From Bodo saltans (lineage: Eukaryota), in the NCBI GenBank assembly GCA_001460835.1, contig CYKH01000567.1:1-40665 (forward strand): a stretch of DNA of 40,665 nucleotides, given 5' to 3'. Position 1 is the first letter of the stretch. Every line of letters begins with the position of its first letter. The position numbers and the translations under genes were made by a program. Below, one piece after another: positions 1 to 40,665 of the stretch. The notes under the pieces are model-generated. The model searched no databases. It saw nothing but the letters and a program-made list of their open reading frames with translations, and was not told the origin of the DNA.

Positions 1-1182
1 ATTACGCTGAAGGAGCTCGACAACAATCGCCACGCCCTCCTGAACTCCGATCAAGATTTAGAGGACATGGAGAATCGTCACCAGGTAGAAATGAAAGTGT
101 ACAAACAAAAAGTTCGCCATTTGATGTACGAACACAAAATGCAAGTGCAAGAAATTCGACTAGAAAGTGATAGAGCGTTGCAGCAGGCGACTCAGCAGCA
201 CCAAGAAAGGATGGAGAAGCTCTTGAAGTCCAAGCAGCAGCACCACAAGGATATTCAGACTGCGGTTCAATCTCACGAAGGCGCCATTTCGGAAGCTCGT
301 GATAGCCACGAGTACATGATCAACACAACAAAGAAGCAGAATCACGAAAAGGAGATGAACCGATTGCAAAACTCTTACGAGTCCAAATTGAACTTGCTTC
401 GAAGTGAGCTCGAACTTCGCCGAAGAGCGGAGATTCATGAGATTGAGGAGCGCAAGAATGAGCACATCAACGAGCTTATCAAACTGCACGATCGGAAGTT
501 CACTGACATGAAGACGTACTACAATCAAATCACCACAAACAACTTAGACCTCATCAAGTCGTTGAAGGAAGAGATTGCCAATATGAAGAAGAACGATGAA
601 CACAACGAAACCCTTATGTACGATATCGAAAAGGAAAATCACAACCTCAGCGAGCCGCTTGAGCTGGCGAAGAAGGAAGTGGCCGAACTGCAACAGCAGC
701 TGAACAACTACGAGAAGGACAAGCTAAGCCTCACCAACACTCGTAGCCGTCTGCGAGCACTTGGGATCGAGTTTGCTCAACTTGAGGAGGACCACGACGG
801 TTTGAAGCTCAAATTCCACGAAGTGTACAACGACCGCGAGAATTTGAAAGCGAAGTTTGAGGCTGCGTTGCAGAATGCCATGGATGTGGTCCAAGAGCGC
901 AACAACGTACTGCAACAGAATTTGATTGGCCTTGGTGCAAAGGTAGAAGAGCGTGATGCACAGTTAGCCAATGTTCTTGCCGCAGTCAATCTTGAGCCCT
1001 CCGCTCTGGAGGTGGTCACTCGACAGCTGGAAGACACACTGGAGACAAAGAATCGCGCCATCAAAGACCTTCACTTTGAGCTCAAGAAGATTGAGCGCCA
1101 GCACAAGGATGTCACGTCCGAGTACGAGAGGCGGTGCCTGAGCAAAGACCTTCCAGTGCTCAACCTAGCTGCTATCGTGTAG
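1..1182 (+). CDS. GAS8: Growth-arrest-specific 8 / dynein regulatory complex subunit 4 (trypanin) homolog; 5'-partial. The reading frame is open from nt 1 and stops at TAG 1180-1182
   Basis: The translation RHQVEMKVYKQKVRHLMYEHK...ELRRRAEIHEIEERKN...KTYYNQITTNNLDLIKSLKEEI...KDLHFELKKIE aligns block-by-block with my recollection of human GAS8 ([23 protein letters not shown]..., [47 protein letters not shown]). It is coiled-coil throughout. Frame 1 has no stop from nt 1, so the N-terminus lies upstream of the window. Confidence 0.85.
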   Translation: MTLKELDNNRHALLNSDQDLEDMENRHQVEMKVYKQKVRHLMYEHKMQVQEIRLESDRALQQATQQHQERMEKLLKSKQQHHKDIQTAVQSHEGAISEARDSHEYMINTTKKQNHEKEMNRLQNSYESKLNLLRSELELRRRAEIHEIEERKNEHINELIKLHDRKFTDMKTYYNQITTNNLDLIKSLKEEIANMKKNDEHNETLMYDIEKENHNLSEPLELAKKEVAELQQQLNNYEKDKLSLTNTRSRLRALGIEFAQLEEDHDGLKLKFHEVYNDRENLKAKFEAALQNAMDVVQERNNVLQQNLIGLGAKVEERDAQLANVLAAVNLEPSALEVVTRQLEDTLETKNRAIKDLHFELKKIERQHKDVTSEYERRCLSKDLPVLNLAAIV

Positions 1183-1383
1183 GGTGGTTGCAACGAGGAA
1201 AATGAGGAGGCGGAAAATAGGATCCAAGAACACTTTTTTTTTGTTCTTCGACTTCCCACAACAATACCTTGTCCCTCACATGTCAAGGTTGTGGGCATGT
1301 TTGTACATACACACAGAAACGCCGCACCCTACTTATTTTTTCTAAACGCAAGTGATTAACTAATTTGAATCCCAATGCACTGC

Positions 1384-1414
1384 TTTTTTTTTTTTTTATT
1401 ATTGCCTTACTAAG
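1384..1414 (+). promoter_or_regulatory. Polypyrimidine tract (T14, then attattgccttac) followed by AG; candidate trans-splicing acceptor for the downstream gene (ATG 1456)
   Basis: T run at 1384-1397, pyrimidine-rich to 1410, AG at 1413-1414. This is the usual kinetoplastid signal coupling spliced-leader addition to upstream polyadenylation. Confidence 0.45.
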
Positions 1415-1455
1415 AGGGTTGGATCATTCTTGATTTGACTCGAAATTGTAACCAC

Positions 1456-3003
1456 ATGCCCCTCGGTGTGCTTGCTGTCGATATCGATAAGCTCATTCAA
1501 AACCGTATCACTATTCCCTCCTCATCCGCGCGGAACTTTGCGGCCGATACGAAAACATCCCCATTTTCCAAGGACCGCAATCACCATCATCGTCATCATA
1601 CGTCACCAGCAAGCAGCCACAATGAGCGCAGCGGACATCAGCAACGATCCATCTCACCTCGAGGCATTGAGGCTTACCCATCCACGCCCCATCGACGAAA
1701 CGACTGCTATTTGATCAAAGGCGACGATGGGACTCGTGTTTGGAATGGAGTTGTGGTGCCCCCCGCCTCACCAACCTTAACACCAACAACCACGCCACGA
1801 GGAAAGCATCGTCGTCGTATGGGACCTCGTAGTGGCGGTATCAGTCCCAGAAGTTCCGACAACGGAACGCCGTTTCAAATCGAGGACGTCGCCACAGGTC
1901 CATCGTCAACTCTTGATGAGGTGCCTTTTGCTGTGGAGGTTCACTGGTCCCCGCGAGAGGCTCACTCCACCGTCACGATAGTCCCCAGCCCTAGTAGACA
2001 ATTCCTCCGCAACGCTTCAGAAGAACGCCACCACCACGGAGGTTCCTCTGCCATTACTCCCAGAAGCTTCAGTGGCGCTCGAGGCTTCAGTCAGCCCTCT
2101 GCCACACCACCGCCGCTCCACACGATGCACAATCCTGCAACGGTCAGCAACAACATTGGAAAGGTAGAGCCACCACCGCTTCCAACCGCTGCGGGCACAG
2201 GTATTATGGTTGCACCGCGGCCAGGATCGGGGAGCAGCCTTGAGGGAGGAGGAGGACAATCTAGGAAGGGAAGTGCCACAGCAACTCGTCAAGGCAGTGC
2301 ACGAACAGTGCGTGTGATTGATCATAATGAGGAGCCTTTATCTCATTCTTCTGAGGACCTTCGTGCTGCGCGTCCACCACTTGGGGGGAAGACAACAACA
2401 CAACAAGAGGGTGACGACGACACAACACTTTCCAACGAGCCGTCGTCTTCGTCGAGGATTTCTGCTGTTGCACAAGATATCATCGACACCACGCTCAGCT
2501 ACGTCAAAGGTCGCGTGCAGATCATCATGAACCCGCCCCCGCGTATCCCCCAACCTCCGTCCACCTTTCCCAGTCGCGACGTTGAGGAACGCCTCCTGGG
2601 ACCCAAGAGGAGGGGATGCGATGAGGACGGTGTTGTCTCATCTCGACGGCGAGTGTCACACGGAGACATGATTGCTTCAGGAGATGCTTCATGCAGCACT
2701 CATCGACAACGTGACATGATCCGTGAGAAGGAGCGACGATTGGCCAATGTATCATTCCGTCATGAGAATATTTTTGAGCCCCATTGCCGGTCACTGCCAT
2801 CCACACTGTCCACGTATCGCCTTTCGCTTCACGCGAAAAAAGATCCGATGTTTCCTGCAGTGTTTGATCTGGAGTATGTAAAGCCTTCGAGAGTGGTGCA
2901 TGCTCACAAGAACACTGCCGAGCGCCGGAGCCAAGCGTACGACACGATTTCACCTTCGGAGCAGAAGATTTTGGATGTCATTGCCGCCAAAGGAACTGTG
3001 TGA
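1456..3003 (+). CDS. Hypothetical Ser/Pro/His/Arg-rich protein, predicted intrinsically disordered, with many SP/TP dipeptides
   Basis: A 1.55 kb open frame runs on the same strand as its neighbours. The ORF-track start at 1435 is TTG, and the first in-frame ATG is 1456. A polyT tract (1384-1397) followed by AG sits upstream. Composition is low-complexity (HHHRHH, SPASS, TPTTTPRGKHRRR). I recognise no domain. Confidence 0.5.
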   Translation: MPLGVLAVDIDKLIQNRITIPSSSARNFAADTKTSPFSKDRNHHHRHHTSPASSHNERSGHQQRSISPRGIEAYPSTPHRRNDCYLIKGDDGTRVWNGVVVPPASPTLTPTTTPRGKHRRRMGPRSGGISPRSSDNGTPFQIEDVATGPSSTLDEVPFAVEVHWSPREAHSTVTIVPSPSRQFLRNASEERHHHGGSSAITPRSFSGARGFSQPSATPPPLHTMHNPATVSNNIGKVEPPPLPTAAGTGIMVAPRPGSGSSLEGGGGQSRKGSATATRQGSARTVRVIDHNEEPLSHSSEDLRAARPPLGGKTTTQQEGDDDTTLSNEPSSSSRISAVAQDIIDTTLSYVKGRVQIIMNPPPRIPQPPSTFPSRDVEERLLGPKRRGCDEDGVVSSRRRVSHGDMIASGDASCSTHRQRDMIREKERRLANVSFRHENIFEPHCRSLPSTLSTYRLSLHAKKDPMFPAVFDLEYVKPSRVVHAHKNTAERRSQAYDTISPSEQKILDVIAAKGTV

Positions 3004-3025
3004 GTGGCCGTTCTGTTTGTGGTCA

Positions 3026-3068
3026 TTTTTTTTTTCTTCCCGTTTATTTCCTCGTTCATTGTGTACAG
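3026..3068 (+). promoter_or_regulatory. Polypyrimidine tract (T10 cttcccgtttatttcctcgttcatt) with a downstream AG; candidate spliced-leader acceptor for the 1586-aa protein gene
   Basis: Read directly; AG at 3067-3068. It lies 158 nt upstream of ATG 3226. Confidence 0.4.
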
Positions 3069-3225
3069 TCACGTGGGATTTCCACGAACCAAACAAAAGT
3101 GTTGACTGCTTCTATCATCTGTTACGTCATACTTTACAGTAAATTACGTTCGAAGCCTATTTTTGTCGTGATCTGTATTTCATCAGAAATAGAGTTTGGC
3201 TTCATCAAACAATTACACTGCACTG

Positions 3226-6200
3226 ATGGTGGGGGATCTCTTCGCATCGTATCAGCAATCTGGTCGTCGCGGCGGGAGCTCGGCAGCTGTGAACAGAGGT
3301 GGTGACTCTTCGCCAGAACTAACACTGTTCAAATCTGTTGTGACCCAAGTGTCCACAAACATTGCCTCGAGCATCCAAACGCCAAGCTCCATGCGCGTCC
3401 TAGCTTCATACTTCACTCGCAAGACTCCAGAGATTGATGGCCGTCCGTTTTGTGTTGCGCTCGCAGACTGCACATTCTTGTACCACCTGCAGATGTCGCG
3501 CGTTCCAAAACCTGACGTTGACATCTACGCACAGCTTGTTTGCGATGTCATCGCACAGCTGAGCAGCAACGAGCAACAGGTTCAGCCATTCATGACGTTT
3601 GTGGTCCGTGACCGCATTCTAGGGATGCGCTCCGATACCTCGACCAAGGCTCACTTTGTGGTGTTGCTGCCTCCCAGCATGTTTCACGCCTGGGACCATC
3701 TAGTGTCCACGCTGATTTCGCACAACGTCATCCCAGAGCAATGGGTGACTCACTTTCATGCGCAGTTGGGGATTCTAAGCAAATCTGCCTCGCCGATGGT
3801 GTCGCAGCGTGCCATGGCAGCGTTAGTTCGAACCTCGCTGAATGTATCGTTTATGGAGCAAGTGCAGGAGCTGAAGGCGGTCTTAAAGGCGAAAAAGAAC
3901 ACCCTCCGCATTGACTTTATTTTCACATGCTACGAACGGTTGAAGCGGATTTGCCCTGACACTGAACGGGCCACGTTAGAACTTCGTGGTCTCGCAATTC
4001 ATTGCAGTGAAATCTTCCTGAAATTCCGCTCGCCCATTCGCCGTGACTACGTTGAGCGCTTCTTGTACCCAGCACTGTGCAGCGAAGACATGCAGCAGTA
4101 CGTGGCAATTCCCCAAACACTTCACCACTTGACGCGCCGCTTGTTGCGCCAGTGTGTCCCCAACATGTCCACCACCAACGCCTTCTACATGTCGATTTGT
4201 GCGCTGATCCACCGAGAGATGAATAATGAGGTTGACGCATCGTTGGAAATGTTACGACTGATGCGCTGCCAGATGCCCCATGCTGCCTATTTCTTGGGCA
4301 CCCTTGCCATCGACCCCAACATGTCGCTGAATACGTTTGGCAAGGCAATGTTAGTTCTGGCTCGTGCAGCGGGGTTTACGTTGAAGGGCTGGTCGGCCGA
4401 TGGTGATCAGGTAGCTCAGAACATGAATAACAACCTGATGGACGTGTACAACGTACTCTTCACGTTGAGGGAGGTCGTTCGTTACTGCTCATGTGGCTCT
4501 ACAAAGAGAACCGAAGACATGCTGAAAGCGTCTCGCGTTGCCCTCCCTGAGAAGTCGATTGACGCTTTGGGAAGGCTGACGGAAGCTTTTGACGGGAATT
4601 ACACGGTTGTTCTCGAACCGTCGTTGCTGTGTGCGGAGCTTGGCATGGTAGTTCACGACGTGAACATCGACGAGGCCGTGGACGCGTCGATACTCCATCT
4701 CACTGAAGCCTCACAGTTTTGCACGCACTGCGCTGCGCCAAATTCGTCTGCGACCGTATGTCCAGTTCAAGGCATTCCTCATTTAGAAACGGCAGTGGCT
4801 GCTCGTCGCCTGCTGTCTACCATCGCAGAGTGCGCAGGAAGCAAGGTGCTCGAAAAGAAGCTGATTGCGTTGTTCCGTGAGTCCAACGCCCAACACAATG
4901 CCGCTCTCCATCAGTTGACATTCCACATCCTCAAACACGCGGGGCAACATCGCGTATCCTTATTTCGTGCACTCGAGCCGTACATCCGCAACACTCTGTT
5001 GACCATTCTCGCCGCGGATCAAAACACAAGGGACGACGACAACTCCGGAACCCTCAGTCTGATGAAAGCAAACATCATGCACTTGAACGTCAAGCTCTCC
5101 ATTCTTATGTCTTCCGTGATTGACCCCACGTACGTCAAAGCAGTCCTCAAGACATTTGCTGATATGCAGTTGCGTAGTAACCACGATAGTCTTGTCCAAT
5201 GGTACCTGTGCAACTATTTACTTCGCAACGGTCGCGCTAATGTAGAACTGATGCCGATTGATCCCCATGCGTGCAACTTTGGTAGTGAGTTCCCTGCGTG
5301 CGCTCCCGCAAACCACGTCGCGGCGGAGAATGGGCAGATGCTTCTCGAACTCCTCGATCGTGCGCTCCACAGCAGCTCCGAGATGGCAAAGCTTCGAGGG
5401 TGCACGGTTTGCCGCTTGGTGCAGGATTTCTGTCCCCAGACTGCGAATATTGTGACACAGTTGCTCGGCTCGTGCGGCTTCATCCCTGTTGGCATGTCGG
5501 AGCTCCATCGATACGCGATTCCTGTCGGCGCAGAGAGCACATTTTGGGTGTTCGTTCACAAACAGATGAAGTCCTGCGCTCCCACACGAGCCGCTTTGCT
5601 CGCCACCCTTGCACGTAGCATCGCTATGCGCTTCCGTTTGCAGAGTCCCGCGGAAGCTGTGGCGGTTGAGGGTGGAGAGTCTACGGGTCATGTCTTTGCA
5701 GTGATGATGTACGAAGCGTTGCGCCGCAATGCCGACCTCGCCAGCAAAGTCATGTCGACCATGTCCAGTTGGATGTCGAAACCGCGCAAAGATATGTCTG
5801 CTGGCAAATTTACAACCCTTGTGTACTGCTGCATTCAGCTTGCTACGGCCGTGATGTTGCGGCATGACTTTACCGACGAGATGGAGGCTGCTACAGAACC
5901 GCCGTCTGAACGAGCTCTATTCGAGCGAGCAATCCGAGACACTACCTCGGTCATCAACTCTCAACTTCCACGCGTCGAAAAGCTGATTCCTAACGTTGCC
6001 GAGAATCCTGCGTTTACGTTCTTGTTGAAGAAAATTCATCTGCGTGCTCGGCTACTTATTTCGGAAGTCGAACAACGGCCCGTTCGTCCAAGCCCATTTG
6101 ACGACGAAGTGAACGAGGCGGCACGCCGCTCTACTGGTGAGCCACTGGCCAACACAGTTGACATTCGCGATCTCCAAAACGAGGACGACAACGATTTCTT

Positions 6201-7986
6201 TCAAGCAGGTGGCGATGACTTCGGCGGCGAGGGCTCGTGGGAGAATAATGATGGCGACAATGGTGCAATGGATCATGCGAGCGACTACGACGACGACATA
6301 CAGTATCGACCCAAGCAAACAAACAGAGTCTATGCACATGAAGACATTTCTGGCCTCAGCGGCGATGAGGGTAATGCTGGCGACAACAGCGATGGAGGCG
6401 CTCACCGACGCTTTCCCCACAACAGTGCACGCGCTGCGATGACGACCACAACGTTCAGCGCATCCAAGAATGACTCGTATCAACAACAGCAGCGACCCAA
6501 CCACTACAACCAAAGGCCGCAGCAACTTCCGCAGGGGATCCTTGTGAACCGATCCGCCGCTTCGAGCATCGGCCCAAGTGTGTCGATGCGCCCAGCTGCT
6601 CCACAAGCGACCTCACGAGCAACGTCCGTAGCTCGATCGACGCAAACGGCTCGAGAAATCGGCACGAACACATCACTTTCATCAGGGGAAGACGAACCTG
6701 TCCAACAAGTCAATATGCCAACTACCACCACCGGTGACATGCCTTCCTCCGCCAAACGACGAGGGCAGTATTTCTTTAAGAACACTCCCCACCATCCAAC
6801 AGCAACACGACAGCAGCAGCAGCATCAGCAGTCTTATCCAGATGAGCAGATGCCTGCAGCACGCAGCCGCAGTGGAGTCAGCTCAGGTGCGTCGTCTAAC
6901 TTCCTCCGGCGAGCTCCGGCCGAACAGGAGGTGCACCAAGGGTTCGTAGGAATGCAGCCGCATCAGGTGTTTGCGGTGCACCCACAGCATGCCGCCATGC
7001 TGCTGCACCAACAACAGCTCACACCTCACCCCGGGTATGCCCTTTCATCTGAGGCGGCCATGCAAATGTTCGCGTTGCAGGGTGGCGCTGACTCGCTGCT
7101 CGAGGACATCGGCGGGAGCACGGGTGTCGCGATGCGTCGTACGCAGCAGTTCTTAGCCGAACAACAAGCGTCTCAGTTCATCCCTGCTGTCGGGCACAAC
7201 AACATGCCAACCACAACGAATCGATATCACTCGGCACACCAAACGTACGTTCCACCTCCCCAACACGCGATGGCCCATATCACTATGGAGCCCAGGATCA
7301 ACAACTACGGGGAGCCACACTCCTCGCGTGCCCCATTGCCCCAGTCATCGGTCATCACGCACGTGACGATGCAGGAGGTGCAGAGCCGCCCCACATCAAG
7401 GCCCCGTGATGACTCCACTCATTACGCCCACGATGTGCATGATGACAGCGCTCATAAGCGCCGACGGCTCGACTCGCAACATCATGATCCTTTGATGCAG
7501 CAATACCCCCAACAACAACAACAACACCTCGTGTCATCCCATAACATGGTACGCCAGCAAGGCCCAGTGATGTCAGCACAAGATGCACAACGCCTTATCG
7601 AACTACAGTTTGGCAGGCAGCCCTCGTCCACCCACACGGGTGAGGAGCTGATGATCGGTAACGGTGGTGCTCACGTTAACGAAGACGAAGGGGAACGTTT
7701 CAGAGCAACGCCACACCCCAATCAAATTGGATTCGACCTCACGACGCCGCACGCCAGTCGAATGATTCCGCAAGGGCTGGTGGAGCAGCAGGCCGCGTCC
7801 ACACTGCGAGACATCGCCGCAGCCCAGTCATCTGCGAATGTTGTCATGGGAGGCTCAAGCGCAAAGCGTCGCTTCACGTCCCAAACGTTTGAGGGGTCTG
7901 AAAATGAGAGTCAGTGGTACACCGTCAACGGAGCACCGCTCCCCACGTATGTCACTGACAGCAGGTACAACATGGAAAATTTCTAG
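3226..7986 (+). CDS. Large hypothetical protein (about 1586 aa): a structured N-terminal portion of roughly 950 aa followed by a Gln/His/Pro/Ser-rich acidic low-complexity C-terminal tail of roughly 640 aa
   Basis: A 4.8 kb uninterrupted frame. The ORF-track start at 3196 is TTG, and the first ATG is 3226. A pyrimidine tract at 3026-3060 lies upstream. The N-terminal part has ordinary globular composition. From about nt 6070 the sequence becomes DDND/GDDFGGEGSWENNDGDNG, then QQQ, HQQQ, PQQQQQH runs. I recognise no family. Confidence 0.6.
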   Translation: MVGDLFASYQQSGRRGGSSAAVNRGGDSSPELTLFKSVVTQVSTNIASSIQTPSSMRVLASYFTRKTPEIDGRPFCVALADCTFLYHLQMSRVPKPDVDIYAQLVCDVIAQLSSNEQQVQPFMTFVVRDRILGMRSDTSTKAHFVVLLPPSMFHAWDHLVSTLISHNVIPEQWVTHFHAQLGILSKSASPMVSQRAMAALVRTSLNVSFMEQVQELKAVLKAKKNTLRIDFIFTCYERLKRICPDTERATLELRGLAIHCSEIFLKFRSPIRRDYVERFLYPALCSEDMQQYVAIPQTLHHLTRRLLRQCVPNMSTTNAFYMSICALIHREMNNEVDASLEMLRLMRCQMPHAAYFLGTLAIDPNMSLNTFGKAMLVLARAAGFTLKGWSADGDQVAQNMNNNLMDVYNVLFTLREVVRYCSCGSTKRTEDMLKASRVALPEKSIDALGRLTEAFDGNYTVVLEPSLLCAELGMVVHDVNIDEAVDASILHLTEASQFCTHCAAPNSSATVCPVQGIPHLETAVAARRLLSTIAECAGSKVLEKKLIALFRESNAQHNAALHQLTFHILKHAGQHRVSLFRALEPYIRNTLLTILAADQNTRDDDNSGTLSLMKANIMHLNVKLSILMSSVIDPTYVKAVLKTFADMQLRSNHDSLVQWYLCNYLLRNGRANVELMPIDPHACNFGSEFPACAPANHVAAENGQMLLELLDRALHSSSEMAKLRGCTVCRLVQDFCPQTANIVTQLLGSCGFIPVGMSELHRYAIPVGAESTFWVFVHKQMKSCAPTRAALLATLARSIAMRFRLQSPAEAVAVEGGESTGHVFAVMMYEALRRNADLASKVMSTMSSWMSKPRKDMSAGKFTTLVYCCIQLATAVMLRHDFTDEMEAATEPPSERALFERAIRDTTSVINSQLPRVEKLIPNVAENPAFTFLLKKIHLRARLLISEVEQRPVRPSPFDDEVNEAARRSTGEPLANTVDIRDLQNEDDNDFFQAGGDDFGGEGSWENNDGDNGAMDHASDYDDDIQYRPKQTNRVYAHEDISGLSGDEGNAGDNSDGGAHRRFPHNSARAAMTTTTFSASKNDSYQQQQRPNHYNQRPQQLPQGILVNRSAASSIGPSVSMRPAAPQATSRATSVARSTQTAREIGTNTSLSSGEDEPVQQVNMPTTTTGDMPSSAKRRGQYFFKNTPHHPTATRQQQQHQQSYPDEQMPAARSRSGVSSGASSNFLRRAPAEQEVHQGFVGMQPHQVFAVHPQHAAMLLHQQQLTPHPGYALSSEAAMQMFALQGGADSLLEDIGGSTGVAMRRTQQFLAEQQASQFIPAVGHNNMPTTTNRYHSAHQTYVPPPQHAMAHITMEPRINNYGEPHSSRAPLPQSSVITHVTMQEVQSRPTSRPRDDSTHYAHDVHDDSAHKRRRLDSQHHDPLMQQYPQQQQQHLVSSHNMVRQQGPVMSAQDAQRLIELQFGRQPSSTHTGEELMIGNGGAHVNEDEGERFRATPHPNQIGFDLTTPHASRMIPQGLVEQQAASTLRDIAAAQSSANVVMGGSSAKRRFTSQTFEGSENESQWYTVNGAPLPTYVTDSRYNMENF

Positions 7987-8076
7987 ATCTTCGGAAAAAA
8001 AAGTTTGCTTATACTGGAGCAAGAGTCAACACAGTCACGTGATTAGATAGATCAAAACGAAACTCCCCTCATCATC

Positions 8077-8102
8077 CACACACACACACACACACACACA
8101 CA
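8077..8102. repeat. (CA)13 dinucleotide microsatellite, followed by AC-rich sequence to about 8180
   Basis: Read directly: cacacacacacacacacacacacaca, then gacaacacccacaag...cacacacaacacacaccacacaaacacacaag. It lies in the 409-bp spacer between the CDS ending at 7986 and the CDS starting at 8396. Confidence 0.9.
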
Positions 8103-8395
8103 GACAACACCCACAAGGCCTATCATGAGACAATACAAAAAGTAAAACACACACAACACACACCACACAAACACACAAGAATAGATCCAATTCCAAAGTG
8201 CACACTCCTCCACCCTGCTACTACAAAGAAGCAAGGCGGTCCTTGGCACCCCATCCCGTTGTTTCCTTTCTAGCGATTTCTGCATGCGCTCCTGAATTTC
8301 ATTTTCTAAAAAAATAACAACAACAACAAAACAAAGAAACATCGTGTGCATTCTGCATCACGCAATAATAAAGAAAGGGAGAGACAATCAAAAAA

Positions 8396-8908
8396 ATGCG
8401 CAGCACAACTATTGCCGCGATTGTAGGGTTTCTTGTTCTTGCCTCATCTGTTGTACACGGGGCGGAGGTGGTCAGCAGCATCATGTGTGTATGCCGCTGC
8501 TGCTACCAAGGAGACTGCGCCCCCATCTCCAACGCCTCATGGACTGTGAGTTCCTGCAGCGACTGCAAGACGAGCCTTTGCAACGCGTACGTTGCGTCAT
8601 CCGCAGCTCGCACGAAAGCAGCCAGACTGTTTGACAGCCTTGAGAGCTCCGTGCCTGAGGCTGCCGTGTCCAAGGAGGAGGTTGATGTTTGCGAAATTGT
8701 GACAGTGTTGGAGGTTGCCACCTGCTCTGGTGCTCAATGCAAGCGCTCCACGAATCTGAAAGCCGAGTGCTACAATCGCGACGCACCATTGATGAAATAT
8801 ACCATCCAGGTGTTTGTGTTCATTTTCTTTGCAGGCACCTTCTTTGGTCTCATCAAGAACCATATTCCCGCGTTCCAGGAGATCAACGCCAAGTACTTCA
8901 ATTACTAG
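8396..8908 (+). CDS. Small hypothetical Cys-rich type-I membrane or secreted protein (170 aa) with an N-terminal signal peptide and a C-terminal transmembrane helix
   Basis: The ATG is at 8396. The N-terminus MRSTTIAAIVGFLVLASSVVHGAEV is a typical signal peptide. The ectodomain carries at least 14 Cys (CVCRCCYQGDC, SCSDCKTSLC) and an NAS sequon. A hydrophobic stretch IQVFVFIFFAGTFFGLI is followed by a short tail. A polypyrimidine tract at 8249-8270 and AG at 8272 lie upstream. Confidence 0.4.
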   Translation: MRSTTIAAIVGFLVLASSVVHGAEVVSSIMCVCRCCYQGDCAPISNASWTVSSCSDCKTSLCNAYVASSAARTKAARLFDSLESSVPEAAVSKEEVDVCEIVTVLEVATCSGAQCKRSTNLKAECYNRDAPLMKYTIQVFVFIFFAGTFFGLIKNHIPAFQEINAKYFNY

Positions 8909-9129
8909 AAGAATATGGAAAACAACTTGGATGATGAGTGCGTGTGTGATGAAAATGTGTCGTGTGACAGTCGACAGCGGCATCATAGTGAATGCGACAT
9001 GGGAGAAAAATGATGACTTGTGTAGATATGTTCTTAAATGGATTGGAAAAAAACAACTTTTCGGCGCTTTTTTCTCAATGCTAACTTCCGACACACAACG
9101 ACAAAGCGTGACACGACGACAAAGAAGAA

Positions 9130-11022
9130 ATGGCAATGCAACGTGCGCTGATGAATACGACCTACCTTCAGACGAAGGTAGGGGAGATTCACGCACTTCA
9201 TAATAAAACAGTTGAGGACTACGGAGAACTTGTCATCTCACTAAACAAAGAATGTGACATCTTCTGCGAAATTATTCCCTCGTACAAAATTTCTGGTTCA
9301 CTGCAAGAGGGTGGTGACTCTGCTGAGGGAGGTGCTGGTGTCCGCAAGAAGAAGGAAGTCTTCAATGTCGAGCGTCTGGAATACGAATTGCTGAAGCAAT
9401 ATGAGCACTTTTTGCAGCTTCTCCGAAAGTTGTACCGCAAGAAGCACCCAGAACAGCAAGCTCTAGGCAGTCGCATGGTCGCAAAGCTGGTGACAGGTTC
9501 ATCTGCCCCAGAATTTAATCACAACGACATCCTTCTCGGCCTTGCGGTGGAGTTTGCCAATTGCAAGAGCACGCGTGTTGCTCAGCCATGCATGTCCGCT
9601 CTATCTGAGCTGCTTGACGGGCAGATGATCGGCGATGCAACGGACCATGTAGTCTCAAAGATTCTCGATATTGTGCGAAACCAGCACTACGCAATGAACC
9701 CCAAGATTCTCAACGCGTTTCTGCACATCCGTGTCGCGATGGTTGACATGCATCGCAGAGATCTCACCGAGGAAAGGGCAAAGAACAAGCGTCTGAAGAA
9801 GGAAGACAAGGAGCTGGCACGGCAAATGCAGAAGTCGAAGGCCCGTCGTGATCGTAGCGAACTTGCTGCGAAGCAAACACGAATCCTTCATAAGTTGTTC
9901 ATTGTGTACCTTCGCGTCCTCAAAGCGTCCCAGTCCTGCTCACGTGCACATCAAACAAAGATCCTTGCACCAGCACTGGAAGGCCTCGTGAAATTTGCCC
10001 CGCTTGTCAACTTGGAGCTTCATCAACAATTAATGGTGGCCCTCCGTGATGTTCTTGACGACGAGAATGCCTCTGTGACGACCAAGCTGCATGCTCTCGT
10101 GGCAGTGTCGTCGTTGGCTCAGAAGGATGCAATGTTGGAGGCCAGCCAGTGGCGCGTGGACCTCTCACACTTCCATGAAGTGCTGTTCCGCTGCATCCCT
10201 GAGGCACTTGAGGCCCCAAGCAACGACGATGAACGTAAACCAGTGACCGAGGAAGAAGGCGACGTGGATGATGCGGCATCACAAGGTTCTACCTCATCAG
10301 CAGGCTCTCTCTCGTCCCAGGCCTTCTCCATCGCCGCGTCCATGGCCCAGGCAAACTTTGTCAAAGCCAACGCTGCTCGTGAGTGGACGTACCGCGTGGG
10401 CCTCGTGCTGCGCACCGTCGATTTGCTGGTCTTGAGCCAAAAGCATCTTCCCCTTACCCGTGTGACTGCTTTTGTCAGGCGGCTCATGCAATGCACTGCG
10501 TCATGCCCTCCTCATATCGCTATGTCAATTTTGTCCCTTTGCCACCGCCTAGGTCTTCGTTACCCTAACGCAACCAGCGTCATGGTGGGCGGCAGCGATA
10601 ACGTCATTGGGGGCCGAGGAACCTATAACCCCGATGCGGAGGAGACAAGCGGCTCGCATGCTGAGTGCAGCTTCTCGTGGGAGATTAACATTCACCGACG
10701 CTCCTATCACCCAACGTTGCGAAGCATTTCCGAGACATTTGTGGCGCACTATCATCGCTTGGCGAAATTTGTCCCCGGGCAGCCGCCTGTCATCTCCAAG
10801 GCCCTCGATGCACTTGGCCCCTATGAAGTCCTTGACAACTACAACCCCGCCTTGGGTGATATCAAGCCAGAGGCGCCGCTACCTGGTGCCCTGAGGAAGG
10901 GCCGCAATGCAAACAACAAGCGTGATCGCGAGGATGGTGAGGACGAGAAGGAAAAACCAGCGGTCACAGAGAAGAAACCTGCAGGAGGCAATGACAAAAA
11001 GAAAGACTTCAGAAAAAAGTAA
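9130..11022 (+). CDS. Conserved hypothetical helical-repeat (HEAT/ARM-like) protein with a lysine-rich NLS-like C-terminal tail; possibly a nucleolar pre-ribosomal factor (NOC3/CBF-domain-like), family assignment uncertain
   Basis: The ATG at 9130 opens MAMQRAL. The frame is 1.9 kb. The C-terminus RKGRNANNKRDREDGEDEKEKPAVTEKKPAGGNDKKKDFRKK is typical of nucleolar proteins. An internal basic coiled region (KNKRLKKEDKELARQMQKSKARRDR) separates two helical blocks. The NOC3/CBF resemblance is by eye only. Confidence 0.45.
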   Translation: MAMQRALMNTTYLQTKVGEIHALHNKTVEDYGELVISLNKECDIFCEIIPSYKISGSLQEGGDSAEGGAGVRKKKEVFNVERLEYELLKQYEHFLQLLRKLYRKKHPEQQALGSRMVAKLVTGSSAPEFNHNDILLGLAVEFANCKSTRVAQPCMSALSELLDGQMIGDATDHVVSKILDIVRNQHYAMNPKILNAFLHIRVAMVDMHRRDLTEERAKNKRLKKEDKELARQMQKSKARRDRSELAAKQTRILHKLFIVYLRVLKASQSCSRAHQTKILAPALEGLVKFAPLVNLELHQQLMVALRDVLDDENASVTTKLHALVAVSSLAQKDAMLEASQWRVDLSHFHEVLFRCIPEALEAPSNDDERKPVTEEEGDVDDAASQGSTSSAGSLSSQAFSIAASMAQANFVKANAAREWTYRVGLVLRTVDLLVLSQKHLPLTRVTAFVRRLMQCTASCPPHIAMSILSLCHRLGLRYPNATSVMVGGSDNVIGGRGTYNPDAEETSGSHAECSFSWEINIHRRSYHPTLRSISETFVAHYHRLAKFVPGQPPVISKALDALGPYEVLDNYNPALGDIKPEAPLPGALRKGRNANNKRDREDGEDEKEKPAVTEKKPAGGNDKKKDFRKK

Positions 11023-11303
11023 GCGAATACGGGAGAGGACGATTAAGGCGACGAGCTGAAGCGGGGTACCTTGCCCCCTCTTAAGCTCCAGAAGAGTTTT
11101 AAAGATTACACACGATACGCTTTAACACGTGTAACACCCAAAAAAAAAAATCAAAATCAAAATTTGAGCATTGCAACATTTTGCCAAATTGACCTTCCCC
11201 ACATCTGACTTTGTGTCTCAATATTAAGTCTCGAATCATATCGCACACACTTTCGTTTGAAGTGGAAAAGAACAATCAGAATACGTTATCTATCGCACCA
11301 CCA

Positions 11304-13871
11304 ATGACTGACACAGTTCTGCGACTTCGTCATTCTGAGTATGTGCACATCAATGACAACAACACCAACGCTATCACACTCCACTGCGGCCCTGCAAAGA
11401 TTACGTTGCAGTCACATCAGACAGCAGTCCAACGAGCCCCCGCCGCGTTTGAACTTGTCGACCTTCGCGGGTACACTGTGATCGAGAACCCAGTGGCTCG
11501 TGATGGTGCTGGTGATGTCATTGTAGGACCAAATGGACAGGCGAAGAACAAACTAGGAGAGCGTGAGATTCGATTCTTCCAACAGCCCTTCCCCCTGTAC
11601 CCTCTTGAGACGGTTGTCATTCGCAATGAACCATTGCCACTTCTCACCTCTACCCAATCACTGGTCCTCCGTGCCATCACCTCTTTTGACGCGTACAAAG
11701 CTGGGGATGAGTTTCTCTTTCAAGGCCCCGGAACATACATTCCTCGTGTCGAGGTAGAAGTCGTGGAAAAGCGCGACGCCATCATTGTTCTATTCAACCA
11801 AAGCCTCCGCCTTCGTGCAAAGAACAAGTTTGTTGATCGCACCGGTACGGTGCGTCAAGTTGGCGAGGAGTACTTGTGGAATTCCCCTGGTGCCTTCATG
11901 CTCGGTGTGAATGAGACGCTTCAAGCTGTCGTTGCAACGACCGTCATCGGAGCAGAGAATGCACTCCACGTCTTAGTGAGCAAAGGGTACACCGACAAGC
12001 GAAGCTGGGCAAACGGCGTTGAGCGACGTGCTGGTGAAGTGTACCTCGTCACCGCCGCAATGACGAGTGAGTTCGTTGCTGAGCCGCAGGAGAAGGTGAT
12101 CAAGACGGTTCCATTGATCAAAGTCAATTCTCTTCAGTTTGCTGTGATTCACGACCCTGTCGGTCCTAACGGGAAGCCTCAACTTGGCCGCCGAAAGGTG
12201 GTGACCGATACCACGTTCTTCTTGCAGCCTGGCGAGACCCTTGACCCCGCCGGCATTGTTGACGCGTACGTCCTTGGTGAGGACGAAGCTGTTCTTGTCA
12301 AAGCCGTGGAGGAATTCACCGACACTGAAGTGACGCCCGCTGTGAAGCGTGTGAGCGGTGAGCAATGGCTCCTTCGAGGCCCTCGGAACTACATCCCCAC
12401 CGGATCTGTCCGTGTTGCCCCTGGTGCCGATGGGACTGGCAAACGCCGCCGCCTTATCCTTGGCCCTGGAGAGGGTGTCTACGTTCGTAATATCCTATCG
12501 GGTGATGTGCGTGCTGTCGTTGGTGTCTCATACATGCTTGAGGCATACGAAGAGCTTTGGAGCAAGGAACTGTCACCCATTGTTGAGGAGAAACTCAGCC
12601 GCCAACTCAACGCTCATGCGGCGTACATGGACGGCAACATTGTTGGAGGTGCTGCTCGAGATAAAACTCGCCTCGTCAACTACCACATCCCCCACAACAG
12701 CGTCACGCAGGTGTTCGACTACAAAGTTCGCACTCGACGCACTATCTTTGGCCCGGATAAGGTGACGCTTGGCCCAGATGAGGAGTTTACTGTGTTGAAT
12801 TTATCAGGCTCCGACTGGGATCCCCAACAACCCAACGTCTGCCAACCCAAGCAAACAGATAAGATCAAAGCTCTCTACTTGTTCCTCGGCCCATCGAACT
12901 TATCTGACGTTGTCAAGGTCGAGACCCGCGATCACGCTCGACTCTCGCTGCAGCTATCCTACGATTGGTACTTTGATGTTGAGGAGCGCAACATTGCCCA
13001 AGCCGATGAGTGCTTCAACGTCCCCGACTTTGTGGGTGACTGCTGCTCGTGCATTGCCAGCCGTGTTCGAGCCACCATCGCCAGTGTCTCGTTCGAGTAC
13101 TTCCACAAGAACAGCGCAAGCATCTTGAGGAGTGCTGTGTTTGGCAATGATGACAACGGTCAGCCTAAGGCGGAGCTTCGCTTTCCCTCCAACCGGCTGG
13201 TGGTCACGTCTATCGATATCCAGGAGATTGTTGTGATTGACGACAAAACGCGAGAAGCACTGAAGCAGTCTGTTAAGGTGGCAATTGAGATCACCACTCA
13301 GGGTCAGGAGGCAACCGCCCGTCAAGAGGCCAGCGTCCGAGAGCAGACGGCTCGCGGAAAGTTAGAACGCCAACAAATTCAGGACAAATCTAGCTCAGAG
13401 GTGCAACGCAAGAAGCTCATCGAAGCCGAAACGCAGTGTGCTTCCATTGCCTCTACCGGCCGCGCAAAGGCTGAGGCTCGTGCCAGAGCTGTTGCCGCTA
13501 CTATTGACGGCGATCTGAGCGTGCAACTTGCCCGCATTCACGCTGCCAAGGATGAGGTTATGGATATTGCCCAACTTGAGCAGAAGCAGCGCAAGACCGC
13601 TGATGAACTTCAATTCCTAGGAGAGAAGAATGAATTGGAGATTGCCCAAAAGGACGCGGTGGCAAAACTCGAGTCCTCCAAGTTTGGCCGTGTGATGGAT
13701 GCTGTTGGCAAAGACACCGTTCAGCAAATCGCCAAAGCTGGGCCAGAGATGCAAGCCAAGATTCTTGGAGCGTTGGGTCTCCAAGGATATTTGGTCACCG
13801 ATGGAACAAACCCCATCAATTTATTCAACACTGCGAAGGGGCTGACTGCTGCGGCAACAGCGCCAAACTGA
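11304..13871 (+). CDS. MVP: Major vault protein (MVP), full length
   Basis: The translation matches my recollection of human MVP along its whole length. Examples: [17 protein letters not shown] vs [32 protein letters not shown] vs [38 protein letters not shown] vs [49 protein letters not shown] vs [33 protein letters not shown]; C-terminal [36 protein letters not shown] vs [36 protein letters not shown]. The ORF track over-extends 31 codons upstream, and the conserved N-terminus begins at ATG 11304. Confidence 0.92.
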   Translation: [855 protein letters not shown]

Positions 13872-14146
13872 GAGGAGCTCTCAACTCTCGCACAACAATT
13901 TCGCACGCAAGAGAACCACAAACACAAAACACAACAAACAAAAAAAACGTACAAAAAACACTTCAGCGACTTGCCAAATCAACGAACAGCGGAAAATGCA
14001 CGACGAATATCACCATTGGACCAAATTGTTTCGAGCACAGGAAAAGCACCTTACTTTTTTTTTGATTTTATCACTATCAGTAGTAAGGAATAGTAGTGTA
14101 ACAAGGGTTACGTTTTATTGTTGATAAACATTGGAAAAAGCAACAC

Positions 14147-15445
14147 ATGATGCGCTCGACAAAATCACTTCTTGCCACACGTACCAGCTTGTACGCCAAG
14201 GGTACGATGAGAGGTGGTATCCCACGTATCTACTACGGATGGATGAAGCCGGGCAGCTTCACTCGGCGACGCTTCGAAAAGATGAGAAACCCCTTTGTTG
14301 ACTTGGAAACGGGCTCGTCTTTGTACTTCCGCGACACTCGCGACTCTGCGGCGGCTATCGCTCACGAGAATGATAGCAAGGGTATGAAAGGTATGGACAA
14401 CAGCATCGATCTCTACAACGAGTACAAGATTGTGCCGGACTTGTACCCTGAGGGCTTCCAGTGGAAACACAAATTGAATTCTGAGTACAATCAGTGGCGC
14501 TCCAACACGTGGGTCACACCGGAACTGATTCCGATTGAGCACAGAGGGCGATTCCTGTGCAACTTCCAGCTTAACATCTCAGCGTACGACATGCGTGTCG
14601 TGAAGTTTAGCCCCACGGACCACAGGCAGTGGATCTTCTGCGTGCTGTACGTAGGCACCGGGAAGGGACTTGCTGGTTGGGGTCGAGCGGTTGCACCCAG
14701 CACTGCAGAAGCCAAGAAAGAAGCTATCAAACAAGCGTTTAGCAACATTATCGGTGTCGACTTGGAGCAAGAGGGCCCGATGTACCCTGTGCGTATCAAC
14801 GCCGATGGTGTTCGTGTGATTCTGTACCCCTCAAAGAGACTTGTGGCAAATTTCAGAGTTGCTGATATTCTTTGCGCTTTTGGCTTGCAGCATGTAGGTA
14901 CCCGGTTGAACATGCGACACAGCAACACCCCCCGCTCCCCCGTCCACACCGTTGAGGCAGTATTCGAGGTCGTTCGGGCTATGCGCAGCGTGAACGAACT
15001 TGCGGCGGCTCGAGGAAAGGTTCCCCATTCGTTGATCCATAACATCTACCCATACCTTGAGGAGGTGCGCAGAAGGCGCGGTATGATGGCCATGCACCCC
15101 CCTGGCAAGGACGGCATCTTCATGCCCGATCGTGTGGTGGACAATCGTATGCCCGACCACCTAAAGAAGGGATACTACGATGATATGTACTGGAAGGACT
15201 TCTTCGCGGGGAGCAAAGAGCAGCTCAATGAACCCAAGATGGGCCTCCGTGGCGATGAAATGCGGCAAAATTTGGAAAGCCGTTTGGGCGTCGTCCGCCG
15301 TGGCCAAACAAACCGCAGAACACTTTCAGACGTTCTCAAGAAGATGAACAAGACCAGCAAGGACCTAGGTGCGATTCAGATCGTCAACACACGTCTCGAT
15401 AGCAAGCTACCTACACACATGAAGAGGAATTACGTGCTTCACTAG
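14147..15445 (+). CDS. Ribosomal protein uS5-domain protein with an N-terminal presequence-like extension; candidate mitochondrial ribosomal protein S5
   Basis: The ATG is at 14147. The N-terminus MMRSTKSLLATRTSLYAKGTMRGG is basic and hydroxylated, lacks acidic residues, and resembles a mitochondrial targeting signal. The central region VLYVGTGKGLAGWGRAVAPSTAEAKKEAIKQAFSNIIGV...HSNTPRSPVHTVEAVFEVVRAM follows the bacterial S5 pattern (VVGDGNGRVGFGYGKA...AIQKAMEKARRNMI...GSTNPINVVRAT). Confidence 0.55.
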   Translation: MMRSTKSLLATRTSLYAKGTMRGGIPRIYYGWMKPGSFTRRRFEKMRNPFVDLETGSSLYFRDTRDSAAAIAHENDSKGMKGMDNSIDLYNEYKIVPDLYPEGFQWKHKLNSEYNQWRSNTWVTPELIPIEHRGRFLCNFQLNISAYDMRVVKFSPTDHRQWIFCVLYVGTGKGLAGWGRAVAPSTAEAKKEAIKQAFSNIIGVDLEQEGPMYPVRINADGVRVILYPSKRLVANFRVADILCAFGLQHVGTRLNMRHSNTPRSPVHTVEAVFEVVRAMRSVNELAAARGKVPHSLIHNIYPYLEEVRRRRGMMAMHPPGKDGIFMPDRVVDNRMPDHLKKGYYDDMYWKDFFAGSKEQLNEPKMGLRGDEMRQNLESRLGVVRRGQTNRRTLSDVLKKMNKTSKDLGAIQIVNTRLDSKLPTHMKRNYVLH

Positions 15446-15589
15446 TTTGTGGGAAGATGTGGTAAGATGATTGCAAAAGACATCAAAAAAAAAAAGCAAC
15501 GCAGAGTGCTTAGATGTGCCTGGGATCTTGGTATGCGTCTCATAAAATAGGATCGATAATTTTTTTTTGTTCTCACGAATAAAGTAGTA

Positions 15590-17170
15590 ATGTCAGCTGT
15601 AGCGAAGAAGAAGTTGGCTAAGAAGTCCACTGGTGAAGCCGTCGCTCCTAAGAGAGAGAAGAAGGCAGCAGTCGTTGCCGCCGCACCAGTCGACGACGAA
15701 CCCCGCGAGGCCAACCCAGACCTTCTCGACAACGAAGAGGCAAAAGAGCAATCATTCGAAGGAATTGGCCTTTGCAAGGAGTTAGCCCAAGCTTGTCGTG
15801 ATGCTGGGTGGCGCTACCCCACTCGTATTCAAGCCGCTACTGTTCCTGTCGTGGCAGAGGGCAGAGATATCATCGGTGTCGCGCAGACCGGCAGCGGCAA
15901 GACTGGTGCGTATGTGCTTCCAATGGTCAACTGGCTTCTCCTCGAACCCAAGACCCCTTACCTCTCCGTTATGGTGTTAGTGCCCACTCGTGAGCTTGCT
16001 CAGCAAGTTCGCGATCAATTCGTCATGCTGGGCCAAAGTGTCGGCCTTCGCGTCGCACTTCTCGTCGGTGGCATGGATATGGTTGACCAGGCATGTGAGC
16101 TGAGCAAGCGCCCGCACGTGATTGTGGGTACTCCTGGGCGTATTAAGGACCACTTGTCGAACACTAAGGGGTTCCGGTTGGTGAAGCTGCATGCCATTGT
16201 TCTCGACGAGGCTGACAAGATGCTTGATATGGACTACGAGAAAGAGATTGATGCTATTTTAGAGCACCTTCCGATGGAACGCCAGAGTCTTCTTTTCAGT
16301 GCTACGCTAAGCACGAAGATAGATCGACTTCAGAAGGCTTGCCTCCGTGATCCAGTGATGCTCGCTGTCCACCGGAACAACTCTACGGTGGAACAACTCA
16401 AGCAGTACTATTTATTTGCACCCTTCAGCCAGATGCTACCAAATCTGCATTGGTACTTGACCAAAGAGACGGGGAATCATATTCTCATCTTCTGTCAGTC
16501 TGGTGCTTTAGTTCACAAGATCACGCTCACACTCCGTTACCTTGGTCATCGGGCTCTGCCGCTGATGGGCCGCATGACTCAGGAGAACCGTAATGCAGCG
16601 TTGGCCAAGTTCAAAGACGGACACGTTCGTATTCTTGTGTGCACGGATCTCGCACAGCGCGGTCTTGATATCCCTCACACCGACGTCGTTGTGAATTATG
16701 CACTGCCGCTGGGCATCAAAGACTACATTCACCGTGTGGGTCGTACGGCTCGTGCTGGGGCACACGGAAAAGCGGTCAACCTCATCAGTCAGTACGACGT
16801 TGTTCAGCTGCAAGCGATCGAGAAAACCACAGGCGTTCAGTGCGAGGAGTGGCCAGTTGCTGAGGGAGATATTCAATCCATTCTTCAACGCGTCGAGGAT
16901 GCGGAACAAGAGGCCAACCGTGAAATCAGAGAGAATGAATCATCTGAGAAGCTGGAGAAGGAAGAGCGCATCTTGACACAACCTAAGGTCGGCAAGAGAA
17001 CCCGCTCGAATGCCGATGTGGGCAATGATGATGCCAAGCACGGAGCTGGGGACTTCTCGATGATTCGTGAGCGCCGAAATAACGAGGAAGTGTTCAACAT
17101 GACCCGCAAGCAGCAATTTAAGAGCCTCTGGGCCAAAAGGAGAGAGTCCCGCAGCGCGGGTAAGAAGTAA
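15590..17170 (+). CDS. DEAD-box ATP-dependent RNA helicase, DDX47/Rrp3 ortholog (18S rRNA processing)
   Basis: All helicase motifs are present: Q motif (FEGIGL...PTRIQ), I AQTGSGKT, Ia PTRELAQQ, Ib TPGR, II DEAD (VLDEADKMLD), III SAT, V ARGLDIP-type (QRGLDIP), VI HRVGRTARAG. A long collinear match to remembered human DDX47 (TPGRIKDHLSNTKGFRLVKLHAIVLDEADKMLDMDYEKEIDAIL vs [45 protein letters not shown]). The C-terminal tail is basic. Confidence 0.88.
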   Translation: MSAVAKKKLAKKSTGEAVAPKREKKAAVVAAAPVDDEPREANPDLLDNEEAKEQSFEGIGLCKELAQACRDAGWRYPTRIQAATVPVVAEGRDIIGVAQTGSGKTGAYVLPMVNWLLLEPKTPYLSVMVLVPTRELAQQVRDQFVMLGQSVGLRVALLVGGMDMVDQACELSKRPHVIVGTPGRIKDHLSNTKGFRLVKLHAIVLDEADKMLDMDYEKEIDAILEHLPMERQSLLFSATLSTKIDRLQKACLRDPVMLAVHRNNSTVEQLKQYYLFAPFSQMLPNLHWYLTKETGNHILIFCQSGALVHKITLTLRYLGHRALPLMGRMTQENRNAALAKFKDGHVRILVCTDLAQRGLDIPHTDVVVNYALPLGIKDYIHRVGRTARAGAHGKAVNLISQYDVVQLQAIEKTTGVQCEEWPVAEGDIQSILQRVEDAEQEANREIRENESSEKLEKEERILTQPKVGKRTRSNADVGNDDAKHGAGDFSMIRERRNNEEVFNMTRKQQFKSLWAKRRESRSAGKK

Positions 17171-17215
17171 GAAATCACACACAGTATTTACGGTTAACCA
17201 TCGCCCTTTGTTGAG

Positions 17216-17286
17216 TTTTTTTTTGATTCCCAACTTTCCGTTTTGCTCTGTGACCAAACGCTGGATGCCCAATGTATCCCATTTAG
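17216..17286 (+). promoter_or_regulatory. Polypyrimidine tract (T9 gattcccaactttccgttttgctctg) and AG; candidate trans-splice acceptor for the DDX18-like gene
   Basis: Read directly; AG at 17285-17286, 41 nt upstream of ATG 17327. Confidence 0.45.
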
Positions 17287-17326
17287 AAAAAAGAAAATCT
17301 TTGTTTGACGTGACGATCAAGTAAGA

Positions 17327-19141
17327 ATGGAGTCCGGCGACGCTGCGTCGCAAGAGGTGGAGCGCAGAAAGCGCAATCGCCATCGCAGACCAAACAAGAA
17401 GCAAACTGAAGGAGCTGAGATCGACAATGAGGAAGAGGAGCCAGTTGAGGAAGTAGCAGTTCACCATGAAGTGCAGGCCGCCCAGTCTTCATCACGCGAG
17501 GCGCGCACATACGAATCTTCGAAGCAACATGGCGGCCCTCAAAAACGCTCACGTAGCGCCGCAGAAGAATCTGCTCAAGAAAACGACGAAGGTGCTGGGG
17601 ACCAGGAAAGCCGCATGACTCACCTCCGTGTGGACCCCTCACAAATCATCACCGATTACCGCCAGCTCACACTCAACCCGCTGACTGTGCAAAGCCTTCA
17701 GACAGAGTTCAAATTCCAGGAATTAACCGGTATCCAAAGCCGTGCGATTCCCGCAGCACTCGCAGGGAAAGACCTCTTAGCCGAGGCCAAAACAGGCTCT
17801 GGTAAAACCCTTGCGTTCCTCATCCCAATAGTAGAGAACATTTCCCGCAGTAGTTTTAAAGCAAAGAATGGAACGGCGGCGATTTGTATTGGCCCCACGC
17901 GTGAGCTGTGCCAACAGATTGAGGGTGTCCTGCTCAAGCTGCTCAAGTACTACAACGGTTCGATTACATTCTTGTGCTGCATCGGTGGTCAGAGCCGTGG
18001 ACAAGAAGGGTTCAAGCTTGAGAGCGGCCAGATGATCGTCATTGCATCACCCGGTCGACTGCTGGATCACTTGAAGCTGACAGATAAATGGCAGACCAAG
18101 AATCTTCTCATGCTTGCTGTCGACGAAGCAGATCGTGTGCTGGACAACGGTTTTGAGGATGACCTTCGTGAAATTGTGTCCTTACTGCCGAAGCGTCGTC
18201 AAACGTTTTTATTCTCCGCAACGCAAACCACTCGGGTTGAGCAGCTCGCTCGCATTTCGTTCTACAAAGCGCCAGTATTCGTGTCGCTTAAGTCCAAGGA
18301 AGACAAAGCCACCGTCGACACGCTCGAGCAAGGATACGTGATTTGTCCTTCAGAGCAACGCCTTCTCCTTCTTTACCACTTCATCAAGAAGAACCTCAAA
18401 AAGAAGGTGATTGTGTTCTTCAGTAGCCGTAACTCTGTCAGCTTCCACTGCGAACTGCTGAACTACATCGACGTCCCGTGCGTTGCATTCCACGGAAAAC
18501 AGAAGCAGCACCAGCGCTCCTCGACCTACATGCAGTTTTGCAACGCGCCATCAGGAGTTCTCCTCACGACCGATGTCGCTGCTCGTGGACTTGATATTCC
18601 GCACGTCGACTGGATTGTTCAGTTTGACCCTCCGGATGATCCAGTGAAGTACATTCATCGTGTTGGTCGCACGGCCCGTGCTGGTCGGTGTGGTAACGCA
18701 CTGATGGTGCTGCTCCCTCAGGAACAGCTATTCCTGAAGTACCTCTATCAGGATGCTCACATTTCTGTGAATGAATACGCGTTCGATCTCTCGAAGCTGG
18801 ATGCGACGGTAAGTGAAAAGCTTGAGAAGATCGTGATGGCAAATTACTACCTCCGCACATCTGCACGAACGGCGTTCGAGGGGTACCTGCTGAGCTACAG
18901 CAGCTCTCAGCTGAAGAACGTGTTTAACGTTCAGCAATTGGATTTAGCACGAGTCGCGAAAGGCTTTGCACTTACTGAGGCCCCTCCTGTGAAGATTGAC
19001 TTGTCCCAAAGTGCGGCACACTTAAACAAAAAGGCCCGCAAAGAATTCAAGCAGACTCAGCAGAGCAAAGATCCACGACGACGTGATAATGCTGCAACTG
19101 ATCGGAAAGTTGGAAAATCCAATGTCAGTGGAGAATGGTAG
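17327..19141 (+). CDS. DEAD-box ATP-dependent RNA helicase, DDX18/Has1 ortholog with the C-terminal DUF4217 region (ribosome biogenesis)
   Basis: Motifs AKTGSGKTLAFLIP, PTREL, SPGRLLDH, VDEADRVLD, SAT, ARGLDIP, HRVGRTARAG. An extended match to remembered human DDX18 (GFEDDLREIVSLLPKRRQTFLFSATQT vs [33 protein letters not shown]...ELLNYIDVPCVAFHGKQKQ; DWIVQFDPPDDPVKYIHRVGRTAR). The C-terminal block YYLRTSARTAFEGYLLSY...NVFNVQQLDLARVAKGFAL is the DUF4217 signature shared by Has1, Dbp4 and Spb4. An acidic/basic N-terminal extension is present. Confidence 0.88.
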   Translation: MESGDAASQEVERRKRNRHRRPNKKQTEGAEIDNEEEEPVEEVAVHHEVQAAQSSSREARTYESSKQHGGPQKRSRSAAEESAQENDEGAGDQESRMTHLRVDPSQIITDYRQLTLNPLTVQSLQTEFKFQELTGIQSRAIPAALAGKDLLAEAKTGSGKTLAFLIPIVENISRSSFKAKNGTAAICIGPTRELCQQIEGVLLKLLKYYNGSITFLCCIGGQSRGQEGFKLESGQMIVIASPGRLLDHLKLTDKWQTKNLLMLAVDEADRVLDNGFEDDLREIVSLLPKRRQTFLFSATQTTRVEQLARISFYKAPVFVSLKSKEDKATVDTLEQGYVICPSEQRLLLLYHFIKKNLKKKVIVFFSSRNSVSFHCELLNYIDVPCVAFHGKQKQHQRSSTYMQFCNAPSGVLLTTDVAARGLDIPHVDWIVQFDPPDDPVKYIHRVGRTARAGRCGNALMVLLPQEQLFLKYLYQDAHISVNEYAFDLSKLDATVSEKLEKIVMANYYLRTSARTAFEGYLLSYSSSQLKNVFNVQQLDLARVAKGFALTEAPPVKIDLSQSAAHLNKKARKEFKQTQQSKDPRRRDNAATDRKVGKSNVSGEW

Positions 19142-19382
19142 TACAAAAAAATACCAAACACTGAAAAGGAACATTGATGCAACGTAAGAAACGAGTGAGG
19201 ATTTTTTATTTCTTTTTCAACACGTTTAATCACACAGAAGTGAATTGGAGCTAAGAATCACGTCAGTTGCTTTCGCAGAAATCTTCCTAGCTTCCCACTT
19301 TTAAACTTGCCGTTTGCTCCCTTTTGCTTCGTTGCCTCCGTTACTATCATCGCGAAAAGGAACCATAACTACGAACAAACAG

Positions 19383-20861
19383 ATGTCAAAAAGAGGAGGC
19401 AGTGCAGGGGACGTGAACCTTTCGCCAATGTCGGACCGTGGGGCTTCTACCACAGGCGGCTTTGCGTACCTGAGACCCAAACCAGTCGTGGCTCAGCCCC
19501 GCGGTGGCGTGGAGGTTGCCGTTGACCTTCCCGCGAGCGTCACCAGGCGCGCTCCTGGAGGTAAGCGGACTCCTACACCTCGTGGTAACCCATTTAGTCG
19601 CCCCGTTGATGCAGCACCTGGGAAGCAGCGTGTGGATCCGTTTGCTAGCGCCACTGTAGTTGACGCTACGCCAAAGTTCGAATTCCAAGAACGGGCTGCC
19701 CCAGCCAAGACCAGCAGCCCCCCAGCGATCGCAGGGCGTGCTGTATCGATCCCCCAGAATATCTCGCCGATTGCGGCACCAAAAGGGCGGTCCGCAACTC
19801 CTCCACGGTCCCCGTCTGTTGGTGGTAGCCGTCGACCTTCGAAGGCAGCTTCTCCATCGTCATCGCTTGCAAAACCTACTCCTGCCGACCACGTTCCAGT
19901 GGCGGCGCTACTCGCATCGATGCAGCCACCTGCCACCGGAGCTAAGAAGGCACCATCCACTCCCGTGTTCACAGACCAGGCAACGACGCGAGCGCAGTTT
20001 CCTACCAATGACGACGATCGTCGTGAAGAGAAGCCTCGTGGAAGTGTCACCTTTGTTCACGTCCGCCGAGGTGCGTCGCTGTGTTTCCAGCTGACAGGGG
20101 TGGCGTTGCTTGCACTTGCTATGATCCTAGCGGCAGTTGTGTTTGCAGCACCATTATTTATCCGCTTTGATAGCGCCGAGGACACTTTTGTGCGCGACTT
20201 TGTCCCATCCGTCTCCCAGCTCCAGAACTTGTACCAACAACCGGTATTTGGCCTCAATGCATCGGAAGCGCGGTGTCTTTACTTGCGTGTACTGGAAGAT
20301 CGTCAAGATGCCCTTGAGCGTGCCGTGGCGCCGTACGTTGCGAGCCTTGACACGGCTACCACCGACCAGCAGGTACTACGTCTCGAACAGGTCGCTAGAG
20401 CGCACCACATGCTTCGACATCGTGTTCGCCTTTACGCGCGATCTCGCGATAACAGCATTGTGAACCACCTTGTGTTCTACCCTTTCCGCGATTCTTTCGT
20501 CTACGGTCTCATCCGCCACGGCTGGGCTGACACGATGTTTGCATTGTTCTGGAGGCCCGATGTGTCCGATTTATTTGCACGTGTCGTCGAGGGAGCGGTG
20601 TGCATGCGCCAGTCAGAGCACATGCCCTGCCCGTCGTTTGCCTTTGTGGAAGAAAAGGCAGTGCGAGCGGTGAAGCGTCGACAGCAGCAAAGCGGTTCGT
20701 CCGTCTCAACACCGTTGGAACACGCCAAAGCGGTGAGCGACCACATTACGGACCGCAGCGGTAAGAGCAATTTGTGGTACAACGACAACTTCTGTTCCGC
20801 GCTATTTAGAGAAAAACAACAGCAAGGCAATCGCATTCATGCAGAGCCTTCACAAGGATGA
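19383..20861 (+). CDS. Hypothetical single-pass membrane protein: a disordered Ser/Pro/Ala/Arg-rich N-terminal region of about 230 aa, one transmembrane helix, and a C-terminal globular domain of about 230 aa
   Basis: The ORF-track start at 19314 is TTG inside a pyrimidine tract. The first ATG is 19383 (MSKRGGSAG). The N-terminal region is dense in SP/TP/RxxS motifs. The TM segment is LTGVALLALAMILAAVVFAAPLFI. I recognise no family. Confidence 0.5.
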   Translation: MSKRGGSAGDVNLSPMSDRGASTTGGFAYLRPKPVVAQPRGGVEVAVDLPASVTRRAPGGKRTPTPRGNPFSRPVDAAPGKQRVDPFASATVVDATPKFEFQERAAPAKTSSPPAIAGRAVSIPQNISPIAAPKGRSATPPRSPSVGGSRRPSKAASPSSSLAKPTPADHVPVAALLASMQPPATGAKKAPSTPVFTDQATTRAQFPTNDDDRREEKPRGSVTFVHVRRGASLCFQLTGVALLALAMILAAVVFAAPLFIRFDSAEDTFVRDFVPSVSQLQNLYQQPVFGLNASEARCLYLRVLEDRQDALERAVAPYVASLDTATTDQQVLRLEQVARAHHMLRHRVRLYARSRDNSIVNHLVFYPFRDSFVYGLIRHGWADTMFALFWRPDVSDLFARVVEGAVCMRQSEHMPCPSFAFVEEKAVRAVKRRQQQSGSSVSTPLEHAKAVSDHITDRSGKSNLWYNDNFCSALFREKQQQGNRIHAEPSQG

Positions 20862-21075
20862 TCACCAAGGGGTGAAAAAACACATTTGGTTTCCGTTTGA
20901 TTTATTGCGACTTGTATTGCGTTCAAAAAACACAAGAAAAACAACCCCGGTTTATTTACCTATGGTTTACTGCTAATCAACACCTCCTAAGGCTCTTTTT
21001 TTCCCAAGGAGTTCGGAGTGCTCCCGCTGTGAATGTCAGCTTTCATTCGAGCAAACGAATACCTCTCGACGTAAC

Positions 21076-22008
21076 ATGGACCAACAGATAGCAGCGTGGA
21101 GTCGGTACAAGAAAGTAAAAGTTCTTGGAGCAGGGGCCACGGGTCAAGTGTATCTCGTCGAAACAAGCCAGTCATTGTCGCCAAGTATCCCCGCCGGACA
21201 GTATGTTATCAAGCGCATCTGCATTGCTTCATCGCCAGAAATTCTGAAGAGTGCGGCAACAGAAGTGAAAATTCTCGAGCAACTTGAAGCCCACGACAAT
21301 CTTGTGCGATACTACGAACATTTTTTTGACGATGATGGCATGATCAACATTGTCATGGAACACTGCCAAGGAGGGGACCTTGAAACGTACCTCAAGGACA
21401 ATGCCGCAAGTGGAGCATTCTCGCCTAGTGAGGCAGTGCACTTTGCGTTTCAACTGTTTGCCGCGGTGCTGCATTTGCACAAGCACGGTGTTCTTCACCG
21501 CGATTTGAAGCCTGCCAATGTGCTACTGAGCACCGCACCGAGTTCAGCTGATGGAGTACGCAGGACGATGCTGAAGGTCAGCGACTTTGGAATTTCGAGG
21601 GTGTTAGAACGCACCGCAAGTATTGCTCAAACAGTTGTTGGAACTCCATTCTACATGGGACCTGAGCTGTGTAACGGTGAAGCGTACACTTTTGCCGCTG
21701 ATATGTGGTCCCTTGGCTGCATATTGTACGAATTAGCCTCTGGTGGTCAACGATGCTTTGGCGGGGCGACACTATTAGCTGTGGTTCGCGCAGTGTGCGA
21801 AGGTGTCATACCGCCGATAGCGGACCCCATGAGGGCGAAGCTTTTCATGCCGATGATCACACCGCTGATTCAAGTGGATCCGTCGAAGCGTTTTTCGGCG
21901 GAGGACTGCATGAGAGCGTTTTTTCTTCCTGATCCCGAAGACTCAAATATTGAAGACGAGTTTATCGACCCAGACGACGCGGACGATCTTGAAGCCGCAT
22001 TGGGGTAA
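21076..22008 (+). CDS. Serine/threonine protein kinase, NEK (NIMA-related)-like, with a short acidic C-terminal tail
   Basis: The kinase subdomains are intact: GxGxxG (LGAGATGQV), VAIK-type YVIKRI, HRDLKPANVLL, DFGISR, GTPFYMGPE, DMWSLGCILYEL. Size and motif variants (HRDLKPAN, GTPxYMxPE) are typical of NEK kinases. A pyrimidine tract at 20993-21005 with AG at 21007 lies upstream. Confidence 0.8.
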   Translation: MDQQIAAWSRYKKVKVLGAGATGQVYLVETSQSLSPSIPAGQYVIKRICIASSPEILKSAATEVKILEQLEAHDNLVRYYEHFFDDDGMINIVMEHCQGGDLETYLKDNAASGAFSPSEAVHFAFQLFAAVLHLHKHGVLHRDLKPANVLLSTAPSSADGVRRTMLKVSDFGISRVLERTASIAQTVVGTPFYMGPELCNGEAYTFAADMWSLGCILYELASGGQRCFGGATLLAVVRAVCEGVIPPIADPMRAKLFMPMITPLIQVDPSKRFSAEDCMRAFFLPDPEDSNIEDEFIDPDDADDLEAALG

Positions 22009-22290
22009 CACGGTGATCCAATTTTTTGTACATTGTTAGCCAAGGAAGAGGTAGCCTTTTCGCTCAAAACAATGGTCTATAAAGAAATGCTGTACATTAT
22101 TCGCATTTGTCGTTTCGTCAAGTACTTAGAGAGAAGAAAGAAAGCCAGTGATCGTTTAATTTTTTGTTCATTTACTGCGGTCTACTATCTCCCCACCAAA
22201 CCGCAGGCACTTTTCTTCGTGGTTCAGCACCTCACAACAAGTCGCCTCAATCATCCTCATCGCCTACTTTCGTCATCGTCATTCACATTC

Positions 22291-23328
22291 ATGCCAACCC
22301 TAGCCACACCGAGTGCCACTGATCTCTCACCCTCCACATCGCCCTCGTCGTCGTCAAGCAATCGCTACTGCTGCGTGATGCTCGGTTCCGGTGGCGTTGG
22401 AAAGTCTGCTCTCTCGATTCAATACGTGCAAGGTGTTTTTGTAGACGTCTACGACCCTACCATTATGGACAGCCTGCTGCGTATGGACACCATTGAGGGA
22501 AGAAACATCACGATGACTGTGGTGGACACTGCGGGACAGGACGATTACATTGACCAAACCACGCCGTATATTCGTATGGCGGACGTGTGTGTGTTTGTCT
22601 ACTCCGTCACGGATGCGACCAGCATTGTGCATGTCTCCACGATGTTTGATCACGCACTGAAGGCACGGCAAGGGAAGGGACCGATGCCATTTCTTGTCGT
22701 TGGCAATAAATCAGATTTGCAAGAACACCGTCAGATTACGGTGGATCAAGGGCGACGACTCGCGGTGACGCTTGCAGGTAGAATGAGATTGAGCGGCGAG
22801 GAAGTTCTCGCTGTGACCCAGTCGCCGCTCTTCATGGAGACCAGTGCAAAACATCGAGATGACGCCGTGTTGTTGTTTCGAAGCGCAGTGATGACCATCA
22901 ACAAAGTGCGGTCCACGAAATCCATGTCAGGACTCGTGAGGCCGCCAGCAGTGGCAGTACCGACTTCACTCCCTGGTACCACAGATGACGATGAGGACAG
23001 TGACAGTGCATTAGAGGGAAGCACAACGCTTGCTAATGGCCTTGGGGTAGGGGCGGCAGAGCGACGAACAAAAGGAGACGATGATCCTTTTGCAGCGGTG
23101 GCATCTGGCAGTACGTCGAATCGGCCAACAGTTCGCAGCAGTGCTGGTGTATTATCGGACGACTCTGACAACGACCAACCCGTACTTGTCCTTCCGCAGC
23201 ATGCAAGCAACGAAGACTCACTGTCGTCTTCATTAAGGCCGGCAAGCAAGCCGAACTCGCGGCTCAAGCAGAAACCAAAGAAGAAGAAGAAGAAGTCATC
23301 AAAGTCGTTCGGTTGCATCATGCTTTAG
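22291..23328 (+). CDS. Ras/Rap-like small GTPase with a C-terminal extension of about 170 aa ending in a polybasic stretch plus a CaaX box (CIML, predicted geranylgeranylation)
   Basis: The G1 P-loop LGSGGVGKSAL, switch-I YDPTIMDS, G3 DTAGQD, G4 NKSD and G5 ETSAK are all in order. The C-terminus KQKPKKKKKKSSKSFGCIML is a K-Ras-like polybasic region followed by CaaX with X=L. The ORF track begins at TTG 22033. The upstream 86 codons translate to implausible F/Y/I-rich sequence, and the ATG at 22291 places Met about 30 aa before the P-loop, so I call 22291 as the start. Confidence 0.75.
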   Translation: MPTLATPSATDLSPSTSPSSSSSNRYCCVMLGSGGVGKSALSIQYVQGVFVDVYDPTIMDSLLRMDTIEGRNITMTVVDTAGQDDYIDQTTPYIRMADVCVFVYSVTDATSIVHVSTMFDHALKARQGKGPMPFLVVGNKSDLQEHRQITVDQGRRLAVTLAGRMRLSGEEVLAVTQSPLFMETSAKHRDDAVLLFRSAVMTINKVRSTKSMSGLVRPPAVAVPTSLPGTTDDDEDSDSALEGSTTLANGLGVGAAERRTKGDDDPFAAVASGSTSNRPTVRSSAGVLSDDSDNDQPVLVLPQHASNEDSLSSSLRPASKPNSRLKQKPKKKKKKSSKSFGCIML

Positions 23329-23466
23329 ACACCTTTTTTTTGGCGACGGGACTAGGGCCCTTCCCCCAATCACACAAAGGGGTGCACTACTTGTCTACAC
23401 TTGCGCTACATTTCAATGAGGGCTTTCCTTCAACAACGAATGTTCTTTCATCTGAAACACTGCAGC

Positions 23467-23503
23467 GTCTCTCCTTTTTCTTCGTCTGTTGCATCTGAAA
23501 CAG
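23467..23503 (+). promoter_or_regulatory. Polypyrimidine tract (ctctcctttttcttcgtctgttgcatctg) and AG; candidate trans-splice acceptor for the MORN gene
   Basis: Read directly; AG at 23502-23503, 26 nt upstream of ATG 23529. An additional T8 run at 23334-23341 lies further upstream. Confidence 0.45.
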
Positions 23504-23528
23504 TGACCTTAGAGGTAGAATTTAAGAA

Positions 23529-25577
23529 ATGGCAATGAGCACCCTCGACGACGTGCAGGCTCCTCGCGAGTTGCAACCAGGTGAGGGGACGGCTGATGTC
23601 AAGATTGGAGCCTCGCAACCAGTTATGGTGTACGTCGTGAACCTCACTCGCCGGGCAGAGCTGACCATCGAGCTTCACGAGAACAACACCGCCTCCCGTT
23701 GCTCAATGTACATCTCAACGTCAGACCCACACCCCACTGCGAAGAGTGCCATGTGGGCATCTGAATCGGCACAGCCTCGGAAATCAGTCACAGTGCTTCC
23801 CGCTGACAGTCGTTATCACGAAGGTCCTTGCTACATTACCGTGAAGTACATGATGGCGACCGGAAATGTCTTTTTCTCACTTCGCACAAGAATGCGTGAG
23901 ACGTACGAGGCGGTGTGGTACACCAAGGCCAACCTCTCCTTGTATGAAGGCCAATGGTTCCAGCAGTACCGCCACGGGTATGGACGCTGCACTTACCAAC
24001 CACTAGCAGAATCCATCCCCTCTGAAACTTGCGTAGATCATTCACGCACCACTACTGGTAGCAGCGGACACGCGGTCTTAGACTTCAACACTGCTGAAGG
24101 CCCTGTCCTCTTGGACTTACCAACGGATGAGTCTCAAGTGTACGAAGGGGAGTGGAAAATGGGTGAGAAGGACGGCAATGGTGCCTACCAATGGCAGGAC
24201 AAGTGCTATGTCGGCAGCTGGCGTGGTGGCAAGCGCAATGGCAGAGGAACACTTACCAAGACCGACTCTTCTAAGTATACCGGTGAGTGGCGTGATGACG
24301 CCAAGAGTGGCTACGGGGTCCAATACTTCAACAACAACACGAGGTACGAGGGTGACTGGCATCGCAACAAACGGCACGGCCACGGACTTTTCGTGTACAA
24401 CACTGGTCTCAAGATTGTGGGCTCGTGGGAGCGTGATATCCTTGTGTCCGAGGTCACCGCGACGTACACCGATGGCACCACGTACGAGGGTGGCTGGCAG
24501 GACGATGCTCGTCACGGAGAACGCGGCGTGTTTAAGGACATCGACGGACTAGTCTACGAAGGTGCGTGGGTCCACGACAAGAAGCACGGCAAAGGCACGT
24601 GGCATCTTCCACGCAGCGTGAAATTCCGAGGGACATGGATCGACGATGTGCGACAAGACGAGGGCGGTGAGTTCATGTTCCCCAACCAAGACCTCTACAC
24701 CGGTGCGTGGGATGAAACCCGCCACGTACGTCACGGCCACGGCACTTGCAAGTACAACAACGGCGATGTCTATGTAGGCGACTGGCTGAATGATGAAATG
24801 TGTGGCAAAGGTCGCATGTCGTACGCGAACGGAAGTGAATACGTTGGCCAATGGAAGAGCAACAAACGTCACGGCAAAGGCAAATTTGCATCCTCCGATG
24901 GCAACTACGACGGAGAGTTTGCCAACGGTGTGCGCCACGGAACAGGTATCATGAAGTACAACGATGGTTCTTCGTACGATGGTGCGTGGGAAGAAGACGT
25001 TCGTCACGGCCCTGCAAAATATTTGAATGCCCAACTGAATATCTTCTACACCGTGACGTTCAAGAGCGATGTCATTAGTGGCCGCGGTAAGGCACAGTAC
25101 CGCAATAGCAACGAAGAGTATGAGGGTGACTTTGAGCGCAACCTTAGAAATGGGATGGGTACGTTCCTACTGTCCAACGGGGACCACTACACCGGCAGGT
25201 GGCAGGATGACCTTCGTGAAGACGGCGAGGGTACGTGCCAGTACGCCAACGGGGACAAGTACGAGGGAAGTTGGGTGGCAGAGCAACGCAGCGGTCGAGG
25301 CACGTGCTGGTACGCCGATGCAAGCCGTTATGAGGGAGAGTGGTCCGAAGATACGCAGAATGGAGAAGGCACCCTTTTCACGAGAAGCGGAGATCAAATC
25401 ACATCCCTCTGGGAGAACGGTGATCGTGTCGATGGCAAAGGCAAGTGTGTATTTGCCAATGGCAATATTTACGAAGGCGAATGGATGCACAACGAGCCTC
25501 ATGGCCACGGCACGCTTATTTATCCCGATGGCACTGTTTTTGATGGGCAATTCGACAAAGGGATCTACAAATTGTAA
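23529..25577 (+). CDS. MORN-repeat protein (about 20 tandem MORN motifs) with a non-repeat N-terminal domain of about 130 aa
   Basis: The ATG is at 23529, after a pyrimidine tract at 23467-23497 with AG at 23502. Iterated YEGEW/YVGSW/YTGEW...G.G units recur every 23 aa. Examples: YEGEWKMGEKDGNGAYQW, YVGSWRGGKRNGRGTL, YEGDWHRNKRHGHG, YVGQWKSNKRHGKG. The N-terminal region (DVKIGASQPVMVYVVNLTRRAELTIELHENN...) is distinct from the repeats. Confidence 0.85.
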   Translation: MAMSTLDDVQAPRELQPGEGTADVKIGASQPVMVYVVNLTRRAELTIELHENNTASRCSMYISTSDPHPTAKSAMWASESAQPRKSVTVLPADSRYHEGPCYITVKYMMATGNVFFSLRTRMRETYEAVWYTKANLSLYEGQWFQQYRHGYGRCTYQPLAESIPSETCVDHSRTTTGSSGHAVLDFNTAEGPVLLDLPTDESQVYEGEWKMGEKDGNGAYQWQDKCYVGSWRGGKRNGRGTLTKTDSSKYTGEWRDDAKSGYGVQYFNNNTRYEGDWHRNKRHGHGLFVYNTGLKIVGSWERDILVSEVTATYTDGTTYEGGWQDDARHGERGVFKDIDGLVYEGAWVHDKKHGKGTWHLPRSVKFRGTWIDDVRQDEGGEFMFPNQDLYTGAWDETRHVRHGHGTCKYNNGDVYVGDWLNDEMCGKGRMSYANGSEYVGQWKSNKRHGKGKFASSDGNYDGEFANGVRHGTGIMKYNDGSSYDGAWEEDVRHGPAKYLNAQLNIFYTVTFKSDVISGRGKAQYRNSNEEYEGDFERNLRNGMGTFLLSNGDHYTGRWQDDLREDGEGTCQYANGDKYEGSWVAEQRSGRGTCWYADASRYEGEWSEDTQNGEGTLFTRSGDQITSLWENGDRVDGKGKCVFANGNIYEGEWMHNEPHGHGTLIYPDGTVFDGQFDKGIYKL

Positions 25578-25815
25578 GAGTCTCCCGCACTCCCGTCGCC
25601 AAAGGGCACTGTTGTTATGTGTTGTACAAAAAACCTCGATGAGGGAGAAACAAGAGAAGAATAAACGACAATACTGGTGTACATGAATCAAGCTCCACTT
25701 CTCTGGAAACATAAACCGTCGATGAAACCCTGCATTTGGAAATTCGTTGCTTTTTTTCCCCCCAATTCTAAAAAAAAAAGGAGGCAGAACAGGAGACAGA
25801 ACGAACGTTGCACAC

Positions 25816-26847
25816 ATGTCATTCGAAGCCTCCAACAGTTACCTAGCGGGAGACGGGTATTCCCCCAGAAGACATCAGGAGCTCAGCGAAGATGAAGAAA
25901 TTCGTGTCTACCTGATGCAACTTGATATGCTGCGGCAAGAGTGCGAGCGCACAGGAAATTTTCTCAAAGCGCAAGAGTGCGTCAACCGAATGAGAGAGGT
26001 CAACCTCCGCTACGCCAAGAAGATCGACCTCCGCTCAAAGCAGTCTAACATCACCACCAAGCATCAAGTCAGTGAAGACCACAAGTTCGAACTCCTAACA
26101 TTTACTCGCATGTGGGAAGAAAAGATCAGAGAATACGATCAAAAAGGCGACATGATCGTTCACGATATCAAACGAGCACACATGGAAGACTACCGCAATC
26201 AAGAGGCGGAGCTACGGCTACAGATCATGAACCAGCGCCCTCGCTTTTCCAAAAAAGTCATGGAAGTACGTGACTTACTCGAGAAGTATGTCCTCCAGCG
26301 GCGCTACGTGGAGGCAGAGGGATTGAAGCAAATGCTTCTCAAGTTGGAGCAAGACGAGTTGGTTGCTTTTGACGATAAGCTTGCTGTGCAGTTTGAAAAG
26401 AAGTCCCACACAATGAAGCATCAATACGTCGTGGAGTTACGTGCGGCAGAGCAGAAGATCGCTCTTGGTCGAGAGGAGCTCTTACATCAGCGACAACTTG
26501 ACTTTGAGAGGCTCCTTAAGCGGCATTCCAAAGTCGTGAAAGATATCGATATGTCCACCAAGCTGCACGTATCGAAAACAAAGAATTACATTCAAAGCCA
26601 GATTAAGGCGCTCGTGTTGGACCCACTCAAAACAGGGATGGACTTAGGTGGCGTGGAGCGAACGTTCCGTGAGGGGCAGGGGAAGCGCGGCACGGAGCTC
26701 AGAGCTCAGTCGCCCTCCGCATCTGCGATGTCTAGCAGCGCTAGGCGAGCCAGGACGCCTCCCGCTTCAGCAGTTCGTCCAGGCTCCTCGTCAATGAGAG
26801 CACGATCTCCTGCAACGTCCCTCAGAGCAAGTGGATTTGCATGGTGA
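25816..26847 (+). CDS. Hypothetical coiled-coil protein with a Ser/Ala/Arg-rich C-terminus
   Basis: The ATG at 25816 (MSFEASNSY) lies downstream of a polyT/polyC tract at 25747-25770 and AG at 25779. The ORF-track start at 25747 falls inside that tract, so it is rejected. Heptad-like charged composition dominates (EEKIREYDQKGD, AELRLQIMNQR, LKLEQDELVAFDDK). The tail SPSASAMSSSARRARTPPASAVRPGSSSMRARSPATS looks like a phospho-site cluster. Confidence 0.5.
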   Translation: MSFEASNSYLAGDGYSPRRHQELSEDEEIRVYLMQLDMLRQECERTGNFLKAQECVNRMREVNLRYAKKIDLRSKQSNITTKHQVSEDHKFELLTFTRMWEEKIREYDQKGDMIVHDIKRAHMEDYRNQEAELRLQIMNQRPRFSKKVMEVRDLLEKYVLQRRYVEAEGLKQMLLKLEQDELVAFDDKLAVQFEKKSHTMKHQYVVELRAAEQKIALGREELLHQRQLDFERLLKRHSKVVKDIDMSTKLHVSKTKNYIQSQIKALVLDPLKTGMDLGGVERTFREGQGKRGTELRAQSPSASAMSSSARRARTPPASAVRPGSSSMRARSPATSLRASGFAW

Positions 26848-27008
26848 CCGGGTATCTCAGTTCAGTGGGGTTTATTGAATGTTGTGTTGTACCATTTTAT
26901 GACTCATCAAACGAATTTCAGATGACATTAGCCTTCATACATTGTTCGTTGCGATTCAATGCATTGTAAATTTATTTGACAAGATTTCTTAGACAGAGAT
27001 TACAGGAA

Positions 27009-29768
27009 ATGGGTATTGCCGGCTTTTATCTGTGGCTTCAACGCCACTACGCTAATTGCGTTGACGAGGTCCCCACCATCATTGATGAGACAGGAACCAT
27101 TCCTTCGGCCGCGAGGAATAATCTGCCTAGGTACGACAACCTCTACTTGGATATGAATGGCTTGATCCATCCGTGCTGCCACGATACCGCACCCCTCCCT
27201 GAGCCCGAAAGCGAGGAAGAAATGTTCGATCGTATTTTTGATCAAATCGATAAGTTGTTTCGCGTCGTCAGGCCCCGCAAGTGCCTTGTCCTGTGTATTG
27301 ATGGCGTCGCACCAAGAAGTAAAATGAACCAACAGCGCTCACGGCGCTTCCGTGCCGCACAGGAGCGTATCGAGAGCAACGACATTGCTAACGACTGCGC
27401 CGACTACATCGTTAGTGAGCACAAACTCCCCCGTCCACAGTTCAGAGAGCGTTGGGATCACAACGTCATCACCCCGTCGACCGCCTTCATGGAGCGCGTG
27501 GGGCAGTCCATCGAGTGGTTTTGCATGAAGAAAATCAATGAGGATCCAGAGTGGCGCAATATCACCGTGGTTTACTCCGATGCGCACGTTCCAGGCGAGG
27601 GGGAGCACAAGATCATGCATTACATTCGTGGTCTGAGAGCACAGCCTGGGTACAACCCAAGGACATCGCACTGCATTCACGGCATGGACGCTGACTTGAT
27701 CTGCCTTGGGCTCTCAACGCATGAACCAAACTTCGGCATTCTGCGTAACAAGCTTGGGGATGACTTCCAAGCAGTCCCAAATGAATTCTGCTACTTCAAT
27801 CTCACGCGTTTCCGTGAGCAGCTCAAAAAGGACTTCGAGAACATCAAAGACATGGATTTTGAGCGAGTCATTGATGACTTTGTGTTCCTTTGCTTCTTTG
27901 TCGGCAACGATTTTCTTCCGCACATGCCGCTGATTTCCATCAAGACGAAAGGCATAGAAGCCATGCTTGACCATTACGTCCGGTGCTTCGACGACAATGG
28001 CTATCTCACCAAACGAGGAGAGGTTAAGTTTGATGGCGTGAAGAGGTTCCTCAAGTCGTTTCTTGCCTCCAAGCTCGAAGTTCTCAAGAAGGAGTACGAC
28101 GGAAAGAAACGGGCGGCCGACAGAGCCAAGGGTCATGTCAAGGAACGTGTCGACAAATGCCAGAAAGAGATTGAATACATCGCTGAATCCGTCTCGTCGG
28201 ACAAAGCAACAGAGGAGGAGCGCCAGATTGCCAGCAACAAGCTTCTGTCGCTCTATTCTACCATCAAGAAGGAAGAGCTGCGCTTTGTGGCCGGACGCTT
28301 CCCACTCACGTTTTCCTACAGGAAGCCGGAAGATAGAGATGCGTATTACGTTGCCAAGTTTGGCTGGTCTACCGAGGATCGCCAGCGCTTCGAGGCAAAT
28401 GTTCGTCAGTGCTGCGCGGAGTTCTTGCGTGGCATGCAGTGGGTCATGCGGTACTACACCAAAGGGTGCCCCTCTTGGGAGTGGTTCTACCCCTTTCACT
28501 ACACGCCGCTGCTTCAAGACCTTGCGCTGAACTGTGACTCAGTAAATGTGGAGATGAAGATTGGAGAGCCCCTTCACCCTGTTGAGCAGCTCCTTGCCGT
28601 CCTCCCACGCCAGAGCGTCAGCGCACTGCCTGAAGAACTACACGAGGCAGTTGAGGACCCCAAATCTGTCCTGGCTAAGTTTTACCCCGACACATTCGAG
28701 ATTGACTTCACCGAGGCCAATTTCTCCTACCAAGGGATCGCCCAGCTGCCGTTCATCAACTGTGTGAAACTCCGTGAGGCCTGCGCTGAATTGGTCGAAC
28801 TTGAGGAGGACTTTGGCACGACGCTTATCTTCGCGCATCAAAAGTCGCGAGTGAGCCAAGAACTTGAGAAGCTAATTGGAACGTCTGCAGCGTCTGTCCC
28901 TCTCAATGAACACATCGTACGTGTGTGTCCATTAGCTGGTCGTGTTGCACGCTATCCCAACGCGTGGCCTCTTCAAGCCCGCGTCGAGTGCCCAGATAGC
29001 GGTATCGCCAACTACCCAGGAGGTCGCTTCTCGGGGGAAATTGCCGACAATCAAGCATCGTGTTTTGCCTATGAACTCAACACACACGCTGATTATTTGC
29101 AAGAACTGTTGCAGAAGCCAAGCGGCAAGGGCGATGGAAAGGCCATCCATAAAGCGCGTTCACCTGGAGCCTCACACGCCAAGCAGCAAAGCCGTGACGG
29201 ACAACGCAACGCCAAGCCAACGAAGCGTGAGCGAAGCAATAGCCCTCGAGGGTCACGACCATCAAGCAGCTCCAAGAATCATCGGGATGAAACCAAGTCG
29301 AGTTCTCGCGTCGACGATCGTGGCTCAAAGCGCGATGACAACAGGCGCCACTCTGATGATATCAAGCGCCACTCTGACAATCACAGCGATCGCCACGATG
29401 ATCGAAGCAGCCGCCGCGACGATCGCAGTAGACGAGATGAAAAACGAGGTGATAAACATCACCGCAGTGATCGATCTGATCGTGATGACGGTCACGCACA
29501 GAAGAAGCATCGAACGGAATCCTCTCACGGCTCTCATGCTGCTGGCCCACTAGTTCGCCCTTCTCCACTGCATTCGTCGTTCTCGATATCACAGATGCAG
29601 TCCCCGATTGTATTGGACTTTTCGTCCCAGCCGCACCCTGGTGCATCTGACTTTCAGGAACCGGTCTTGATTCGTCCAAAGGAGCACCACCACGCCGGCA
29701 GCAGTAACACAAGCGACAAACGCGGGGGTGATGACCGCCGGCGAGATCAGGGCAAGCGTCGCTATTAG
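27009..29768 (+). CDS. 5'-3' exoribonuclease, XRN family, with an Arg/Asp/Ser/His-rich C-terminal tail
   Basis: The N-terminal catalytic signatures match: MGIAGFYLWLQRHY (XRN MGVPKFFRWL), LYLDMNGLIHPCCH (LYLDMNGIIHNC), LCIDGVAPRSKMNQQRSRRFR (identical to the consensus). The ORF track over-extends 11 codons upstream, and the conserved Met is at 27009. The C-terminus shows RDDRSRRDEKRGDKHHRSDRSDRDD repeats. Confidence 0.88.
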   Translation: MGIAGFYLWLQRHYANCVDEVPTIIDETGTIPSAARNNLPRYDNLYLDMNGLIHPCCHDTAPLPEPESEEEMFDRIFDQIDKLFRVVRPRKCLVLCIDGVAPRSKMNQQRSRRFRAAQERIESNDIANDCADYIVSEHKLPRPQFRERWDHNVITPSTAFMERVGQSIEWFCMKKINEDPEWRNITVVYSDAHVPGEGEHKIMHYIRGLRAQPGYNPRTSHCIHGMDADLICLGLSTHEPNFGILRNKLGDDFQAVPNEFCYFNLTRFREQLKKDFENIKDMDFERVIDDFVFLCFFVGNDFLPHMPLISIKTKGIEAMLDHYVRCFDDNGYLTKRGEVKFDGVKRFLKSFLASKLEVLKKEYDGKKRAADRAKGHVKERVDKCQKEIEYIAESVSSDKATEEERQIASNKLLSLYSTIKKEELRFVAGRFPLTFSYRKPEDRDAYYVAKFGWSTEDRQRFEANVRQCCAEFLRGMQWVMRYYTKGCPSWEWFYPFHYTPLLQDLALNCDSVNVEMKIGEPLHPVEQLLAVLPRQSVSALPEELHEAVEDPKSVLAKFYPDTFEIDFTEANFSYQGIAQLPFINCVKLREACAELVELEEDFGTTLIFAHQKSRVSQELEKLIGTSAASVPLNEHIVRVCPLAGRVARYPNAWPLQARVECPDSGIANYPGGRFSGEIADNQASCFAYELNTHADYLQELLQKPSGKGDGKAIHKARSPGASHAKQQSRDGQRNAKPTKRERSNSPRGSRPSSSSKNHRDETKSSSRVDDRGSKRDDNRRHSDDIKRHSDNHSDRHDDRSSRRDDRSRRDEKRGDKHHRSDRSDRDDGHAQKKHRTESSHGSHAAGPLVRPSPLHSSFSISQMQSPIVLDFSSQPHPGASDFQEPVLIRPKEHHHAGSSNTSDKRGGDDRRRDQGKRRY

Positions 29769-29850
29769 AGCAGAAGTTTTATTGAGTTTTTGCTTCCACC
29801 GATTAAATTTTGAGCAACATGCAGTCTTAAGCGAGAAAAGAATACATGTT

Positions 29851-29945
29851 ATGCCTTGTTGTTTTGATGCACTTCCTGTTGCCTTTTGCATCCACTCTCA
29901 CCATCATCTGTGTGTACATTTTTGTTCCATTTTTGTATAGATCAG
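29851..29945 (+). promoter_or_regulatory. Long (about 80 nt) pyrimidine-rich tract with AG dinucleotides at 29938 and 29944; candidate acceptor for the cNMP-domain gene
   Basis: tgccttgttgttttgatgcacttcctgttgccttttgcatccactctcaccatcatctgtgtgtacatttttgttccatttttgt, then atagatcagac, then ATG 29948. Confidence 0.45.
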
Positions 29946-29947
29946 AC

Positions 29948-32656
29948 ATGCCAGTAAAACGCTCCGTACGACAAATTGTAGCCCAGCAACCTCCAGCTCA
30001 ACCTCCGTCGCGTACGGCAGTAGATGCTCAAGTGGACACTTGCTCCCCTCGTAGTGACAATTCTGCCAGGAAGAAAAGTCGCGCAAAGTCGATGATGGCT
30101 TTGGGTGACGGAGCACCGCATGGGAGGTACGGCCACGCCGTGACGGTTCTCAAGCGTGTGGCGAAGAAATTAGTGTTGGGTGATCGGCTCGATATGGGTG
30201 CAACGACCAACGATCCACTGAGGCAGCTGCGGAGACGTCACATGGCCCCGTTCTCTGCCATTTCTCCGTATGTTCGAGTTCGTCGAATGCTTGACCCTGT
30301 GCACCATCGCCACCTCCTGGGCAGTGATGTCCTGCAACCCTCATCATCCTCGTCTGCGCGCCGCATCAGCGAGGGAGCGGTCGGCCTTCCGATGGATCGC
30401 CTCCACGAAGACGATTCCAGCGAGCTTTGTGAGTCCACCGCCTTCATTCCGGACAAAGAAGTGCCCCTGGCCAGTGTAATGATTCCTCTTGAGGATGACT
30501 CCAAGGCAATTCACTTTGCGGATGTTAGCAGCATGTCCGCATCTGTGAATGCCCTTCACCGATCGGTGATGATGAGTAGGAATTCCATCAGCAAAGGTAT
30601 GGAAGGGGGTCGAGAAGGGAACACCAATGCAAAAGATACCAAGCATGGCGGCGGTAGTGAAGAGGAGCTTCGCAACCCACCACTCCCCCCTGGCTCAGAG
30701 ATTTCATCGCTCCCACAAGAACTTGCTGTCACGTTTTACACCGAAGCGAAACAGCGACTACGAACACTCTTCCTCCCACGCGTGCTGTTTTTGCTCGAAC
30801 GCAAACGGCGTCGTGCAGTTGAGTCTGAAATGGCTCGACGTGCATCGCGCCCATCTGGTGATGCCCTCAAGCGGTTCAAGCTGTTCGCACACTGGCCCGC
30901 AGAAGCGCTTCAGCAGGCCGTAGACCTCATGACATACCAGCATGTAGAAAGCAATCGGTTCATTTGGTATACTGGTGAGCCTGGTGGTACGCTTGGCATG
31001 GTGTTGATCTCACACGGACAATGCCGCTCGATGCGCAACACGATGCGTGACAGTGGGGAAAAGCGACTGACGACGGAGAGCGCCGTCATGCTGGCGACGC
31101 ATGGTCCTGGCCACTTGTTCAACGAGTACAGTTTTGTCACGCAGGAACCGCAGATGCGATATGTGAAGACATTGACTCGCTGTGATTTGTTCTGCCTGAG
31201 TCGTGAAGACTTTGAAACCTGCTGCGCAACAGTAACGGAAACTGTCCGCGCGCATATGACGCATGCGGCGTTTGTCCGAAGACAGAAAATGATTCCTGAA
31301 GCGTATCCGTTTTATCCACAACTGCTGCGAAAGCAGTGTCCCGTATTTGCTAAAAGCTCCGACGCAATTTTATCCCTTATTATTCAGAGCATGAAACCTC
31401 TGGCCAGCGGATCACAATTTCTGATCTCAAGCATAGGAGAAACCCCAAGTCAAATTTTCTTTTTGAGACGGGGCAAGGTGGGTGGGTACCAGGATGTCGA
31501 CGGTGCCTCCACGCATGTTCGATCGTACTATGGGCCCTCAACTCTTCTCGAGTCTTGCGTGATCCACAGACAAGAAAATTTAGAACTGCTGAGAACACTT
31601 TCGGACTGCGACTTCTTGGTGCTGTCGCTGGAAGATATTTATGGCATCATGGCCCTCCATCCGTCTGAAAGGGATATCTTACTCGATGTGTCGCGTGAGG
31701 AAAAGATGAAAATTCTTTCCAAACAGCAGAAGCGATATCGTCCACTGATTTATCAAATTCCAATTATCCGGCAACTTCTAGAGGGTGAGCAGATCAACGC
31801 TCTCTCACACCTTTTCGAAGGACGTGTGTACGCAGCGATGGACATTGTGGCATCCAAGTCGGACACTTGTGATCGAATTATCATTCTCACCAAAGGGCAG
31901 GTGTCCTTCGGCGTCAAAGGAGCAGAATGGGCACCAGGCGACAGTATTGGGTACACTTGCCTTTTGCAGCATCGCTGGTCGCACAGTGTCGTTGCTCTGC
32001 AGCAAACGGAGTGCATTGAACTTCGCCGAGACCTGTTTGAAGCATTTATGGAAGATTGTGGCCTCTTGAATGATGCCATGGACGTTACGGAACTCATGAT
32101 GTGCCCCACTAAAGTGAAATTGCTACAGCGAGAGCGCAAGTTGGTGGACAATGGAGTGGTTCTGACCGAAGACGTTAGACAGGAGCTACGATCGCAAGTG
32201 CTAGCACCCCTTCGAAAAGCTCCAGCCAACAGCACCGCCACCACTGCAGATGCCAAAGATTCTGTTCACAAAGGCAATGACGCGATGACATCTTACTTCC
32301 ACCGCCCCAGCCGTAAGGCCACTGAGCAGCAGGCACGACGACATCGTCTCTTAGGGTTGCTCAATAGTGTCGAACATGACATTGAGGCGATGATTACTCC
32401 CAGATGTTATCCTCTCTCGATATCAATGGACGGGCTTCGCCAACGCAGCCACCGCGCTATTACAGAGCCCGGCTTCGTGGAGTGCCGTCCTCAATTCCGC
32501 CTCACAGATACTTCAGTCCCTGGCGGCCTCCACACACCACTTCTGACGGAACGAGACAAGGAAGAGGCGTTATCAAATGCACTCTTTGCCTTAAAGCGTG
32601 ATCCTGTAAAGCGGGTATCAAAAATTACCCCCTTCTTGATGGTGAAACAGAGATGA
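29948..32656 (+). CDS. Protein composed of three degenerate cyclic-nucleotide-binding (CNB, cNMP-binding-like) domains with no attached catalytic or channel domain; candidate cAMP-response or effector protein
   Basis: The ATG at 29948 (MPVKRSV) follows an 80-nt pyrimidine tract at 29851-29930. Three segments fit the CNB phosphate-binding-cassette layout: GHLFNEYSFVTQEPQMRYVKTLTRCDLFCLSREDFE; SQIFFLRRGKVGGYQ...GPSTLLESCVIHRQENLELLRTL; IIILTKGQVSFG...GDSIGYTCLLQHRWSHSVVALQQTECIELRRDLFEAF. I recognise no kinase, channel, cyclase or PDE motifs. The ORF-track start at 29846 sits inside the pyrimidine tract. Confidence 0.6.
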   Translation: MPVKRSVRQIVAQQPPAQPPSRTAVDAQVDTCSPRSDNSARKKSRAKSMMALGDGAPHGRYGHAVTVLKRVAKKLVLGDRLDMGATTNDPLRQLRRRHMAPFSAISPYVRVRRMLDPVHHRHLLGSDVLQPSSSSSARRISEGAVGLPMDRLHEDDSSELCESTAFIPDKEVPLASVMIPLEDDSKAIHFADVSSMSASVNALHRSVMMSRNSISKGMEGGREGNTNAKDTKHGGGSEEELRNPPLPPGSEISSLPQELAVTFYTEAKQRLRTLFLPRVLFLLERKRRRAVESEMARRASRPSGDALKRFKLFAHWPAEALQQAVDLMTYQHVESNRFIWYTGEPGGTLGMVLISHGQCRSMRNTMRDSGEKRLTTESAVMLATHGPGHLFNEYSFVTQEPQMRYVKTLTRCDLFCLSREDFETCCATVTETVRAHMTHAAFVRRQKMIPEAYPFYPQLLRKQCPVFAKSSDAILSLIIQSMKPLASGSQFLISSIGETPSQIFFLRRGKVGGYQDVDGASTHVRSYYGPSTLLESCVIHRQENLELLRTLSDCDFLVLSLEDIYGIMALHPSERDILLDVSREEKMKILSKQQKRYRPLIYQIPIIRQLLEGEQINALSHLFEGRVYAAMDIVASKSDTCDRIIILTKGQVSFGVKGAEWAPGDSIGYTCLLQHRWSHSVVALQQTECIELRRDLFEAFMEDCGLLNDAMDVTELMMCPTKVKLLQRERKLVDNGVVLTEDVRQELRSQVLAPLRKAPANSTATTADAKDSVHKGNDAMTSYFHRPSRKATEQQARRHRLLGLLNSVEHDIEAMITPRCYPLSISMDGLRQRSHRAITEPGFVECRPQFRLTDTSVPGGLHTPLLTERDKEEALSNALFALKRDPVKRVSKITPFLMVKQR

Positions 32657-32877
32657 TGGGGTAGGTGCGGCACGTCGTTTTCCCGCTGATGTGAAACAAA
32701 CGACAACGACAAGGTGAGTACCAACCAATTGTGTATATTTCAGTGTGTAAATGGAAAAGAAACGTGATCTTGAGTAGAAGTGTCGAAGTTGGAGTTGCTT
32801 TGAGCACTTGCAATTTACTTTTCATCGAGAAGGTAAAGAAAGAATCCGCTATCATCTCTTGAAGGGATTTCACATTT

Positions 32878-33450
32878 ATGCCCCACATTGTCTCATCTCT
32901 TATTATCCTTCTGGCCGTTGGTGCGACCTTAACGCCATTTCTTGCTGATGCAGCCATCAAACAGCTCACTGTGCACGAGCGCTTGAAGTATGCTCGCCAC
33001 GTGTTTGTAGGAACGGTGGAGTCCGTAGAATTCAAAGACATCGACAGAGCCCCACAGTTTCCAGAGTGGATCACGCGCCATTACAAATGTGTGGTACGTG
33101 TGGATCGAGTCGTAAAGTCGAACAAACATTCTCGGCCAAATCCAAGTCACCCTGCCGATGAGTTGGTGGAGGGCCCCCTTGTGCACCTCATGGCGTGGAA
33201 GGGCATTGGCCGGCCTGCAGGCTTTGTAGGTGACTCTGGGACGGCAACGATCCCGGAAGTAGGAAAGACCTACGCGTTCTACACCCAATTCCTCCACCCC
33301 GACCCACAGTTGCGATCTACGTATCATGAATCGTATCCTCATGTTGAAGAAGAAGAGTTCAAGGCGTACAATGCGCTGATGCCGAATGGAATCGGGGAAC
33401 TAGCTGAACTGTTAGACCACGAAGCGGAGGATGCTCACGCAGAATTGTAA
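32878..33450 (+). CDS. Small hypothetical secreted protein (190 aa) with an N-terminal signal peptide and an acidic C-terminus
   Basis: The ATG at 32878 opens MPHIVSSLIILLAVGATLTPFLADAA, a signal-peptide-like stretch. The rest looks globular. The C-terminus ELLDHEAEDAHAEL is acidic. I recognise no family. Same strand and spacing as its neighbours. Confidence 0.4.
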   Translation: MPHIVSSLIILLAVGATLTPFLADAAIKQLTVHERLKYARHVFVGTVESVEFKDIDRAPQFPEWITRHYKCVVRVDRVVKSNKHSRPNPSHPADELVEGPLVHLMAWKGIGRPAGFVGDSGTATIPEVGKTYAFYTQFLHPDPQLRSTYHESYPHVEEEEFKAYNALMPNGIGELAELLDHEAEDAHAEL

Positions 33451-33487
33451 ACTAAACAACTCTTTGCTCGCCTTCTTCTTGAAGATT

Positions 33488-33550
33488 GCTTTTCGCGCCA
33501 TCCCCACTCGTCGAATTCATCATTGCGCTGATTATTTTTCCCTTTACAAG
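33488..33550 (+). promoter_or_regulatory. Pyrimidine-rich tract and AG; candidate acceptor for the LRR/H1-tail gene
   Basis: gcttttcgcgccatccccactcgtcgaattcatcattgcgctgattatttttccctttac, then AG at 33549-33550. ATG is at 33595. Confidence 0.4.
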
Positions 33551-33594
33551 AACAACCATTACATCATCGAAGCACACACATTTTAGCCAGATAC

Positions 33595-35013
33595 ATGGAG
33601 CTTGCCGGGTATGCTTCTGGGGGCCACATGCGCTCGGATTTTTCTGACTTCGACTTGAAGAATGCCGCCGAAATGGAAGCTCACATTAACATGAACGCAA
33701 CTGCGGCAAAGATCAACTTTGACAAGTACTACAAAGAGAGGCTGAACGATCCGTCGCGACTTTGGCGCGAAGTTCGTCGCCGATTGGACGTCCGAGATGT
33801 GCTTGAGGTGCCCGCTCTTGTCCTCGATGTCGGTGTCCCAAAGTTTGACTACACGTCTATCGGCCAATTATTTAGCCAAAAGCTTTTGGAACGTGAGAAG
33901 AACAAGGAGGCTAGAGCGGCTGATGGAAATCCTGAGGCGTCTCTGACAGTGAACGTGAAGATGAACATGAATGATCCCTTTAAACTGGTGCTATCCGGCT
34001 GTGACTACACCAACCTGGATAAGGTAGTGAGCAGCATCGTCAGCAACCAGGAGATCACTCACTTGAGCTTCGCAAACAACGGCCTTGACACGGATGACTG
34101 CGAAGCTCTTGCAAAATTCATCGCGTCCAACACCACAGTTGTCGCTTTGGATCTCAGCGGAAACAAACTTGGCGGCGAGCAGATCCAGAAGCTAGCGGAT
34201 GCACTGGCAAAGAATTCCACCATCACGGATCTTGACTTAGGAGCAAATGGCCTTGCAAAGTCTGCTGCAAAAGCGTTCGCTGCCGCCATTTCCGTTCCCA
34301 CGTGTCAAGTGTCGCGCCTGCAGCTTGCTGGAAACGCTCTTGGTATCTATGGAGTGGAGGAGCTAGCGGTTGGTCTCAGGCAAAACACAAGCATCAAGGC
34401 GTTGGGCCTGCAAAACAATAACATTGGTAACGATGGAGCACAAAAGCTCCTCGACGTGTTGCCGGGGAAGGGGCAGAGTATCGACGAAGTATTTGCGGAT
34501 GGCTCGCTTCCAATCAATGACGTAGACGGTAGCGGCGTCGCCACAGAAAAGAAGTTTAACACTTCACTTGTCCAAGTCAGCATCGAAGCAAATCGTGTGG
34601 ATGACAGCCTCGCTCTCGCCGTAGCGACAGGCACGTGGCTCAATGAACAGGTGCAAATGCGGCGACATATGATTCGGCTGGAGACGGAAGCCCGCGCAAT
34701 GTTGGAAGATGTTGATCCTGAACTTGATGCCCTTCGACTATTCTTCGCGAAGGCGACATCTGAGCTTGTTGCTGCATTAGCAGCAAAAGCAGCTGAAGCA
34801 GCAGCAGCACCAAAAGCAGCACCAGGGAAATCAGGTGCGAAAGGCCCCGCTGCAAAACCATCGCCCGCTGGTGGTGCTCGAAGTGCTTCTAAATCGCCTG
34901 TGAAAGCTGCTCCCGCCAAAGGAAAAGCACCACCTCCACCGGCAGCGTCGACCAAAGTCAAGGCTGCTGCGGGAGCAGGTCGCACGCCGTCCCCGAAAAA
35001 AGGTGGAGCGTAA
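33595..35013 (+). CDS. Leucine-rich-repeat protein of ribonuclease-inhibitor (RNI) type, fused to a C-terminal Ala/Lys/Pro-rich histone-H1-like tail
   Basis: About 28-aa LRR units: ITHLSFANNGLDTDDCEALAKFIASNTTVVALDLSGNKLGGEQIQKLADALAKNSTITDLDLGANGL...LQLAGNALGIYGVEELAVGLRQNTSIKALGLQNNNIGNDGAQKL. The C-terminal 80 aa, AAKAAEAAAAPKAAPGKSGAKGPAAKPSPAGGARSASKSPVKAAPAKGKAPPPPAASTKVKAAAGAGRTPSPKKGGA, carries an SPKK motif. A pyrimidine tract at 33488-33548 with AG at 33549 lies upstream. Confidence 0.75.
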   Translation: MELAGYASGGHMRSDFSDFDLKNAAEMEAHINMNATAAKINFDKYYKERLNDPSRLWREVRRRLDVRDVLEVPALVLDVGVPKFDYTSIGQLFSQKLLEREKNKEARAADGNPEASLTVNVKMNMNDPFKLVLSGCDYTNLDKVVSSIVSNQEITHLSFANNGLDTDDCEALAKFIASNTTVVALDLSGNKLGGEQIQKLADALAKNSTITDLDLGANGLAKSAAKAFAAAISVPTCQVSRLQLAGNALGIYGVEELAVGLRQNTSIKALGLQNNNIGNDGAQKLLDVLPGKGQSIDEVFADGSLPINDVDGSGVATEKKFNTSLVQVSIEANRVDDSLALAVATGTWLNEQVQMRRHMIRLETEARAMLEDVDPELDALRLFFAKATSELVAALAAKAAEAAAAPKAAPGKSGAKGPAAKPSPAGGARSASKSPVKAAPAKGKAPPPPAASTKVKAAAGAGRTPSPKKGGA

Positions 35014-35085
35014 CCACGGTATGTACTTTGCCAAGCTTCCACACTACATTTTCGTCTGGCACTTGGATCTTTCATTCATACACGC

Positions 35086-35110
35086 ATGTTTCCGTTGTTT
35101 CTCCTGAAAG
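35086..35110 (+). promoter_or_regulatory. Polypyrimidine tract (catgtttccgttgtttctcctg) and AG; candidate acceptor for the ABCC transporter gene
   Basis: Read directly; AG at 35109-35110, 55 nt upstream of ATG 35165. Confidence 0.4.
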
Positions 35111-35164
35111 CTAACATCTAACAGTAGTTCTAGTTAACATCTAACAGGATCAATCTTTAAAAGA

Positions 35165-38100
35165 ATGCGTGACGCGCTTGCCCACTTCTTTGCGGTCACA
35201 GCCGCAGTGGTGAGCATCAGCTCTGATCTTATTCTCTGGTGGATGGCATCAGGTATTTGGAAGAATCGTCAGCTACCAACTTCACATTACACTGAAATTG
35301 GTTTGCGATTCGTTGTAGCATTTACGATGATTGCCTACGCCTCGCACACCCAACAGCAAGCGATGATCATTGCATGCATTTCAGCGGCGCTTGCATCTGC
35401 GCTCTTGTGGCTCTCTCACTGCCGTAGGCTCGTGCAGAGCAAATCCATTGGTGAAACGCAATGTCATGTAATCGCGTTCGCCTTCTCCATTCTCCTTGTG
35501 ATGTGTATTGTCATGTTCTTCATGAAATGCACGATCGTCGGGTGCATTGTGGTGGCCGCAGGTTTTGCTGTGCTGAGCCTCATCAGTGCCGCAATGAGGT
35601 CCATTGGGCCTCAACCACCCTCGCAAAGCCTCGACGGAGATGAAGTCATTCATGGAGGCCGCCTGATTGCTGCAGTGTTATGGCTGCTCTACAGTTGCGT
35701 TGAGGGCGACATCTGCGTTGCCGTCGTGTACACCATCATTTTGATGGCGTCCGCAGTCGCACTTTTTGCACGCATCGCGAATCTCACCCTTCCTCCCAAG
35801 GCTACCACCAGTCCTTCACACATGTGGGGTGCTGAGCCGCTGTATCACATGAGTCGTGAGGATGATGCTTCGCTTTGGGACTTGCAGTCGTTTGCGTGGG
35901 TGGAAAGCTACGCAACAGCTGCAGCAGATGAGACTCTGACACCGACCACTCTACCCCCACCACTACTGGGGTCCCGCACCTGGGATCTTGGAAGGAAGCT
36001 TGAAGCTCAAATGAAACAAGAGCTTGACATGTACCACCTCTGGGATTCGCGCGCTCTTGCAGGAGACGATGTCAGTGCTAAGTGGGACGCCACCAGCCGT
36101 GGCAACATGCGTTGGGTCGGTTGTATTTCTCGCTCCCCCAACCCCACTCAAATGATGGTGGGCATTGAATGGACCATCAAGCCAACAACGCATGCTGGAC
36201 TATTCGCACCTGAGTTCCACAACGGAACGTTTGAAGGAGAATTTCTTTTCGCCGAAGAGAACAAAGGGAGCTCTTACAACTCATCGTGCATTCCCGCTGA
36301 TGAGGTGGTGTTGCTCTGTTCTGCTGCAGATGAGTCAAATGCTCGTCCCCAGTATCCTTCCGTGGTTCGTGCTCTTTTTACTGCGACCTGGTCTCAAATC
36401 TGGGTTCAGGCTCCGTTCCGAGTGACAGCCGATATCTGCATGCTGAGCTCACCTATTGTTCTTGAAGCTTTTGTGAAATTCCTGAATTCGGATGATCCCT
36501 GTGTCACAAACGGCGTCATGCTGTCTGTTCTGATTTTTGTCCTTGGAGTGATTCAAAGCTCGCTTCTGCATCGTTACTACCACCTCAGCATCCGGTGCGG
36601 AATCGCGCAACGCAATGCTGTCCTTGGGGTCCTCTTCGCTAAGTGCTTTAGCATTTCCCCGAAGTACCTCGCTCATCCCGACATGGGGCCTGGCCGAGTG
36701 GTCAACATGGTCAGCAGCGATGCCGAGAGATTCAACGACTTTCAGCAAATGCTTCTTTACTTTTGGAGTTACCCATTTCAGATCGTTTGCGGAATTGCTC
36801 TGCTCTATCGCCTCGTGGGTTGGTGCGCAGTGGGCAGCATCGTTGCGCTCTCCGTTTCTATTCCCCTTCAGAGAAAGGTCGCGCAACTTCAGCACAAGTA
36901 TCGCCTCGAGCTCGTGAAAACCTCTGACTTGCGCGTCAAGCTGACGAACGAACTTTTTGGTGGTATTCGTGTTGTGAAGTTCATGGGGTGGGAGCTCAAT
37001 TTCCTTGAGCGTCTCGAGCAGCGTCGCTCACAAGAACTCGTTTTTTTGAAGAAATCTCACGACTGCAGAATTCTTGCCGCCCTTGTCACCGCTGCCACAC
37101 CAGCCATGCTTGTCGCAGTGGTGTTCATTCTCTACTACTTGAGTGGCAACACACTCACTCCAGAGGTGGTATTTCCCACCATCTCTGTGCTGAATATTCT
37201 CCGCATTCCATTCATGATGATTCCCAATCTGTTCACCGCGCTCATTCAATTCTCTGTCGCAGCAACCAGAGTCACCAAGTTCTTGATGAGTGAAGATCAA
37301 TCCGACCTTGCCATCACGAACATTGACGAATACATAGCCGATGTACCCTCTGCTAAAGGCGCGTCCATCGTCTTCGATAATGCAACCCTTTGCGCGTACC
37401 TCCCAACTAAGCTGCCTGCAGCAGAACGAACGTTACCACGAGAGAAAACTCTTCGAAACGTGCTTCTGCCTTGCGCGCCATCGAAGCCAAAATGTTTTAC
37501 ACCGTCAGGAAGTTACTTTGTGATGGAGCTCAGGGCTTTACTTAAAAACGTCTCAGTGCGCTTCCCGAAAGGGAAACTCACAGTGATACTTGGACCTACA
37601 GGCTCTGGAAAATCGACGTTGCTTGAAGCGGTGCTTGGGCAGCTGTACTTGTCTGAGGGTCAAATTGCAGCGGCCGACTCAATTGGGTTTGTCCCGCAGC
37701 AACCTTGGATCATGAACGCAACTGTGAAAGAGAACATCGAATTCTTTTCTCCTGTGGATGAAAAGCGCCTCACAACTGTCCTTCGGACTTGCCAGCTAGA
37801 CACAGACGTGCAAATGCTCCCTGGTGGACTTGAGACTGAAATTGGTGAGCGGGGTGTCAATTTGAGCGGCGGACAGCGAGCCCGTGTGAGTATGGCACGA
37901 GCAGTGTACGCCAGACGTGATGTGTATCTCCTCGACGATCCCCTTTCAGCACTGGATGCGCACGTTGGTGCCGCTCTTCTGAGCGACTGTATTCTCGGCA
38001 CCCTCGCATACTCCACAAGAATTCTTGCCACTCATCATGCACATGTGCTCCCAAAGGCTGATTACATCATTGAACTGAACCTCGATGGATCGATCAAATT

Positions 38101-40054
38101 CTCTGGCACATACCCTGAGTACTCAGGAGTACACCCCAACGATGACATCAATGCTGCAACTCCAACCGGGCGCTCACATGCAACCCAGATTCCCTTCTCA
38201 CCCAAAGAAGAGCTCCAACAAGTGTGTGCAAAACTCACTTCGAAAGAAGAAAAGGCATCTGGAAGTGTCCCGCTGGCCACATACATCGCGTATTTCAACG
38301 CTTGTGGTGGACTGCTTCGCATGTTGCTAGTTGTCCTCGTATTTTTTGCGACAGAGTTCTTGCTTGTTTCCAACACGATTTGGCTGTCGCTCTGGTCAGT
38401 GCAAACCATGTCGTTGTCTCAGATAACATATCTGCTTGTGTACCTTCTTGTGATCACCATTGGCATTATCTCTGCTCCGCTGCGTTATCGTGTCGCGTAC
38501 GACGCAATGCGCACAGGCTCGTTCCAACTTCATGCTGGTCTCCTTCGCTCGGTCATCCGAGCACCCATGTCGTTCTTCGACACGACACCGTTAGGGAGAA
38601 TTTTGAATCGATTTGTTCAAGATATCGACCAGGCCGACAATGGACTTCAACTCAGCATCGTCAGCATGCTGCAAATGCTGTTTTCAGCACTCTCAACGAC
38701 GTTGATCATGCTCGTCTCTCAACCAGGAGTCATTCTAGTGATCCTTCCGTGCTTCTATGTCTATTACCGTCTCCTCATTTTTTACAACGCAGCCAATCGA
38801 GAGGCGCGTCGAATTGGAAACGTTGTCAATTCGCCTGTGACATCGTTGCTGACAGAAGTCTTGCATGGAGTGAAAACAATCTGTGCTTTTAAGAAAGGAG
38901 ACGTCATCATGCTGGAAGCTACAAAGAGGCTCGACGTGACATATTCTGCAGCGTATCTACAAAACGTTCTTAACCGGTGGCTTGGCCTTCGTATTGAACT
39001 CATTGGAACTGCAATTATTGGAGCAGTTGCTCTTGGAACTGCGCTGAGCAAGGTGTTCAGTTTCGGAACGCCAAACATCGCGGTACTGTCACTTGGGCTC
39101 ACAACGTCGACAACGATCACAACAATGCTGAACTGGATAGTACGTCAAGTGTCTGCAGTGGAATCGGATATGAACAGCATTGAGCGTATTCTCTACTACA
39201 GCGATTCCATCGAGCAAGAAAACCTTGAGTTGGCCCCGTGTCAACAAACGAAGGCTGTTCTGAAAGACACCTCTATGGTTTTCAAAGACGTTGACATGAA
39301 ATATCGCGAAGATCTTCCGTTAGTCCTACAACGACTGTCATTCACCGTCAACTGCAACGAAAAAGTTGGAGTGGTGGGGCGGACTGGCAGTGGCAAATCA
39401 AGTCTTCTGATGACATTCTTACGGATCGTCGAAATTTGCGGAGGATCCATTACCATCGGTGGCGTCGCTGCATCATCAATGTCTCTCGCTCAGCTCCGTG
39501 GTCTGTTTTCAATGATTCCCCAAGATCCGATCCTGTTCGATGGAACGATACGGTCGAACCTGGATCCGTTTGGACAGCACGGTGATGCAGATGTTGTTGA
39601 AGCTCTGGTACTTGTTGGCATGCAAGAGAAAGTGTTCGAAGATCCACTTGGAATTCAACGTGTTGTGCTTGATGGGGGCTCCAACTTCAGCGTTGGACAA
39701 CGCCAACTCCTTTGCATGGCCCGAGCGATTCTCAAGAAAGGATGCGAATTTATCTTAATGGACGAAGCAACAGCAAACATTGACCCAGATATGGATGCTC
39801 GAATCCAATCAGCTGTGAAAACTGCATTTGCTACCAAAACGGTGGTCACCATCGCACATCGAATTCAAACAATGACAGCCTATGACAAGGTCATTGTTAT
39901 GGACCACGGCGAAGCGGTTGAAATTGGCTCTCCGCAAACACTTTTCTTGAACCGCACCTCACGCTTCCGCGCCCTTGTTGAAGCGCAGGAAGGAACCGCT
40001 AAAGAAGAAGTTATTGGTGTGTTAGACCCAACCCACAACCAATCGCAGCAATAA
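35165..40054 (+). CDS. ABC transporter, ABCC/MRP subfamily, full-length (TMD0-L0-TMD1-NBD1-TMD2-NBD2)
   Basis: Two nucleotide-binding domains are present. NBD1 has Walker A GPTGSGKSTLLEAVLG, signature LSGGQRARVSMARAVY and Walker B VYLLDDPLSALD. NBD2 has VGRTGSGKSSLLMTF, a degenerate signature FSVGQRQLLCMARAIL and Walker B FILMDEATANID. Two 6-helix TMDs plus an N-terminal multi-helix TMD0-like region of about 430 aa are typical of long MRPs. A pyrimidine tract at 35086-35107 with AG at 35109 lies upstream. Confidence 0.92.
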   Translation: MRDALAHFFAVTAAVVSISSDLILWWMASGIWKNRQLPTSHYTEIGLRFVVAFTMIAYASHTQQQAMIIACISAALASALLWLSHCRRLVQSKSIGETQCHVIAFAFSILLVMCIVMFFMKCTIVGCIVVAAGFAVLSLISAAMRSIGPQPPSQSLDGDEVIHGGRLIAAVLWLLYSCVEGDICVAVVYTIILMASAVALFARIANLTLPPKATTSPSHMWGAEPLYHMSREDDASLWDLQSFAWVESYATAAADETLTPTTLPPPLLGSRTWDLGRKLEAQMKQELDMYHLWDSRALAGDDVSAKWDATSRGNMRWVGCISRSPNPTQMMVGIEWTIKPTTHAGLFAPEFHNGTFEGEFLFAEENKGSSYNSSCIPADEVVLLCSAADESNARPQYPSVVRALFTATWSQIWVQAPFRVTADICMLSSPIVLEAFVKFLNSDDPCVTNGVMLSVLIFVLGVIQSSLLHRYYHLSIRCGIAQRNAVLGVLFAKCFSISPKYLAHPDMGPGRVVNMVSSDAERFNDFQQMLLYFWSYPFQIVCGIALLYRLVGWCAVGSIVALSVSIPLQRKVAQLQHKYRLELVKTSDLRVKLTNELFGGIRVVKFMGWELNFLERLEQRRSQELVFLKKSHDCRILAALVTAATPAMLVAVVFILYYLSGNTLTPEVVFPTISVLNILRIPFMMIPNLFTALIQFSVAATRVTKFLMSEDQSDLAITNIDEYIADVPSAKGASIVFDNATLCAYLPTKLPAAERTLPREKTLRNVLLPCAPSKPKCFTPSGSYFVMELRALLKNVSVRFPKGKLTVILGPTGSGKSTLLEAVLGQLYLSEGQIAAADSIGFVPQQPWIMNATVKENIEFFSPVDEKRLTTVLRTCQLDTDVQMLPGGLETEIGERGVNLSGGQRARVSMARAVYARRDVYLLDDPLSALDAHVGAALLSDCILGTLAYSTRILATHHAHVLPKADYIIELNLDGSIKFSGTYPEYSGVHPNDDINAATPTGRSHATQIPFSPKEELQQVCAKLTSKEEKASGSVPLATYIAYFNACGGLLRMLLVVLVFFATEFLLVSNTIWLSLWSVQTMSLSQITYLLVYLLVITIGIISAPLRYRVAYDAMRTGSFQLHAGLLRSVIRAPMSFFDTTPLGRILNRFVQDIDQADNGLQLSIVSMLQMLFSALSTTLIMLVSQPGVILVILPCFYVYYRLLIFYNAANREARRIGNVVNSPVTSLLTEVLHGVKTICAFKKGDVIMLEATKRLDVTYSAAYLQNVLNRWLGLRIELIGTAIIGAVALGTALSKVFSFGTPNIAVLSLGLTTSTTITTMLNWIVRQVSAVESDMNSIERILYYSDSIEQENLELAPCQQTKAVLKDTSMVFKDVDMKYREDLPLVLQRLSFTVNCNEKVGVVGRTGSGKSSLLMTFLRIVEICGGSITIGGVAASSMSLAQLRGLFSMIPQDPILFDGTIRSNLDPFGQHGDADVVEALVLVGMQEKVFEDPLGIQRVVLDGGSNFSVGQRQLLCMARAILKKGCEFILMDEATANIDPDMDARIQSAVKTAFATKTVVTIAHRIQTMTAYDKVIVMDHGEAVEIGSPQTLFLNRTSRFRALVEAQEGTAKEEVIGVLDPTHNQSQQ

Positions 40055-40665
40055 ATCACAAGCCACCTTCAAACAAAAAATGATCTTGTGACATCTGAAC
40101 TTGCTGTGCTCACTTATGTTCCAGTCGTCAGTAAGTAAGTACAACGCCAGATGACACGCAGCGGCTCTAACGCCGACTTCACCAACATTTTCGTGATTGT
40201 GAGCAACATGACCACAAACCTATAGAAAAATTCATGTTTTTTGTTTTCTTTTTTGTTTGTTTGAAAATGCGTCGAAAGCATTGTGAGCTGACATTCAAAC
40301 GGAGAAATTCCGCTTTTTTTTCTTTTTGGGGAAATTTCGGAGTGTACGCCCCAGGCTGGTATTCTCACACGTGATCTCGTAGTCATGGCACTTTGTGTGC
40401 CTTGGCTTAAAAAAATGTACCCCCACTTTCTCGTTCCTTCTTGCTTGTGCTGTTCTTCTTTTTAGAACGTGCCCCCCTTTTCCCCCTAATGCACATCCCA
40501 GACAGTCCCATTCCCAATGCGTTAAGCATTGATCTAAGGTAAAGTAAAAGAGTTACCGCAACAAAATAACCCCCCAAAAACGTTGCGGTGAAGACTTTCT
40601 CAAAAAATGGCAACAACTAAAGCAAAAGAAACAAAAAAGATTTCCCCCAAAAAGTAAAGCAAAAA

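Follow-up and report, generated by a model that had tools for sequence, protein, structure and literature searches.

One gene in the window analyzed here, a 40,665-nucleotide stretch of Bodo saltans DNA (assembly GCA_001460835.1, contig CYKH01000567.1), encodes a stand-alone protein with three cyclic-nucleotide-binding (CNB) folds and nothing else. Judged from sequence, the protein belongs to a family that spans the Euglenozoa and has one fixed arrangement, in which a helical lead precedes CNB-A, CNB-B, and CNB-C. Within this family it is most likely a paralog of Trypanosoma brucei CARP1 and lies in a bodonid-only clade, as placed through a proxy sequence (P0141) and a neighbor-joining tree without support values. 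Whether this description is correct as a whole, including the ligand-controlled adaptor role that we propose, we judge to be evenly balanced.

Gene model and domain architecture

The features of the gene and its product are collected in Table 1. The Met encoded at 29948 pairs in alignment with that of "MTVKK" in a bodonid homolog, P0002, which is ~50% identical. The reading frame can be extended upstream from 29846, and the translation of this extension is rich in Leu, Phe, Pro, and Ser, as is typical of a T/C-rich tract. The tract is probably non-coding and a trans-splice acceptor region. A B. saltans protein at NCBI is 100% identical to the gene product and is annotated as "cyclic nucleotide-binding protein, putative."

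Table 1. Features of the triple-CNB gene and of its product, with positions in the window
Feature	Residues	Position	Strand	Remarks
Pyrimidine-rich tract ending in AG		29846..29942	+	Directly 5' of ATG 29948; read from sequence
Triple-CNB protein, coding sequence	1-902	29948..32656	+	902 aa plus stop codon; start in public annotation 30092, 48 codons downstream (854 aa)
N-terminal region	1-240	29948..30667	+	No known domain; poorly conserved (23-32% identical to P0002)
Clade-specific motif APFSxxSPYxxVRxxLDPxxHRHL	100-123	30245..30316	+	Short; from alignment of the clade
Conserved lead	241-304	30668..30859	+	LPxGxE..LPxEL motif, then long helix (aa 257-298, AF2 model)
CNB domain A	305-430	30860..31237	+	Pfam 37.4 bits, E 2.5e-9; AF2 strands aa 329-417
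Cassette A, FNEYSFVTQEPQMRYV	391-406	31118..31165	+	Asn392 in Gly column, Glu393 kept, Gln402 in Arg column, Arg404 two downstream
CNB domain B	455-575	31310..31672	+	Pfam 18.9 bits, E 1.5e-3; AF2 strands aa 483-560
Cassette B, LLESCVIHRQENLELL	533-548	31544..31591	+	Leu534 in Gly column, Glu535 kept, Asn544 in Arg column
CNB domain C	600-720	31745..32107	+	Pfam 40.2 bits, E 3.3e-10; AF2 strands aa 624-693
Cassette C, IGYTCLLQHRWSHSVVA	667-683	31946..31996	+	Tyr669 in Glu column, Trp677 in Arg column; shorter than canonical
C-terminal tail	721-902	32108..32653	+	Helices to ~aa 750, then variable stretch (AF2 model, alignment)
Extreme C-terminal motif ITPFLMVKQR		32624..32653	+	At the very end in all clade members

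The initial annotation had described a 902-residue protein of three tandem CNB folds with no kinase, channel, GAF, or PDE module attached, and this description is borne out. The whole protein matches PF00027 at 84.2 bits (E 6.3e-24; Pfam cut-off 27.5), and a Pfam scan up to E <= 10 returned no other family, nor is there a GEF module. When the segments are scored separately, as the initial annotation had suggested, domains A and C pass the threshold alone, and domain B is sub-threshold at 18.9 bits, although hhalign relates domain B to domain A with a probability of 99.9%. Domain A aligns to CNB-A of PKG I-beta. An AlphaFold2 (AF2) model of the core, built on an alignment of 72 sequences, places strands in all three segments and predicts eight-stranded beta-barrels with flanking helices. 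For the N-terminal 240 residues the AF2 model is uninformative (two-sequence alignment over the full 902 residues, pLDDT 30.7), and neither an RIIa domain nor any other Pfam domain was found in residues 1-290.

Outside the core, the clade carries short motifs of its own. In the N-terminal one, P101, F102, R112, L115, P117, H122, and L123 do not vary among six members of the clade, and the tail contains EPGFV (aa 840-844) and GGL (aa 859-861). We considered the conserved N-terminal RRRH.APFS as an inhibitor site of the PKA type and rejected it; it lies ~200 residues upstream of CNB-A, and the P-site residue differs between the two bodonids.

Several known systems share parts of this architecture. 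PKA regulatory subunits (PKA-R) rank near the top in both structural and sequence comparisons and likewise consist of tandem CNB folds, but they have two such folds, a dimerization/docking domain, and an inhibitor site for the kinase subunit; the Bodo protein has three, and neither the docking domain nor the inhibitor site was found in it. PKG, Epac, and the CNG/HCN channels are fusions of CNB domains with a kinase, GEF, or channel pore, whereas here PF00027 stands alone. Plasmodium PKG has four tandem CNBs, one of them degenerate, fused to a kinase domain, in contrast to the Bodo protein, which lacks an effector domain. The best sequence match to the family profile in the PDB is Toxoplasma gondii PCR12 (TGME49_219070, PDB 9ya0; E 3e-66), which also has tandem CNB domains, in its case many, and no recognized enzymatic module in the matched parts. 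It differs in being apicomplexan, 2736 residues long, and built from a different number of repeats. Its high score arises because the repeats are summed and does not point to specific kinship. Stand-alone CNB-domain proteins also exist in metazoa, CNBD2/CRIS being an example, and the earlier claim that the gene has no metazoan counterpart therefore stands for the three-CNB layout and not for stand-alone CNB proteins as such. B. saltans itself is a free-living kinetoplastid, a bodonid rather than a trypanosomatid, and the trypanosomatid setting in which the gene had been placed applies to it by extension only.

A euglenozoan family and its relation to CARP1

An exhaustive search recovered 251 relatives at E <= 1e-3, of which 52 reach E <= 1e-30. 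Almost all the relatives are collinear with the Bodo protein over residues 241-721, a span that includes the lead. Organism names are attached to 13 clusters (14 listed hits), and all of these are euglenozoan, from the genera Bodo, Papus, Apiculatamorpha, Namystynia, Hemistasia, Sulcionema, Euglena, Entosiphon, and Ploeotia. No trypanosomatid name appears among the 30 clusters looked up; because the names belong to 90% clusters and the hits to 50% clusters, absence from trypanosomatids does not follow. A word-index search with the full protein retrieved the Bodo protein and a single bodonid homolog and nothing else, and a profile of these two sequences found no further relatives. The word-index step evidently misses relatives of 25-35% identity.

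To our knowledge, CARP1 and CARP11 are the only cAMP-binding proteins from the CARP screens that have been validated, and CARP1 was the sole characterized triple-CNB protein that we found in the literature. CARP1 has three CNB domains, of which CNBD-A is canonical, with R320, and the protein binds cAMP with an EC50 of 32 nM; the published structural work places Tyr629 at the Arg position of CNBD-C (PMC10354285). CARP1 occurs across the Euglenozoa, the flagellar proteome of Euglena includes it, and most CARPs localize to the axoneme (PMC10354285). CARP1 is reported from every kinetoplastid genome, "conserved in synteny," and its knockdown gives 117-fold resistance (PMC3811416); the resistance in question is to PDE inhibitors.

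The comparison with CARP1 used the residue numbers and domain boundaries published for it, together with two terminal peptides derived from primers, and took as its proxy P0141 (Logan assembly), a sequence that reproduces these landmarks. P0141 has a Tyr at the Arg position of CNB-C, and its C-terminal KEF matches the primer-derived KEFMAKR of CARP1. From the Arg of domain A to the Lys of domain B there are 139 residues in CARP1, 139 in P0141 (Arg to Arg-Lys), and 142 in the Bodo protein. From that Lys to the Tyr of domain C (CNB-B to CNB-C), the distances are 170, 167, and 134. An insert of ~34 residues in CNB-C is present in CARP1 and P0141 and is missing from the Bodo protein, and the tails measure 76, 82, and 224 residues, respectively.

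Searches and a tree with the proxy also argue against orthology. The best matches of P0141 are another set of proteins, among which the Bodo protein ranks only 64th, and its clade includes sequences from Euglena, Entosiphon, and Ploeotia. In a neighbor-joining tree without support values, this clade and that of the Bodo protein are distinct. Diplonemid and prokinetoplastid proteins match the Bodo protein at E 1e-57, versus 1e-9 for the CARP1-like proxy. The gene order MORN, 366-aa protein, XRN, CNB, 190-aa protein, LRR is common to both bodonids, with XRN directly upstream of the CNB gene in each; in T. brucei, as far as a partial gene order extends, the neighbor of CARP1 is CAP17 (Tb11.01.7880), and none of the six T. 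brucei XRN genes lies near 11.16210.

These differences stand against an underlying likeness. CARP1 (Tb927.11.16210, UniProt Q381G5), T. cruzi TcCLB.508523.80, and the Bodo protein are all stand-alone proteins of a lead and three tandem CNBs, lack a catalytic or channel module, and are restricted to the Euglenozoa. In CARP1 and the Bodo protein alike, an aromatic residue occupies the Arg position of domain C, and domains B and C depart from the cassette consensus; the collinear layout and domain C aromatic are also common to the CARP1-like proxy sequences. CARP1 appears to belong to the same triple-CNB family. It nevertheless differs from the Bodo protein, in which Asn and Gln occupy the Gly and Arg columns of cassette A, in having a canonical cassette there, in its demonstrated binding of cAMP, and in its length (705 versus 902 residues), and the Bodo protein has N- and C-terminal motifs of its own. 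The label "CARP-like" in the initial annotation is apt in layout and in the domain C aromatic, but as a statement of direct correspondence it is probably wrong.

Phosphate-binding cassettes

In profile alignments, none of the three cassettes has the full Gly-Glu...Arg set, by which ligand-competent members of the CNB superfamily are defined. Because of this, binding of cAMP is uncertain and is not a likely default, and the protein may be unable to bind cyclic nucleotides of any kind. The view that the first two cassettes are weakened is correct for the Gly and Arg columns of both, although each keeps its Glu.

Cassette A appears to be under constraint. Between the Bodo protein and P0002, the 21 residues from 388 to 408 are 90% identical, versus 65% for domain A and ~51% for the whole protein. 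Asn392 is present in five of six clade members and Pro401 in all. The Arg at +2 occurs in the three closest clade members, and P0008 retains Asn-Glu...Pro-Arg. Across the family, site A is fully canonical in 58 of 133 members, sister clades included. Where the family consensus reads EPRMAS, the Bodo protein has EPQMRY, so that three consecutive residues differ, yet they are conserved in its nearest relative.

Domain C, judged by its alignments, is the least canonical of the three domains at ligand-contact positions and the most conserved part of the family. Its cassette carries a family hallmark, G-[YFW]-T-C-x3-H-R-W, in which Gly is found at 668 in 133 of 134 sequences, Arg or Lys at 676 in 124 of 132, and Trp at 677 in 128 of 132. 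The initial annotation had held that the cassette is best retained here, reading RWSHSVVAL in register with RSATVVA. That register needs an extra insertion that neither HMMER, against PKA RI-alpha, nor profile-profile alignment supports. In both, R676 falls short of the canonical Arg column by one to two residues on its N-terminal side; that column holds W677 or a gap and the Glu column Y669, so that the third cassette cannot be regarded as the best kept.

Possible functions of the bodonid protein

We favor, at the even balance given above, a model in which the protein would act as a ligand-controlled adaptor without catalytic output of its own. Domain A would be its sole plausible ligand site, with the ribose-contacting Glu393 kept and the phosphate-contacting Arg apparently shifted two residues downstream (Pro-Gln-Met-Arg404). 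Asn392 could stand in for the cassette Gly; of the residues other than glycine, asparagine is the most tolerant of a glycine-type backbone conformation. Domain B has lost both Gly and Arg, and domain C, with aromatics at both ligand-contact positions, would be best read as a structural or partner module that does not bind cNMPs. The motif at residues 100-123 and the C-terminal ITPFLMVKQR would dock the protein to partners, possibly flagellar or cytoskeletal by analogy with CARP1.

Alternatively, all three folds could lack cyclic-nucleotide binding and the protein could be purely structural or an adaptor, a pseudo-sensor or scaffold comparable to the CNB-homology domains of KCNH channels or to large multi-CNB structural proteins. 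This seems somewhat unlikely, because no other stretch of domain A is as well conserved between the two bodonids as its cassette, because the retention of Glu393 and the Arg at +2 in three related sequences look like compensation and not decay, and because sister clades retain fully canonical sites. If site A does bind a ligand, this need not be cAMP; it could be a nucleoside or another nucleotide. As reported (PMC6440977), Trypanosoma PKA is cAMP-independent and binds nucleoside analogs after changes at Arg/Ala positions of the cassette. By their titles, PDB entries 6h4g, 6hyi, and 6hyq concern this binding, and Trypanosoma PKA-R is thus a kinetoplastid precedent for re-tuned cassettes. The Gln at the Arg column and the conserved divergence of EPQMRY from the family consensus would fit such a change. 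The Arg at +2, however, speaks for continued binding of an anionic group, the substitutions are unlike those of trypanosome PKA-R, and the ligand is purely hypothetical, so we regard a receptor for something other than cAMP as distinctly unlikely.

Least probable, in our view, is that the gene is the true B. saltans ortholog of Tb927.11.16210, with the trypanosomatid copy having diverged rapidly. The shared architecture, the domain C aromatic, the reported conservation of CARP1 in synteny in all kinetoplastid genomes (PMC3811416), and a short basic C-terminal motif in both proteins (FLMVKQR versus the primer-derived KEFMAKR) would fit orthology. But domain A is non-canonical, the spacing, insert, and tail all differ, and these CARP1 landmarks are reproduced instead by the P0141 clade; moreover, far stronger matches lie in diplonemids and prokinetoplastids, and the XRN neighbor of the bodonid genes is not seen beside CARP1.

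A more far-reaching reading is that the bodonid clade re-wired the one ligand-competent site of the family, through Gly to Asn and displacement of the Arg to +2, to bind in a new geometry or to accept a different nucleotide or nucleoside, with domain C being a self-filled pocket that serves as an output or partner surface throughout the family, CARP1 included. We consider this reading unlikely in its entirety.

The downstream effectors of cAMP in kinetoplastids are not well understood, and PKA there is unresponsive to cAMP. Our analysis indicates a large, multi-paralog triple-CNB family across the Euglenozoa, with CARP1 as one of its branches. The non-canonical third domain is the most conserved feature of this family, which gives context to studies of CARP1 and suggests mutants. 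The Bodo gene is not a medical target, because its clade appears limited to free-living bodonids. As an uncharacterized paralog with an unusual first cassette, it would be of value mainly for comparison, as a means to test which residues the family requires to bind ligand. If the re-wiring of site A were true, it would be a second, independent re-tuning of a kinetoplastid CNB beside that of PKA-R.

The gene, its start codon and its neighbours

On the plus strand of the window a frame stays open from 29846 to 32656 and, read from the ATG at 29948, yields the 902-aa product of the initial annotation. This start is sensible because the tract just 5' of it, closing with an AG, resembles the trans-splice acceptor regions of kinetoplastids. 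Its Met also lines up with that of 'MTVKK' in P0002, the closest homologue (50% identity, from a Logan assembly). The public annotation begins at ATG 30092, 48 codons further 3', and gives 854 aa; in view of the in-frame ATG after the tract and the aligned Met of the homologue, the annotated protein may lack 48 N-terminal residues.

On the full product, Pfam finds PF00027 in three stretches (E 6.3e-24) and, up to E <= 10, no other family. Thus the three CNB folds proposed initially, without any kinase, channel, GAF or PDE module, are borne out. Scanned singly, domains A (37.4 bits) and C (40.2 bits) lie above the gathering score, but domain B reaches just 18.9 bits. Separate scans of the N-terminal 290 and C-terminal 162 aa gave no significant family match. 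The protein is 100% identical to the NCBI entry 'cyclic nucleotide-binding protein, putative [Bodo saltans]'; the CNB annotation is therefore already public, and the family is already known via CARP1. The entry belongs to a free-living bodonid kinetoplastid, not a trypanosomatid, and the earlier trypanosomatid framing can only be extended to it.

The long ORFs of the window that lie outside longer plus-strand ORFs are all on the plus strand, with short spacers and a GC content of ~0.48-0.56, the signature of one polycistronic transcription unit of the kinetoplastid kind spanning 1-40665. The window and the P0002 contig have an eight-gene order in common (kinase, Ras-like, MORN, 331-366-aa protein, XRN, CNB, 183-190-aa protein, LRR), the neighbours being 47-73% identical. 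The MORN protein, two genes 5' of the CNB gene, shares 73% identity with its counterpart on the P0002 contig. The cAMP-resistance screen that yielded CARP1 also yielded CARP10 of T. brucei, an axonemal MORN-repeat protein of 653 aa (PMC10354285). The XRN protein carries a long low-complexity C-terminal tail rich in Arg, Asp, Ser and His. The 190-aa ORF is probably a real gene, because a 56% identical counterpart occupies the same position on the other contig. The LRR protein is 66% identical there, and the ABC transporter, the last long gene of the window, has a full-transporter layout.

Features of the window around the CNB gene
Feature	Position	Strand	Remarks
MORN-repeat protein, 682 aa	23529-25577	+	Pfam E 1.8e-80, nine stretches
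XRN-family 5'-3' exoribonuclease	26976-29768	+	XRN_N and XRN1 helical domain
Pyrimidine-rich tract	29846-29942	+	ends in AG, 6 bases 5' of ATG 29948
190-aa ORF	32878-33450	+	hydrophobic signal-peptide-like N-terminus; no Pfam match
Leucine-rich-repeat protein (LRR_6)	33595-35013	+	long Ala/Pro/Lys-rich C-terminal tail
ABC transporter, 1629 aa	35165-40054	+	two transmembrane and two ATPase domains

A euglenozoan family and its relation to CARP1

Searched exhaustively with HMMER, 1.84 billion representatives yielded 251 relatives at E <= 1e-3, of which 52 reach E <= 1e-30. Almost every one aligns collinearly across aa 241-721, where a conserved lead (an LPxGxE..LPxEL motif and a long helix) is followed by the three CNB domains. 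Relatives with an organism name are euglenozoans without exception, namely kinetoplastids (Bodo, Papus, Apiculatamorpha), diplonemids (Namystynia, Hemistasia, Sulcionema) and euglenids (Euglena, Entosiphon, Ploeotia), and since several species have more than one copy, the family is a multi-paralogue one. The best solved-structure match to the family profile is Toxoplasma gondii PCR12 (PDB 9ya0 chain MA, E 3e-66). This protein (TGME49_219070, 2736 aa, at least five CNB-like repeats, 12 copies in 9ya0) exemplifies a large multi-CNB protein within a structural assembly.

Neighbour joining of 116 sequences groups the window protein with P0002, P0003, P0004, P0008 and P0017, all of metagenome or SRA assembly origin. 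The sister of this clade is a prokinetoplastid-plus-diplonemid clade, and it lies far from the clade of euglenids and P0141, our stand-in for CARP1. Its six members have in common an N-terminal motif at aa 100-123 (APF..S.Y..VR.LLDP..H.HL) within a poorly conserved region, the motifs EPGFV and GGL, and an extreme C-terminus of identical type, ITPFLMVKQR. These clade-specific end motifs look like putative docking motifs.

T. brucei CARP1 (Tb927.11.16210) has 705 aa and three predicted CNB domains, of which CNBD-A is canonical (R320) and CNBD-B and CNBD-C have Lys459 and Tyr629 at their Arg positions. [quoted passage not shown] We made the comparison through published landmarks, scanning the relatives for residue numbers and two primer-derived termini. 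One relative, P0141 (720 aa), carries them: Arg332 and then Arg470-Lys471, the 139-residue spacing being that of TbCARP1; an 'HQY' whose Tyr638 occupies the domain C Arg position (spacing 167 versus 170); a ~34-aa insert within domain C; a tail of 82 aa versus 76; and a C-terminal 'KEF...' resembling the primer-derived KEFMAKR. Its top matches are P0137, P0101, P0098 and Entosiphon (P0104), with Euglena (P0131) and Ploeotia (P0116) lower down; the window protein comes 64th. In the CARP1-like clade of P0141 and P0137, cassette A is canonical, cassette B contains Arg-Lys or Arg-Arg, the Arg position of cassette C is occupied by Tyr, and a variable insert interrupts domain C. The clade includes Euglena, Entosiphon and Ploeotia sequences, a composition that fits the published presence of CARP1 across Euglenozoa.

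Sought in the window protein, the TbCARP1 landmarks were not reproduced (spacings 142 and 134, no insert, a tail of 224 aa). In T. brucei, CARP1 adjoins CAP17 (Tb11.01.7880), and the six XRN genes of that species all lie away from Tb927.11.16210, whereas XRN lies directly 5' of the CNB gene in both bodonids. Judged via the proxy P0141 and the published landmarks, the window gene is most likely a paralogue of CARP1. The initial label 'CARP-like' is thus apt for the triple-CNB family, but probably not for orthology.

The phosphate-binding cassettes

Ligand-contact columns were read from ungapped HMMER alignments to solved CNB domains, from the 72-sequence family alignment and from hhalign between the three domain profiles. 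Cassette B reads L534-E535 ... N544. In cassette C, G668-Y669-TCLLQ-H675-R676-W677, HMMER and hhalign agree that Tyr669 stands at the Glu column and that R676 precedes the Arg column by one to two residues; hhalign assigns that column to the invariant Trp677. The initial annotation placed the best-retained cassette here by taking the RW motif as the retained Arg, a register that the alignments do not support. In the family at large, Gly occupies position 668 in 133 of 134 sequences and an aromatic residue (Tyr, Phe or Trp) stands at 669 in 114; His675 recurs in 112, Arg or Lys676 in 124 and Trp677 in 128 of 132. Given this near-invariance, the HRW-type third domain is the hallmark of the family, and also the domain least canonical at its ligand-contact positions. 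In the published structural superposition of T. brucei CARP1, the place of this Arg in the third domain is taken by a Tyr, Y629 (PMC10354285), so that an aromatic residue there is common to both proteins.

Cassette A reads F-N392-E393-YSFVTQE-P401-Q402-M-R404, against a family consensus of G-E-FSFLTEE-P-R-M-A, with 58 of 133 members fully canonical; Gly has become Asn, Arg has become Gln, and an Arg stands two positions further on. The 21-residue stretch around it is 90% identical between the two bodonids (domain A 65%, whole protein 51%). Of the six clade members, five have Asn392 and all have Pro401; P0008 retains Asn-Glu...Pro-Arg, and the three sequences closest to the window protein lack the canonical Arg and have one at +2 (PQMR, PQMR, PASR). 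Such conservation is more consistent with a compensated Arg shift than with decay. In extended segments, residues two apart (i and i+2) generally face the same way, and a Gly whose phi angle is positive is usually replaced by Asn.

A possible ligand-controlled adaptor

The most likely reading is that the window protein acts as a ligand-controlled adaptor without enzymatic output. Only domain A would then offer a plausible site for the ligand; domain B would have degenerated, and the conserved domain C would have a structural or partner-binding role. The end motifs would anchor the protein and, if CARP1 is a guide, the anchorage may be flagellar or cytoskeletal. Fold, layout, family membership and the state of each residue come directly from the analysis, whereas ligand binding, the Arg shift, the role as adaptor and the localisation are inferred.

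Incomplete cassettes and the multi-CNB PCR12 as best PDB match would also suit a pure scaffold that binds no ligand, which we regard as possible, if rather unlikely. A receptor re-tuned to another ligand, as trypanosome PKA-R was (PMC6440977), is improbable, and true CARP1 orthology, with the landmarks absent and the clade distant, is very doubtful. The new points are modest: the apparently shifted Arg of site A, and the HRW-type third domain recognised as the hallmark of the family.
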